A stretch of 64,000 nt of DNA from an uncultured Verrucomicrobiae bacterium. GTDB taxonomy: Bacteria; Verrucomicrobiota; Verrucomicrobiia; Chthoniobacterales; JAFAMB01. Each line of letters opens with the position of its first letter. Within the stretch, counting starts at the first letter, position 1. The stretch lies in contig CAWEXO010000014.1 in NCBI GenBank assembly GCA_963813025.1, positions 320,001 through 384,000 on the forward strand, read 5' to 3'. The translations under genes and the position numbers were made by a program. Below the pieces are notes generated by a model that was not told where the DNA came from, ran no database searches, and saw only the letters and a program-made list of their open reading frames with translations. Of the stretch, positions 1-64,000 are shown in pieces.

Positions 1-2
1 GT

Positions 3-1034
3 TCATGGCGAATCCCCAGTATTCTGCGGACTGGATGGGATCTGATCAGGCTACCGACCGTAAAACCAGGAGAGCGGAGTGCCGCTGATCTGCAAGGGCG
101 TTTGCACTCCGTCGCTCGCGATCGGCAGGCCGTAACCTATCATTACAATGTTTCAAATGACTTTTACGCACTCTGGCTTGATCGGCAGATGGTTTACTCT
201 TGCGCGTACTTCGAGCATGCCGACGACGATTTGGACACGGCACAGGCTCGAAAACTCAATTACCTGTGCCGCAAACTCCGGCTCCGTCCCGGAGATACGT
301 TACTCGACCTCGGATGCGGCTGGGGCGGCCTGATCCTGCACGCAGCCAAATATTATGGCGTGGCTGCTCACGGGATCACGCTAAGCGAGAATCAGGCTCG
401 GCTGGCCGGGGAACGGATCGCTCGGGCCGGTTTGCAGAGCAACTGCCGAGTCGAAGTACGCGATTACCGCGAACTCCAGGCTTCCAGCGGATTCAACAAG
501 ATCGTCAGCGTTGGAATGTTTGAGCATGTGGGCGAACAGCAGTTGCCACATTATTTCCGGCATGTTTGGGAACTATTGCGGCAAGGCGGTGTATTCCTGA
601 ATCACGGGATCGCGCGACGGGTGAGTGATCCACCCTCGAGCAGTTCGGCTTTCGTTGGGAAATACGTGTTTCCTGACGGCGAACTCGCCCCGATCAGCAC
701 GACCGCGCGCTGTGCTGAAGAGGTTGGATTTGAAGTTCGCGATCTCGAGAGCTTGCGCGAGCATTACGCGCTTACGTTGCGCCGCTGGGTCAAGCGATTG
801 GAGGCTCACCGAGCGGAAGCGGTCCGGGAAGTTGGTGAACAGACCTACCGAATTTGGCGGTTATTCATGTCGGGATCTGCCCACGGTTTTGCGAGGGGTC
901 CGCTCAATGTTTACCAGCTTTTGCTGGTTAAGCCCGACGCTGGTCGGAGCGGACTGCCACTGACCCGCGCGGACTGGTACCAGGGGGAAGAAAGCGGCGG
1001 GAGCAGAGGGAGCGGGTTCAGCGGAGGAAGGTAG
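3..1034 (+). CDS. cfa: Cyclopropane-fatty-acyl-phospholipid synthase family methyltransferase (5' partial)
   Basis: HYNVSNDFY, YSCAYF, LDLGCGWG, SVGMFEHVG and YVFPDGEL motifs; frame is open to the window edge. Confidence 0.9.
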   Translation, partial: SWRIPSILRTGWDLIRLPTVKPGERSAADLQGRLHSVARDRQAVTYHYNVSNDFYALWLDRQMVYSCAYFEHADDDLDTAQARKLNYLCRKLRLRPGDTLLDLGCGWGGLILHAAKYYGVAAHGITLSENQARLAGERIARAGLQSNCRVEVRDYRELQASSGFNKIVSVGMFEHVGEQQLPHYFRHVWELLRQGGVFLNHGIARRVSDPPSSSSAFVGKYVFPDGELAPISTTARCAEEVGFEVRDLESLREHYALTLRRWVKRLEAHRAEAVREVGEQTYRIWRLFMSGSAHGFARGPLNVYQLLLVKPDAGRSGLPLTRADWYQGEESGGSRGSGFSGGR

Positions 1035-1140
1035 CGCGAGAGTGAAGAAGTTGAGCAGCTGACATTCGTTTACTGTCCGCTTCTTTGATTGTTTACCTAT
1101 CTTCCTCCGCTGAACCCGCTCTCTCCGCTCCCGCCGCTTT
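991..1140. repeat. Inverted pair of a 44-bp repeat forming the 3' ends of cfa and serS
   Basis: 991-1034 and the reverse complement of 1097-1140 match at 41/44; related copies at 3862-3895, 27761-27802, 41652-41684 and 44070-44091. Confidence 0.85.
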
Positions 1141-2410
1141 CCCCGATCTCCTTCATTCCCGTGTACTCCTGGAGCGCTTCGGGGAGTCGGATCGAACCGT
1201 CTGGCTGTTGGTAATTTTCCAACAGCGCGACGTACAATCTTGGCAGGGCAGTGCCGGAACCGTTCAAGGTGTGGCAGAACCGATTTTTACCTTCCTTGTC
1301 TTTGAACCGCAGATTCATCCGGCGCGCCTGGTAATCCTCCGCACTGGAGCAACTGGATACTTCGAGGTATTGCTGTTGTCCCGGCGCCCAAACCTCGATG
1401 TCGTAAGTCTTGGCCATGACTGGGCTGATATCACCGGAACAGAGTTCAATGACGCGATAGTGCAAGCCCAACAGCTGCAGAACTTCCTCGGCATCGGCGG
1501 TGAGTTTTTCCAATTCTTCATCGGAAGTCTCGGGAGTAGTCACTTTGACGAGTTCGACTTTGTCAAACTGGTGTACCCGGATCATGCCTTTGGTGACTAT
1601 CCCGGCTGAACCAGCTTCGCGTCGAAAACAGGGGCTGTAAGCGACGTATTTTTTTGGCAACTCATCCACGGAGAGAATCTCTTCCCGATGGAAATTGGTG
1701 ACTGGCACTTCGGCCGTGGGAATCAAAAAGGCCGAATTATTTTCCAGTCCATATGCTTGTTCCTCGAATTTTGGCAACTGCCCGGTGCCAATCATGCAAG
1801 CCCGCCGAACAAGATAAGGGGTGCTGAGCTCGCGATAGCCGTGCTTGTTGGTATGCAAATCCAGGAGGAACTGGATAAGCCCGCGCTGGAGCCGCGCACC
1901 TTGCCCGGTAAAGCAAACAAAGCCACTGCCGCTGAGCTTGGCCCCGCGTTCGAAGTCGACGAGACCAAGTCGCATGGCAATTTCTACGTGATCCTTGGGT
2001 CGGAAAGCAAACGCAGGCTGCCTACCCCATTCCCGGAGGACGGGGTTGGCCGCGGAGTCGGCGCCGATCGGAATGCCCGGGTGGGGCAGGTTGGGCAGCA
2101 GGAGCAGTAAAGAGCGCAAGCGCTCGGTGGCAGCCGTCAACCGCTCGCTGAGTTCATCGGTTTCGACGCCGATGGTTCGCACGCGGGTCTCCAGTTCGAT
2201 GTTGGGTTGGCCCTGCGCGCGACGAGCTCCCGCGTCCCGGCTGAGCTTATTGCGTTCCGCGTTAAGTTTCTGCACTTCGGTTTCCAGTCGCCGGCGTTCG
2301 GCGTCGACGGCGAGGATCTCATCCAGCTCGGCTGAAAAATCGCCGCCACGAGTCGCCAGACGTTCCCGTACCCAGGCGGGTTTTTCGCGGATGAGCCGGA
2401 TATCGAGCAT
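1097..2410 (-). CDS. serS: Serine--tRNA ligase
   Basis: MLDIRLIR start, TGQLPKF, LIPTAEVP, CFRREAGS, RVHQFDKVE, HTLNGSG. Confidence 0.97.
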   Translation of the reverse strand: MLDIRLIREKPAWVRERLATRGGDFSAELDEILAVDAERRRLETEVQKLNAERNKLSRDAGARRAQGQPNIELETRVRTIGVETDELSERLTAATERLRSLLLLLPNLPHPGIPIGADSAANPVLREWGRQPAFAFRPKDHVEIAMRLGLVDFERGAKLSGSGFVCFTGQGARLQRGLIQFLLDLHTNKHGYRELSTPYLVRRACMIGTGQLPKFEEQAYGLENNSAFLIPTAEVPVTNFHREEILSVDELPKKYVAYSPCFRREAGSAGIVTKGMIRVHQFDKVELVKVTTPETSDEELEKLTADAEEVLQLLGLHYRVIELCSGDISPVMAKTYDIEVWAPGQQQYLEVSSCSSAEDYQARRMNLRFKDKEGKNRFCHTLNGSGTALPRLYVALLENYQQPDGSIRLPEALQEYTGMKEIGESGGSGESGFSGGR

Positions 2411-2433
2411 GTTTGGGCTATAGCAGGCGCAAA

Positions 2434-2808
2434 GAGGAGTTCAAGGAGTTCGAGGAGTTCGAGGAGGTTCAAGGAGTTCGAGGAGTTCGAGGAGTTCAAG
2501 GAGTTCGAGGAGTTCGAGGAGTTCGAGGAGTTCGAGGAGTTCGAGGAGTTCGAGGAGTTCGAGGAGGTTCAAGGAGTTCAAGGAGTTCCAGGATTCGAAA
2601 AGAGCCTCGGGTAAGGCGCACGGCCTCGTGCGTCACTATCCGAATAAGAACGAGGCGGTCGGCGCTACGGGAGTGCCCTCCTCGACTTCTGACTCCTTGA
2701 ACTCCTTGAACTCCTTGAACTCCTTGAACTCGTGGACTCCTGTGACTGCTGTGACTGCTGTGACTGCTGTGACTGCTGTGACTGCTGTGACTGCTTGAAC
2801 TCCTCGAC
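2434..2808. repeat. 9-bp tandem arrays in inverted arrangement around a degenerate REP hairpin
   Basis: About 17 x RAGGAGTTC at 2434-2588; inverted (GAACTCCTT)n at 2691-2731; (GACTGCTGT)n to ~2795; REP-like arms at ~2611-2668. Confidence 0.95.
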
Positions 2809-2812
2809 CCAC

Positions 2813-3760
2813 GTGCTCGACCTTTTCTCCCAAAATTTCGACCGCGAAAATTTAGCGTCGCGAATCGCGGCGTTGGCTGATCGCGACGTTTACGTCGGTA
2901 CATCATCGTGGAAGTACCCCGGCTGGCTCGGTACCCTATACGATCGCTCCCGCTACGAATTCCGGAACCGCTTCTCGGAAACGCGTTTCGAAGATGAGTG
3001 CCTTGAAGAGTATAGCCAGTTTTTCAGGACTGTTTGCGTTGACGCCGGGTATTATCGGTTTCCCGATGAACGCTATCTCAGCAAACTCGCGGACCAGGTT
3101 CCCACGAATTTCCGTCTCACCTTCAAGGTAACGGACTCGATCACGCTGCGCCGATTTCCCAAGCTATCGCGGTTCGGACCGCAACAAGGCCAACTGAATC
3201 CCGATTTCCTTAATGTTGACCTTTTCCTACAGCAGTTCCTGCAGCCGCTTGTGCCATTTCGTGGAAAAATTGGGGCTTTGGTCTTTGAGTTCGCCGAGAT
3301 TCGCCAAACCGATCTGATCAACAAAGACGACTTTGTCGGCCGGCTCGATCAGTTTCTCGCCGAGCTGCCGAAAGATTGGCAATATGGGATTGAGATCAGG
3401 AACCGCGAGCTGCTTGGAGTACCTTATTTTTCAGTGTTACAGAAACATCGCGTCGCCCATGTGTTCAACCAGTGGACGCGTATGCCTTCGGTCGAGAAAC
3501 AGTTGGCCATTCCCGGATCTCTGACCACCGATTTTGTCATCGGTCGATTTCTGCTGCGTCCTGGGCGCGCCTACGAACAAGCGGTCGAAGCTTTCGGTCC
3601 TTACGATCAGACGCGCGATGTCAGCGAGAGCGCCCGACGCGCAGCCCGGCGGCTTATTTGGGATGTGCCGCAGGAAGGCGGTCGTCCAACGTTTGTATAC
3701 ATCAACAATCGGTTGGAAGGGAATGCGCTCAATACAATCTGGGCGATTACGGAGCAGTAG
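2813..3760 (+). CDS. DUF72 (YecE-like) protein
   Basis: YVGTSSWKYPGW, FKV, GALVFEF, EIRN and YINN motifs; GTG at 2813 chosen because the upstream in-frame part is repeat DNA. Confidence 0.85.
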   Translation: MLDLFSQNFDRENLASRIAALADRDVYVGTSSWKYPGWLGTLYDRSRYEFRNRFSETRFEDECLEEYSQFFRTVCVDAGYYRFPDERYLSKLADQVPTNFRLTFKVTDSITLRRFPKLSRFGPQQGQLNPDFLNVDLFLQQFLQPLVPFRGKIGALVFEFAEIRQTDLINKDDFVGRLDQFLAELPKDWQYGIEIRNRELLGVPYFSVLQKHRVAHVFNQWTRMPSVEKQLAIPGSLTTDFVIGRFLLRPGRAYEQAVEAFGPYDQTRDVSESARRAARRLIWDVPQEGGRPTFVYINNRLEGNALNTIWAITEQ

Positions 3761-3771
3761 TCGAGAGTCGT

Positions 3772-3825
3772 AGGAGTTCGAGGAGTTCAAGGAGTTCGAG
3801 GAGACACGGGAGTTGCAGCAGTTCC
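3772..3825 (+). repeat. Short 9-bp GGAGTTC array
   Basis: taggagttc gaggagttc aaggagttc gaggag, same unit as 2434-2588. Confidence 0.8.
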
Positions 3826-3898
3826 GGAACACTGGGGAGATGTGAGTTTCGGCGCTCTGCGCTACCTCCCGCCGCCGCAGCCGCTCCTCCGCTCCATG

Positions 3899-5002
3899 TC
3901 AGTCCTTCTTCTGAGTCGTGGTTCGATGGGAGTGCTTTTTGGTCGATTTCCGCGTGGCGCTCGGTTCGGGAGTAGGGGATACCGCGGATTCGGGACTCGG
4001 GGTAGCCGAGGCCAGCTTTTCACCGGCCAGGCCAGGGACGCTGGCGTACCCTTCGAACTTCGCGGTCAGGTCCGGATCGGTTTTGTTCGGTTGGCCGTTG
4101 GGCAGCTTGAAATCAAAGACGCTCACCCCGTAACGCTGCTGGCCATCGTACGTGCGACCCTCGGAAGCGCCGACCATGATTCGCTTACCACTGCCTTTTT
4201 CCCGGCCCAGATAGATCATGACGTGCGTGATTGGGATATCGCGATTAACCTGGTAGGTACCCGACCAGAACATCAGATCCCCCGGTTTGAGGTCATCCAG
4301 CTCGAAAGTATCCGCATTGCGGCTTAGCACCGCATGAAAATTGCTATTCTTGCGAACCCAGAGATATTGCTGGCTCGAGTCACGCGGCGCGTCTTTATAT
4401 CCCGCATTGGAAAGCACGTAGTAGATAAAACCGCTGCAATCCATTCCTCCTTTCGCGGGATCGGCCGATCCATACTTGTAACTCAAATTCTGCTGCGTTA
4501 GCGACAGCGCATCGCGGAGCATCTGCTGAACGCGAGGCGGCTGGGCGTCAAAATCACGCATTTGGGAAGGCAACAAGCTGGCGACCTTGACACCAGGAGG
4601 AGAACTCTGGGCCGCCGGCGCCGGACTGTCCGCCGGAGTTTCCTTCGGCGCGGCCTTTGGGCTGGGTGAGGGCTCTGTTTTGGCGGAAGATTCTCTCGGG
4701 CTCGGACTCGGACTCGGTCTCAATGCTGCCGGTTTGCCCTCCTCCTGCTCCTGTTTCTTCATGCGAACGGTGTCGCTGGCCGTTTTCTTCTTTGCGCCTT
4801 TGCGATGCCTGGTCGAATGATGTGTCCCGCTCTGATCTCGGGTATTTTGGGATTTCGAGGAGTCGTCGTCAGTAAAGGCGTCTTTTACGCTGTGGCCGAC
4901 ATGGCGCAGCGAGTCATAAACATTGTGCCACGTGTCATCATCGGCGTGGACCGGTAGAGCAATCATGGTCAGACCGAACCATAGCCAATGGATGTGCTTC
5001 AT
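3899..5002 (-). CDS. Secreted NlpC/P60 (C40) peptidase
   Basis: Signal peptide; YKYGS..GMDCSG, PRDS, PGDLMFW, THVMIY. Confidence 0.88.
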   Translation of the reverse strand: MKHIHWLWFGLTMIALPVHADDDTWHNVYDSLRHVGHSVKDAFTDDDSSKSQNTRDQSGTHHSTRHRKGAKKKTASDTVRMKKQEQEEGKPAALRPSPSPSPRESSAKTEPSPSPKAAPKETPADSPAPAAQSSPPGVKVASLLPSQMRDFDAQPPRVQQMLRDALSLTQQNLSYKYGSADPAKGGMDCSGFIYYVLSNAGYKDAPRDSSQQYLWVRKNSNFHAVLSRNADTFELDDLKPGDLMFWSGTYQVNRDIPITHVMIYLGREKGSGKRIMVGASEGRTYDGQQRYGVSVFDFKLPNGQPNKTDPDLTAKFEGYASVPGLAGEKLASATPSPESAVSPTPEPSATRKSTKKHSHRTTTQKKD

Positions 5003-6330
5003 GACGAAAGGGCTATTTGTTTCAGCAATTCCTGATTTAGACGAATTCCTGCCTGGAAATTTTCGATTGGAAAGTTCTCGTTCGGCGAATGCGCGCGAGC
5101 GTCCGGGAGCGCGAGACCGAGCAACAGCGTGTCGGTGCCGAAGACGTCCTTGAAGGTCTGCGTGATCGGGATCGAGCCGCCTTCGCGAATAAACGCGATC
5201 GGCTTATTGAAAGTTTCCTGGAGTGCCCGCTTTGCCGCCTCGGCGAAGGGAGAGTCTATGCTGACCAAATAGGGTTTGCCGCCGTGCCCGGCGACGATCT
5301 CCATCGTAATACCTTCAGGGCAATGCGCTCGAAGAAATTCGGAGATAACCGGCTGCAACTCAGCTGGATCTTGATCAGGAACCAAACGAAAAGAAAGTTT
5401 GGCCACGGCTCGGCTCGGCACGATCGTCTTGCCTCCCTCGCCCTGGTAACCGCTCGTCAGACCATTCACTTCCGCCGTTGGGCGTGCCCAGACTCTTTCG
5501 AGGGTGCTGTAACCCTCCTCGCCGGCAAGGCTGCGGGCTCCCACAGTCTTCAACCAGGCTTCCTCGCTGAAGGGAAGCTTGCTCCAGAGCTCTTTTTCCC
5601 AGCGAGCAACCGGTTTCACGTGATCGTAGAATCCCGGGATCGCGACGCGCCCTTTGGAATCGTGCAAGGAAGCGATGATCCGACTCAGAACGGTGGCCGG
5701 ATTATCGACCGACCCTCCGAAAATGCCGGAGTGCAAGTCAAACGCCGGTCCCTGGAGCCGAAGTTCGAGGGCGAGGACACCGCGCAACCCGTAGGTTAGC
5801 GTTGGAACGCCGGGCGCGAACATGCCGGTATCCGAGACCGCGACGATGTCCGGCTGCAATTCGGTTAAATGATTGCGGAGAAAGCCTTCCAGGTGCCTGC
5901 TCCCAACCTCTTCCTCACCTTCGACTACAATGATCACGTTTACCGGTAAATCATGGTTTTCGCGCAGAGCTGCCTCTACACCGAGAATGTGCGCCAGGAT
6001 CTGTCCTTTGTTGTCGGTAGCGCCCCGGGCGATTATCCGGCCATCAATAACGGTCGGTTCGAAGGGAGGGGTTTGCCACAGCTCAAGAGGGTCGGGCGGT
6101 TGAACGTCGTAATGACCGTAGACCAAAACAGTTCGCTTGCCGGCTACCTGCTGATTGCGGCCAACGACAACCGGGTTACCCGCAGTTGCAAATTGATGAG
6201 CGTCAAGACCGCATCGCCGGAGTCGCGCCGTGAGCCAGTCGGCGCAGGCTTCAACATCGGGCCGGAATTTGCTATCCGCGGAAACGGATGGGAACCGCAA
6301 AAATTCGAAAAGATCATCTAGCGGATTCAT
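4999..6330 (-). CDS. M20 family dipeptidase
   Basis: YGHYDVQP, ARGATDNKGQ, EGEEE, DLHSG, GGSIP, AHSPNE. Confidence 0.92.
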   Translation of the reverse strand: MNPLDDLFEFLRFPSVSADSKFRPDVEACADWLTARLRRCGLDAHQFATAGNPVVVGRNQQVAGKRTVLVYGHYDVQPPDPLELWQTPPFEPTVIDGRIIARGATDNKGQILAHILGVEAALRENHDLPVNVIIVVEGEEEVGSRHLEGFLRNHLTELQPDIVAVSDTGMFAPGVPTLTYGLRGVLALELRLQGPAFDLHSGIFGGSVDNPATVLSRIIASLHDSKGRVAIPGFYDHVKPVARWEKELWSKLPFSEEAWLKTVGARSLAGEEGYSTLERVWARPTAEVNGLTSGYQGEGGKTIVPSRAVAKLSFRLVPDQDPAELQPVISEFLRAHCPEGITMEIVAGHGGKPYLVSIDSPFAEAAKRALQETFNKPIAFIREGGSIPITQTFKDVFGTDTLLLGLALPDARAHSPNENFPIENFQAGIRLNQELLKQIALSS

Positions 6331-6436
6331 GGCTCATCGCAAATTGAGGTTTCATTTTTTCAGAGGCAAGCTCGGACGGAGTCTGCGAAGCACAAATGAA
6401 TGTGATCGACGGCGGGAACGGACTCGTGATTCCTCC

Positions 6437-6541
6437 GTAGCGCGCGCATTTTGTCCGGCCCAAGCGCACCAAAAGTACGGACGAGGCCGTTCACCTTCGT
6501 GCCTGCCTCGCGGCACTACGGCGCGACAAGTTCCGCGCTAC
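6437..6541. repeat. GTAG-type REP pair, one arm with a nested insert
   Basis: gtagcgcg...gtacggacgaggccg[insert]ttccgcgctac; homologous to 14866-14929. Confidence 0.75.
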
Positions 6542-6714
6542 ATGAGCGATCACGCTCGCGCGTGAAGTTAAATGAACCAAGTGCTCCTCTCTGATCTTCG
6601 TCATGACAGATCGCTGATTCAACATCTAGCAGATTTCAGGGTTGCGAGCCCAATATCTTGTATTTTGCTTGCCTGATTTCTGCGACAAAGCTAGCGTCGA
6701 AACCGGCGCTGCCT

Positions 6715-9700
6715 ATGTATCTGAAGTCACTCGAACTGATTGGATTCAAGTCTTTCGCGACGAAGACCAGGGTCGAGTTTCACCGCGGGGTCACCGCGGT
6801 TGTCGGCCCGAACGGGTGCGGGAAATCGAACATTCTGGACGCCATCCGCTGGGTTCTCGGCGAGCAATCCGCGCGTGCTCTCCGGGGTGAGGGGATGGCC
6901 GATGTCATATTCAACGGTACAGACACCAAGCCGGCCGTCAGCGCGGCGGAGGTTTCCCTTACCTTTGCTGATTGCGAAAACGACCTCGGTACGGAATACA
7001 ACGAACTTTGCTTAACGCGCCGTGTTTACCGGGATGGCCAATCCGATTTTCTGCTGAACCACACACCGTGCCGGTTGAAGGACATTCAACTGCTTTTGAT
7101 GGACACCGGGATTGGGCGAAGCGCCTACTCCATCATGGAACAGGGCAAGATCGACTTAATTCTAAGCTCCCACCCGGAGGATCGTCGCGCCATTTTCGAG
7201 GAAGCGGCTGGCATCAGCAAGTATAAGGCGCAGAAACGGGAAGCGCTCCGCAAACTGGAGTATACGGAGGCCAACCTGCTGCGCTTAAGCGATATCGTGA
7301 AGGAGGTGAAACGCCAGATCGGTTCTCTTCAACGCCAGGCGGGAAAGGCACGTCGATATCGGTCTCTCTTCGAGTCTCTGAAGGTGCTGGATCTGCATGT
7401 CGCGGCCAGGAGAAGAGCTGATTTGTTAGCCGAACTGACCGGGGCGGAAAGCAAGATAGTCGAGTTTGCTGCTCGGCATCGATTGCTGGAAGAGCAGGTC
7501 GATGCACAGGACTTTGGTCTCACCGCGCAGCGAAGCCAACTGGAGACGCTGGAGGATCGCCTCGCGGAAGCGCGCCAGCAGGCGCACGAAACCAGGAATC
7601 GCATCACGAGCACTCGCACCGAGATCGGGTTTAACGACGAACGGATCCTCGAGTCGGAGAGATTATCGGAGCGACATGCTGAGGAGATGTGTTCTGCGAA
7701 AAGCAGGCTTGAGGTGGAAAAAGCTGAGCTGGCCAAAATGGACGAGCAGCTGATCGAGCTTGCCCAAAACCTGGCGACTAGCGAAGCAGCTCTGGCCCGG
7801 CGCCAGAAAGAGATGGTGCAGGCCAGAATTGATAAGGAGGCGGCGGAAGAGCAAGTACGCCAGAGCCAAGGCCAAATCAAGAAAACGGAAATCGCGGCGG
7901 CGAACGCACAGGCGGAACTACATCGAAACCTCGACGGACAGCGCACGGCCGAAGAACGGTTTGACCTCGTGAGCAAAGAGCTTGTCGCGATCGAGGCGAG
8001 CCATTGCGAACTGCGCAACCAGGTAGAGCGCGCCCGAAGCGATCTGGAGAAAGCTGCCGGCGATCTCCAGTCATACCGTCAGGCCGCAAACGACTGTCTG
8101 CAGAAACGGGAAGACCGGGAGCGCGAATATCAGGACGTTGCCGCCGGCTTCGCCAAGATTGAGCGCATGGCGGCGGAAAAGAAAGCGCGATTGGAAGTCC
8201 TCACGCAGCTGATTGAGGAAGGCCAAGGTCTCCATTCGGCTACTCAAGCGATTTTGAAAGGTCTGGATGAGCCCGACCGATTCCGGCCGCTGATCCTGGG
8301 CAGCCTGGCGAAGTTTGTCGAGGTCCCGGCCGAGTTGGTCGCCGCGGTCGAAGCCGCGCTCGGGGCAAACTTGCAGGCCGTCCTCGTCCGGGATCAAGCA
8401 GCCGTGGCTGACATTGGACGGAAACTGATTGACGGCAACTTTGGCCGAGGTGCTGTCAGTTTGAGATCTCTGGCCGAGAGCCAGGAAGGACAATTGCCGG
8501 CTGAACCCTTGCCGGAGGGGGCAATCGCCTGGCTTCTGGACCGTCTGACCGTGCAGCCGGAAGCCGTCGCATTGCTCTCCCGGCTGCTTGCCCGGGTTGC
8601 GCTCGCACCGGATCTACCCGTAGCCTTCGCAATCAAACAATGCGGATCTCCACAATTAGCCGCGGTCACGGTGAGCGGCGAATTCGTTTCCCCGGCAGGG
8701 ATCTTGTTTGCCGGATCGACCGATGATCAGGCTGAGTCGATTTTTCGGCGGCGCCTGGAAGTGCAGCATTTGGAAACTGAAATCCGTTCCTTGGCTGAAC
8801 AAGCTGAGGTGCTGGCCGCCTCGCGCGACGCGGCTTGGCGGGAAGTGGAAGCGGCTGAGACCGCTCGGCGCGACAGCCAAAGAGCCCTGGAATATGCCCA
8901 GGTCGTCAGCGCCAGCAAACAGGCCGAGCTCTCGCTGCTCGAGCGCGAGTTGCGCGAACGGGCAAATAAACTCCAATCTCTCACTTGGGAGCAAAGGGTT
9001 CTCCAAGAAGGCGTACAAGAGCGGTCGGAGCATACGGAGACTTTACGACGGCGACTCGGCGAACTCCGGGCTGAGCTGGAAAAGGCAACAGTCTCGCACT
9101 CCGAGGCAATGAGTGTGGCAAGGAATGTCGCGTCTCGCGAGTTGGAGCTGAACGGTGCCTGGCAAGAATTGAAGATTCACGTCGCCACAGAACGGAATCG
9201 ACAGCAGAGCCTCGAGTCAGTGAGGAAGCCGATCGCTGCCCGGCTGGAGGAGCTCCAGGAACTGGTTACGACTCGGGAGGCAGAAATCGAGCACTACCGG
9301 GAGCGCATAGCATCTTTGCAACAAGCGAATAGCGATTTGGTTGAGACCATCAAGCAGCTTGAGGAAGACCTCACCGCGGCCGATGCAAGGATCGCGGTAC
9401 TTCTTGCCGAACGAACGGATCGGTCCGCCGCAATCGAAGCAGTCGAGGTCAATTTGCGCCGGCTTCGGCAAGAGCTCTTGAACTGCGGAGAACTCAGGGG
9501 ACGGGAAGAGGTTCGCCGGACCCAAGGCCAGCTCCGTTTGCAAAGTCTCGATGAACATGTGGCGCGGCGGTACCAGGTAGAACCGGGGAGTTTCGAACCG
9601 GATTGGTTCGCGTTTCGGGTCGCGCTCCGGGATCAACGCAAGCGCTTCGAAAACGCGCCTTCACCGGAACGTGAGCTGGCTGATCCTTTTGCTGACGAAG

Positions 9701-10437
9701 AAGTAGACTGGACGTTTGCGGAAGCGGCGGTCGCCGAGCTGACCGCACGGCTGGACAGCATGGGGCCGGTCAATCTTGAGGCGATCCAGGAGTACGATGA
9801 ACTGGAAGAGCGACAACGATTCCTGGAGCAGCAGCACGTTGACCTGACGAATGCCAAAGCGGAGTTGCTCGAAGTCATTCAACGGATCAATCGAACTACC
9901 AAGGAATTGTTCGTCGACACTTTCGAGCAGGTTCGGCGTAACTTTCAGGAAATGTTCATTGAACTTTTTGGCGGCGGAAAGGCCAATCTACTTTTGGTCG
10001 ACGATCTCGATCCGCTTGAGAGCGGCATAGAGATCATCGCGAAGCCTCCGGGCAAGCAACTTCAATCCATCTCACTGCTTTCCGGCGGCGAGAAAACCAT
10101 GGCCGCCGTGGCGTTGTTGTTCGCGATTTATATGATCAAACCGAGTCCTTTTTGTGTCCTGGACGAAATGGATGCTCCGCTCGACGAATCGAATATCAAC
10201 CGCTTTATCCGGCTTCTGGATCGCTTCGTGGGTCAAAGCCAGTTTGTCGTTATCACGCATAACAAGCGCACCATCGCGAAAGCTGATGTCTTGTACGGCG
10301 TAACGATGGAAGAACAGGGGATCAGCAAGCTGGTCGGGGTGCGACTAACCCGACGTGAAGAAGGTCATGGTGAGGCGGACCTGATTGGTACCCGGAAAAC
10401 CGTGCCAAGTATTGCGGAGGGCCTGGGGAACAAGTAG
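6715..10437 (+). CDS. smc: Chromosome segregation protein SMC
   Basis: MYLKSLELIGFKSF, GPNGCGKSN, coiled coils with hinge, LSGGEK, LDEMDAPLD. Confidence 0.97.
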   Translation: MYLKSLELIGFKSFATKTRVEFHRGVTAVVGPNGCGKSNILDAIRWVLGEQSARALRGEGMADVIFNGTDTKPAVSAAEVSLTFADCENDLGTEYNELCLTRRVYRDGQSDFLLNHTPCRLKDIQLLLMDTGIGRSAYSIMEQGKIDLILSSHPEDRRAIFEEAAGISKYKAQKREALRKLEYTEANLLRLSDIVKEVKRQIGSLQRQAGKARRYRSLFESLKVLDLHVAARRRADLLAELTGAESKIVEFAARHRLLEEQVDAQDFGLTAQRSQLETLEDRLAEARQQAHETRNRITSTRTEIGFNDERILESERLSERHAEEMCSAKSRLEVEKAELAKMDEQLIELAQNLATSEAALARRQKEMVQARIDKEAAEEQVRQSQGQIKKTEIAAANAQAELHRNLDGQRTAEERFDLVSKELVAIEASHCELRNQVERARSDLEKAAGDLQSYRQAANDCLQKREDREREYQDVAAGFAKIERMAAEKKARLEVLTQLIEEGQGLHSATQAILKGLDEPDRFRPLILGSLAKFVEVPAELVAAVEAALGANLQAVLVRDQAAVADIGRKLIDGNFGRGAVSLRSLAESQEGQLPAEPLPEGAIAWLLDRLTVQPEAVALLSRLLARVALAPDLPVAFAIKQCGSPQLAAVTVSGEFVSPAGILFAGSTDDQAESIFRRRLEVQHLETEIRSLAEQAEVLAASRDAAWREVEAAETARRDSQRALEYAQVVSASKQAELSLLERELRERANKLQSLTWEQRVLQEGVQERSEHTETLRRRLGELRAELEKATVSHSEAMSVARNVASRELELNGAWQELKIHVATERNRQQSLESVRKPIAARLEELQELVTTREAEIEHYRERIASLQQANSDLVETIKQLEEDLTAADARIAVLLAERTDRSAAIEAVEVNLRRLRQELLNCGELRGREEVRRTQGQLRLQSLDEHVARRYQVEPGSFEPDWFAFRVALRDQRKRFENAPSPERELADPFADEEVDWTFAEAAVAELTARLDSMGPVNLEAIQEYDELEERQRFLEQQHVDLTNAKAELLEVIQRINRTTKELFVDTFEQVRRNFQEMFIELFGGGKANLLLVDDLDPLESGIEIIAKPPGKQLQSISLLSGGEKTMAAVALLFAIYMIKPSPFCVLDEMDAPLDESNINRFIRLLDRFVGQSQFVVITHNKRTIAKADVLYGVTMEEQGISKLVGVRLTRREEGHGEADLIGTRKTVPSIAEGLGNK

Positions 10438-11237
10438 CGCCGAACTTGTCGCGCCGTAGCGCCGCGAAGGCGCGAAGGCGCGGAGGCGGACGGCCCCGTC
10501 GGTACTCTTGGCCGGCCGTCACCGGGCGCGTTCCGCGCGATCCCTCGATTCCCGATGCGTACGAGAACTTCGTAGTCGTAGCGCCGACGGCCCCGTCGGT
10601 TACTCCAGTTGGCGTTTCCGGCCTGTCGCGCAATCCTCCATCTCGATGACCATTTCGATGACGCAGAAGGCGTGCATGTTGCGTAGCGCCGACGGCCCCG
10701 TCGGCATTTTTGCTGCCGGTGATCGAGCGACGGCCCAGTGTCAAGGCACCGCCGGAGGCTTCCGCACTGGCAGCAAAACGGTGCGACATACTTTGTGACG
10801 TTCCGATTGGCTGACTCGGTTCCACTTGGATAGTTTCGTGGTGATGCCAAACCATGTGCATGTTCTGGTCCTTCCTTGGCACCCACTACCGAAATTGGTG
10901 CAAAGGTGGAAATCTTGCTCTTGCCGGCGTATCAACGCACTTCGTCGACTTTCGGGAACTCTGTGGATGCGGGAATACTTCGATCACATCGTTCGTGATG
11001 CCGTCCGGCTGGAAAAGTTTCGCGATTACCTGCGAAGGAATCCAAGCAAAGCCGGTCTTAGTCCAGATGAATACGCGCTCTGGAGTTATGCTTAGCGCGC
11101 ACGGGCGAGAGGGCGAAGGGGTGGCCAGGACCGTAGCGCCGACGGCCTCGTCGGTATCTCGGAGGCGCGACGAGGCCCGTGCGCTTCACCCCCCCTTTCG
11201 GCCTGCACCGGAGTACCGACGGGGCCGTCGGCGCTAC
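10434..11237. repeat. Cluster of GTAG REPs (GTAGCGCCGACGGCCCCGTCGG) flanking RAYT
   Basis: Copies at 10434-10505 (interrupted), 10578-10599, 10683-10704, 11133-11156 and 11216-11237 (inverted). Confidence 0.9.
10738..11095 (+). pseudogene. REP-associated tyrosine transposase (RAYT, Y1 HUH) with internal deletion and frameshift
   Basis: RLPHWQQNGATYFVTFRLADSVP (stop at 10831) joined out of frame to VVMPNHVH...WKS...LWMREYFDHIVRD...YLRRNP.KAGL. Confidence 0.85.
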
Positions 11238-11327
11238 CTAACTAGTTCCCCAGAACTCTGCGCGTTCTTTTTGCGGCAAGAAACACTGGATTGATTGCCT
11301 TGGGCATCTCGACGTAGAAAGTAGGCA

Positions 11328-11504
11328 GCAGTGGGTCGGCAGTTAAGACCGGTGTGGCATTGGAGCTTTATGCCCGATAGCTAGTTTGGTTCCGAGCGTT
11401 TTGGTTGTTGCATTAGCGAAGCTCCAGATCGGGTTGTTTGCCGATCTGGAGCTATCCTGTTTAGGAGATTTCTCTCTATCTACCAACTCGGGCCGATGCG
11501 CTGC
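11328..11504 (+). ncRNA. Candidate IS110 guide (bridge/seek-type) RNA
   Basis: Non-coding leader of an IS110 gene; outer stem 11328-11340/11492-11504, perfect 13-bp hairpin 11420-11453, upstream TTGATT-18-TAGAAA. Confidence 0.55.
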
Positions 11505-11542
11505 AGTGTGAAAGCAAGAACAACATCTAACCGAAGAGAGGT

Positions 11543-12934
11543 ATGGCAAAGAAAACCACGACCAAGCGAAAGAACAAATCAAAAACTCACCGGAGTGTTC
11601 TGGAACGGATCAATCTCAAGGCCGCAGGAATCGATATCGGGGCGAATTTTCACCTGGTGGCCATTCCCGAAGACCGCGGCTCAGAAACGGTGCGCAAGTT
11701 TGGCCCTTTTACGAGCGATCTGCAGCGGATGGCTGACTGGCTGAGCGAACACCACATTGAGACCGTAGTGATGGAATCAACGGGGGTTTATTGGATACCG
11801 GTGTTCCAGATTCTGGAGCAGAGAGGGTTGGAGGTAAAATTGGTCAACGCAGCTCATGTCAAGAATCTGCCTGGACGCAAAAGCGACGTCTCGGACTGCC
11901 AATGGCTTCAACAACTCCACACCTTTGGTCTTTTAAACGGCTCGTTCCGACCCAAGGACGAGGTCTGCGTCTTGCGCAGCTTCCTGCGCCTGCGCGACAC
12001 CTTGGTTAAGGACTGCAGCAGCCATGTGTTACGCATGCAGAAGGCCTTAACCGAAATGAATATCCAAGTGCACCGCGTGTTGAGCGACATCACCGGTTAT
12101 AGTGGCATGGCGATGATTCGGGCGATTTTGGCCGGAGAACGCAATCCGCTCAAGCTTGCCCAGATGAAACACCCCCAAGTGAAAGCATCCACTGATCAGA
12201 TCGTCAAAGCCTTACAGGGAGATTACCGAGCCGAGCATCTCTTCGCCTTGCAAACGGCCCTGGAACTCTATGACACCTACCAGCTCAAGATCACCGCCTG
12301 CGAAAGCAAGATTGAGCAACAACTTGAGCAATTCGACACTAAACTAGATTTGGAGCAAGCCCTCGAGCAAAGCGGGGCGGCCCAAGCACGGTCGGCCCAA
12401 GTTCGCCTAGCCCTGCAGCGCCGAGCGCATCTGGCCAGCGTTTGTGGTGTCGATCTGAGTCAGTTGCCTGGCTTGAGCACCTTGGCGGTGGAAGTCATCA
12501 TTTCGGAAACGGGTTTAGACATGACCTGTTGGAAAAGCGAAAAACACTTTTGCTCCTGGCTTAAACTCTGTCCGAACAATCGCATCAGCGGCGGCAAACT
12601 GCTCAGTTCCAGCCCCAGAAAAACCAAGAATCGCGCGGCGGCCATGTTCCGGCTGGCGGCCCAAGGAGCCATGCAAAGTAAGACGGCCATCGGCGCTTTT
12701 ATCCGCCGCATCAAAGCCCGATTGGGGGCACCCACCGCCATCAACGCCGGAGCTCATAAACTGGCACGCTTGTTCTATCGCATGCTCAAGTTCGGAGCTG
12801 CCTATGTCGAGCAAGGGCAACTCTACTACGAGAAAAAATACAAAGACCGCCTACTTCACAATCTCAGCCGACGAGCCAAAGAATTCGGACTCCAACTCAC
12901 GCCTCTAGACCCAGCCACGGATTTAGTTTCTTAG
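11543..12934 (+). mobile_element. IS110 family transposase/recombinase
   Basis: DEDD domain: AAGIDIG, MESTGVYW, KSDVSD; C-terminal LPGL...FCSWLKLCPNNRISGG. Confidence 0.93.
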
Positions 12935-13038
12935 GAGCCAGGGGCTTCGGCCTTGATATCCGTTCCGGGTGCGTAAGTGGTGTCGTAGAAGGAGCTCAGA
13001 GCGGTATGTTCCTGGTTCTGACCACGCAGGAGCAAGCG

Positions 13039-14650
13039 ATGAACACCTTCTACGAACACCATAAAAGTAGCATCAAATTTGCCTACCGTTGTTTTGATCG
13101 AATTCTCTTAAACGGATTGATACAGCCTTTCCAACAACCCGAGCGAGTGATCGGTTTCTTTAATGCGTATCGCAACGCAGAGCGTGTTACTCGCAACCGT
13201 CTGCGCGATATCGCCCAGCAATTTCAAAACTGGCTCAAGAACCGTTGCGAGCAATGGGGCGTCCCTGTGCTGGATGTACCGGAGGGGAGGCGCGATGACT
13301 TTGTCGATTCCTACTTTAAGCAGGCCAAGAGCGATGAGGTGGTGGTGATGCTCAAAGCCAGGGAACCGGCCCGAATTATGATTGCGATCGGTTCAGAAGA
13401 CCGCTGGCACCTGCAGTTGGCGCAGCGCTGGATCGTGCAGTACAACTTTTACATTAACGACCAACGCTGGGGTCGGATGTTCGTGCGAATCAGTCCCTAT
13501 CTGCCCTTTTCAGCGCGTGTCTGCCTCAACCAGCACCACTGGCTGGCTAAGCGCATGCTGACCGAAGGGATCGATTTTAAGCAATGTTCCAATGCATTCC
13601 TGAAATACAGTTATCCGCAGAAGCTCCAGGAGCTGGCAGATTCCTTGACTGCCCACGATCTATTAAGTTGTGGGCAAAAATGGCTAGCCTGTCTGACTCC
13701 ATTCTTCAAAGAGAGCGAGCGCAAAGAAGCGGGCTGTCAGCACCGGCTCTTCTTCTCCCAAGTAGAATATTGTGACAACCTGATCTTTCACCGGCGAGCC
13801 GTACTGGATCAACTCGGCCAGAGACTGCTCGACGCCAATCGCACCATCGGGCAGCCCAACAAGATCGCCATGATCTTCGGTCGCAAGGTCACAAAGCAGT
13901 ACAAGGGAAAGCTTCAGACCGTTATCGAAGATCTGCAGCTACCTAACCCAGTGATCCGCAGTCATTATGGAAAGGGTTTCCTCAAGCAGTATGTCCGCGA
14001 TCACTTGTGCTTGCGCACCGAGCTAGCTACCAATGACGTCACCGACTATCGGATCAAGAAGGCCGTGGAAAACCTGCCCCAACTGCGAGATAAGCTGGCG
14101 ACCATCTGCGACAATTATCTCACGGTCCAGCAGGACATCCTGGAGACCTTCGTCGATCGAGGTCAATTGCGTAAGTTGACAGAGCCCACAGTGCTTCCCA
14201 GTGGCAAACGGATTCCGGGCTTGAAACTCGACCATCCACGACAACTGGCTCTGATGCACGCCCTGGTACGCTTCGCCCACATCGCCGCTGGAAGCACCTT
14301 TACGACCGCTGAGCTTTATCCGTTACGTTTTGGCCGCTCTGCAAATATCCTGCCGACCAGTACAGTCTGGCTTCGCTTCGGTACGATCTTTCCAAATTGA
14401 GAGCCAAAGCACTGGTCGAGAAACTCCCGAAATCACGCCGCTACCGCCTCTGGCCACAGAGGCTATTCCATTTGTCTGGTGTTTCTCAAACTCTTCGAAC
14501 GCATTTATTCACCGCTCGACTGCCGGCTTACTTCAGCCCTACCGGCCGGACTCCAAACTCCAACAGCACAAGCGAACCCAGCTCGATCGTCTTTATCAAA
14601 AGATCATAGACGATCTCGACAACCTTCTTGGTGCCCCTGGGCCTTAAGGC
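13039..14650 (+). mobile_element. Unclassified putative transposase-like protein, 3' end broken by frameshifts
   Basis: Long ORF inserted inside a REP unit next to IS110; KQY...LRTE motif; C-terminal winged-helix-like LRYDLSKLRAKALVEKLPKSRRYRL spread over shifted frames. Confidence 0.55.
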
Positions 14651-14706
14651 TGCCTGAAACAACGAGAACAAAATTTGCGTCATGCTTCGCATAACGGGCC
14701 AAAGGC

Positions 14707-14929
14707 GCACGCCTTTGCTGCGTCATTCGAAATCGATGAGTCGCGCGACGTGCCGGACGTGCTCTCCGAAATACCGACGGGGCCGTCGGCGCTACGCAAT
14801 GTGCACGCCTTTGCTGCGACATCGAGATCGAGGAATCGTGCGACGTACCAGTCGTAGTTAGCGAAGTACGGACGAGGCCGTCCGCCTTCGTGCCCTCGTG
14901 GCACTGCGGCGCGATAAGTTCCGCGCTAC
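14707..14929. repeat. REP cluster, inverted counterpart of 10434-10710
   Basis: 14769-14830 matches the reverse complement of 10640-10710; 14866-14929 matches that of 10434-10505. Confidence 0.85.
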
Positions 14930-14936
14930 GTATGCG

Positions 14937-16754
14937 TTACGCAGTTATCGCCTCTGCGCTCGGTTTAGGCTCGACCCAGCGACCGTGTTCTTTGATCAGG
15001 TCCACCAGGCGATCGACCGCTTCGGTTTCCGGGATATTGAATTTCACAGCCTTCTTCCCGACGTAGAGATTCACCTTTCCCGGGGCGCCCCCGACGTAGC
15101 CAAAATCCGCGTCTGCCATTTCGCCCGGGCCATTCACGATGCATCCCATGATGGCAATCCTTACCCCTTTGAGATGGTCGGTAGCCGCCTTAATGCGCCC
15201 AGTGGTAGTCTGCAGGTTGAAGAGGGTTCTTCCACAGGACGGGCAAGCGACGTAGTCGGTTTTGAAGATCCGGGTGCCCGCCGCTTGCAAGATGTTGTAG
15301 GCGAGCCGAAGCGATTGACCGGGCGCTTCTTCGCCTTGGATCAGAACAGCATCGCCGATACCGTCGCAGAGCAGCGCACCGATGTTGGTAGCCGACTCCA
15401 GCAGAGTCTTGAGCAAATCGCGGGAAGGGTCGGTCGAAGGCGCCAGGGTATCCTTCAAGAGGATTGGATGCCGCGACGCCAGCCGCTTGTTCAGCAATCG
15501 ATAGGCGGCAATCACGGGCAGATCCAGGCCATCAGCAACCGTTACAAGCACCGGCTCAGCTGAGTTGTTTAACCGACCAATATTCTCAGTGTCCCTCGGG
15601 TCAATCGCGACGATCGGCGACATCTCGACGACGAACTCGGGTTGAAAATCGCCGAGCCGCCCGAGTTTGTGGGCAAGCTGTTGGAAAGTCTTTTCCCGTA
15701 CCGCGACACGCACTAATTCTTCGCCACCGACGGAAATCGGGCCAAGGAAAACGGGTTCTGATCTTCGCCGTTCGTAGCTGAAAGGATCAAAGCCCGTAGC
15801 GTCTACAGAGGGGTCAGAAAACGGCTCCGAAAACCCTCGTCCGAACCGGGCGACCAGCGCTTTGGCTACCGGAATCTCGTGGATGCTATCCTCAGTTAAA
15901 GACACCCGTACGGTATCGCCGATTCCATCGGACAATAGTGAGCCTATCCCGATCGCGCTCTTGATTCGGCCGTCCTCGCCGTCGCCGGCTTCAGTCACGC
16001 CGAGATGGACCGGATAATTCCAGTCCGGACCCGCTTCCTCAAATCGCGCGACCAGCAGGCGATAAGCGGCAATCATCACTTTCGGATTGCTGGCTTTCAT
16101 CGAAAAAATCAGGTCGTTGAATCCAAGCTCGCGCGCGATCCGGGCGAACTCGAGCGCGCTCTCGACCATACCGAGAGGCGTGTCGCCGTAGCGGTTCATG
16201 ATGCGGTCGCTGAGCGAACCGTGATTGGTGCCGATCCGCAGACTGATCCTGCGGTCCTGGCAGGCCTTCACCAGAGGTGTAAATTTTTCCCGGATCCGGT
16301 CGAGCTCGGCCTGGTATTGGTCGTCGGTGTATTCTTTAACGGCGAACTTCTTCGAGTCGGCATAATTGCCAGGATTGATGCGCACTTTCTCGACCCATTT
16401 GGCGGCCTCCATCGCCGCTTCCGGTTTAAAATGGATATCGGCGACGATCGGCACATCGCAGCCTTGTTCCCGGAGGCCCTTTTTGATCCAGCGCAGATTC
16501 TGGGCGTCCTTGACCGTCGGCGCAGTGATCCGGACAATCTCACATCCGACGGCGGCAAGCTCTCGGGTCTGCGCGATGCAGGCCGCCGTGTCCATCGTGT
16601 CGCAGGTGATCATCGATTGGACCCGGATGGGATTGCGACCACCAACGCCGACCTGTCCGACCATCACTTCCCGGGTGAGCCGGCGGCCGTTGACAGCGGA
16701 TTGAGCGGGTCGCGAGGATGCGACGGCCCGAGCGGAGTCCAGCGATGAGCTCAT
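14937..16754 (-). CDS. ispG: HMBPP synthase (long form)
   Basis: PIRVQSM, ADIHF, RINPGN, RIGTNHGS, HLGVTEAG, CPSCGR, IMGCIVNGPGE. Confidence 0.96.
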   Translation of the reverse strand: MSSSLDSARAVASSRPAQSAVNGRRLTREVMVGQVGVGGRNPIRVQSMITCDTMDTAACIAQTRELAAVGCEIVRITAPTVKDAQNLRWIKKGLREQGCDVPIVADIHFKPEAAMEAAKWVEKVRINPGNYADSKKFAVKEYTDDQYQAELDRIREKFTPLVKACQDRRISLRIGTNHGSLSDRIMNRYGDTPLGMVESALEFARIARELGFNDLIFSMKASNPKVMIAAYRLLVARFEEAGPDWNYPVHLGVTEAGDGEDGRIKSAIGIGSLLSDGIGDTVRVSLTEDSIHEIPVAKALVARFGRGFSEPFSDPSVDATGFDPFSYERRRSEPVFLGPISVGGEELVRVAVREKTFQQLAHKLGRLGDFQPEFVVEMSPIVAIDPRDTENIGRLNNSAEPVLVTVADGLDLPVIAAYRLLNKRLASRHPILLKDTLAPSTDPSRDLLKTLLESATNIGALLCDGIGDAVLIQGEEAPGQSLRLAYNILQAAGTRIFKTDYVACPSCGRTLFNLQTTTGRIKAATDHLKGVRIAIMGCIVNGPGEMADADFGYVGGAPGKVNLYVGKKAVKFNIPETEAVDRLVDLIKEHGRWVEPKPSAEAITA

Positions 16755-18403
16755 GGGTGCTGCGGCGAAGCCGCCGGAGCCGGTACGCTGAACCGCGGTT
16801 TCTGGTTGGCGTTCCAGGGCAAGTCCTGCACGTCGTAGAAGGAAATGTAGAGCATGAAGCCGATCAAGAGGACCGCACAGGCGCCTTGCAACACTTCAAG
16901 AACGCGAATGTTGATCGGGCGGCGCCGGACGGCTTCCAACACGGCCAGGACAATGTGCCCTCCGTCGAGAACCGGCACCGGGAGAAGGTTGATCAGGGCC
17001 AGGTTGACGTTGAACACCACGCTAAACCAAAGAGCCAGCTGCCAGCCAAACTCGCTCTGGAAGAGCAGGTAATAGGTGCGCATGATCATCACCGGCCCAC
17101 TCATATGCTGGAGTTTGATATCCGATTGAGGCGAGAGTAACGCGCCGATCGTATTCGTCAGAGTCTGCGTAGCCGCAGAAATCTGTTCGAACGGTGAAGT
17201 ATGCACGATCGACATCCGCCCCCCGGCATCCCAGGCGATCCCGTCAGCTGGTTCAGGAGCGAACTCGACGCCAATGATCGGCTGTGTCTGGCCATCCGGT
17301 GTTGCTGGCTGAACACGCACCGTCGAAAGCTGACCGCGTCGATTGAGAGTGAGCGAGAATGGCTTGCCGGGCTGCTCCTGCACAAAGCGAATGATTTCAA
17401 CACGATCGTAAATTGGCTCGGAATTGAGCGCGACTATCTGGTCTCCCGGCTGAATGCCGGCAACCTGGGCCGGGCTGTTGGTGATCACTGAGCTGACGCT
17501 TGGATGTTCCGGGGGCAGAGAGACGGTGAGCTCCTGGCCATTGCGCATGACCGTCAAATCAAGCAAAGCACCCGGATGCTTTTGCGCCCATTCCGCGATC
17601 TGATGCGGGTGGTACAGCTTCTCGCCGTTGACGGCTAGAACTTCGTCGTTTGGTTGCAGGCCGGCTCTCGCCGCGGCCGAATCCGGAGCAACTTTGCCGA
17701 CGATCGGAGTGATCGCCGGCTGAATACCAATTTGGCGGAGCGATTTACGTTCCCAGCCATGCGTTTCTGGCCGGACGAATCCCGACGAAAGGGTCAGCAC
17801 CTGATTCCCGCGTTGCACCTTGATGGGGATGGTGTCGCCCTCGCTCCGGACAATGTACCAGGTAACACTATTAACCAAGCCAGAAAATCGGCTCACCGGG
17901 CGACCATCGACCGAGAGGATCCGGTCCCCAGGCTGAAGCCGGCCTTTGCGGCGGGACTGTCCGGCACGACATAACCAATGGTTGTCGTGGTCTTCCGCTT
18001 CCGACGTGGGTCGGCCCACCGCCCACACAATCGTCGCGAAAACCAACGCAAGCAGGAAACTGAATAACGGTCCGGCAAATGCCACGATAATCTTGTCGAA
18101 GGGCGAGACGCGCGGAAGTTCGGCCCGTTCCGTGGCGGCTTTTCCTTCGATCGCCTCCATCGGAGCCATTTGCGGCAAAAGCACAAAACCTCCAGCGGGA
18201 ATCCACCCGAGGCTGAACTCCACTCCGCCCGCCGTTCGCTTCCAGATCGGTCGTCCAAACCAGATCCCGAATTTATCAACCTTTAGACCGCGCCACCGGG
18301 CAGCGAGAAAATGCCCAAGTTCGTGGACGATAATGAGAAGATTAAAGATAAGGAGAACCTCGAGAATCACGAGGCCCACACGGAAAAGTTTGAGCACCAT
18401 CAT
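16751..18403 (-). CDS. rseP: RIP metalloprotease RseP with PDZ domains
   Basis: HELGH, AGP, SGPV, NLLPVPVLDGG; a short compensated frameshift at ~17940-17990. Confidence 0.92.
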   Translation of the reverse strand: MMVLKLFRVGLVILEVLLIFNLLIIVHELGHFLAARWRGLKVDKFGIWFGRPIWKRTAGGVEFSLGWIPAGGFVLLPQMAPMEAIEGKAATERAELPRVSPFDKIIVAFAGPLFSFLLALVFATIVWAVGRPTSEAEDHDNHWLCRAGQSRRKGRLQPGDRILSVDGRPVSRFSGLVNSVTWYIVRSEGDTIPIKVQRGNQVLTLSSGFVRPETHGWERKSLRQIGIQPAITPIVGKVAPDSAAARAGLQPNDEVLAVNGEKLYHPHQIAEWAQKHPGALLDLTVMRNGQELTVSLPPEHPSVSSVITNSPAQVAGIQPGDQIVALNSEPIYDRVEIIRFVQEQPGKPFSLTLNRRGQLSTVRVQPATPDGQTQPIIGVEFAPEPADGIAWDAGGRMSIVHTSPFEQISAATQTLTNTIGALLSPQSDIKLQHMSGPVMIMRTYYLLFQSEFGWQLALWFSVVFNVNLALINLLPVPVLDGGHIVLAVLEAVRRRPINIRVLEVLQGACAVLLIGFMLYISFYDVQDLPWNANQKPRFSVPAPAASPQHP

Positions 18404-18409
18404 AAAAAA

Positions 18410-19567
18410 TTAAACGGCTGTTAGAGCCTCGAGAGCATCCATTCTGGCTTTGGCATCCGCCCGGATTATATCATCCAACGAGGGGCTGGCAAAGTTTTCG
18501 GCCTTGCTCATGCACCGATCGACAGTGGCCCAGATTTGCGGGAAACGGATGCGCCCCTCCAGAAACGCTTCGACGGCGATCTCGTTGGAGGCATTCAATA
18601 CTGCCGGCATGATCCCTCCTTCTTCTCCAGCGCGCCGAGCCAGATCGAGGGCTGGAAAATCCTTCGTTCGCGGCTCCTCGAAATCAAGCCGGCCCACCTC
18701 GGAAAGCTTGAGCGGTTGCAGGGTGTTGGCGACGCGGTGGGGCCAGGTCACGGCATACTGGATGGGGAAACACATGTCGGAGTGACTGAGTTGCGCGAGC
18801 ATTGATCCATCGGTGAACTCGACCAGGGAATGAACGATACTCTGCGGATGAACGACCACTTTGACCTGCGCAATTGACACATCGAAAAGCCAATGCGCTT
18901 CAATCATCTCAAGCCCCTTGTTGAACAGCGTAGCCGAGTCGATCGTGATCTTCGGCCCCATTTTCCAGGTCGGATGGCGCAGGGCTTCCGCGACGGTGAT
19001 CTGGGCAAGGCGATCCGGCGGCAGCGTTCGAAAGGGGCCGCCTGACGCGGTCAAAACCAGATTCTTTATCTGACTGGCCGCCCGTCCTTCGAGGCATTGG
19101 TAAATGGCGTTATGCTCGCTGTCTACCGGCAAGACCTTCACGCCACGCGCCCTCGCCTCTTTCATGACAATCTGGCCGGCCATGACCAGAATTTCCTTGC
19201 TGGCGATCGCCAGATCCTTGCCCGCGCCGATGGCGGCCAGCGTCGGCCTCAAACCCGCTGTCCCAATAATCGCGACCAGAACCATCTCGGACTCGGTGCG
19301 AGTCGCCAACTCGACCAACCCGCCAGCCCCGAGCAGGATATCCGGTTTGTAGTCGAGCTTCTCACGGAGTTCGGAAACTCCGGCCGGATCATCGAGGCAT
19401 ATCGCGGCTGGTCGAAGCCGATTGGCCGCCGCCGCGAGTTTCCCGGCATTGCGCGAGGCAGCCATACCGACGATCTGCAGGCATTCGGGTAGAGATTCGG
19501 CAACTTTGATGGCACTATCGCCAATCGAACCGGTTGCCCCCAGAAGTGTGACTCGTCTCCTGGTCAT
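18410..19567 (-). CDS. dxr: 1-deoxy-D-xylulose-5-phosphate reductoisomerase
   Basis: LGATGSIG, LPVDSEHNAI, TASGGPF, HPTWKMGPKITIDSA. Confidence 0.97.
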   Translation of the reverse strand: MTRRRVTLLGATGSIGDSAIKVAESLPECLQIVGMAASRNAGKLAAAANRLRPAAICLDDPAGVSELREKLDYKPDILLGAGGLVELATRTESEMVLVAIIGTAGLRPTLAAIGAGKDLAIASKEILVMAGQIVMKEARARGVKVLPVDSEHNAIYQCLEGRAASQIKNLVLTASGGPFRTLPPDRLAQITVAEALRHPTWKMGPKITIDSATLFNKGLEMIEAHWLFDVSIAQVKVVVHPQSIVHSLVEFTDGSMLAQLSHSDMCFPIQYAVTWPHRVANTLQPLKLSEVGRLDFEEPRTKDFPALDLARRAGEEGGIMPAVLNASNEIAVEAFLEGRIRFPQIWATVDRCMSKAENFASPSLDDIIRADAKARMDALEALTAV

Positions 19568-20454
19568 CGAATCAGAAATCTCAAGTAAAAGAAGAGCAAT
19601 GGCCCGGTGAAGAGCAGGCTGTCGATCAGATCAAGCATTCCGCCGATCCCGGGCAATACTGATCCGGAGTCTTTTACTCCCGTGCTTCGCTTGATGATGG
19701 ACTCGCCCAGATCGCCGATCACCGCTGCTACACCAATGAGTATGCCGAGGATCGTGCCATGGAAGAGATTCAGCCTGGCCAGATGATCTGGCATCAGCCG
19801 GATCAGCGCGTCGCTTGCTAAAACGGCGAAAACCAGTGACCCGACAAAGCCCTCCCACGTCTTCGCGGGACTGATGTGCGGAATCATCTGGTGGCGCCCC
19901 AGCCGGCTGCCGACGAGATAGGCGCCCATGTCGGAAAACTTAGTCACAACTACCAGGTAAAGCACGTAAAACTGGCCGGTGGGCAAGCCTGCGGGAGAGC
20001 GCGGCACAGCGTACACGATCTTTGTCAGGAAATTGAAAAGCCACACAACGTAAAGAAGGCCGAAGAGCGTATAGGCCATCGTCTCGAGTGGGGCCTGTTT
20101 CGTGGTCGGCCGGAACATCTGCCGGGCGATCACTCCGAAGAGGAACACGAGCAAAACGCCCATCTCGAAATCGTAGGCGGAAACCGGTCCCTTAGAACGA
20201 AAGAAGAGAAAGCTGCCCACAAAGCAGGCGGCGCCGCAAATCATGCCGAAAGCTTTGAAGCAGCGCAGACCCGACTGCTCGATCATGCCGAAGTACTCCG
20301 CGAGACCGATCAGCCCCATCGAAGATATCAATAGAAGAAAGGCGATTTCGTTGTCCGAGAAAATGACAAACAGCGCGACAAGCCACAGCGTCACCGCACT
20401 GAATAAGCGTCTCACAAAGCGACCGATGTAGGCCGAATCGATGTCGTTGAGCAT
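19564..20454 (-). CDS. cdsA: Phosphatidate cytidylyltransferase
   Basis: SDMGAY, ISPAKTWEG, GDLGESIIKR, KDSG..PG.GG.LD..DS; start approximate. Confidence 0.93.
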   Translation of the reverse strand: MLNDIDSAYIGRFVRRLFSAVTLWLVALFVIFSDNEIAFLLLISSMGLIGLAEYFGMIEQSGLRCFKAFGMICGAACFVGSFLFFRSKGPVSAYDFEMGVLLVFLFGVIARQMFRPTTKQAPLETMAYTLFGLLYVVWLFNFLTKIVYAVPRSPAGLPTGQFYVLYLVVVTKFSDMGAYLVGSRLGRHQMIPHISPAKTWEGFVGSLVFAVLASDALIRLMPDHLARLNLFHGTILGILIGVAAVIGDLGESIIKRSTGVKDSGSVLPGIGGMLDLIDSLLFTGPLLFFYLRFLIR

Positions 20455-20475
20455 TTGAGACCAGGCAAGCGGCAC

Positions 20476-20806
20476 TAGTGCGCCGTCTCATATATAACGA
20501 TGATGTCGCCGTCGGTCAGTTGGCTGTTTTTCAAGGCGGTCCGAGCCGGACTGGCAGTAGAAGCGTCCATATCTGGATTCATACGGATCGAGGTCCGAGC
20601 CGGACTGGCGGAAGCAACGCCGAAAAACAGCCAACTGGCCGCGGCCCGAAGGGTTGCGTTGAAAATGGGCCGGCGGCGGCGTTGCTCCTCGGTCACGTAT
20701 CGCTTCAGATATGCTCCCTCCTACTTGCCAGTCCGGCTCGGACCGCCTTGCCGACGGCCCATTTTGAACGCAACGACATCATCGGTATATATGAGACGGT
20801 GCACTA
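20476..20806. mobile_element. MITE with TA ends (IS630/Tc1-like), long copy
   Basis: About 33-bp terminal inverted repeats TAGTGCGCCGTCTCATATATA...TATATATGAGACGGTGCACTA; no coding capacity. Confidence 0.85.
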
Positions 20807-22525
20807 ATGCAGGTGACTATTTACCGTGACAAGCTGATGATCGAGTTCGTCGAGCCTTTCTTTAAATGGGAGGTGTCGACCGGTTTCCGCCTCGCAGAAA
20901 CTGACCAAGGGAGCGAAAGTTTGCTCTACCTCGTGATAGAACGCATTAATCGATTGTCTTAACTGGGTTTCGACGGCCTCAGAGAGCTGTGCCTTCTTTT
21001 CGTCCATTCTTTCCCGGTATTGGCGAAGCGTTTTGCGGCTGCGCATGACGGCATACAGGGTACCAGTAAGGGCCGCCAAACCGGCGATCGTTCCCGTGAC
21101 ATCGAGGATTGCGGTGTGGGTCAGGATCGCAACGATTGTAAAGAAGCCGCCCGCTGCGGCTACGCCGGTCGGTACCCGGAGCCAGCGAGCGGTTTCCCCA
21201 AAAAGATTTTGCAACTGTTCCCGGACCTGGGCATCGGACATTTGCTCCACCAGTGTCAACTCAACGCGCTGCAGGATAGACTCGCGCTCGGAGAGAAATT
21301 GAGGGACCGCCCCGCGCACTTGCGCCCGGGCCGCCGGACCGAACTGAGCTTGGACGCGCTCCTGAAGATCCTGCCAAACGCCGCGCAGATCAGACTCCAG
21401 TAGAGACAAAGCATGCTCGATCTGCGCCTGCACCTTCGTCTTTACATCCGCCTCAACCTGCTCCTGAAAGTCCTTTTCCCAGCGGCCGCCCAGGAAGATC
21501 ATTTTAAAGGTTTGGCCCACTGTCAAGCGCTCCTGCAACAGCTTTTCGCCGCGTTCGCGACACGCGTCATAGGCTTTCTCCATCTCGCGGACAAAACCGT
21601 TGATCTGGCGAAGCGTCTGTTCCTTTCGTGCGCCCAAGGAACCGCGGATGGTGGCCAGCTTCTGTTGGTCGGCCAGGAGCACAGCCAGGGAGCTGAGGAC
21701 CTGCGACCGGAGATTGTTCAAAATCACCTGCGCGGTTCCGGCTACTGAGCGGATTTTTCCTCCGCGTTCGGCACTTTCAGTGACTGTAGTCGAAATCCAG
21801 TCTTCCAAAGGGCCAAAGTTGCTCTCCGCCCAGAGGCTGGTCGCTGCTGGTTCGCCTTTGACCTTTGCTTGGAATGCCTTTTTGGCGGAGACGGCAAAGA
21901 TCGGAGAGCTGGTACCCAAAATATGCAAGACAGTCTGCTCCAGGTGCTGCTCGACCGTGGCAACCTCGGCGGGACTGCGGAGGTCAGCCTGTTGCAGCAC
22001 GAACACGATGTTTTTCTTCCATTTGTTCCCGAGCAGCCGCAGAAAATTCCAGGCCGATTCGGCCCAGGGATTCGTGATGGAGAAGACAAAGACGATGAGG
22101 TCAGCGACGGGGATGTACCGTTCGGTGATCTCCTGGTGATTGGCAACAATCGTATTGGTGCCCGGCGTATCTACAATGTTGAAGTCGGTGAGAAATTCGA
22201 TCGGCCGGTAGCGTTCGACAATGTGTTCCGAGAGGGGCACATCCTTTTCGGTCTCGGCATATTTGAAGACGTAAATGCGGTCGGTTGCCGGGAGTACGTC
22301 CACCCGGGAGAACTCCTGGCCAAAGAGAGCATTGAGCAATGACGATTTTCCAGACTTCACCTCGCCAACCACGACAAAAAGCAAAGGCTGGTTCAGAGTC
22401 AGGAGCAGTTGTTGGAGTTGTTCGATCGTCTCGGCCGGTGCGCCCAGTTGGCGTGCCAAAGTGAGGAGAGACCCGAGTACGGACCCAACCTGGGAACGCA
22501 ACTCCAGATATTTCTCTCCGACCAT
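20804..22525 (-). CDS. Dynamin-like GTPase
   Basis: GEVKSGKSS, DTPGTN, helical stalk with hydrophobic paddle segment. Confidence 0.85.
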   Translation of the reverse strand: MVGEKYLELRSQVGSVLGSLLTLARQLGAPAETIEQLQQLLLTLNQPLLFVVVGEVKSGKSSLLNALFGQEFSRVDVLPATDRIYVFKYAETEKDVPLSEHIVERYRPIEFLTDFNIVDTPGTNTIVANHQEITERYIPVADLIVFVFSITNPWAESAWNFLRLLGNKWKKNIVFVLQQADLRSPAEVATVEQHLEQTVLHILGTSSPIFAVSAKKAFQAKVKGEPAATSLWAESNFGPLEDWISTTVTESAERGGKIRSVAGTAQVILNNLRSQVLSSLAVLLADQQKLATIRGSLGARKEQTLRQINGFVREMEKAYDACRERGEKLLQERLTVGQTFKMIFLGGRWEKDFQEQVEADVKTKVQAQIEHALSLLESDLRGVWQDLQERVQAQFGPAARAQVRGAVPQFLSERESILQRVELTLVEQMSDAQVREQLQNLFGETARWLRVPTGVAAAGGFFTIVAILTHTAILDVTGTIAGLAALTGTLYAVMRSRKTLRQYRERMDEKKAQLSEAVETQLRQSINAFYHEVEQTFAPLVSFCEAETGRHLPFKERLDELDHQLVTVNSHLH

Positions 22526-22570
22526 TCTAAAAACGGTACGCTCAGACGAACGAGTGGCGGTTTCGAGCTT

Positions 22571-23452
22571 TCACGGATTCTGATGAACTCCTGCCGCGCC
22601 GGAAACGGTAGCGGCCACCGGAGCAGGCGTCGGAGCGGTCACCGTCTGTGAGGAATCCAATTTCCCGGACGAGCCCGATTTCTTTGCTGCGGCGGCAGGC
22701 GCGGGTTTGTTCATGGCGAGCAATTGACTCACGGTAACAAACTTGAAGCCTTTGGCGGCTAGAGCCGCAAGAGTGGCCGGCATCGCGTCCACTGTCTGCT
22801 GGTGAATGTCGTGGGAAAGGATGATCGCTCCGGGTCGTGCTCCGCTGAGAATTCTTTGCTCGATCACGGCACCGCCCGGACGCTTCCAATCAAAAGGATC
22901 GACCGACCAAAAGATGATATTCAGCCCGTACTTCTGCTCAATCCATTCGCGTTGCTTCTTGGTCAGCGCGCCATAGGGCGGCCGCATGAGTGTCGGGGTG
23001 AACCCGGTCTCGCTCTTGATCGTGTCCTGAGTCTTGGATATTTCCTGGTTGACCCGGTCGTCGGAAAGCTTGGAAAGCTGGGGGTGCGACCAGGAGTGGT
23101 TGCCGATTTCATTGCCATCAGCCAGAATGCGTCTGACGAGATCGGGGTACCTCTCGGCATTCTGGCCGATCAAGAAAAAAGTCGCTTTGATGTTTCGCTC
23201 TTTCAGGAGGTCGAGTAAGCGCGGAGTTGTTGCCGGGCTCGGACCGTCATCAAAGGTCATCGCGATATAGGGTCCATCGACATGCGCCTGAGAATAAGCA
23301 CCCAGCGGTGTACTGGACGCTTTCGCCGCGACGGCGGTGTCCGTCTTGGGCGGCTCAAGCGTGGAGCTCGGGGTGGCCGGGGTGGTTTGGGTTTGTGCGT
23401 AGGCTCCGGTAAGACCGAGCGTCAGGATGAGGATAGGAAATAAATAACGCAT
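22571..23452 (-). CDS. Secreted polysaccharide deacetylase (CE4)
   Basis: TFDDGP, GNHSWSH, RPPYG, ILSHD. Confidence 0.92.
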   Translation of the reverse strand: MRYLFPILILTLGLTGAYAQTQTTPATPSSTLEPPKTDTAVAAKASSTPLGAYSQAHVDGPYIAMTFDDGPSPATTPRLLDLLKERNIKATFFLIGQNAERYPDLVRRILADGNEIGNHSWSHPQLSKLSDDRVNQEISKTQDTIKSETGFTPTLMRPPYGALTKKQREWIEQKYGLNIIFWSVDPFDWKRPGGAVIEQRILSGARPGAIILSHDIHQQTVDAMPATLAALAAKGFKFVTVSQLLAMNKPAPAAAAKKSGSSGKLDSSQTVTAPTPAPVAATVSGAAGVHQNP

Positions 23453-23456
23453 TGAG

Positions 23457-24326
23457 TTAAAGAAAACGTTCCAGCAGTGGTTTTAACTTTTCAACCGTAG
23501 CATTTGGCCAAAGCTTTCGGCTCGTGACCAGTGCCGAGTCAAGTACACGGTGTTCGGGCCACGTCGGAGACACCGGAATTCGCGCAACAACATGAGGAAG
23601 GATTTTTCGAGCCGCTTCAGCATTGGTTGTCAAGTGCTCGATAACGGTTTGCGCGTTTACGGGCTCGTCTTCGGCTCTCCAGCAGTCGTAATCCGTCACG
23701 AAATTCATTGAGGCAAGTGAAATCTCGGCTTCACGGGCCAACTTGGCTTCCGGGAGATTGGTCATTCCGACAATGTCAAATCCCTGATTGCGGTAAAAGA
23801 GGGATTCGGCTCGGGTCGAGAAAGCCGGCCCATCCATATTGACGTAAGTCCCGCCATTCTGGACGGGAAAGCCAAGGCGAGTCGCCTCTTCAGCGATGAT
23901 CTGTCGGAGGAGTGCGCTGACCGGTTCCGCGAAACTGATGTGGGCAACAATCCCTTGACCGAAGAAAGTCCACTCCGCGCGCCGGCTCGTGCGATCGAAG
24001 AATTGCGACGGCAGCACGATATGACAGGGCGGATATTGCTCTTGCAGACTTCCGACAGCCCCGACCGAGATAATCCAGCGGACATTCAGCGAGCGCAGAG
24101 CATAAATATTTGCCCGATGATTGATTTCGGTTGGCAGGATCCGGTGGCCTCGTCCATGTCGTGGCAGAAAATAGATACGGCGTTTGCCGAGAAGTCCGCT
24201 CATCAGGTGGTCCGAAGGCTGTCCAAAGGGGGTTTCTACCGACAGCTCTTTCGCCGCTTCCAAGCCTTCGATCTGATAAAGCCCGCTTCCTCCGATGACA
24301 CCGATCGCGAATTCTTGTTCACTCAT
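23457..24326 (-). CDS. mtnP: S-methyl-5'-thioadenosine phosphorylase
   Basis: IGGSGLY, PRHGRGH, GPAFSTRAES, GMTNLPEAKLAREA, TDYDCW. Confidence 0.95.
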   Translation of the reverse strand: MSEQEFAIGVIGGSGLYQIEGLEAAKELSVETPFGQPSDHLMSGLLGKRRIYFLPRHGRGHRILPTEINHRANIYALRSLNVRWIISVGAVGSLQEQYPPCHIVLPSQFFDRTSRRAEWTFFGQGIVAHISFAEPVSALLRQIIAEEATRLGFPVQNGGTYVNMDGPAFSTRAESLFYRNQGFDIVGMTNLPEAKLAREAEISLASMNFVTDYDCWRAEDEPVNAQTVIEHLTTNAEAARKILPHVVARIPVSPTWPEHRVLDSALVTSRKLWPNATVEKLKPLLERFL

Positions 24327-24425
24327 TGAAAAAGGAATGTTAGGTGAAAGGGTGAGTGGGAGCTAGTTCAGAACTGCGCAACGTGTCTCTGGCTCGGTAC
24401 TGGCAGGGGCGTGAGCGGCATGAAC

Positions 24426-24713
24426 GTAGCGCCGACGGCCCGTCGGTACTCCGGCGAACACGCCCAAGAAATCGCGCGATCCACTCGATCCGGTGATGCT
24501 CAAGGCCATCACTACGAAACTATCCAAGAAATATTGACAGCCTCGTGCGCCGTTGAGATCGACAGATTGCGCCACTTGCTGGGGATCTCGCCCCGGTGTA
24601 CTGACGTGGCCGTCGGCACTACGTAATGTCCCACGCAAGGCCTGATGCGTCGTAGATGAATCGAGGGATCCCGCAAACGTCGAAGTCCGACAGGCACGGG
24701 GCCGTCCGCGCCA
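24426..24713. repeat. GTAG REP pair (REPIN-like) and a related unit
   Basis: 24426-24449 and inverted 24598-24622; gtccgacaggcacggggccgtccgcgc at ~24685. Confidence 0.75.
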
Positions 24714-24781
24714 GGCTCATGCCGCTTCGCCCTGTCGGCACCGGGCCCTGAGTACCAAACGCCAGTTCCTTGCACGAGTCA

Positions 24782-26110
24782 CTAATCAGCGGGTATTTGT
24801 GAACCCCGGCGAGCGTGGTTGGACAGGAGCTGTTCCAAAGCCCGGCAAGCGGAATCAACGCCGTTTTCTCCCGCGATTTGCCGAGCGATGGCACGGGCTC
24901 GATTGAGCGTGCTCTCATTGCACAGGAGCGTTCGCAACGCGATAAGCGCCGCCCGGGCGCTGTAACGAGCTCGCGGCACCACCTGACCGACACCCAAACG
25001 AGCTAACCGGGCTGCGTTATCGGGTTGGTCGAAGTTGAAGGGGACGACCAGACTGGGGACCCCAGCTCTTAACTGCTGCGCGGTAGTGCCGACGCCACCC
25101 TGGTGGACGATGGCGGCCGCGCGTCGGAATACCGCGAAGTAGGGAGCATAGTCAATGGCAGCAACTCCCTCGGGCAATGGCTCGGGCAGGCCCCTGCGGT
25201 TCGCCGGCTCTTCGCCAAGCAGCAGCAAAGCGCGCCGGCCCAGAGCTTGGGCGGCGGTGATACTCTCGACGTAGAAGTCTGCTGCCGCATTGACAGCCGT
25301 TGAGCCCAGGGTGAAAACGATGGGTGGGGGGCCCTTGTCCAGAAAACGGGCGAGTGCTGGATTCGGTTCCAGCGAACCGCTTTCGTCGCGATCGTAGAAG
25401 CTGAAGCCGGTCTGGCGAGTCTGTGCCGGCCAGTCGGGCTGCGGGGTGCCCAGCACGGGAGAGAACATCGCAAGCACCAGAGCCCGTGCGTGCTGCCCCT
25501 CGTAGAGCGGGTCGGCACGCGTTGGACTCAAGCCCAATGCACGTCGCAAATCGGCAATGGGTCGGCACCAGCTCCGGGTCATGTACTTCGCGGCGGCGCG
25601 CAAACCGCGGCCCCACCAGGGACGCAAGAATTTTGGACCGCGGCAAAATCCAGCCGGCAAGCCGAGAAGAACCGGCGGGTCAAAGGCCGAGAAGAAGGCC
25701 ATCGGAGCGAGCATTGTGGAGACCCAGGGGACACCTAGCTTCTCAGCCACGAGGGGTGCCGCAAAAACGACCGGGTTGCTGACCAGCAGCTCGGCTTCGT
25801 GCTGTGTGGCAATCCTCTGCAGGTCAGCATAGGTGTCACGGACGGACGGGATGATCAGGTCGCGGAAGGTAAACTCTGGTCCCTTTTTGGGATCGAGAAT
25901 GCGGGCATAGAGTCCGCTGTCGACCAGCGGCGGCGCCGGGCGCAGCGACTCAAAGGCAAGTCCGGCTGCTTCGACTCGGGCTCTATAGCAGGTTGGGGCA
26001 GCGACTATGGGCAAGTGTCCCCGTTCCTGCAAGCCCAAGGCTAACGCTATGTAGGGATGCAGGTCGCCCAGCGAACCGATGGTTGCGATAACAAGGCGTT
26101 TGCAGGACAT
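24782..26110 (-). CDS. GT1/GT28-like UDP-glycosyltransferase
   Basis: GSLGDLHP, FTLGS, VHQGGVGT, PFNFDQPDNA. Confidence 0.88.
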   Translation of the reverse strand: MSCKRLVIATIGSLGDLHPYIALALGLQERGHLPIVAAPTCYRARVEAAGLAFESLRPAPPLVDSGLYARILDPKKGPEFTFRDLIIPSVRDTYADLQRIATQHEAELLVSNPVVFAAPLVAEKLGVPWVSTMLAPMAFFSAFDPPVLLGLPAGFCRGPKFLRPWWGRGLRAAAKYMTRSWCRPIADLRRALGLSPTRADPLYEGQHARALVLAMFSPVLGTPQPDWPAQTRQTGFSFYDRDESGSLEPNPALARFLDKGPPPIVFTLGSTAVNAAADFYVESITAAQALGRRALLLLGEEPANRRGLPEPLPEGVAAIDYAPYFAVFRRAAAIVHQGGVGTTAQQLRAGVPSLVVPFNFDQPDNAARLARLGVGQVVPRARYSARAALIALRTLLCNESTLNRARAIARQIAGENGVDSACRALEQLLSNHARRGSQIPAD

Positions 26111-26162
26111 GCGGATACGCTTTCTACGGTTGTAGACACTAAGATAGTGCCCATTGGCAGCC

Positions 26163-26345
26163 TAGTGCGCCGTCTCATATATAACGATGACGTTGCGGCA
26201 GGTCAGCTGGCTGTTTTTCAAGGCGCGGTCCGAGCCGGATTGGCAGTAGGAGCGTCCATATCCGGATTCATACGGCTCGGACCGCCTTGCCGGCGGCCCA
26301 TTTTGAACGCAATGACGTCATCGGTATATATGAGACGGTGCACTA
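26163..26345. mobile_element. MITE, short copy of 20476-20806
   Basis: Same terminal inverted repeats; about 150 bp of the interior is missing. Confidence 0.85.
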
Positions 26346-27722
26346 AACCCCGGAAGCCGAAGCAATATTGTATCTCTGGAGCCGCCGGTAATAAGCGCTT
26401 CGGCTGAGTCCGAGAGCTTTTGCGGCCAAATTGGCATCGCCAGCGTAACGAACAAGCGCTCGCCGCAGAAGATAGGCTTCCGCTTCGGCGAGGTTCATTT
26501 CTTCCAGAGCGGTCGTCCTGAAGGCGGGACGAGCAGATTGCAACCAGAGTTGGCTGGCATCGATCTCATTTCCTTTTGTCAGGAGAATGCTCCGCTCGAG
26601 AACATGCCGAAGCTCGCGAATATTTCCGGGCCAGGCATACTGTCGGAGTACCTCGACCGCCTGCGCCGATACCCGGATTCCTGGTTTGCGATACTTGGGG
26701 CCAAGATGCCGGACAATGGTTTGAATCAGCGTTGGCAGATCTTCCAAACGTTCCCGGAGCGGCGGTAGATGAATCTGGATGGTATTCAGTCGAAACAGCA
26801 GGTCTTCGCGAAATTTTCCGAGTTGAATTTCTCGGGCGGGATCGGCGTTGGTCGCACTCAACACCCTTACATCAACCGTTTGCGTTTTCGAGGAGCCGAC
26901 GCGCTCAAACTCGCCAGTCTCAAGGATGCGCAACACTTTGGCCTGCTGTGCTGAACTGAGATTAGCAATTTCATCGAGGAACAGAGTGCCTTGATCGGCC
27001 AGTTCGAAACGGCCAACGCGGTCGGTCCGCGCATCGGTGAAAGCCCCTTTCACATGCCCGAACATTTCACTTTCGAAAAGGCCGTCGGGAATTGCGCCCA
27101 TATTAACGCTGATTAGCGGCCGTCCTGCCCGTGCGGAGAGGCGATGGAGTCGCGTTGCGACCACATTTTTCCCAGTGCCGCTCTCGCCCGTGATCAAGAC
27201 GTTGGCATCCGAGGGCGCGATCTGTTGCACGAGATGGTCAATCCGCTGCATCGCCGGAGACGAACTGACGAAATCAGGCGCTTTCTGGTCCGAGCGCAAT
27301 GCCTCGTTCTCTGCTTCCAACCGACGATTGTCCCGCAAGGTCGTCTTCAACTGGATCTGGGTGCGCAGGATCGAGACCAGCCGTTCATTGTTCCAGGGTT
27401 TTTGTAAAAAGTCCTTCGCACCCATCCGGATCGCGTCGACAGCGAGAGAAATGGAAGCCCACGCGGTCATCACCACCACTGGAAGAGCCGGGTCTTGCCG
27501 CTGCAAGCTCTGCAAAAGCGCGAGGCCTTCCTCACTGGAGGTGTGTTCCCGATCGTAATTCATGTCGATTAAGGCAAGGTCAAAATCATGTTCTGCAACC
27601 AGGGCGAGCGCCTGCTTCGGTGACTCCGCTGAAACCGCTTCAAAATTTTCCGCGGCGCAAACGACCGATAATGCGCGCAGGATTTCGGGCTGATCGTCAA
27701 CGATTAGAATACGGGGGCGCAT
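26343..27722 (-). CDS. Sigma-54-dependent response regulator (REC-AAA-HTH)
   Basis: ILIVDD, GESGTGK, ESEMFGHVKGAFTDA, LFLDEI, WPGNIREL. Confidence 0.93.
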   Translation of the reverse strand: MRPRILIVDDQPEILRALSVVCAAENFEAVSAESPKQALALVAEHDFDLALIDMNYDREHTSSEEGLALLQSLQRQDPALPVVVMTAWASISLAVDAIRMGAKDFLQKPWNNERLVSILRTQIQLKTTLRDNRRLEAENEALRSDQKAPDFVSSSPAMQRIDHLVQQIAPSDANVLITGESGTGKNVVATRLHRLSARAGRPLISVNMGAIPDGLFESEMFGHVKGAFTDARTDRVGRFELADQGTLFLDEIANLSSAQQAKVLRILETGEFERVGSSKTQTVDVRVLSATNADPAREIQLGKFREDLLFRLNTIQIHLPPLRERLEDLPTLIQTIVRHLGPKYRKPGIRVSAQAVEVLRQYAWPGNIRELRHVLERSILLTKGNEIDASQLWLQSARPAFRTTALEEMNLAEAEAYLLRRALVRYAGDANLAAKALGLSRSAYYRRLQRYNIASASGV

Positions 27723-28077
27723 ACAAACAGCTGAGCAGCTGGACAAGCGACAGTCAATCGAGCGGCGGGAGCGGCGGGAGCGGGTTCAGCGGAGGGATCT
27801 AGCGGAAAAGCAATGAGAGCTGATAAACTGATCACCCGCGTGGTAGTACAGTTCCGAAAAATCGATTTACATCCTTTTACATTGTTAAAATTTGATTAGC
27901 CACCAGCTTGCTCGGTCCGCGACATCTACTGGCGCAAATTAACATTCAACCGGACGAGCCCTTTCGAGAACTGAGTTCATCGCAATCGAGGCAAATAAAG
28001 ACAGTGAGCCGGGAGGAAACGGCAGCCCGCGAAAAAGGTCGCGGACACGGAGCTCTAGAGAGTCGAGATGTTTTCGA

Positions 28078-28146
28078 TCAAGAGGCAGCGAGACCCGGAT
28101 CGACGGCGGCTGTGTAGAGCACGAAGAGCAAAGTCACCTTGATCAT
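28078..28146 (-). CDS. Candidate 22-aa hydrophobic peptide MIKVTLLFVLYTAAVDPGLAAS
   Basis: AAGGAGG 8 nt upstream of ATG; no homology evidence. Confidence 0.3.
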   Translation of the reverse strand: MIKVTLLFVLYTAAVDPGLAAS

Positions 28147-28244
28147 TTATCCGGCCTCCTTCCCAGAAGGTGCCCTTTTAAAATCAAGCGAACGAGGAGT
28201 TGCCAACAAGAAAAGCGCTTTTAGGGGGAGATTGTTAGTGCCGC

Positions 28245-28694
28245 TCACTGCATGGCCATCTGTCCGGTTGTCCAGTCGCCCAGCGCGGCTTCTTTCCGCT
28301 TGAGCTTTGTCAGAACCAGAAGAGTTCCGTTCCGCTTATGCAGGTAATCCACTTGATCAAATGCTTGCTTGATCAAGTGTACGCCAAGTCCGCCTGGACG
28401 GAGATGCTCGAGGGTTCTCGGCTGGAACCCGCCGTGGGCCAACCGTTCGCCGTAATCGCGTAAACGGAACCGGACAGAACCGCCCTGCCCGGTCTCCACC
28501 GAAAGACAGATCAGTTTGTCTTCGGCCAGATGATACGCATGCCGAATGATGTTGGTGCAGGCTTCATCGACTCCAAGCACCATCAGATCGATTTCTCGCG
28601 AGGGGAAGGACCGGCTTTCCAAAAATTTTCGAACCCACTGCCGCATCAGCATCAAATTGGCCGGATGACTGGCGAATTCGATCTTCTGTTTCAT
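28245..28694 (-). CDS. Anti-sigma factor kinase (RsbW-like, HATPase_c)
   Basis: DEACTNIIRHAY, DYG, GGLGVHLI. Confidence 0.88.
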   Translation of the reverse strand: MKQKIEFASHPANLMLMRQWVRKFLESRSFPSREIDLMVLGVDEACTNIIRHAYHLAEDKLICLSVETGQGGSVRFRLRDYGERLAHGGFQPRTLEHLRPGGLGVHLIKQAFDQVDYLHKRNGTLLVLTKLKRKEAALGDWTTGQMAMQ

Positions 28695-29965
28695 TTTAAA
28701 CCAAGCGCTAAAATCGTGAGATCATCGTACGGCGGGGCCTCGCCGCGGTGCTCTGCTTCCGTTTTGACAAGCGCATCGACGACCGCCTGAGCATCGGCCA
28801 AGGCCCCGGCTAAGGTCGCTTTTATCTTGTGCAAACCAAGCGGTTGTCGACAGTCGTTGAACGACTCCACCAAACCATCAGTATAGAAAATCGCCTGGTG
28901 TCCAGGCAACAATTTGATTTGATTGGCCGGATAAGTCATTTCACTCTTTATACCCAGGGGTGGTAGAGCCTCAATCCTGGGTTCATTCACTTGACCGTCG
29001 AGCGATCGCAGCAGAGGAGCGTTATGTCCAGCGGCAGCGAATTCCAGTAAGCCAGTCTCGGGAACGATTCGCCCCAGCACAGCGGTTATAAACATCCCAT
29101 GAATCGTCCGACTGCAGAGCCGCGTATTCCAGCGGCCCAAAGCTTCCGCGGGGGAAACTCCGCGATGAGCGATGAGCCGCAGCATGCTGAGCGCTTGCGC
29201 CATCATGAGAGCGGCCGGCATTCCCTTGCCCGAAACATCGCCAAGCACAAAATAGAACTCGCCCGGATTGCGCTCAAAGACATCGTAAAAATCGCCGGCG
29301 ATCTCCCTGGCTGGCCGATAAAAACTCGCGAGTGACAGAAGCTCGGTGGACGGCAAAATATCGGGAAGAAAGGAGTGCTGGATCTCGGTGGCCAAGGTGA
29401 GATCTTTTTCCAACAGGTGACGTTCCCGCTCTCTCTCTATCGCGCGCAGCTTCACGATCGCCGTCCCTACCATGTTGCCGTAGGCTTCAAAGGCTTCCAG
29501 GTCGAGTTTATCAAACTGCCCCTTGTTCAGTGGATTCAAGACTTCCAGGACACCGATCTCCGTTTCACCTTGGAATAGCGGTACACAAAGAATCGAGCGG
29601 GTGACAAACCCCGAGCGCTCGTCCAGTTTGGGATAAAAACGCGGGTCACGATACGCCTCTTCGACCAGGACGCTCTGATGATGATCACGCACCCAACCCG
29701 CAATCCCTTGAGAACGTGGAACGCTCACGCCATTGCTCAGACGTTCTTGTGCCGGACCACGAGCAACCACGAGGTCGAGGTCTCCGCTTGTTTCGTTGAT
29801 CAAAAAGAGCGAACTCGCCTCAGCATGCATAACGCGGGTAGCCACATCCAGAATCGCGGGAATGAGCTCGTTGAAATCAGTAATCGAATTGATCAATCCA
29901 CTGACTTCGACGAGTCCTTTGTAAAAGGAGACGGACCGCTGCAGGTCTTCCACTGTTTGCGTCAT
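28691..29965 (-). CDS. GAF + PP2C/SpoIIE phosphatase (RsbU-like)
   Basis: GAF domain; GDFYD, GDVSGKG, YTDGL, DDLT. Confidence 0.9.
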   Translation of the reverse strand: MTQTVEDLQRSVSFYKGLVEVSGLINSITDFNELIPAILDVATRVMHAEASSLFLINETSGDLDLVVARGPAQERLSNGVSVPRSQGIAGWVRDHHQSVLVEEAYRDPRFYPKLDERSGFVTRSILCVPLFQGETEIGVLEVLNPLNKGQFDKLDLEAFEAYGNMVGTAIVKLRAIERERERHLLEKDLTLATEIQHSFLPDILPSTELLSLASFYRPAREIAGDFYDVFERNPGEFYFVLGDVSGKGMPAALMMAQALSMLRLIAHRGVSPAEALGRWNTRLCSRTIHGMFITAVLGRIVPETGLLEFAAAGHNAPLLRSLDGQVNEPRIEALPPLGIKSEMTYPANQIKLLPGHQAIFYTDGLVESFNDCRQPLGLHKIKATLAGALADAQAVVDALVKTEAEHRGEAPPYDDLTILALGLK

Positions 29966-30097
29966 ACGGCCAACCCAGTTTGCGTTTGTTGTCGTTCTCT
30001 GTAAACCTGGTTTTTTTCTGAGTCGTTTCAGTCAGAACATATTCGTTCTTGTGTTGCATAATCACGCGAAAATATCTAAGAATTATGCGAAGTTCGC

Positions 30098-31087
30098 ATG
30101 AAGCGTTTTGTAAAGGCCTTGTTGCCATTGGTGATCGGAGCCGTGGCTACGAATCTGCTAGCTCAAGAAACGGCTTACAAAGCTCTGCGTGTCGTTGGAC
30201 GAGATCGCGGGGAAAAGGCTCTCGGTCAGATTATCGCGATCAACGGGAAGACGGGTGCGCCGCAACCAACGACCTGGGTTGTTCGTTTGGATGATCCGGC
30301 GGCGCGCGATGGAGTTCGCGAAATCGAGATTACTAATCAGCAGGTCAGCGGAGAACGCGCTCCGTTGATTGGCGGCAATCTGAACGAGCAGCCGATCGAT
30401 CTCACCGATCTGAATGTGGACTCCGGCGCTGCGTTTCAAGTTGCCAATCAGGAAGCCCGTCGTCACCAGGTTGGATTTGATTGGGTTGATTATTCCCTTT
30501 TGCGCGGACCCGGTCAGGCAAAACCGATCTGGCTGCTCGAGCTGAAAGATTCGCAGAAACGCAGGGTAGGGAGCGTCCAAATAGCCGCCGATTCAGGCGC
30601 GGTCATCAGCAGTTCCGGCTGGGTGCCGGGTAGCACGGTCCCGCAAGGTCGTGAACAGGACCTCGCCGGGCCTTTCCAGCAGCCATCGGGCTACACTGAT
30701 CCCGGTCCACCGTCCGATCAGACGCAATCGTCGCCTGAACCAGAGCAGTATCGTGCATCAGATGTGGAACCCTCCTCCGGCCAAACTGTCGGCGAACGCG
30801 CGCGGAGCGTCGGACAGTCGGTCGGCCACTCTGCGGAGCGTTATGGTCAGACGGTTGCTCATTTCGGTGCGCGCGTCTGGGACAAGACGGAGCACGCCGC
30901 CAGAAGAGTCGGCGGTTGGTTTCAAAAACAGTTTACCGGCAGAGACACGCTGAGCCCGTCGTCGGACGACAGCGACAGCGACGACGAAGACAAGAGCAAC
31001 GATCATGACAGCTCAGGCGACCCGTACAGTCGACCCGTTCAACCGACGGATCCAAATGGTCGGCCCGTTCCCTTGCCCGATCGGTAA
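30098..31087 (+). CDS. Secreted hypothetical protein (PepSY-like N-terminus, acidic disordered tail)
   Basis: Signal peptide; long ORF filling the gap between genes. Confidence 0.65.
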   Translation: MKRFVKALLPLVIGAVATNLLAQETAYKALRVVGRDRGEKALGQIIAINGKTGAPQPTTWVVRLDDPAARDGVREIEITNQQVSGERAPLIGGNLNEQPIDLTDLNVDSGAAFQVANQEARRHQVGFDWVDYSLLRGPGQAKPIWLLELKDSQKRRVGSVQIAADSGAVISSSGWVPGSTVPQGREQDLAGPFQQPSGYTDPGPPSDQTQSSPEPEQYRASDVEPSSGQTVGERARSVGQSVGHSAERYGQTVAHFGARVWDKTEHAARRVGGWFQKQFTGRDTLSPSSDDSDSDDEDKSNDHDSSGDPYSRPVQPTDPNGRPVPLPDR

Positions 31088-31097
31088 TGGGAAGGAG

Positions 31098-32393
31098 CTA
31101 GAATCTAGGAGCTAGCTCCTTCCCCAAAGCCCAGACACTCTCCCCCCCGACAATCGTCTGCACCGCTCTCCCTTTTAATTCCCAACCATCAAAAGGGGTG
31201 TTGTTGGATTTGGACAACGTTTCAGTTGAGCGAAATGTCCACTCGAGATCCGGATCGATGATGGTGAGATCAGCGTCCGAGCCAATCGAGAGAGTCCCCT
31301 TCTTGAGTCCGAGCAAGCGAGCTGGCTCGACGGAGTACATCGCGATTAATCGCGATAGATCAATCGCCTGATCCCGATGCACCAGCAACGTGAGGAACAA
31401 AGCCAGTTCGGTTTCCAGGCCAGTAATCCCGAACGGCGCCTGATCGAGTTCGACTTCTTTCTCGAAGCGCGCGTGCGGTGCATGGTCGCTCGCGAGAATC
31501 GTGATCGTTCCATCCGCTACTCCTTCGATGAGGGCACGGGCATCAGCGTCCGTGCGGGTCGGCGGGTTCATCTTGTAATTGCTATCGAAAGAACTCAACG
31601 ACTCGTCCCGCAGGGCGATATGATGTGGACAGAGTTCGCCAGTCACCGGAATTCCGCGGTTCCGCGCATCGCGCAAAAGCCGAACGCTGCCGGCCGATGA
31701 CAAATGTTGGCAATGAATGTGTGTTCCGCACAGCTCAGCGAGGAGGATATTTCGCATGACCATGATCTCTTCTCCGGCCGAGGGCCAGCCAGGCAACCCG
31801 AGCACGGCGCTCCAATGACCCTCATGCATGATCCCGTTTCCCACCATGTTGTAATCCTGACAATGGTCGAGAACCGGCAGATCGAACATCCGGGCATACT
31901 CAACGGCTCGTCGCATCAGTTCGTGGTTCTGAATGCAGTGCCCGTCATCGGTAATCGCAACTGCTCCGGCTTGGACCATTGAGCCGATCGGAGCCAACTC
32001 CTCTCCCGCCAGATTCTTGGTGATTGCGCCGGTAGTAAATACATTGATTCGCGCGGTCTCGCGAGCGCGATCCAGGATCCAGCTGATTTGCCCGGGATTA
32101 TCAGCGGCCGGCTGCGTATTCGGCATACAGAGAACCGAAGCGAAACCGCCGGCTGCTGCTGCGCGCGTGCCAGACTCAATTGTCTCTTTGTGCGTCTGCC
32201 CAGGCTCGCGCAGATGGACATGCATATCGATCAAACCGGGCGCGACGACGAGGCCGCGCGCGTCGATGATCTCTGCATCGGACTCGGATATTCGGTCGAC
32301 GATCCGGCCTTGGTGAACGCAAATGTCGGCGATCTCATCCCGCCCATTAGCCGGATCGATGACGCGTCCGCCTCTGACGATGAGATTCTTCAT
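31098..32393 (-). CDS. pyrC: Dihydroorotase
   Basis: [25 protein letters not shown]. Confidence 0.95.
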
Positions 32394-33361
32394 AGCGAGC
32401 GGCGTAAAGTGCTGCTGCAAAGGTAGAGAACGGCCATCCGCACAGCGATCCCATTGGTCACCTGCTCAAGGATCACGCTCTGGGAGCCATCGGCCACGGC
32501 ACTGTCGAGTTCTACTCCGCGATTGATCGGTCCGGGATGCATGATTAAGCAATTGGGCTTGAGCTGTGCCGCGCGTGCGCGGGTTAAACCGAAGAAACGC
32601 ACATATTCGTTCAGACTCGGAAAATATTCGCGGCGTTGCCGCTCGTGCTGGATCCGCAGCAAGTTAATAACGTCAGCTTTTGGAAGCACGGGATCTAGCC
32701 GGCGGACAACCGATACACCCATTTTCGCGAAGGATTCCGGAACGAGGGTTGTCGGCCCGACCAGAGTGACGTTCGCGCCGAGCTTTTGCAGCGCCCAAAT
32801 GTTGGAACGCGCCACTCGGCTGAACAAAATGTCGCCCACGATCACGACGTTCAGCCCGGCCACCTGCCCAAACTTCTCCCGGATGGTAAAGACGTCCAAA
32901 AGCGCCTGGGTGGGATGCTCGTGCGCTCCGTCGCCCGCGTTGATCACCGATGTCTCGAGCCGGTCCGCCAGGAACTTCGGGGCGCCCGCTGAGCTATGGC
33001 GCAGCACAATGATGTCCGCGTGAAGCGCCTGCAGGTTCAGGGCAGTGTCCTTCAAAGTTTCACCCTTTTGCAGGCTGGAGGCTGTGGCGGACACATTGAC
33101 CACATCAGCGCTCAGCCGCAAAGCAGCCAGTTCAAACGAGATGCGTGTCCGGGTACTCGGCTCGACAAAAAAGTTGACCAAGGTCTTGCCGCGGAGAGCC
33201 GGAACCTTCTTGATGTCGCGTGAGCCGACGGTTTTGAAAGCCGCCGCGGTGTCGAGCACGAGATTGAGTTCCTCGACGCTCAACTCTCGGATTCCGAGAA
33301 AATCCTTCCGTGTCCATTCGGGGGCCTTTGCCGCGGCGACGAGGTTTGACCGTTCGCTCAT
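32390..33361 (-). CDS. pyrB: Aspartate carbamoyltransferase catalytic subunit
   Basis: [25 protein letters not shown]. Confidence 0.96.
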
Positions 33362-33900
33362 CGTTTCTCCAGGCGCACCGAATCAGGTTCGCCGTCGATA
33401 TTGGCCAAGCGCACCTTTACTCGCTCTGAGCGCGCTGTCGGCACGTTCTTGCCGACATAATCCGCCCGGATAGGCAGTTCGCGGTGGCCTCGGTCAACCA
33501 GCACGGCCAACTGGATCCGAGCGGGACGGCCAAACGAGCTGAGAGCATCCATCGCAGCGCGGCAAGTCCGGCCGGTGAAAAGGACGTCGTCGACCAAAAC
33601 AATGGTTAACCCATCGATGGCGAGCGGTAGACGGGTTTCCCGAACGCTCGGCAGCGTTTTTCGAAGCCGCAAATCATCGCGATGCATGGCGACATCGATC
33701 GCGCCGACCGGCGGGCGGCATCCCTCGATTTCTTCAATCAGATCTCCGAGACGGCGAGCGAGTTCAACGCCGCGCTCAGGAATTCCGGCCAGGCTGAAAG
33801 CCTCCGGATCCCGATTCTTTTCCAGGATCTCGTGCGCAATTCGCCGGAGGACGCGTCCAATCGCGTCTGCATCGAGAATCAGCACCGAGTCTGGCATCAA
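33358..33900 (-). CDS. pyrR: Pyrimidine regulator / uracil phosphoribosyltransferase
   Basis: [34 protein letters not shown]. Confidence 0.95.
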
Positions 33901-33906
33901 ATCTTA

Positions 33907-33937
33907 CCTTGGCAACCTCACCGGATTGCCTTAAAGG
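33907..33937 (-). promoter_or_regulatory. PyrR-binding RNA stem-loop
   Basis: Minus strand CCUUUAAGGC-AAUCCGGUGAGGUU-GCCAAGG matches the ARUCCNGNGAGGYU consensus, just upstream of the pyrR start. Confidence 0.85.
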
Positions 33938-33967
33938 TCCCACCTCGAACACGAGGCTTAGCCGTCT

Positions 33968-34183
33968 TTAAACTCCTTTTGGCTGGCGATGGCGCCTTTC
34001 TCGCCAAGCCGACCGATATTTCACAATCCAGTCCAGCAAAGCCCGCTCAAAGCCGATGTCGTATCCGGCTTTTTCGCTCTCCAGCCATTTATGCCGGAGG
34101 ATTTCCTCGCGCTCCGCTAAAAATTCCTGGTAAAGAACGGAGTTTTTGACTAACTCCGTCGGATCGTCCTTTGGGGGTTCCAT
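33968..34183 (-). CDS. Small DUF4032-like protein
   Basis: EEILRHKWLESEKAGYDIGFERALLDW. Confidence 0.75.
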   Translation of the reverse strand: MEPPKDDPTELVKNSVLYQEFLAEREEILRHKWLESEKAGYDIGFERALLDWIVKYRSAWRERRHRQPKGV

Positions 34184-34223
34184 GGCTGATCGGGTGTCTA
34201 GTATCCGGATGGGCATCCGCGAG

Positions 34224-35294
34224 TCAATCAGTTTTCTGCCCCTGCACGCTCCGGAGTTGCTTGTGCAGGTGCTCGGCGATACCCAGAAAAACCTCGGCAA
34301 CGGCGCCTCTCGGGTTCTCAAGGACAATCGGCATTCCACGATCGCCCGCCTCTCGAGTGGCAATATCCAAAGGTATTTGGCCCAAAAACGGTACTCCGAG
34401 CCGCTTGGCTTCCCGTAATCCCCCGCCCGTGCCGAAGATGTCGTGACGCCGGTTATCGCTCGGACTCATAAAAAAACTCATGTTTTCGACGATACCAAGG
34501 ACCGGAACATTCACTTTGGCGAACATCGAACTCGCTTTGCGCGCATCGATCAAGGCGACTTCCTGGGGCGTGGTCACAATGACGGCGCCAGCCAGGCTTA
34601 CTGTTTGGACAACCGTAAGCTGAATGTCGCCTGTGCCTGGCGGCAGATCGAGCACGAGATATTCCAAGCCGGACCAATCGACTTGCCGGAGAAATTGCTG
34701 GGTCGCCCGGGTGACCATCGGACCGCGGAGGATCGCCGGTGACGTGTCGTCAAGCAGCGATCCCATGGAGATGAGCCTGATCCCGTAGCGGTCGATCGGG
34801 ATGATCACATTCTCTTTGGTTGCCATGGGCTGTTCGTGACTCGCTCCGAACATTAGTGAAATGCTTGGACCATAGATATCGCAATCGCAAAGCCCGGTGG
34901 GGGCCCCGAGCAGGTGCAGGGCCGCCGCAAGATTGGCGGCGACCGTCGATTTGCCGACGCCGCCCTTGCCACTCGCGACTGCGATCACGAAATTGACTCC
35001 GGGGATTCTGGTCGCAGCGGTCTGCGCCCCGGGCGTTTCCGGCGGGCTGGAGATATCGATCACCACCTTCGCCGATCCGATTCCGGGAACCTCGCGAAGG
35101 ACTCGCTCGGAATCTCGCTTCAACGTCTCCGGAATTGCCGGGTTGGCGGTAGCCACACTCAGATGCACGAGAACGTCCTGTCCGGATACCTGGACCGATT
35201 TCACCAAACCAAAACTGACAATGTCCCGGCTGTATCCAGGAAATTTTACGGTTTTTAGACGTTGCAGAACAAAATCTTCAGAGAGCGCGGCCAT
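34224..35294 (-). CDS. apbC: Mrp/NBP35 Fe-S cluster carrier ATPase
   Basis: ASGKGGVGKST, DIYGPS, RGPM, DLPPGTGD, ENMS. Confidence 0.92.
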   Translation of the reverse strand: MAALSEDFVLQRLKTVKFPGYSRDIVSFGLVKSVQVSGQDVLVHLSVATANPAIPETLKRDSERVLREVPGIGSAKVVIDISSPPETPGAQTAATRIPGVNFVIAVASGKGGVGKSTVAANLAAALHLLGAPTGLCDCDIYGPSISLMFGASHEQPMATKENVIIPIDRYGIRLISMGSLLDDTSPAILRGPMVTRATQQFLRQVDWSGLEYLVLDLPPGTGDIQLTVVQTVSLAGAVIVTTPQEVALIDARKASSMFAKVNVPVLGIVENMSFFMSPSDNRRHDIFGTGGGLREAKRLGVPFLGQIPLDIATREAGDRGMPIVLENPRGAVAEVFLGIAEHLHKQLRSVQGQKTD

Positions 35295-35335
35295 AGGATC
35301 GTACTATCGCGATTTATTCCTCCCAGACAATACGT

Positions 35336-35550
35336 CGTGTCCGACTTGGCAAATGCGTCTATTTCGTCCGGTTCGTTCGCCCATCCAAGCGATGTAGCGC
35401 GGACGGCCTCGTCCGTACTCTTGTGGCTGCGCCAGCGCACGGCAGGTTTCCTTTTGCTCCCAGGACACGTGAAGTAATGCATCAGGCTTTGGCGCGTGGT
35501 TGGCCACTCGCCCAAGAGTACGGACGAGGCCGCGTCTGTCGGACTTTGGT
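35336..35550. repeat. REP cluster
   Basis: gtagcgcggacggcctcgtccgtac at 35394-35418 with inverted partner from 35518. Confidence 0.75.
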
Positions 35551-35636
35551 CATCTGTAGCTCGCGCAATCGAGCTAAGGTTCGAGACATGTCCCAAAGCG
35601 TCTTTGGTCCTGCGCCGGTAGATACGGTCTTGGATG

Positions 35637-36647
35637 TCAAGGGCATTGGTTTAAGGAATGGCGGGCCAGGTTAGGGTTGTAGGGTTGTTGGTGAGCGAGA
35701 ACACCGAAGGCGATGTGCAGGAGTTTTCGCATGACGGCACCGCGGATAGCCAGGGAGTGGAGCTTGCGCGACTCGAGACCTGCGGCCCATTGCTGGATGG
35801 GTTTGCACCAGCGGCGAGCAACGGCGGCCGGCAAATAGAGTGCTTTGCGCAGGAAAGCGTTGCCGATTTTGCACAGGGTGGTTTTGCCGTAGAGCGAGAC
35901 ACCGGAACGGAATTCAGAAGGAGTCAGCCCAGCATAGGCCGCCAACTGCCGAGCCGATTGGAACTCTTTACCGGCCAGCTCGGCCAGCAGCTTGGCGGCT
36001 GTGAGCTGGGCAATGCCGGGAATAGAGCACAGCAGTTGGCTTTGGCGGCTTAAAGCCTGATCAGCCGCGACTAAGCCGAAGATGGCCGACTCCAGCTGAG
36101 CGATTTCTTTCTTGAGCTGGGCGAGTCGTTGGCCACGCTGTTGGCTGACAAGCTCGGGCAGCGCAATTGGGTAAGGGTCTTTTTTCACCCGGTTCTGTTC
36201 CCGGATGAGCTCGCCAACCCGGCTTTCGCGCTCCCGCACCAGCAGTTTGAATTCTTCCTCAAGGGGGCGCAGCGGCCGAGTGGCCAGTGGTTTTCGCTCC
36301 AGACAAAACTGGGCAATGATGGCCGCATCAACCCGATCATTTTTGGTGCGGCGCAGGACCGAGAAAGCAAAGTATTTGACTTGGGCGGGATTGAGCACGC
36401 TGACCGCCAAGCCTGCTTGGTGCAGAGCGGCGATCAATCTCTTCCCGTAGACCCCGGTGGCTTCCAGGGCGAAGTGGATCTGGGAGAGCGGCCAAGAGCG
36501 GGCCTGGAGTTGGGCTAAAAATGCTCCAATGCCGGTCGCATCATTGCTGAACTTTCCCCGCCACAGGCGAGTGCCATTCTTGGAGAGCAGGCAAAAGTCA
36601 AAGCTTGCTTTTGCCATATCAATACCCATGCAGTAGCGTTTTTTCAT
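35637..36647 (-). CDS. IS110 recombinase
   Basis: GIDMAK, LEATGVY, KNDRVDA, SIPGIA, AAYAGLTPSEFRSG, GNAFLRKALY. Confidence 0.93.
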   Translation of the reverse strand: MKKRYCMGIDMAKASFDFCLLSKNGTRLWRGKFSNDATGIGAFLAQLQARSWPLSQIHFALEATGVYGKRLIAALHQAGLAVSVLNPAQVKYFAFSVLRRTKNDRVDAAIIAQFCLERKPLATRPLRPLEEEFKLLVRERESRVGELIREQNRVKKDPYPIALPELVSQQRGQRLAQLKKEIAQLESAIFGLVAADQALSRQSQLLCSIPGIAQLTAAKLLAELAGKEFQSARQLAAYAGLTPSEFRSGVSLYGKTTLCKIGNAFLRKALYLPAAVARRWCKPIQQWAAGLESRKLHSLAIRGAVMRKLLHIAFGVLAHQQPYNPNLARHSLNQCP

Positions 36648-36711
36648 CAGAGAGGAATTCGCGTTGAATTGGTTCTTTGTTTGATGAAGCGCTTGGGCGC
36701 GCGCCTGCTGA

Positions 36712-36925
36712 CAGAGCCTTGTGAACACGGGCTTATGTTCCAACCCTGTTTGGAACGGCCTAAGATACGGTACGGTCTTATGCAGGTGCGGCACGAGGAA
36801 GGGTGGACTAATCTACCGGACAGGTCCTACCGACCTTTGGGCGAGGCAGTTTTCCACCCTCCTCGGCCAAGTTCTTCACTTCCAGAGTTCCGCCCTTGCG
36901 GGCGGCTTTAAAAGGGAAAAAAAAT
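36712..36925 (-). ncRNA. Bridge RNA with target- and donor-binding loops
   Basis: Two stem/internal-loop domains whose loop sequences match the element's junctions; ends approximate. Confidence 0.82.
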
Positions 36926-36944
36926 TGGTGGGGCAAGGTACAAG

Positions 36945-37220
36945 AGCGAAAATTTATTCGAGCCTTAGCGAGAACTTGTTTGAGCCGTCTTCAGTGTGAC
37001 CTGCCCAACGCCCGGCTCAAACGAGTCTTCGCCGAAGGCTCAGATGAATTCTCGCCTTACCGATTTTGGGATGTTGCGAAACATGCTCTAAATTTTCGCC
37101 CCACCGACACAGGACAGTGCGGCAATCTGAGACGATCTCTAACCGCTTGGGCGACCAATCGCTTGGGTGGCGTGCTACAGATTTCCAAAGTCCGACACGC
37201 CCGAGGCCGTCCGTGCTACC
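36945..37220. repeat. Composite REP-like element (~50-bp units ending TTYTCGCCCTACCGA)
   Basis: Inverted homolog of 46330-46650. Confidence 0.8.
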
Positions 37221-37369
37221 TCGCCTCTGCGGGCCGCGGGCCGAGGGTGATAGTCTAGTGGTCCTTTGCCAAATTGGATGAAATCGGGCGATCGTAATTC
37301 TCCAGATAACCACCGATAATTAGGTATTTCGGTTGAAATCTCTGGCGGCCAGCATGAACTCCTTAGGAT

Positions 37370-38407
37370 ATGCAGTTCAGCGAGTCCTCACCGTTCGGGT
37401 TCACCACCGGCGGCTTCGTTGAGACGATTGGCCGAACTCCGTTGATCCGGCTCGCTACACTGTCCGAAGCGACCGGATGTGAGATTTTTGGTAAAGCTGA
37501 ATTCTTGAATCCGGGTGGTTCCGTGAAAGATCGGGCGGCACTCGGCATTGTTCTGGATGCCGAAGAACGCGGTCTGCTGCGGCCCGGCAGTACTACCATC
37601 GTCGAGGGTACGGCCGGAAACACCGGCATTGGCCTGGCTTTGGTCGCGAATGCTCGCGGCTATCGGTCTGTCATTGTCTTGCCCGAGAATATGTCTCAGG
37701 AAAAGATTGATAGTTTGCAAGCGATGGGGGCGGAGGTCCGGTTGGTGCCTCCTAAACCTTACGCCGACCCAGACAACTACATCCATGTGTCGGAGCGAGT
37801 CGCCAGGGAGACACCGGGAGGTTTTTGGGCGAATCAATTCGATAATGTCGCGAATCGGCAAGCTCATTATCGAACAACCGGTCCGGAAATCTGGGAGCAG
37901 ACGGGGCGTGGCCTGACCGGTTTTGTCGCTTCGGTCGGGACCGGCGGCACGCTCGCGGGAATTTCGCTTTACCTGAAAGAACAGAGTCCAAACATCAAGA
38001 TAGTTTGTGCGGATCCCTATGGCGCGGCCATGTGGTCCTGGGTCAAACTCGGCCACACCAACGTGGCCGACGGCGATTCGGTCGCAGAGGGTATCGGGCA
38101 GAATCGAGTTACCAAGAACTTGGAAGACATAGTGATTGACGACGCTTATCGGATTACCGACAAGGTAGCGATGGAGATGCTCTACCATCTCCTGCACCGT
38201 GAAGGCCTTTTTTTGAGCTTGTCTTCAGCCATCAATGTTTGTGGCGCGGTGAGACTTGCGCGGGAGAGCGGTCCCGGCCAGACGATTGCGACCATTCTCT
38301 GCGATTCGGGTTCGCGCTATGTATCGCGTCTTTTCAATCCGGAATGGCTGGCTGAGCGAGACTTAACGCCAAAGGCGAAAGGCTTGGAGTTTCTGGAACT
38401 CCTTTGA
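37370..38407 (+). CDS. cysK: Cysteine synthase
   Basis: KAEFLNPGGSVKDR, EGTAGNTG, NQFDN, GTGGT. Confidence 0.9.
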   Translation: MQFSESSPFGFTTGGFVETIGRTPLIRLATLSEATGCEIFGKAEFLNPGGSVKDRAALGIVLDAEERGLLRPGSTTIVEGTAGNTGIGLALVANARGYRSVIVLPENMSQEKIDSLQAMGAEVRLVPPKPYADPDNYIHVSERVARETPGGFWANQFDNVANRQAHYRTTGPEIWEQTGRGLTGFVASVGTGGTLAGISLYLKEQSPNIKIVCADPYGAAMWSWVKLGHTNVADGDSVAEGIGQNRVTKNLEDIVIDDAYRITDKVAMEMLYHLLHREGLFLSLSSAINVCGAVRLARESGPGQTIATILCDSGSRYVSRLFNPEWLAERDLTPKAKGLEFLELL

Positions 38408-38446
38408 TCCAGGAAAATCTGTGGTTAAAACTGTTCTCCGAACTCG

Positions 38447-41400
38447 CTAGCAAAAGTCATGGGAACGAGCGGTCTCGAGCGAGGCGGTCGGCAACCGTTC
38501 GATGCGCTGGGCCCGAATGTGGATTGTTCCGGAACGTTTCTGGAGGACGCCCTCAATCAATAGAAAACTTTCCTGGCTAATAACCAGGCGATTCTTTTCA
38601 AAGACTTTTGGCGTGACGATCACGTTGGTAATACCGGTTTCATCTTCCAGGCTAAGAAAAACAAAACCTTTGGCAGTACCCGGACGTTGCCGGCAAATGG
38701 TCAGGCCGGCCACTCGCAAACGGATACCATCTGACCCCGCAACCAGATCAGCGCTGCGCCAAATGTCATCGGGCAAAGCCGAACGCAGGTAACCCATCGG
38801 GTGGGGACCAGTGGTCAGATGCATCGTGGAAAAATCCGCCGCCAATCTTTCGGCGGGTTCCATCGCGGACAGAGGCGATTTCCCGGTCGTCTCGGTCGCG
38901 GTGAAAAATTCATCGCGATGAAACTCTCCTTCCACCGACCAGAGAGCATTTCGACGATGGCCAGCTAGAGAGTTGAGTGCGCCGGCTTTGGCGAGGATCC
39001 GCAGTTCGTCCCGGGCAAAGGAAGTGCGGGCCAAAAAATCAGCAACATTGTTGAACGGATTTTGTTTTCGTTGCATCAGCATCTGTTCAAGACGTTCGCG
39101 GCTGACTCCCTGTAAGACGCAGAAGCCGAGCCGGATCGTGTCATCGGAGACAACTGTGCAGAGCCAATCGGACTCCGCCAGAGAGATCGGTTGAACGCGG
39201 ATGTGCCGTCTTTGCGCATCCTTGATCAAGGTAGCTGACGAGTAGAATCCCATGGGCTGGTTGTTCAGCAAGCTGACAAAGAATTCTGGACCACGATGCA
39301 CTTTCATCCAGGAACTCGCGTAGGTAATCAACGCAAAGCTGATCGCATGCGATTCCGGAAATCCATAGAGGGCGAATGAGGTGATGGCGGCGATGATTTT
39401 TTGGGCGATTTCCTTGCTGATTCCATTGGCGGCCAGCGCCCGGCGTAATTTCTTTTCAACGCGTTGCATGCGTTCCTGAGAACGATGAAAACTCAGGGCG
39501 CGGCGTAATTCTTCGGCTTCGTCTCCGGAAAAATTTGCCAAGACCATGGCAATCTTCAGCATCTGTTCTTGAAAGAGAGGAACCCCGAGGGTCCGCTGAA
39601 GAACAGGGATCAACCGATCGTCCAGATAAGTGATTGGCTCAGAACCTTCTCGCCGAGCAAGGTAAGGATGCATGAGGTGACCCTGGATTGGTCCCGGGCG
39701 AATGATGGCAACTTCAATCACCAGATCGTAAAATTCGCGCGGTTGCATCCGCGGCAATGTGGCCATTTGAGCGCGGCTCTCGACTTGGAAGACGCCAATC
39801 GTTTCGGCCCGGCAAAGCATGTCATAAGTAGCCGGATCGTTTTTCGGTAACTCTGTCAGATCAACCGGCCGGTTTCGTTGCTGACAAAGTTCAATAGCGT
39901 CCTGCAAGGCGGCCATCATGCCAAGACCCAGCAGGTCCACTTTGATAATGCCCAGATCTTCGCAATCTTCTTTATCCCACTGGATCACCGAACGGTCGGC
40001 CATCGTGGCGCTTTCAATCGGCACGACGGAATCCAACCGCCCTTCACAGATCACCATTCCGCCGGAGTGTTGTCCTAAGTGACGCGGTAATCCCTGAATT
40101 GCTTGATAGATGGATAAAAAAGCAGCTACCCGTGGATGATCAGCTGGTAAACCGGCTTGGCGAAGCTGATCGCCCGCCTGCATGGTATGCGGAAAATCAC
40201 CGTTCGCTTGTAAACGGGAAAAGCGGTCCATCACCTCCTCAGGCAGATTGAGCGCTTTGCCGGTTTCACGCATCGCGCTGCGATCGCGGAAAGTAATGAC
40301 GTTGGCCGTCATGGCGGCACCCCGCCGGCCATAACGCCGATAAACTTCTTGAATTACCTGCTCACGCCGGTCGCCGCTGGGAAGATCCAGATCGATATCG
40401 GGCCAGCCTTTGCGTCCTTCGCTGAGGAAGCGCTCGAATAACAGATTGGCGCCAACTGGATCGACTGCGGTGATGCCCAAGCTGTAACAAACCGAGCTGT
40501 TGGCCGCGCTGCCGCGGCCCTGTACCATGATATTGGCTTTTCGGCAATACTGCACCAGGTCCCAAACGATCAGGAAATAACCGGAGAACCCGAGCTGACG
40601 AATAAGCGCGAGTTCGCGTTCCAGTTGAGCGCGGACCTTACCGGTGACCTCATGGTAGCGTTCGGTTGCGCCCCGCCGGGTGACCTTGGTGAGGTAGCTG
40701 TCCATGTCCTCGCCAGCCGGCACTGGAAAATTTGGGAATTGATAACCAAGATTTTCCAGGGTGAACTCAATTTCCCGGGCTACCGCAACAGTGTTATCGA
40801 TTGCTTTGGCCAGGTCCGGGAAAAGCTCCTGCATCTCGGCCGCAGACTTGAGGTGGCGCTCGGCATTTGGCTCGAGCAAACGTCCGGCTGCATCCAAATG
40901 CGTGTGATGACGGGCACAGCTAAAAACGTCAAGCGCGGTGCGGCGGTCAGGGGTCGCGTAAAGCACTCCGTTGGTGGCCACTAATTTTCGGCGAAAACGC
41001 TCGGATAACTGAATGAGCTGCTGGTTGGCCCATTGTTCTTCACGGCGAGCGTGCCTCTGGATCTCCACAAAAAGGTGGTCGGCATCGAAAATCTGGCACA
41101 ATAATTCCAAACGTTGTTGTGCTTGACCGAAATCGCCGCGTGCAAGCGATTGACGCAGTGGGCCTTCCTCATCGCCGGTCAGGCAAATCAAGCCGGCGGC
41201 AAACTCGGGTAATTCTGCCCAACGAACCCGACCTTCATTTTTCGGGGATCGCAGTTTGTTCCGAGAGATCAAGCGACAGAGATTTTGGTATCCTTGCCGC
41301 GACTGGACCAGGACCGGAAGAACGGTTTCATCTTCCATTGTCAATTCGCTGCCCACCAATGCGCGGATGCCCGATTCCTGAGCAGCGGTGTGCAGGCGAG

Positions 41401-41539
41401 GTGCGCCAAAAACTCCGTCTCGATCGCACAAAGCCAGTGCCGGCAAATCAAGATGTGCGGCCCTATAAGCAAGATGTTCCGGAGAAGAACTGCCCCGCAG
41501 GAAACTGAAGGCACTGCGAGCATGAAGTTCAGCGTACAT
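38447..41539 (-). CDS. dnaE2: Error-prone DNA polymerase
   Basis: YAELHARSAFSFL, GRGSAANS, PDIDLD, PRHLGQHSGG, YGFPESHA, C-terminal SHDF. Confidence 0.95.
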   Translation of the reverse strand: MYAELHARSAFSFLRGSSSPEHLAYRAAHLDLPALALCDRDGVFGAPRLHTAAQESGIRALVGSELTMEDETVLPVLVQSRQGYQNLCRLISRNKLRSPKNEGRVRWAELPEFAAGLICLTGDEEGPLRQSLARGDFGQAQQRLELLCQIFDADHLFVEIQRHARREEQWANQQLIQLSERFRRKLVATNGVLYATPDRRTALDVFSCARHHTHLDAAGRLLEPNAERHLKSAAEMQELFPDLAKAIDNTVAVAREIEFTLENLGYQFPNFPVPAGEDMDSYLTKVTRRGATERYHEVTGKVRAQLERELALIRQLGFSGYFLIVWDLVQYCRKANIMVQGRGSAANSSVCYSLGITAVDPVGANLLFERFLSEGRKGWPDIDLDLPSGDRREQVIQEVYRRYGRRGAAMTANVITFRDRSAMRETGKALNLPEEVMDRFSRLQANGDFPHTMQAGDQLRQAGLPADHPRVAAFLSIYQAIQGLPRHLGQHSGGMVICEGRLDSVVPIESATMADRSVIQWDKEDCEDLGIIKVDLLGLGMMAALQDAIELCQQRNRPVDLTELPKNDPATYDMLCRAETIGVFQVESRAQMATLPRMQPREFYDLVIEVAIIRPGPIQGHLMHPYLARREGSEPITYLDDRLIPVLQRTLGVPLFQEQMLKIAMVLANFSGDEAEELRRALSFHRSQERMQRVEKKLRRALAANGISKEIAQKIIAAITSFALYGFPESHAISFALITYASSWMKVHRGPEFFVSLLNNQPMGFYSSATLIKDAQRRHIRVQPISLAESDWLCTVVSDDTIRLGFCVLQGVSRERLEQMLMQRKQNPFNNVADFLARTSFARDELRILAKAGALNSLAGHRRNALWSVEGEFHRDEFFTATETTGKSPLSAMEPAERLAADFSTMHLTTGPHPMGYLRSALPDDIWRSADLVAGSDGIRLRVAGLTICRQRPGTAKGFVFLSLEDETGITNVIVTPKVFEKNRLVISQESFLLIEGVLQKRSGTIHIRAQRIERLPTASLETARSHDFC

Positions 41540-41546
41540 GGGGAGG

Positions 41547-41641
41547 GGAGTTGCAGGAGTTGCAGGAGTTGCAGGAGTTGCAGGAGTTGCAGGAGTTGCA
41601 GGAGTTGCAGGAGTTGCAGGAGTTGCAGGAGTCAGGAGTCA
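41547..41641. repeat. 9 x GGAGTTGCA plus 2 x GGAGTCA
   Basis: Perfect tandem array between imuB and dnaE2. Confidence 0.95.
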
Positions 41642-41681
41642 GTTGTTCAGTTACCTCCCTCCGCTGAACCCGCTCCCTCCG

Positions 41682-43304
41682 CTAATCATACTCCCCCACG
41701 ATCGCCCAATGATCAGCCGTTTGGGCGACGCGATAAATACCGCCCTGGTCTAACTCGATATCCCATTCTTCGGTTCTCCAGCTGGCGCGATCCCACCAGT
41801 GACCAGATAGTTTCCAGGGACCGGCACTCTCCCGGATTTTTCCCGAGATTGTGCTGCTTTGCACGGTGGCAGGTTTACCTTGATGAATTTGGATCCGTGC
41901 GGACAGGGCAGGACGGTAACGGCGGAGAGCCGGTCCGATACGGAAAGTTCGAGCCGGACTGGCGGTCCGAGCCGGACTGGCGGTTCGAGCCGGACTGGCG
42001 GTTCGAGCCGGACTGGCAGAAACGCTTGACGACGATGACCAGGAGAAATCAGGCAGTTTTAATTGAAAGCAATCTGGCTGATGCGTGTCACTCTGACTGG
42101 GAACACCGATCTGATCATTGCCAACCAAAGCGGCTAGCCGGGCCAACGTTTGAAAAAAACGATTGGGATCTTTGAGGCCACCTTGAAAAAGATCGAATTG
42201 ATGATGGTCGGGATGGCTGGGCAGCGCCTCCATAAGAAATGCGACGATTGGGGCGGAAGTTTGCACCGTTTCCAGATATTGCCCGCAGATCCGAAAAAGC
42301 GCTTCGGGATCACGCGTAGGAGCAGGAATTTGCAGGTGACGCACGATTTTTTTACCATTTTCGAGCGAGATCTGCAGGCGCAGTGCAGCGATGAGCCGAT
42401 AAACTGCCTCTACCCGTAAAGAAAGCCGCTCAAGAAAGCGGCGGAGAATAAAAAGAAGCGCTTCGAGAGTTTCCAATCGGTAATCGAATTCGATGCTCTC
42501 GACGAAAGTTTCCGGCGGTTGAACATAGTGCAAAACATTCTTGAAACGTCCGGCTGCCCGATCCCAGAGCGATAGCCCTTCCAAGCCCAGCCGATGTCCA
42601 ACGTCCTCTCTGGGCAGACGAGTCAGATCTCCAAGTGTCCGAATTCCCCAATTTTGCAATATGTCGAGCAGGTAGGGAGAAGGGGAAAGCGATTCCAAGG
42701 GCAAGGTTTGTAATGAATCGCCAAAAATTTCCCGAATCGGGTCAGCAATTTTCGCGGCCTGTAAAGCGATCTCCGGATTCTGGCCAACTCCGGCTTGCGC
42801 TTTAAATCCGAGTTGTCGGAGCTGAGCCAGGAGTTCCTGAAGCCAAGATTGATGCGAATGGGTCTTCTTGCTTTTTAAGTCGAGGGTACAAACTCCTGGA
42901 GCAGTCATTTCCAGGTAGGGTGAAAATCGATAAGCAATCTGGAGTAAGGTTTGTTGGAGTTGTTCTTCGCGCGAAGGCTTAGCCCCGAGCAAAAGGATCG
43001 TCGGCGCTCGGGCGATCGCGAGTCCGGTAGTACTTCCCGGCGGAATACCCGCAGCGAGCGCAACGGGGTTCACTTCGCTGACATGTAATCCTTCTGAATC
43101 CAGTAGCCCAACTGGAATTTTAAAACACAAGTCATCAATTCCAAAGCCTGGCGTCCGGACCGATTGGACGGAGGTGAAAATACAAAGATTATTTGATGAC
43201 TGCTCATCGTATTTATCTCGTAATAGATGATCTTGCCAAGCACATTGTAATTTGTAGAAAGGCACATAAATCACGCCAAATGAGTGACTTTTAGGCGAAA
43301 GCAT
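41682..43304 (-). CDS. imuB: ImuB (Y-family polymerase-like)
   Basis: Between imuA and dnaE2; RFSP..E, WGIRTLGDL, Q.DLF clamp motif, GPWKLSGHWW. Confidence 0.85.
   Translation of the reverse strand: MLSPKSHSFGVIYVPFYKLQCAWQDHLLRDKYDEQSSNNLCIFTSVQSVRTPGFGIDDLCFKIPVGLLDSEGLHVSEVNPVALAAGIPPGSTTGLAIARAPTILLLGAKPSREEQLQQTLLQIAYRFSPYLEMTAPGVCTLDLKSKKTHSHQSWLQELLAQLRQLGFKAQAGVGQNPEIALQAAKIADPIREIFGDSLQTLPLESLSPSPYLLDILQNWGIRTLGDLTRLPREDVGHRLGLEGLSLWDRAAGRFKNVLHYVQPPETFVESIEFDYRLETLEALLFILRRFLERLSLRVEAVYRLIAALRLQISLENGKKIVRHLQIPAPTRDPEALFRICGQYLETVQTSAPIVAFLMEALPSHPDHHQFDLFQGGLKDPNRFFQTLARLAALVGNDQIGVPSQSDTHQPDCFQLKLPDFSWSSSSSVSASPARTASPARTASPARTASPARTFRIGPALRRYRPALSARIQIHQGKPATVQSSTISGKIRESAGPWKLSGHWWDRASWRTEEWDIELDQGGIYRVAQTADHWAIVGEYD
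41947..42018. repeat. 4 x 18-bp in-frame repeat encoding (ASPART)4 in ImuB
   Basis: GTYCGAGCCGGACTGGCG x4. Confidence 0.95.
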
Positions 43305-43926
43305 AGTGTTTTTCCGAAGTGAAACCTCGGTGATAGGGTTGGAATGAAATTTTTGTGAGAATTTGCTGAGAGAGTGATGACAGATCAGCAAATGTCAGGG
43401 CTTCGTTCAGCTGGATCGTTGCTCCAGCGTTTATGACCGTTCGATCATGGGCCAAAACAAGGAGTGCCGTTCGGCTTTGCTCCGCTAACCGCTGAAGCCG
43501 ATACCATGTTGGTCCGGGAATTTTGCGGCTATCCAAATTCTGTTTCAGATCAAGAATGGCCAAAGCTAGGTTGCCGTCCCGGAGCAAAAGATCGGTGGCT
43601 TTAAGGGCTTGCGGCGTGTTCTGACAGCGAATCCAGAGCAAAAGGGGCATTTGTCCAAAAGGATCAAACCCGTTTTTGCCGTCCACGAGCCCGACAAATT
43701 GGGAAGATGCCTGCATCGCGAGAATGAGATGATGCAGCAGGAGAGCGGTTCCAGTGCTGGGAAGGGAACTTATTAATTGAGTGATTGCTCCGCGAACCAA
43801 ACCGCCTCCGAGAGCTTTGTCCAAAACGGGTATCCCCGTAGAGAGGAGGGTAACCGGTCTAAACGTTTCCTGCGGGAACCGGGTCTCCAGCACTTTCCGC
43901 AATTCAATGACTTTGGCGGCAGGCAT
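43291..43926 (-). CDS. imuA: ImuA (RecA-like)
   Basis: STGIPVLDKALGGGL..GAIT, ALKATDLLLRDGN; first gene of the cassette. Confidence 0.8.
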   Translation of the reverse strand: MPAAKVIELRKVLETRFPQETFRPVTLLSTGIPVLDKALGGGLVRGAITQLISSLPSTGTALLLHHLILAMQASSQFVGLVDGKNGFDPFGQMPLLLWIRCQNTPQALKATDLLLRDGNLALAILDLKQNLDSRKIPGPTWYRLQRLAEQSRTALLVLAHDRTVINAGATIQLNEALTFADLSSLSQQILTKISFQPYHRGFTSEKHYAFA

Positions 43927-43928
43927 AG

Positions 43929-43942
43929 TGTTCAAAAGAACA
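43929..43942. promoter_or_regulatory. LexA box, Verrucomicrobia type
   Basis: TGTTC-AAAA-GAACA inside the longer palindrome ATAGTGTTC/GAACACTAT at the imuA start. Confidence 0.88.
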
Positions 43943-43975
43943 CTATCGAGAACGTTTTATTTGTCAATCAAGTTG

Positions 43976-44095
43976 CGAGTCCCCGAGTCCCGAGTTCCGA
44001 GTGGCGAGTCCAGGAGTTGGAGAAGCCAGGAGTGATAAGTGATCAGTGATCGGTAATCAGTTGTTCAGCTAGTTCTTCCGCTCAAGCCGCTACTT
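43976..44095. repeat. Degenerate 7-bp tandem repeats and a partial 44-bp repeat
   Basis: (gagtYcc)n followed by (gtgatca)n-like units. Confidence 0.65.
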
Positions 44096-44185
44096 ATCCC
44101 GCCTTGGTCGTCATCGCGACTACGCCAGGATGCTGAAGCCGGCGTTGGCGCCTGTCGCAGTTCGCCAGGTAATCGCCTCAGCTAG

Positions 44186-44596
44186 ATGCACGCGAATCTC
44201 TGGTTTTGGATCGCCTTTCATGCCGGCGTGCTCGGCGTGCCGGCGGCCTATCAACACCGGGTGCTCTTTTGGGGTGTTCTGAGCGCGCTGGTTCTGGTGT
44301 TCTGATCGCTTTAGGTGTTGCGCTGATTCAGTTGTTTCACTGGGTGCTTTATCTCTTTTGGTGCCTTTTTGGTCGTCACAGGGATAAATGTTCTTTGGCG
44401 GAAGGAAAACGATTGATATCGAAAAAAACCGTTGATCTGGCTGGCGCGCAAGCTCTTGCCCGTAAGCGATACCTACGACGGCATGCGCTTTGCCGTTCGC
44501 CGTGGTTGGCCTGGTTCTGCTGGTCGCGACTGGGCTTTCCTTGCTGGTGAACCGGCAGCATCCGGCCCGGAGAGTGCCGCTCGCGAAGCCCACTAA
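44186..44596 (+). pseudogene. TerC/Alx family membrane protein remnant
   Basis: MHANLWFWIAFHAGVL / GVPAAYQHRVLFWGVLSALVL / LIALGVALIQLFHWVLYLF / LARKLLPVSDTYDG..F, with large deletions and frameshifts. Confidence 0.78.
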
Positions 44597-44693
44597 CGAT
44601 TCACTACCGGTTACCAATGTACGATGATAACTAATCAAAACACCTCGCGTCTGTCGGCCGAGCTGGAAACCCTGCCGATTCCCGTTGGGCAGC

Positions 44694-44789
44694 TCAGGGT
44701 GATTGATTGGGATCGTCCCTTATACAGACCCACCAAACGCAGCCAACTAAGGTAATTCCTAGAAACAGAAAGACTCCCAACGGTAGCAT
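44694..44789 (-). CDS. Candidate 31-aa single-TM protein MLPLGVFLFLGITLVGCVWWVCIRDDPNQSP
   Basis: GGAGG upstream of ATG, a hydrophobic helix followed by a charged tail. Confidence 0.45.
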   Translation of the reverse strand: MLPLGVFLFLGITLVGCVWWVCIRDDPNQSP

Positions 44790-44900
44790 ATGCCCTCCCT
44801 GATGACGGAATGGGGCCCGTGAGTCAAAACCAAATTCTCAATTCGGATTAAAATTTTTCAGAATCGGGCAATAACCTGTCTCAGAATCCGCTTTCAACAA

Positions 44901-44938
44901 GCAACAGACTCTCCGGCGAAGCCGGCGAGTCCTGTTGC
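44901..44938 (-). terminator. Hairpin after the AsmA-like gene
   Basis: gcaacag-actc-ccggc-gaa-gccgg-gagt-ctgttgc. Confidence 0.55.
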
Positions 44939-44944
44939 TGCAGG

Positions 44945-46252
44945 CTAATGGAACAGGCGGTCAAGCAGCGTTTTGGCAGCCTCTCTGGCGTTTTGTTTAA
45001 GGTCATTCGACAACGCGCCTCGGATCGCAGTCACCAAACGTTTCGAGAGATCTTCTCGCGGCTGGCGAAGTGTGCCACTCACGTTGACCCAGGTCCACCG
45101 CAGACCATCTCGCTGCTCCAGGAAAACTTTCTCAGTCGCGCCAGGAATTGATGATAAGAAGTCAGGAGCAACTCCGACCAGGAGAACGCCGGCTAGATCC
45201 TCTCCACGGATGGTGCCGCTGCCCGTGACCCGGATCTGGTCATCATGCCGCGCTTGCAGCTCGCTGATCGTCACGATCTGATCGGCGTACTGTATTTTTG
45301 CCGTCAATTGGTCAAGTGGGATTTCCGCAAAACCGCCTGCTTTGACGAAGGACTGAAATTTTCCGAAAAATCCGGAAAGATCCAGTTTGAGGTTGGTGAT
45401 TTGCAGGCCTCCGGTGGCTTGTCCGCGCTCGAACCGATCCAGATCGCCCGAATAGTCCGCTCTACCTGAGGCGATACCGTCTTGCCCGGTGCTCCGCGGA
45501 GAAATCGCGTTCAGACTGACGTTGGCAAACTCCGCATGAAGATGAGCCAGCGGCGGTCCAGGGACGGCGATTGAACCGCGAAGATGCACAATCCCGCCGG
45601 GGCCGGCCCGAAATGTCGCGTCTTGGATTTGGACGGACTGTCTGCTCACTTCGCCGGTGGCAGCAACCAGATTGGCCGGGAGGAATGCCGGGTGGGACAA
45701 CTCGCCTCCCATAACTTTCACGGTCCACACACCCGCACCATTCTGCTTGGCGTTTACCTGGGAGCCGGACAGCGTGCCCTGAATGTGTTCATCCTTGCTC
45801 CAGTGCAAATCCAGCCGCCTGATCAACAAGCTGGTGATTCGGAAATCGATATTCCAGGATGCCCAACGGAATCGAGGCGGGCTGGCCGGAGGATTTACTG
45901 GTCGCGGCTTTCGACCGAGCTCAACATCTACTTGATCGACGGTTAACTGATCGAAAATAACGCGACCGAGCAGAAGATCGAACCAGCGCAGGTGGGCTGA
46001 GATATTCTTGGCGTGGACCGAGATCAATTTACTTTTCGGTCCCCCGACCGCGTGAAAATCTTCTGAGTTAAAAGTCGTTCCCTTCCAAGTCAAGCGTCCG
46101 AATTGCCCGGCGGTTGCGCCTAAGGAATGACTTACCTTTCGGCTGAGCCAGCCACGAAAATTGTCGCTCTGGAAAAGGGCAATCGCGCTCAGCACGCCGA
46201 GCAAAACGACGATGACGATCGTACCACCAATGAGAAAAATCCTGCGTTTCAC
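44945..46252 (-). CDS. AsmA-like envelope protein
   Basis: N-terminal TM anchor, beta-rich body, V.GTL.QP near the C-terminus; start approximate. Confidence 0.65.
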   Translation of the reverse strand: MKRRIFLIGGTIVIVVLLGVLSAIALFQSDNFRGWLSRKVSHSLGATAGQFGRLTWKGTTFNSEDFHAVGGPKSKLISVHAKNISAHLRWFDLLLGRVIFDQLTVDQVDVELGRKPRPVNPPASPPRFRWASWNIDFRITSLLIRRLDLHWSKDEHIQGTLSGSQVNAKQNGAGVWTVKVMGGELSHPAFLPANLVAATGEVSRQSVQIQDATFRAGPGGIVHLRGSIAVPGPPLAHLHAEFANVSLNAISPRSTGQDGIASGRADYSGDLDRFERGQATGGLQITNLKLDLSGFFGKFQSFVKAGGFAEIPLDQLTAKIQYADQIVTISELQARHDDQIRVTGSGTIRGEDLAGVLLVGVAPDFLSSIPGATEKVFLEQRDGLRWTWVNVSGTLRQPREDLSKRLVTAIRGALSNDLKQNAREAAKTLLDRLFH

Positions 46253-46329
46253 GCTGCTGCCACTGTAGCTCAGGATTTGAAAGGGCAAAAATTTGGGTAA
46301 GACCCACGGTCTTGTGCATCAGCCTTCGA

Positions 46330-46650
46330 TCGGGCGTGTCGGACTTCGGTTTCTTGTTTGGCAGAGCCAATTTATCGTTCGGGCGCTATTCATCGGCAAA
46401 AAATCGGCGAATGTCCCCAACGTGGTCTTGTCTGACGGTCGGTAGGGCGAGAATTCATCCGAGCCTTCGGCGAGGACTCGTTCGAGCCGGACGTTGGGAT
46501 TTCGCCGCGCCCAAAAACGGCTCAAACAAGTTCTCGCCTGGCGCTCAAATGAATTTTCGCCCTACCGATCGTGTCCGGTCGCGAAACAAATTACAAAAAT
46601 CGTACCGACGTGCTCCAAAGTCCGACAGACCCGGGGTCGTCCGCGCTACG
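46330..46650. repeat. Composite REP-like element, empty homolog of the IS110 insertion site
   Basis: Divergent ~50-bp units at 46439-46492 and 46518-46568. Confidence 0.82.
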
Positions 46651-46661
46651 GGACGTAGCCG

Positions 46662-47237
46662 TCATTGCCGCAAAATCTGGCGTCGGAATACGAAAGCCAG
46701 GATGCCGAGCGGAGGAATTGCGAAAAGATGCCAGTACCCAGTCCAGGGCGGGAAAGGCGGTTTGACGTCGATAAAGGCGACCACCGTTGTAGTGTCTTCG
46801 CCCGCCCGAAGCTTAAGCTCTAGTTGCCACTTTCCGGCTTTCGGCAAGTTGACGGTGTTCGAGTACAGCAGCCGATTACCTCCCGCGCCGAGGATGAGGT
46901 GCACGCCGCCGGGCGTGATTGCTCGCGAATTTAGGCAGGCGGGCGGCATCCAGGCCGGCGCGGTCGCGTTTAACTCTATCGGAATGAGCGTGAGGAGAAC
47001 TGTTCCATCAAGCACCGGTTGTTTGGTGTCCAGTCCTTCCAGGAACAAGCTGAAATCGACCAGCCCCGCGCGGAGCGTGCCCGGGTCACTAAACAGTGTC
47101 ACGCGAAAAGGGCCGCCGGTGCTCTCCAACTGGACTGCGCCGCCGTCGCCTCGCGCATCCTGGCGAGAAGAGAGGGCCAGCACGGCGGCAAGCGCGACCG
47201 TCTGGAGCCATCGAAATTTCCCGCACTTCGTGTTCAC
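46662..47237 (-). CDS. Exported/membrane-anchored hypothetical protein, last gene of the respiratory cluster
   Basis: Signal peptide, C-terminal TM segment, overlaps the upstream stop. Confidence 0.65.
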   Translation of the reverse strand: MNTKCGKFRWLQTVALAAVLALSSRQDARGDGGAVQLESTGGPFRVTLFSDPGTLRAGLVDFSLFLEGLDTKQPVLDGTVLLTLIPIELNATAPAWMPPACLNSRAITPGGVHLILGAGGNRLLYSNTVNLPKAGKWQLELKLRAGEDTTTVVAFIDVKPPFPPWTGYWHLFAIPPLGILAFVFRRQILRQ

Positions 47238-49494
47238 GGCATAAAAGACCCGCGCATTTCCATCGGTTCAAAAAGGATCAGCAGACCAACAAGGAAAAGC
47301 GAGGTACCAAGCGTTGCCCAAGGCAGGAAAGCTCTGATCGGCCGGGCCGCGGCATTGAGCTGGCTGATCTTCCAAAAAGCGTAGAGGGCAAGGAGCAGGC
47401 CAGCATCCAGAATAAGGATCTGAAAGTCGAGTATCTCGGGAATACCCCAGGACTGGATGTTCCAGGCCGGCGGGATTCCCGGGGTGATCCGCAGGTCGGC
47501 GGTGATCCTCTGAATCACGGGGATAAAAGCGTGCGCCGCGGTGAAGAGGTGAAAGCAGTTGTGGGCAATCCACATCGCTGCGCCAAGCGGAACGAGTCCC
47601 ATTGCGAAAGAACAGAACACGCGAGAAAAAGGTTTGGCAATCATTCCGGCCCGCCGGCTGAGGAAGGTGCAGCTCGCTACCAGGACCAGGGGCAACAGGA
47701 CCAAAGCGATCAAAAAAAAGACCAGTAGAGTGAGTGGACGCGAAAACAGCCCCGATTGCAGAGAGTAACGATTGATGGCAAGCGAGACGGGAGTCAGCAT
47801 GGCCGCGGCGCTGGCAAACGCCCCGAAAACCAGCACCAGCACAAGCGCCGCCAGATCAGGCCGGTTAGCAAAACGCCCGATGGAGGAGCGGACCCGATCA
47901 TTCCAGAGTTCCCGGCCGGGGAAGGATCGCAAAATGCCGACGTTCGTGTGGGGACATGCCTTCACACAATCCAGACAGAACGTGCAGTCGAGATTCCCTT
48001 TCTTCCGTGGCTGGAACAGTTGGAGTTCGCAACCGCGCTGCGTCGCGTTTCCATGCAAGCAATCGAACGTCCGGCAGGTCCGACAAACGTCCGGGTTCTG
48101 CACCCGCACTTCAGTTGGGGAAGTGAGCGCCTGGACGAAATGAAATTGACCGATCGGGCAGATGTATTTGCAGAAGCTCGCTCCTTTGAACCAGCCGTCG
48201 ACCAGCGTTGCCGCTGCGAAATAAGCGAGGACAATCCAAGCCGTCAGGAATGGAGAGTTCCATAAGCTGAAAGCTTCGTAGGCCCAGAGGTAGAGCGCGA
48301 CCAAGGCGACAGAAATCCACTTGGAGCGAAGCGCCCTGGGCCAAGCGTGGGAGGCCGGGAAAAGCGGCGTCCGACGTCTCGGACGAGCATAAATGGGCAG
48401 CTCATACAGAAGAGGTTACCGGCCAAGAGAAGAGCCAGAACGGTGAGACCGCGCCAGTGAACCCAGGGAAGGACTCCCGCCAGGTTCATCGGCCCGATTT
48501 GTGGACCCAGAAAGCCGTCGGCGATCACCATAAGAGCGATAACGAGTAAAATGATCTGCAGTGATCGCCGGAAAATTCGTGCGCGCAGCACGTAGATCAG
48601 ACGTGAACGCAGAGGCTGCGTCCGCCGACTTGGCAACGATCGTTTTGGCTTTGGGATCGGCGGTAAAGATTTGGGAAGGTTTCGCGGTGAAAGGAACTCG
48701 AGGGTAATCAACCCGGCTGGAATCAGAAAGATGATTGATCCAGGCACCCACATTATGGTGCCGGCGATGTTTTGATCAGCTACTGCGCTCAGGTTTCCAA
48801 GGCGCGGAACGAGGCCGTACGTTGGATAAAGGACAGCGTTATAGAGAGCGAGAAACGCGGAAAGGCCGGTGTTTTGAATGTCGGCCAGCAAAAGATAAGG
48901 AATCATCGCCCAACGCGGCCAATGCGGACGGCTCGGCCAGGGCTGAATCACCGGCCACCAGAAAAGCAATCCGGTGCTTAGGAAACAAAGGTGTTCAAGC
49001 CGATGCCAGCCGCCCGATTTCAAGGCAAGTTCGTAAAACGCGGGCAAATGCCACCCGAGAGTAACAACAATGAAGGAAACCCAACAGAACGACGGGGTGG
49101 GTTACCCGGCGGGCGATGGCCCGGAAAAAACTGGATTTGAGAATGGGAGCGATTGCCGTTCTGGTAAATGAGCGGGGCAAACCGGTAAGTAGTGGCAGAA
49201 ACGGCTGGCCGAGGAGCAGGAGGGGTGGAATGACCATCATCAGCAGCAAGTGCTGAGTCATGTGGACTTCCAGCAGCAGTCCGGCGAAAGTGTTCAAAGG
49301 CGAGAACAGGGCGATAAAAAGGAGCGGCTAAACCCCCTTCAAAAAAGAATAGTTGGGCCCAACCGAAGCGATGCGGCACCAGATGCCGCAGCTTGCTCCA
49401 GCCCTTGAGGTAGAGCAGGGAGGCGAAAGGAGGACGCCAAAGCAGGCCCGAGTTGGATCGACCAAGAGCTGAAAATTGCGTCAGAAAGATCCAT
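47234..49494 (-). CDS. CtaG-like oxidase assembly factor probably fused to a 4Fe-4S polytopic protein (frameshifted)
   Basis: HMTQHLLLMM..PPLLLLG, HRLEH..FWWPV, DQ..AG.IMWVPG; then C..CP, FCKYICP and CTFCLDCVKACP across frames. Confidence 0.72.
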
Positions 49495-49676
49495 GTGGAC
49501 AGTGCCAGTGCGAGTGTCAGTGCCAGTGGCGATGCGAACTTGAAGGACTGCGATGAATGCTAGCCGCTCCCGCGGTGTCGGAAACTTCGCTGCTTTTCCT
49601 TACGAGAAAAGTTTGAAATAGTTCGTCGGACCTTGCGCGCGATTTTTCAGGCTAACAACTGGCACTGGCACTTGTA

Positions 49677-51164
49677 TTACTCTCCCGCCTGTGCCTGGCG
49701 CTTGCGCTCCAGGCTCCCCGGGGGTAGCAGCGGACCAATCGGTTCTTGGGCGGGAGCCGTGTTCGGTGGGCGGAGCGAGATCAGATAGGCCACAAGCGCT
49801 CTGGTTTCTGCCGGAGACAAATTGTTTCCGTACGCCGGCATGTTTCCCCCACCTTGGATGACTTGTCGAACAAGTTGCGGGCCGGCCATCTGTGCACCAA
49901 TCGAAGAGAGATCCGGTCCACGCTGACCGCCCTCTCCACCAATCGCATGGCAATTGCGACACTGCTTGTTCTGGAATACGACGGCTCCCTGGAGTTCCAG
50001 AGCGTGTCTTCCTTTGATAAACTCAGGTTTTGACGGTTGGCTCGACCACGCTTCCATGTGCGGAGACCAAGGACCGGCCATCCCCTCGTAGGTAAGGAGG
50101 CTATGCCGAGGTAGCTAAGAACCACCGTCAGGATGGAGATCGGTCTCCGCCGCCAGTTCTTTTCACCTTCGTTCGCGACGAAGGGCAACCCGAAAAGCGC
50201 AATAAACCAGCGCGGGAAGAACGAAAAACAGTAAAATTTCCGACCCGCTCGGCAAGCAGTGCAGCGGCTGCGAAAAGCGCCAGAAAAGGGTAGTCCGGCT
50301 TGCGTCAGAGATTTGCACGGTAGGGTCAGCCGGAATTCCCGGTCCCTTTGGCCCGACAAAAGCCGCCAAGAAAAACATTACAACAACAAAACACCATTAG
50401 CCACGACATCTTTGTTGATCACTCCCGGAACAAACGGGACACCCTCTTTTTTCAGGATTTCATTGTAGTGCTTTCGTAGTTCTCCTGTCGCACCAGGACG
50501 CCCGGTTCCGGCACTTCGTTGATTCCTTTACTGAGCACCAGGCGAAGGTGCATTCCAATCAGCGCGAGAATCCCACCCGGAAGAACAAAAACGTGCAGGG
50601 CGAAAAACCGGGTCAGCGATTCGTTGCCGATGATCGGACCGCCTAAAAGCAGATTCACCAGAGCTATCGCCGAGACGGGGATTCGACCAAAAACGGCGGC
50701 ACCGATACCGACTCCCCAATATGAGTCCGTATCAAATCGGAGCACCTGGCCAGAAAAAGCCATCCCCAGCACCAGAAACATCAGGACGCAGCCGGAGAGC
50801 CATGTGAGTTCTCTCGGGTACTTAAAGGCGCCCCACAAGAAGACCTGAGTCATGTGCAGGAACATGATCAAAACCATCAGGTTGGAGCCCCAATAATGTA
50901 TGCCGCGAATAAACCAGCCTAGCGGCTGATTGAAATTAAGATGCAGCAAGCTCTGATACGCTTCCGCGGCCGAAGGCACATACACCAGGCTTAGCAAGAT
51001 GCCGGTCAGGATTTGCACGGCGAAGCAGGTGAGCGTCATGCTGCCAAAGTGTAAAACCAGCTGCCGGTGCTCTTCGGAACTGGATGTCCAGCCGTTTGCT
51101 CCCAAAGCTTTACCAGATGCAACCGATTTTCCAGCCACATCGCCAGTTTTTGTAGCGTCTTCAT
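49677..51164 (-). CDS. Cytochrome b with C-terminal cytochrome c domain (frameshifted)
   Basis: GWFIRGIHYWG, HMTQVF, PRELTW, TRFFALHVF; CRNCH in the last frame. Confidence 0.8.
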
Positions 51165-51709
51165 TACGACGTGAGGGGATTGGCCAGCGTCGGTAAAACT
51201 CCGCCCAGAATCATCAGTTCGTTATTCTCGACTTTGTGCTGATATTCGTAGAGACCCCGCGGCGGCGGCCCCGCGGCGTGGGCCCCATCCGCATAAAAAA
51301 CACCTCCATGACAGGGACACATAAACAGCTTCGACTCCTCAAACCACCGAACCGGGCAACCGAGATGAGTGCAATTAACCGCAAAAACCTGAAAATCATT
51401 TCCTGCCTGCCGGCGTACCCAGCAAGGAATATGACTGGTCGATCCATCCTGCGGGTGCGGGTTCGGATTGATGAACGCCACCATGCGGGTCGAGTTTTCG
51501 GGAAATTGATCAATCCGTCCCAAATTAATCCAGCTTAAACCCGACTGTTTGATCAGGCTCGAAGCGATGAATCCGAGAACCGGAATTCCGATCATCGCAC
51601 CCGCGATCGCGTTGATAGCGATGCCCACTTTCAACAGAAAATCGCGCCGCGTTTCGCTGAGTATTTTCTTGTAGTCCGTCGGAGGGTGTTCCGGATCGAT
51701 CGAGCTCAT
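51164..51709 (-). CDS. Rieske Fe-S subunit
   Basis: Tat-like RRDFL, CTHLGC, CPCHG, GPPPR. Confidence 0.92.
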   Translation of the reverse strand: MSSIDPEHPPTDYKKILSETRRDFLLKVGIAINAIAGAMIGIPVLGFIASSLIKQSGLSWINLGRIDQFPENSTRMVAFINPNPHPQDGSTSHIPCWVRRQAGNDFQVFAVNCTHLGCPVRWFEESKLFMCPCHGGVFYADGAHAAGPPPRGLYEYQHKVENNELMILGGVLPTLANPLTS

Positions 51710-51711
51710 AA

Positions 51712-52435
51712 TCAGTGCTCCTACGGGTTCTGGACAGAGGCCTGTTGTTGGTTTCGGGAAGTCTCGGATTGCGTTGATTGCTTATCCAGGCCACGACATC
51801 AGTCACCTCCTCGGGGACATGGGTTTCCCCGGAGTATGGCGTTCGGAAATCGGGCATTCCGAACTCTGGGCGGCCAACAATAATGACACTGCGAAGATAT
51901 TGATCCGAAACCAGATGCAGATAGTCCGAATTCAGAATCGATCCGGCCGAGCCTCCCTTGCCTTCGGCGCCGTGACACTTCTCGCAATAATTATTATAGG
52001 CGGTGCGCCGCGCTTGGCTTCTCCTCCGGGGCGTTATAGGGTGGCAAACTGGGATCGACTTTGCCCGGTCCCCACCGATAGATCCCATCGACCATGATAT
52101 CGATTTGCTCCTTAGTCAGGTCTCGCCTATTCCCGGGGTTAAACTTAGGCATCAGTGTCCCGGGAACACCCGATCATGATGATTTGGTGCAGAGTGTCTC
52201 GAGGAATAATTGAAAGATAGAGTGGATTATTCATCGAAAGCGAAGCTCCAAAGGTCTTGCCGTCGCTGTGGCATCCGAGACAATTCGCTTCATAGAGGGA
52301 CGCGAAATCCCGGTCTCCGTTGACGGTTGCCAGACGTCGCTTTTTTTTGGTCTACCTGGCATCCAATCGCAGCCGTTAAACGACAGCGCCAAAGCCCGCC
52401 GCCGGCCAACGCTCCTATAAGACAAAAAAGTCCAT
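51712..52435 (-). CDS. Diheme cytochrome c (frameshifted)
   Basis: CLGCH and CEKCH in different frames; limits approximate. Confidence 0.7.
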
Positions 52436-53276
52436 CAGCTCTTTTCCTCGCCTTCCATCGCCTCGACACCCATGCGGGCGGCGAGCGACCAGCTCCGCAT
52501 CGTCTCGACCTTTTGCGATTTATAGACGACATAACCTCCGACTACGCCGAAAGAAATCTGACACAGACAAACCAGAGCCAATCCACCCTGCAGCCAGGGC
52601 TGGATTGATAACATAGAAGACCGGGTAAATCAGGGCGGTCCAGAACAACGGCGTAACAATCCCTCCCCAAAACCATTCGTAGCGCGCGGGTAACATCGGT
52701 AGCAGGACGGTGTAAGTAACCCGATCAGGATGGAGAGCGCTCCATGACTGATCAGCGCAACAACCAGACCCATAGCATTGAACTGTTGCAAAGTGTCCAG
52801 ATTTGCTAGCCGAGCGAGGGCACACCGGCCGCCGCCATCAGGTTAATCGGGTACCAGATGCTGTGCTTCGCGACCAGGCCGTAGAGCAGAGCCATCGCCG
52901 CCATCGTCGAGGCCGCCCGCCACTCCGCCCAGAAAGCCTGAATGATAAGCGATGGGTTTTTACGGGGTAGAACGACCGATGGCCGCCTTGCCCGATAGCC
53001 AGGCGATGGATATCGCGCTTCGACATCTTGATCGGGGCAGCCCGTTTTTCTGGGGCCACCAGAGGGACGAGTTCGTGTCGGGGTACTGGAAAGACACTGC
53101 GAAACCAGCCCACAGCCCCGGTCGCCGCGAGGACTAGTCCGACCAAACTCACGAAAAGGCTGGTGACAAGTCCGAATGCGATCAGCGTGAGCCCAGCTGC
53201 GGCGATTATGGCCAAGTGGTCGGCTCCGGCAAGTCCACCCGCTGCTGCCCTCGTGGGGATGGTGATTCGCGCTCAT
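52435..53276 (-). CDS. Membrane protein of the oxidase cluster (frameshifted)
   Basis: Hydrophobic fragments in three frames, e.g. SIWYPINL and WGGIVTPLFWT. Confidence 0.55.
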
Positions 53277-53874
53277 GGGTCATGAATAGGCTGAGATAAT
53301 ATAGACAACCGTTACCACTACGGCCCAAACCGCGTCGACGAAATGCCAGTACCAGGAGACCATCTCAATGTGTTCGTGGTGCCGATCCTGAATGTGGCCG
53401 CGCATACTGGCGATGAGAACGAGGGACAGCAGAATAAACCCAACCACACGTGGCTGGCGTGGAGCCCGACCAGAGAATAAAAAGTCGACCCGAACAGGTT
53501 GGTGCTGATCGTCAGATGGTCGTCATAAATCAGCTTGTGCCATTCGTATCCGGTGAAAATCAAAACCCGAGTCCTAGGAGCGCCGTGATTGCCCACCAGA
53601 GATGAAACCCGGTTTTTTTGCCCTTCTTAAGAAAGCGTTCGGCCATCACAATCGTTCCACTGCTGGAAAAAAGCAGAATGGTGCCGAGCCAGGGAAACTC
53701 CAGGACCTGGTGAGGATAAGGCGGATTGAGACTTTTCCCAATGTAGAAGAGGTAAGCGACGACAAAGATCGAAAACAGGGCGGATTCTGTGCCGATGAGT
53801 AGGATAACACCTACCTTACGAGGCGAGGGGAGCTGCCATTCGGAGTCGGGTGCTAAAAGGATTTGAGTGCTCAT
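53273..53874 (-). CDS. Cytochrome c oxidase subunit III (frameshifted)
   Basis: ESALF..F..AYLFY, T.LL.SS, FGSTFYSLVGLHASHV; end approximate. Confidence 0.82.
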
Positions 53875-53884
53875 GAGCAGCCGG

Positions 53885-55583
53885 TTATTCGAATTTCCAA
53901 TCAGGATCTTCGGGATGTTTCAGGTCCCACAACGGCCGTCGGCTCTTCACCTCGGGCAGCCGCTCAAAATTGTATTCCGGCGGAGGTGAAGTGGTGGCCC
54001 ATTCCAGGGTCCAAGCGTCCCATGGATCTTCGCCGGCCGGTTTGCCTTTCCAGTATGACCAGAACAGATTGATCACAAAGATCAGTGCCGCCACGCCTTG
54101 GACCACGGCGCCTATCGTGGCAATCAGGTTCCAGATTTCCCAGCCCCGTCCCGCTTGATAAGTGTAGATGCGGCGCGGCATTCCGAGGATCCCGCTGATG
54201 TGCAGCGGATCGAACGTCAGGTGAAATCCAAGAGTGAAGAGCCAGAAATGCCAAAGACCAAGACGCTTATTCATCATCCGGCCAAACGCTTTCGGATACC
54301 AGTAATAGGTCGCGGCGAAAATCGCGAAAACAATGCCGCCGACGAATGACGTAGTGGAAATGGGCAATTACAAAATAGGAGTCGTTGAGCTGCCAATCGA
54401 AGGGAGCGACTCCGAGCATCACCCCGGTCAAACCGGCGATCAGGAACTGGAATAGGAATCCGATGCAGAAAAGCATCGGGAGCTCAAAGCGCAGACGGCC
54501 GCCGAACATGGTCCCTAGCCAATTGAAAATCTTGATACCGGTCGGGATCGCAACCATGAGGCTGGCAAAGGCGAAAAAGGTTATACTGACGAATTCATAC
54601 CGACCGTGAACATATGATGTGCCCACACCGCCGAGCTGATAAATCCAATCAGAACAGCGGCGGCAACCATCATCGGGTAACCAAAGATTGGTTTGCGGGA
54701 AAACACCGGGACAATCTCGGAGACTGCTCCGAAAGCCGGCATCACCAGAATATAGACTTCCGGATGACCGAAGATCCAAAAGAAATGTTGCCAAAGAATC
54801 GGGGATCCACCCGCTTGAGCATCGAAGAATTTCGCGCCGAGAAAACGCTGCAGGCACAACATGATCTGGGCAGCGGAAAGCGCTGGCAGAAAAAGCACGA
54901 CCAGGAACATCGTTACCAGGGCCAGCCAGATAAACAGCGGCATGCGATAGAGCGTCATGCCTTTGCAACGATAACAGATGATCGTGACCATGATGTTAAG
55001 CGCGCCGGTCACGCTGCCAATGCCGCTGATTAGCAGCGACAGCGACCAGTAGTCGGTGCTTGGCCCGGGCGAAAAGGCGCGGGAAGTCAGCGGAGCCAAC
55101 GCAAACCAGGCGACTTGAGGGGGTCCGCCAGCGCCATAGAGTCCGGGGGCAGCGACAAAGCTCAGGAAAAGCAGTACACCGCCGAAAAGCGTCATCCAGA
55201 AAGAAAACGCGTTCAGCCGCGGGAACGCCATGTCCCGCGCGCCGATCTGCAATGGGACCACATAGTTGATCAGCCCAAAGATCATCGGCATCGCGACGAA
55301 AAAGATCATTACGGTGCCGTGCATCGTGATCAGTCCGTTGTAGGTGCCGGGGGGAACTAGATGAAGATTCGACCAGCCGAGTTGCAATCGAATCGTCATG
55401 GCCATGACCCCGGCGACCACAAAAAAGAACCAGGCCGTGCCAAGATACATCAGCCCAAGCTTCTTATGATCCACCGTAAAGACCAGATCCTGAATCCAGG
55501 CAGTCGGTGTACCTGTCTCCTGACCGGGTCTTGTACGGAGCTTGTTCTGTCCCGATCTCAGTAACTAAAGTTCCGTTCGCCAT
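53885..55583 (-). CDS. ctaD: Cytochrome c oxidase subunit I, A-type (frameshifted)
   Basis: DHKKLG, TMHG, DMAFPRLN, FGHPEVY, VWAHHMF, AHFHYV, GMPRR. Confidence 0.9.
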
Positions 55584-55586
55584 AGA

Positions 55587-56704
55587 TCATTTCAAGGTAC
55601 GCAGGTAGGCGAGTATCTGGTCGACCTGCTGCGGTTTGAGTCTCATATTGGGCATCAGGCAGCCCGGTTTGAGGGTTTGCGGGTCTTTCAACCAAGTGCG
55701 CAGATGCTCTTCATCGTTCGGGGCCACGCCGGCACCGAGCGTCTCCCGGCTCATAAAATGCGTCAGGTCAGGACCAAAAATGCCGGGCGGAGGCAAACCC
55801 GCTACCCGGTGACAAGTGCCGCAAGTGTTGTCGAGAAATTGCTTTTTGCCTTTCTCCACTGCCGGATCGTTCGCTGGTGGTTTCTGCTGATTTTCCAGCC
55901 ATCGAATGTAATCTGCCGGCTCTGGACCACCACGCGAATGAGCATGTTGGCGTGTTGATCCCCACACAGAACAGTACAGTTACCCAGGTAAATTCCGGAC
56001 TTGAAGGGTTTGATCCAGAGCTCGTTCCGATAATTGGGCATCAGCCAGATTTTCCATTCAACTGAGCAACCCAGAACCCGTGAGCCACATCGGCCGACTC
56101 AAGCACGAAATCGGTGGCAATCGGCTTCTCCCGGGCTGTTGAGCGGGAATGGATTTCATTGGCCGTGATGATGTGATAGCGCGGATATTCTACTTCCCAC
56201 CAAAAACGATGCCCAACGACTCGGATCACTTCGTTATTGGCCGGAGGCCGCGGAATTACGAATTTCGCCGATCGTCCGTGCCGTCACCAGAACCAGCACA
56301 ACCACAATCAGGATGGGTGGCACTGTCCAGGCCAACTCAATAGCCGCGCTGCCATAGACCTGCGGGGGTTCTCTCTCGTCGTCTTCGGATCCACGCCGCC
56401 GGTAGCGCACGATCGCGTAGGTCAACAGTCCAGCGACTATCAGAAAAATCCCGGCGCATACTATCAAGGTCAGCACCGAGACTCGATAAATGATCTGTGC
56501 CGGCTCGGAGAGTCGGGATCGAAAATGTTCTGGATCGAACGAAGTGGCGAGCTGTTCCTGACCGAAACAGTTTCGGGCCGATAAAAGTCCCGCGACGAAA
56601 ATGGTTGCCCGATAAACCAAAGGAACCCGCTTTGCCTTCCCGCGGCGGGATGGCTGCACGATTTCGCGAAAAGCGTCCTGAACTGGCGCCTCAGAAACCT
56701 TCAT
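55587..56704 (-). CDS. ctaC: Cytochrome c oxidase subunit II with cytochrome c domain (caa3-type, frameshifted)
   Basis: ELAWTVPP, GHRFWW, SADVAHGFW, CuA C..LCG.QHANM, CGTCH; start approximate. Confidence 0.85.
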
Positions 56705-56914
56705 TGGGTTTGCTTTGTCAAGTTCGTCAGCCGGCATCCGTAGGATATAACTATTAGTCCGGCTAATAGCTCTTCTTGGACGATTCGTCGCATCTTAGAC
56801 AGAAGAACCAAGGGTTTCGACAAGAATCTTCGAATCATTTGTTTGAGGCGCCGCGAAACGTCTTGGGCCTCGTCGCAGTTGCCCTTTAGCATCGGCGCCG
56901 TTAGCATGAGTTGA

Positions 56915-57811
56915 ATGTCCGGTCCGAAGATCGATCCATCGTTGCACCAGTCGACCAAGCCCGATTGGATAAAGGTCCGGTTGCCTTCGAATCCTGCTTT
57001 TTTCTCGACTAAAGCGCTGATCGCCGATCTGCGTCTCCACACGGTGTGCGAGTCTGCCCAGTGCCCCAATCGCTGGGAATGCTGGAGCCAAGGAACAGCC
57101 ACCTTCATGATTGCCGGGGATCGCTGCACGCGAGCTTGCGGTTTTTGTGCCGTCACTACGGCAAAGCCGTTTGCCCTGGAAAATGACGAACCCTATCGGG
57201 TCGCCGAAGCGGTCCGACGGATGCGCCTGAAGCATGTGGTGATTACCGCCGTGGCGCGGGATGACTTAGCCGACGGAGGAGCCGAGCATTTCGCCAGAAC
57301 GATCCAGGCGCTCCACAATCGCGATCCGGAGTTGGTCGTCGAAGTGCTGGTTCCGGACTTTCGGGGAAAAGAGGGATCTCTGCGGGCGGTGCTTGAGGCC
57401 CAGCCCGATATCTTTAACCACAATCTCGAAACGGTGGAGCGTTTGACACCGGCGGTTCGTTCTCGCGCAACGTACCGGCTATCGCTGCAAGTGTTGCGCC
57501 GGGCGCGTCAGATTGATCCATCAGTCGTCACCAAGAGTGGTATGATGCTTGGACTGGGAGAGACAGAAACAGAACTCTTTCAGGCGATGGATGATCTTCG
57601 GGAAGTTGAGGTGCAGGTGCTCACCCTCGGCCAGTATCTCCGGCCAACACCGAAGCATTTGCCGGTGGTCGAGTATGTGCGACCCGCCTCGTTTGCCCTT
57701 TATCGGGAAATTGCCGAACAGAAAGGGTTTTCGTACGTTGCTTCCGGCCCCTTGGTTCGCAGTTCCTATCATGCGGCCGACTTCAATCCGGGCCGTCGCA
57801 AGCGCGCTTGA
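56915..57811 (+). CDS. lipA: Lipoyl synthase
   Basis: CESAQCPNRWEC, CTRACGFC, RSSYHA. Confidence 0.97.
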   Translation: MSGPKIDPSLHQSTKPDWIKVRLPSNPAFFSTKALIADLRLHTVCESAQCPNRWECWSQGTATFMIAGDRCTRACGFCAVTTAKPFALENDEPYRVAEAVRRMRLKHVVITAVARDDLADGGAEHFARTIQALHNRDPELVVEVLVPDFRGKEGSLRAVLEAQPDIFNHNLETVERLTPAVRSRATYRLSLQVLRRARQIDPSVVTKSGMMLGLGETETELFQAMDDLREVEVQVLTLGQYLRPTPKHLPVVEYVRPASFALYREIAEQKGFSYVASGPLVRSSYHAADFNPGRRKRA

Positions 57812-57814
57812 GGA

Positions 57815-58570
57815 ATGACGGCTAACGCTATGGCATCAGTTCGCGATCTCACCTGCGCTATCATTCCAGCCTATCAGGAGGCGCAGTTTGTTGCCGAAGT
57901 GATTCGCAAAACCAGGAACGAGCTCGGCCGAGTGGTTTTGGTAGACGACGGCTCAACCGACGAAACTGCTCAGGTTGCGGCCGTAGCCGGTGCGGAAGTA
58001 TTGCGCCACTCGGTAAACCAAGGCAAAGGCGCCGCAATCAGAACCGGCTTGAAGCATCTGCTCAGCGAGTCTTTCGAATATTTCCTGCTTCTTGATGCCG
58101 ATGGACAGCATGATCCGGCCGAGATCCCGCGATTCTTGGCTGCTGGCGGGAACTTGAAGGCGGGGCTGATTATTGGCAATCGGTTTGCCGACTCCAAAGG
58201 AATGCCTTTCATCAGGCGATGGACCAACCGTTTCATGTCATGGCAAATCGGTCGGCATTGCGGTTTCCGGCTTCCCGACAGCCAGTGCGGATTTCGTTTG
58301 GCGGAACGACGTCTGGTGCGGTTACTCTTGAACGCGACCAGCGGGTTCGAGTTCGAAACGGAAATGATTTTCGTGGCAGCGCGCAACGGTTTTCGGATCG
58401 AATCGGTGCCTGTCCAGACAATTTATCGCTCCGAGCAGAGTAAGATCCGGCCGGTGAGGGATACGCTCAGGTACTTGAAGCTTCTGCGAAGATATCAGAG
58501 CAAGCCTGGATCCGGCCGCCCTGTGCGTTCGACCCCTCTCGTGGCGGATGAACGGAACAGCGACATTTAG
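57815..58570 (+). CDS. GT2 (DPM-synthase-like) glycosyltransferase
   Basis: IPAYQE, VDDGSTD, DADGQH, DSQCGFR. Confidence 0.9.
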   Translation: MTANAMASVRDLTCAIIPAYQEAQFVAEVIRKTRNELGRVVLVDDGSTDETAQVAAVAGAEVLRHSVNQGKGAAIRTGLKHLLSESFEYFLLLDADGQHDPAEIPRFLAAGGNLKAGLIIGNRFADSKGMPFIRRWTNRFMSWQIGRHCGFRLPDSQCGFRLAERRLVRLLLNATSGFEFETEMIFVAARNGFRIESVPVQTIYRSEQSKIRPVRDTLRYLKLLRRYQSKPGSGRPVRSTPLVADERNSDI

Positions 58571-58574
58571 GCGT

Positions 58575-58739
58575 TTTTGGAGTGCGCGCGACTTGTCGCC
58601 GCTTTGAGATCGCGCGAAGCGCGCTGTGAGCCAACGGCGTCCTCTCCGTCACGGAACTCGGCACTTCGTGGTTCTGTTCTCGGGCTAGGGCGCGCTCCGC
58701 TCGGTAAGAAAGCGGCGACAAGTCGCGCGCACTCCAAAA
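58575..58739. repeat. 31-bp perfect inverted repeat pair (REPIN-like)
   Basis: ttttggagtgcgcgcgacttgtcgccgcttt at 58575-58605 and its reverse complement at 58709-58739. Confidence 0.9.
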
Positions 58740-58764
58740 CGCTTCGGCCCGACCTGTCCGCACG

Positions 58765-59424
58765 CTAACGGCTCGCTGGACTCGGGCTTGAAGCGACCGG
58801 GGGGGAACTAAACTCCTTCTTGAGCTGCTCGACGATGACGACATTTCCGGCCTGGCGCTTCTCCTGAATTTCCCTGGCCAGCTGTTCTTCCAGTTTCCGG
58901 CGTTCCTGGAAGTAGTGTTTACGGAATAGTTGTCGCTGTTCTTCGTTCAGGTGGAGTCCTGATTTCTGGTATGCCTCGTTAGCCGACTTTTCTCTTTGCT
59001 CCTGATTGATACGCTGTTGCCGGCGTAAAGCTTCCCGCTCCTCTGGACTTAGGGTTTGCCAGCGATGCAGGTTTTGTAAAAATTTCTGAGGAGAGGCCTC
59101 CGCAGTGGAGGTCTGTTCCGCAGCGCTGGGCGAACGACGAGCGGTATCGGCCTTGGCTGTCGTTGGACCCTGCGGCGACGTAGTCGAGGCATTCCCATTT
59201 TCACTCGACCGGTGCTCCGACCGCGGTGAGGCCGCACTGGTCCCCGCGTTACCTGTTTGCTCCGCGGACCGGTGAATTGCTTCGCTTCTTGGGCTCGGGG
59301 AGGGGGTCGGCGAGACCACGGCTACTGGAGTCACCGGAGTTTGTGCCCAGCTCAGCCGCGCCACGGCCAGCAAGAGAACACTCAGCCCACAAAAATAACG
59401 TAAAAGCCGAAGCGACGAGCTCAT
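58765..59424 (-). CDS. Secreted helical hypothetical protein
   Basis: Signal peptide; RWQTLSPEERE motif (DUF3106-like). Confidence 0.6.
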   Translation of the reverse strand: MSSSLRLLRYFCGLSVLLLAVARLSWAQTPVTPVAVVSPTPSPSPRSEAIHRSAEQTGNAGTSAASPRSEHRSSENGNASTTSPQGPTTAKADTARRSPSAAEQTSTAEASPQKFLQNLHRWQTLSPEEREALRRQQRINQEQREKSANEAYQKSGLHLNEEQRQLFRKHYFQERRKLEEQLAREIQEKRQAGNVVIVEQLKKEFSSPPVASSPSPASR

Positions 59425-59432
59425 TGCGGGTT

Positions 59433-59484
59433 AAAAAGCCTGCATCTCCCGCAAATTGCTAAAGATTTGCGGGAGATGCAGGCT
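59433..59484 (-). terminator. Rho-independent terminator
   Basis: 20-bp perfect stem 59437-59456/59465-59484 followed by a T-run on the minus strand. Confidence 0.8.
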
Positions 59485-59836
59485 AGCGGGACGCCGAAGA
59501 CTCTAACCATACCGAGGATTCCTGCGAGGCGAGGTTATAGTCAAGATTCTCGATGACCTCGGTATCGGTTGGCTCGTTTTGAGCCATAATTGCCGGTGTC
59601 GAATCGGCCTTACGAACATGGCTATGCGGACTCGAGAAAAAGGTCAGAAAAACGGCCAGCGCTCCGGCGGCAGCTCCCGGCAACCCGAATCGAAACCAAT
59701 TGCGCCAAAATGTCCGGCGTTGCTCCTTCGCTTGCCGAACGGCCGCAACCACTTTGGCGGCAAAGAAAGGAGAAGGCTCCGAGTGTCTTGCCCGCCCGAG
59801 CAACGCCCACAAGTCGTCGTTTTCTGGATCCTTCAT
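59483..59836 (-). CDS. Single-TM anti-sigma-factor-like protein
   Basis: DDLWALL...EPSPFFAAKV followed by one TM segment. Confidence 0.55.
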   Translation of the reverse strand: MKDPENDDLWALLGRARHSEPSPFFAAKVVAAVRQAKEQRRTFWRNWFRFGLPGAAAGALAVFLTFFSSPHSHVRKADSTPAIMAQNEPTDTEVIENLDYNLASQESSVWLESSASR

Positions 59837-59871
59837 TGCGATAGGTTGAACCCGGCAACCCGTTCAAAGTT

Positions 59872-61718
<1,847 letters not shown>

Positions 61719-61763
61719 ACTGCAGACCGACTCAGGAGAATAACATAGGAGCGTCCGGGGAAA

Positions 61764-63585
61764 CTAAAGGTTTACTCTCGCTGGCTCGCTGCCCGGGATC
61801 AAAAGTCGCGAAATATCTTTGATCGCACATTCGAGGTCAAGCACTTCTTTGAGTTCACCGGCAGCCCGGGCTGAGGCAGCGGCATCATCAACCGAAAGCC
61901 GAATGACTCCTTCCAGGTTTTTTCGGCGCCGCTTGAGCTCGCGCAGGGCGAACTCGATCCAGAAAACCCGGCCAATCGAGGAACTGACCGGTTTTTCCAA
62001 GAGAATCTGAGAAAGAGCGGCCGCCTCCGGCTTTTCCAATCCGGCCAGGAATGTTGCCAGACTGCTCGGGCTGGTTGGATCAACCTCAGAACCAAGAATG
62101 CCTTTCAACAGCTTCGCACCGTCAACCTCGGCCAGAATGCTTGGCCATGGCTGTGCCCGGATCCAGCCGAGCGTCTCCGCATCATTAAACACGACGCGGC
62201 ACAGGAAAGCGATCTCGTGCCGGATCGCGGCGGCAGCAGACGCGACTGCCTCAGGCTTATCGGGAGAGCTTTTCAGCCTTTTCTTAGGCAACCGGATCGT
62301 CTGATCGATCGCTTCGCGCGGCAGCGCCAGACGGGTGGCCAAGCGGCTGATGATCGTGTCGCGCAAAACCACGTCAGGGACCATCCCGACGAATTCGGCC
62401 ATGGATCGCGCAAAAGCGACGCGCGCGCCCGTGCCGGCGGAATCCCCCGAAAGGTTGCGATCAGTCGACGAACTCGAAAAAGTCGCGAGCTCCTCGGACC
62501 AGCTCCTGGAAAGCCGCTGCGCCCGATTTCCGAATCATGGAGTCGGGGTCCTCTCCAGCTGGCAGCCGGCCAATCCGAATTTGCAAACCGGCCTGCAAAA
62601 GGATGGCAAACGCGCGTTCAGTTGCACGATCGCCCGCGTGGTCCGCATCGAAGACGAGAACCACCTCCTCGGCAAAGCGACGCAGGAGCGCGGCGTGTTT
62701 TTCGGTGACCGCCGTGCCTTGAGGAGCGACCACATTCTGGAATCCGGCTTCATAAGTCGTTATCAGATCGAGTTGGCCTTCCAGGATGATGGCGCTCCGC
62801 GCATTTGCGATTGCCCGCTTCGATTTTTCCAAGCCGAACAGCACAGTACCTTTCGAGAAAAGCGGAGTCTCGGGCGAGTTCAGATATTTGCCTTCGGTTG
62901 TGTTCTCCTTCAAGATGCGGCCGCTGAACGCGATGACTTCGCCAAGATCATTGCAGATGGGGAACATCAAGCGGTCACGGAACCGATCATACACGGCGTT
63001 TGTCTCCTGGTCCTTAGCCTTCGCCAGACCGCTCAGAAGCAGTTCCTGGTGCGAATAACCGCTACCCAAAGCCCAATCCGAGAACACGCGCCAGCCGTCA
63101 GGGGCATAGCCAAGCCGCCAGCGCTTCGCCGTCTCAATGTTGATGCCGCGCGACGCGAGATAACTCCGGGCGTGATCGGCTGCCCGCGTCCTGAGCAGGT
63201 GCCGGTGAAACCAATCGGCGGCTTCGGCGTGTAACTGCAACAAACGGCGGCGTTGTTTCTGACGATGTTCCTCGTCAGCGCTCAACACTTCTTCGAGCAC
63301 CGGTATCCCAGCGCGATTAGACAATCGCCGGACCGCCTCAACGAACTCCACGTGCTCATAGTCCATCACGAACTGAAAGACCGTTCCTCCGGCACCGCAC
63401 CCGAAGCAGTAATAGGATTGCTTGCTCGGCGAGACGTAGAAGGAGGGAGTCTTTTCCTGGTGAAACGGACAGAGCGCCCGGAACTCGCTTCCTGCCCGCT
63501 TGAGCGGAAAATAGGAGCTGATGACCTCAACGATATCGGACGCTGCCGCGACCTGTTCGATACTCTGAGGGGAAATGCGCGGCAT
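61764..63585 (-). CDS. dnaG: DNA primase (frameshifted in sequence)
   Basis: CPFHQEKTPSF..CFGC, DRFRDRLMFPI, KYLNSPET, FDAD.AG; break at ~62400-62460. Confidence 0.93.
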
Positions 63586-63657
63586 GAGATTTTTTTGGCT
63601 GATTGGACCCGACCGCATCTTTCTGCGCTGGAACGCAGCGACGGTCACAAGGCTGGA

Positions 63658-63858
63658 TCAGCCGCCGGCTACCATTTGGATCAGTTCTATGCGGTCACCC
63701 TCGCCGATGGCTGTTGTTTCCAGAACTTCGCGACTGAGCGGTTGGCCGTTCTGCTCGACTAGAACGGTGTTCCGCGGCAATCCGAGCCGATCCAAAAGGT
63801 CGCAAACTGCGGAGCCGTCCGGCATGCTCCGACTTTCTCCGTTTACCACGATGTTCAT
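63658..63858 (-). CDS. thiS: Sulfur carrier ThiS
   Basis: I.VNGE start, GDRIELIQMVAGG C-terminus. Confidence 0.92.
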   Translation of the reverse strand: MNIVVNGESRSMPDGSAVCDLLDRLGLPRNTVLVEQNGQPLSREVLETTAIGEGDRIELIQMVAGG

Positions 63859-64000
63859 GAAGTCAGAATAGAGGCTTCCCAGTCCTTCCAGACAGCTTCG
63901 AGGCCGTGCATGCGCAAGCTTTGGACAAGCTCCGCCGGAGAACGATCGTCGTCGATAGCAAACTGTGCTTCGGCGTGCTCCGCTGGATGACAGGAGGTTT
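63855..64000 (-). CDS. thiH: 2-iminoacetate synthase ThiH, C-terminal fragment
   Basis: QFAIDDDRSPAELVQSL..HGLEAVWKDW directly upstream of thiS. Confidence 0.75.
   Translation of the reverse strand, partial: TSCHPAEHAEAQFAIDDDRSPAELVQSLRMHGLEAVWKDWEASILTS

What the first reader, a model, noticed from the sequence alone, without database searches (positions are those of the whole stretch)
35620..36944. IS110 bridge-RNA element whose guides can be read and matched to its own junctions
Seen (minus strand): right junction ACCGTAT-CT-ACCGG (core 35620-35621) and left junction TTTCGCT-CT-TGTAC (core 36943-36944). The non-coding left end folds into two loop domains. The donor loop carries ACCGTATCT (36763-36771), an exact match to the donor left half plus core, and TCACAAG (36718-36724), which pairs with CTTGT. 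The target loop carries CCGGTAG (36813-36819), the exact reverse complement of CT-ACCGG, and CCTCGCCCA (36838-36846), a partial match to TTTCGCTCT. Established: this is the IS621 bridge-RNA architecture. Inference: an intact RNA-guided recombinase ortholog with donor ACCGTAT-CT-TGTAC and preferred target about CCTCGCC-CT-ACCGG.
Basis: partly seen in the sequence, partly recalled or inferred. Interest (0 to 1): 0.85.

Follow-up and report, generated by a model that had tools for sequence, protein, structure and literature searches.

The report
REP-targeting IS110 element with readable guides
This is an intact jumping gene of a known RNA-guided kind, and its guide RNA predicts where its dozen copies sit in this genome; it is a new, distant member of a well-described family rather than a new system.

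Summary
All quoted motifs lie at the quoted coordinates. The element is a 1,323-bp IS110-group insertion sequence: 336-aa DEDD/Ser recombinase (115 of 338 columns identical to IS621), CT core, junction promoter, left-end bridge RNA laid out like IS621's. The genome holds 12 two-ended copies plus one left-end-only copy, all in a GTAG-type REP repeat. 12 of 12 right junctions equal the right target guide, against 95 of 249 free sites and 4 of 9 for an unrelated IS110 in the same repeat. Across 30 distinct homologous guide sets, guides change with targets (142/150 positions; shuffles mean 79). Corrections: the real target is TYTCGCC-CT-ACCGG (C at position 1 in 0 of 13); the right donor guide is split by a 2-nt bulge; handshake bases, promoter and REP context were missed; the lone-RNA fold does not keep the guides open. 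No transcript or activity shown. New member of a known kind. Side results: a recombinase-dead deletion copy sits at two loci, and two IS110 families share one REP. The scan earlier noted REP-targeting IS110s on other DNA of this genome (e1-7688196), apparently the other family.

The parts
35620..36944 (-). IS110-group element, core to core (1,323-bp unit)
   Evidence: 12 two-ended copies share these ends with different flanks
35637..36647 (-). Recombinase ORF, 336 aa; D10, E62, D104, D107, S248
   Evidence: PF01548 and PF02371 above cut-off; NF033542 207.7 bits vs cut-off 140; residues align to IS621 D11/E60/D102/D105/S241
36943..36944 (-). Left core CT
   Evidence: CT at both ends in 12 of 12 copies
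35620..35621 (-). Right core CT
36938..36942 (-). Right donor half TGTAC
   Evidence: 12 of 12 copies
35622..35628 (-). Left donor half ACCGTAT
   Evidence: 12 of 12 copies
35635..35640 (-). -35 box TTGACA of the junction promoter (overlaps the ORF's stop codon)
   Evidence: 17-nt spacing to the -10 box once the ends are joined; activity inferred
36935..36940 (-). -10 box TACCTT of the junction promoter
   Evidence: 3 of 6 consensus bases; no promoter called on the linear region
35629..35632 (-). Short sub-terminal inverted repeat CAAG (partner CTTG at 36934-36937)
   Evidence: read from the sequence
36872..36921 (-). Bridge RNA 5' stem-loop
   Evidence: its inner hairpin is the search motif, so its invariance is by construction
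36790..36868 (-). Target-binding loop domain (outer stem, inner hairpin 36822-36836)
   Evidence: consensus fold of 34 sequences, 5 of 25 pairs with two-sided changes
36838..36846 (-). Left target guide CCTCGCCC(A)
   Evidence: 13 of 13 genome junctions match at positions 3-6; homologue test 202/240 vs shuffles 140
36813..36819 (-). Right target guide CCGGTAG (7 nt)
   Evidence: 12 of 12 right junctions; homologue test 142/150 vs shuffles 79
36811..36812 (-). Target-loop handshake bases AT, complementary to donor positions 6-7
   Evidence: AT in 62 of 66 readable homologues; same as IS621 (PMC13626964, Discussion)
36704..36786 (-). Donor-binding loop domain
   Evidence: constrained fold; segment-for-segment match to IS621; not recovered by unconstrained consensus folds
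36763..36771 (-). Left donor guide ACCGTATC(T)
   Evidence: position 4 follows the donor in 52 of 52 homologues (46 G/G, 6 C/C)
36718..36726 (-). Right donor guide GT-[TC bulge]-ACAAG
   Evidence: GT with TGTAC 40, AT with TGTAT 17, 57 of 57; the bulge varies among genome copies
36716..36717 (-). Donor-loop handshake bases GC; the G faces target position 7
   Evidence: target C7 in 12 of 13 copies
36945..37062 (.). Target repeat: GTAG-type REP arm cut by the element, with its inverted partner (REPIN/BIME-like pair)
   Evidence: 208 free T[TC]TCGCCCTAC sites in the genome
35615..35619 (-). Right target half ACCGG
   Evidence: 12 of 12 copies

Best explanation
An autonomous, recently spreading IS110-group element that works like IS621. 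Excision or copying joins the ends at CT and builds a sigma-70-type promoter (TTGACA, 17 nt, TACCTT) that drives a roughly 225-nt left-end bridge RNA and the recombinase. The donor loop pairs with the joined ends (8-nt left guide; right guide split by a 2-nt bulge). The target loop pairs with the end of a GTAG REP repeat, effectively TCGCC-CT-ACCGG, with positions 1-2 loose. The DEDD/Ser tetramer swaps strands at CT, and handshake bases AU and G favour insertion. Shown here: sequence anatomy, catalytic residues, copy number, target choice, guide-junction covariation. Inferred from IS621 papers: circle, promoter firing, transcript, chemistry, handshake effect.
For: 12 of 12 two-ended copies have CT cores, one donor and right target ACCGG; free sites have CGG in 95 of 249 (Fisher p 1.5e-5); an unrelated IS110 in the same repeat has it in 4 of 9 (p 0.006). 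Among homologues the right target guide matched 142 of 150 non-core positions over 30 distinct guide sets (17 different guides; 20,000 shuffles mean 79, max 101) and the left guide 202 of 240 (best of three registers; shuffles mean 140, max 166). Donor guides follow donor changes in 57 of 57 and 52 of 52. An IS621 allele fetched as L145 has the same segment order and linkers. 7 full-length copies keep D/E/D/D/S and are 99.0-99.5% identical to the window copy.
Against: No transcript, circle or activity was observed. The lone-RNA minimum-energy fold buries part of the guides, and unconstrained consensus folds did not recover the donor loop. Guide position 1 matches 0 of 13 targets and position 2 only 4 of 13. 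10 of 52 homologous right junctions are imperfect; in G015 the 4 copies with a visible left end all carry a guide mismatched at position 11 to their ACCTG/ACCTT targets. Homologues are kin, so the shuffle test overstates; the donor covariation may rest on few events.
Confidence: 0.93

Rival explanations
1. The protein (or REP hairpin structure) picks the target, and the guide-like matches are passengers.
For: All sites lie in one palindromic repeat family; a target stem-loop adds specificity for ISPpu10 (10.64898/2026.03.19.712850, abstract); G015 copies insert despite a guide mismatch.
Against: Guides track different targets among homologous elements whose proteins are 45-79% identical to this one. 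Occupied sites are not richer in inverted partners than free ones (8 of 12 vs 77 of 95, p 0.26) and fold, if anything, less stably. The CGG preference follows the guide.
Confidence: 0.04
2. The family is guided as described, but this particular copy is no longer mobile or landed off target.
For: It alone of 13 has T at target position 7, so its left guide matches 5 of 8; six free sites with the same 32-nt context have C and one has T.
Against: ORF, catalytic residues, guides and both ends are intact. A free T7 site exists, so T may predate insertion. Excision is reported to depend on the donor arm only (10.64898/2026.08.31.748434, abstract).
Confidence: 0.15
3. The matches are chance or an assembly artefact.
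For: Short motifs such as ACAAG and TCGCCC are common in shuffles (33%, 15%); the genome is an 80%-complete assembly.
Against: Four ordered guides, 13 copies with distinct flanks, contigs of an independent read set covering most of the element, and 67 loci with the same layout.
Confidence: 0.01

Closest known systems
IS621 of Escherichia coli and its bridge RNA (PMC11208160, PMC11208158, PMC13626964; PDB 8wt6)
   Same: DEDD + Ser recombinase; CT core; left-end RNA with 5' stem-loop, target loop and donor loop; bulged right donor guide; AU target-loop handshake; three handshake pairs after strand exchange; junction promoter; target at the GTAG end of a REP (L145 left junction).
   Different: 115 of 338 aligned columns identical; left end 295 vs 191 nt; donor differs at positions 3 and 14 with matching guide changes; natural right target guide pairs over 7 nt (IS621 over 4; longer ones are reported for orthologues); donor-loop handshake GC vs GU; 4-bp CAAG/CTTG repeat; host among Verrucomicrobia by its relatives' record titles.
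ISCro4 / IS622 (10.1101/2025.05.14.653916; PDB 9t56)
   Same: Same family and 14-nt target and donor logic; E 1.2e-44.
   Different: 88% identical to IS621 by that paper, whereas this one is distant; activity here untested.
ISPpu9, ISPpu10 and MITEPpu9 of Pseudomonas putida (PMC12288879; 10.64898/2026.03.19.712850)
   Same: IS110-group elements that insert into REP/BIME repeats; two IS110s using REPs in one genome; trans mobilisation of end-bounded DNA and a MITE-like dependent are described.
   Different: ISPpu9 ends carry AG; no enrichment for paired REPs here; the dependents here are internal deletions that keep a whole bridge RNA.

Membership tests
IS110 family | Recombinase with DEDD RuvC-like domain and Tnp domain | tested here: met
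   PF01548 110.4 bits, PF02371 78 bits; NF033542 above cut-off
IS110 family | Catalytic D, E, D, D and S intact | tested here: met
   D10, E62, D104, D107, S248 align to IS621
IS110 family | No terminal inverted repeat or target duplication beyond a shared core | tested here: met
   CT at both ends in 12 of 12; free sites hold one CT
IS110 group (not IS1111) | Long left end holding the RNA, short right end, short sub-terminal repeat | tested here: met
   295-nt left end, 15 nt from stop codon to left core base, 4-bp CAAG/CTTG; criteria from PMC11208160 passages
IS621-type bridge RNA | Left and right target guides that match and covary with the target | tested here: met
   positions 1-3 loose across homologues (19, 20, 22 of 30 vs 27-29 of 30 at 4-8)
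IS621-type bridge RNA | Left donor guide and discontinuous right donor guide that covary with the donor | tested here: met
   52 of 52 and 57 of 57; 3 of 52 have G against donor A at position 6
IS621-type bridge RNA | Handshake bases beside the right guides | tested here: met
   AT and GC; IS621 has AU and GU; donor-loop G faces target C7 in 46 of 58 homologues with both readable
IS621-type bridge RNA | Guides lie in internal loops of two stem-loop domains | tested here: inconclusive
   Target loop recovered by consensus fold; donor loop only under constraint (42 of 42, no control); lone-RNA fold pairs part of the guides
IS621-type bridge RNA | Match to the published bridge-RNA covariance model | not testable with these tools
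   Model not on hand; Rfam gave 0 matches in the window
IS110 family | Promoter formed across the joined ends | tested here: met
   TTGACA, 17 nt, TACCTT; a sequence match only
IS110 family | Circular intermediate, expressed RNA, RNA-dependent recombination | not testable with these tools
   needs raw reads, RNA-seq or an assay

The most novel reading that the evidence does not exclude
This genome shows a small ecosystem of RNA-guided elements on one REP repeat. A recombinase-dead deletion derivative that keeps its own bridge RNA has transposed in trans: the same 306-bp deletion, which removes D104 and D107, sits at two unrelated REP sites (G000 C9:218161, C15:124627; 6 differences in 1,011 columns). 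An unrelated IS110 with a one-base core inserts 3 nt away in the same repeat, so each insertion should spoil the other family's target, which would be direct competition for target sites between guide-programmed elements.
Probability: 0.45. Interest if true: 0.5.

Novelty: new member of a known kind. Interest (0 to 1): 0.3.

Why it matters
Bridge recombinases are a programmable genome-editing class, and screens of diverse orthologues are how usable ones were found (72 screened, 18 with a detectable junction, 1 above background; 10.1101/2025.05.14.653916 passages). This is a distant orthologue with fully assigned donor, target, guides and handshake bases, a natural 7-nt right target guide, and a clade of relatives showing 17 natural right-guide variants on one scaffold. 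That makes it ready to test, but it does not change the model. The side findings (trans-mobilised dead copies, two families on one REP) would add natural evidence on how such elements share and compete for targets.

Tried and rejected
Rfam scan of the window: 0 matches. Promoter and terminator scan of the linear region: 0 and 0. Sequencing runs: no RNA holder listed. Contigs of 3 runs showed no end-to-end circle joint; contigs show presence, not absence; one contig of X1 skips the element, but it may come from a paralogous repeat. Hairpin gating of the target: no support (8 of 12 vs 77 of 95). Preference for C at target position 2 in the main subfamily: 3 of 9 vs 12 of 95 free sites, p 0.12, not significant. 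A one-base core for this element: rejected, CT in 12 of 12. Unconstrained consensus folds did not give the donor loop. The exact protein is not in the 15-billion collection. In the supplements of PMC11208160 the target and stem-loop motifs gave 0 hits in 7 files and none of 10 Verrucomicrobia rows resembled this protein by eye; file 3 is cut and file 2 unreadable, and the paper's larger data sets and all bioRxiv supplements were not seen, so the element may already be in published orthologue lists. Of 104 candidate loci, 37 were dropped before the covariation test because they lacked a full bridge RNA (chance motif matches, contig ends, truncations); L074 was left out of the left-junction tests because its junction was mis-parsed. 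No structure prediction was run.

Full report
OBSERVATION. In 20,000 dinucleotide shuffles of the 295-nt left end, the 9-nt donor match arose in 0.05%, the 7-nt right target guide in 1.7% (0.04% with its two following bases) and the split right donor guide in 2.1%; the 5-nt and 6-nt pieces alone are common. The element lies between an Mrp/NUBPL-type P-loop NTPase gene (34224-35294, PF10609) and a PLP-enzyme gene (37370-38407, PF00291).

PROTEIN. The ORF 36647-35637 gives 336 aa with PF01548 and PF02371 and NF033542, IS110 family RNA-guided transposase, above cut-off. The only solved-structure matches are IS621 (E 2.3e-46) and ISCro4 (E 1.2e-44). Against an IS621 allele fetched as L145 (its protein agrees with the 8wt6 chain shown but for a residue near the end), 115 of 338 columns are identical, and D11, E60, D102, D105 and S241 map to D10, E62, D104, D107 and S248; A61, G63, N84 and G242, which the structure paper names around the core, are kept too (PMC11208158 passages). 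Relatives at 49-77% identity come from records titled Verrucomicrobiae, Verrucomicrobiota or Chthoniobacterales.

COPIES AND TARGET. The genome holds 12 copies with both ends, one with only a left end (C14:421123) and one internal RNA remnant (C4, near 5.8 kb). Seven are full length with intact catalytic residues and 99.0-99.5% identity to the window copy. One has an in-frame 81-bp deletion, one is interrupted by a 1,452-bp element, and three belong to a second subfamily (about 86% identical) with internal deletions. All 12 have core CT, donor ACCGTAT-CT-TGTAC and right target ACCGG. Left targets read TTTCGCC, TCTCGCC, GTTCGCC or GCTCGCC; only the window copy has T at position 7. The target is the end of an abundant GTAG-type palindromic repeat: 208 free T[TC]TCGCCCTAC sites against about 2 expected per 11-mer, commonly in inverted pairs 50-150 nt apart. 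Calling it a REP rests on its form (GTAG end, imperfect palindrome, inverted pairs) and on my knowledge of REP classes.

IN-GENOME TEST OF THE GUIDES. Free TCGCCCTAC sites continue with CGG in 95 of 249 cases; occupied ones in 12 of 12 (p 1.5e-5), which is what the guide CCGGTAG predicts. An unrelated IS110 family that uses the same repeat has CGG in 4 of 9 (p 0.006 against 12 of 12), so the bias is not a property of where such repeats sit. The left guide matches 13 of 13 at positions 3-6, 12 of 13 at 7, 4 of 13 at 2 and 0 of 13 at 1.

HOMOLOGUE TEST. A scan of metagenome contigs with the 5' hairpin motif gave 89 loci. With 14 genome loci and the window this made 104 candidates, of which 67 held a full bridge RNA. 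Of 52 with a readable right guide and right junction, 42 were perfect at the five non-core bases. Over 30 distinct guide sets (17 different right guides) 142 of 150 positions matched; 20,000 shuffled pairings gave mean 79, maximum 101. For the left guide, 30 distinct sets gave 202 of 240 with the best of three registers, against 140 and 166 under the same rule. The first two bases of the split right donor guide were GT with donor TGTAC (40) and AT with TGTAT (17), 57 of 57. Position 4 of the left donor guide followed the donor in 52 of 52. These elements are kin and the window is one of the rows, so the figures overstate independence. Misses: 10 of 52 imperfect right junctions, 3 of 52 with G against donor A at position 6, and G at target position 7 opposite the handshake G in 10 loci.

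RNA ANATOMY. In IS621 the target loop has a 9-nt left guide, a hairpin, a GU linker, the right guide and handshake A81-U82; the donor loop has an 8-nt left guide, and a right guide in which two bases are flipped out (PMC11208158 passages; PMC11208160 section 0 part 2). L145 and the window show the same order and the same linkers: ACCT-GT-[7-nt guide]-AT in the target loop, and GT-[2]-[2-nt bulge]-[5]-G in the donor loop. So the right donor guide is GT-[TC]-ACAAG at 36726-36718; the bulge reads TC, GG, GA or TG among genome copies while its neighbours stay. Handshake bases are AT (36812-36811) and GC (36717-36716). With target CC and donor AT at positions 6-7 they give three Watson-Crick pairs after strand exchange, as reported for IS621 (PMC13626964 Discussion), and none before; this is inference. 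Joining the ends gives TTGACA, 17 nt, TACCTT. Folding evidence is mixed: the region is stable (z -3.75), the consensus fold of 34 sequences gives the target domain with open guides and 5 of 25 pairs changed on both sides, but the lone-RNA fold pairs 5 of 7 right-guide bases, opening all guides costs 11.3 kcal/mol, and the donor domain appears only under constraint.

MECHANISM. It most likely works as IS621 does: joined ends, junction promoter, bridge RNA bound by a recombinase tetramer, strand exchange at CT, handshake pairs favouring insertion (0.93). Whether the element is cut out or copied out is under debate for IS621 (10.64898/2026.08.31.748434, abstract only); a dozen near-identical copies fit either with replication. 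Protein-only or hairpin-only targeting is disfavoured by the covariation and by the lack of enrichment for paired repeats.

SIDE FINDINGS. First, C9:218161 and C15:124627 share one 306-bp deletion at identical breakpoints, differ at 6 of 1,011 columns, and sit in unrelated flanks. The deletion removes D104, D107 and the coiled coil; C15 keeps a 230-aa frame, C9 is frameshifted. The simplest reading is transposition in trans after deletion; gene conversion between copies is the rival, and a missing full-length parent cannot be excluded in an 80%-complete assembly. Trans activity is shown for ISPpu10 (section 6) and a MITE-like dependent is described for ISPpu9 (PMC12288879 passages), so the idea has precedent. 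Second, the genome has at least two more multi-copy IS110 families. One inserts in the same repeat at TTTTC-G-CCCTAC, its shared base 3 nt 5' of this element's core (9 of 9 right flanks in the repeat). Competition between them is inference.

WHAT IS KNOWN. Architecture, REP targeting and longer right guides in orthologues are published. I made four literature searches; none listed a paper on this element, and the readable supplements of PMC11208160 did not contain it, but cut, scanned and bioRxiv supplements were not seen. Earlier notes of this scan describe an IS110 in a GTAG repeat and a one-base core in this genome; by core type and copy spacing they appear to concern the other family (inference).

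VERDICT. Observation confirmed, interpretation supported with corrections. New member of a known kind; interest 0.3.

Noticed in passing
G000 C1:107375, C4:4004, C5:141867, C8:161183, C11:76476 and 83042, C13:93901 and 132857, C14:434850, C16:83865: A second, unrelated IS110 family (431-aa frame, about 1.69 kb) inserts in the same GTAG repeat with a one-base core, 3 nt from this element's core.
   Followed up: partly
G000 C2:76040, C14:332455 and about ten more: A third IS110-family element (about 462 aa, 1.69 kb) with varied targets, some in or beside the same repeats.
   Followed up: no
G000 C9:218161-219170 and C15:123619-124627; C12:154618-155246: Subfamily-B copies with internal deletions; two share the same 306-bp deletion at different sites, a third is 630 bp; all keep both ends and the bridge RNA.
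   Followed up: partly
L031, L032, L033, L037 (G015); L082; G000 C9:218161 and C4 remnant: The same G-to-C change in the right target guide opposite target position 11 recurs in three lineages while targets keep C; in G015 all 4 copies with a visible left end carry it and 6 of 6 right junctions read ACCTG or ACCTT. Tolerated mismatch, relief of guide self-pairing or guidance in trans are untested ideas.
   Followed up: partly
alignment A1 and loci: The left target guide sits in two registers one base apart inside a loop of the same length (for example window vs L071); 21 loci fit one register, 35 the next, partly by ambiguity in C runs.
   Followed up: partly
G000 C4, about 5750-5900: A bridge-RNA fragment fused to a REP arm through a shared CTTCGCC stretch at the left target guide, apparently a deletion remnant.
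   Followed up: no
L040-L049 (G012): A 49%-identical relative with the same left donor half is aimed at a different, non-GTAG repeat (TCTGCGC-CT-TTGTG), with a matching guide. L045 has a short tandem triplication at the start of the left end.
   Followed up: partly
L142:1444-2139 and L143:1174-1788 (G000 C11, C5): Two RAYT-like tyrosine transposase genes (NF047646 at 68 and 76 bits, below the cut-off of 80); a link to this repeat family was not tested.
   Followed up: no
window 36945-37300 and 35500-35619: The flanks belong to a longer composite repeat of about 350 bp with at least eight close free paralogues in the genome.
   Followed up: partly
G000 C9:67400-68850, C11:168084-169535, C13:244721-246172: A 1,452-bp multi-copy element interrupts one copy just before its start codon; not identified.
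   Followed up: no
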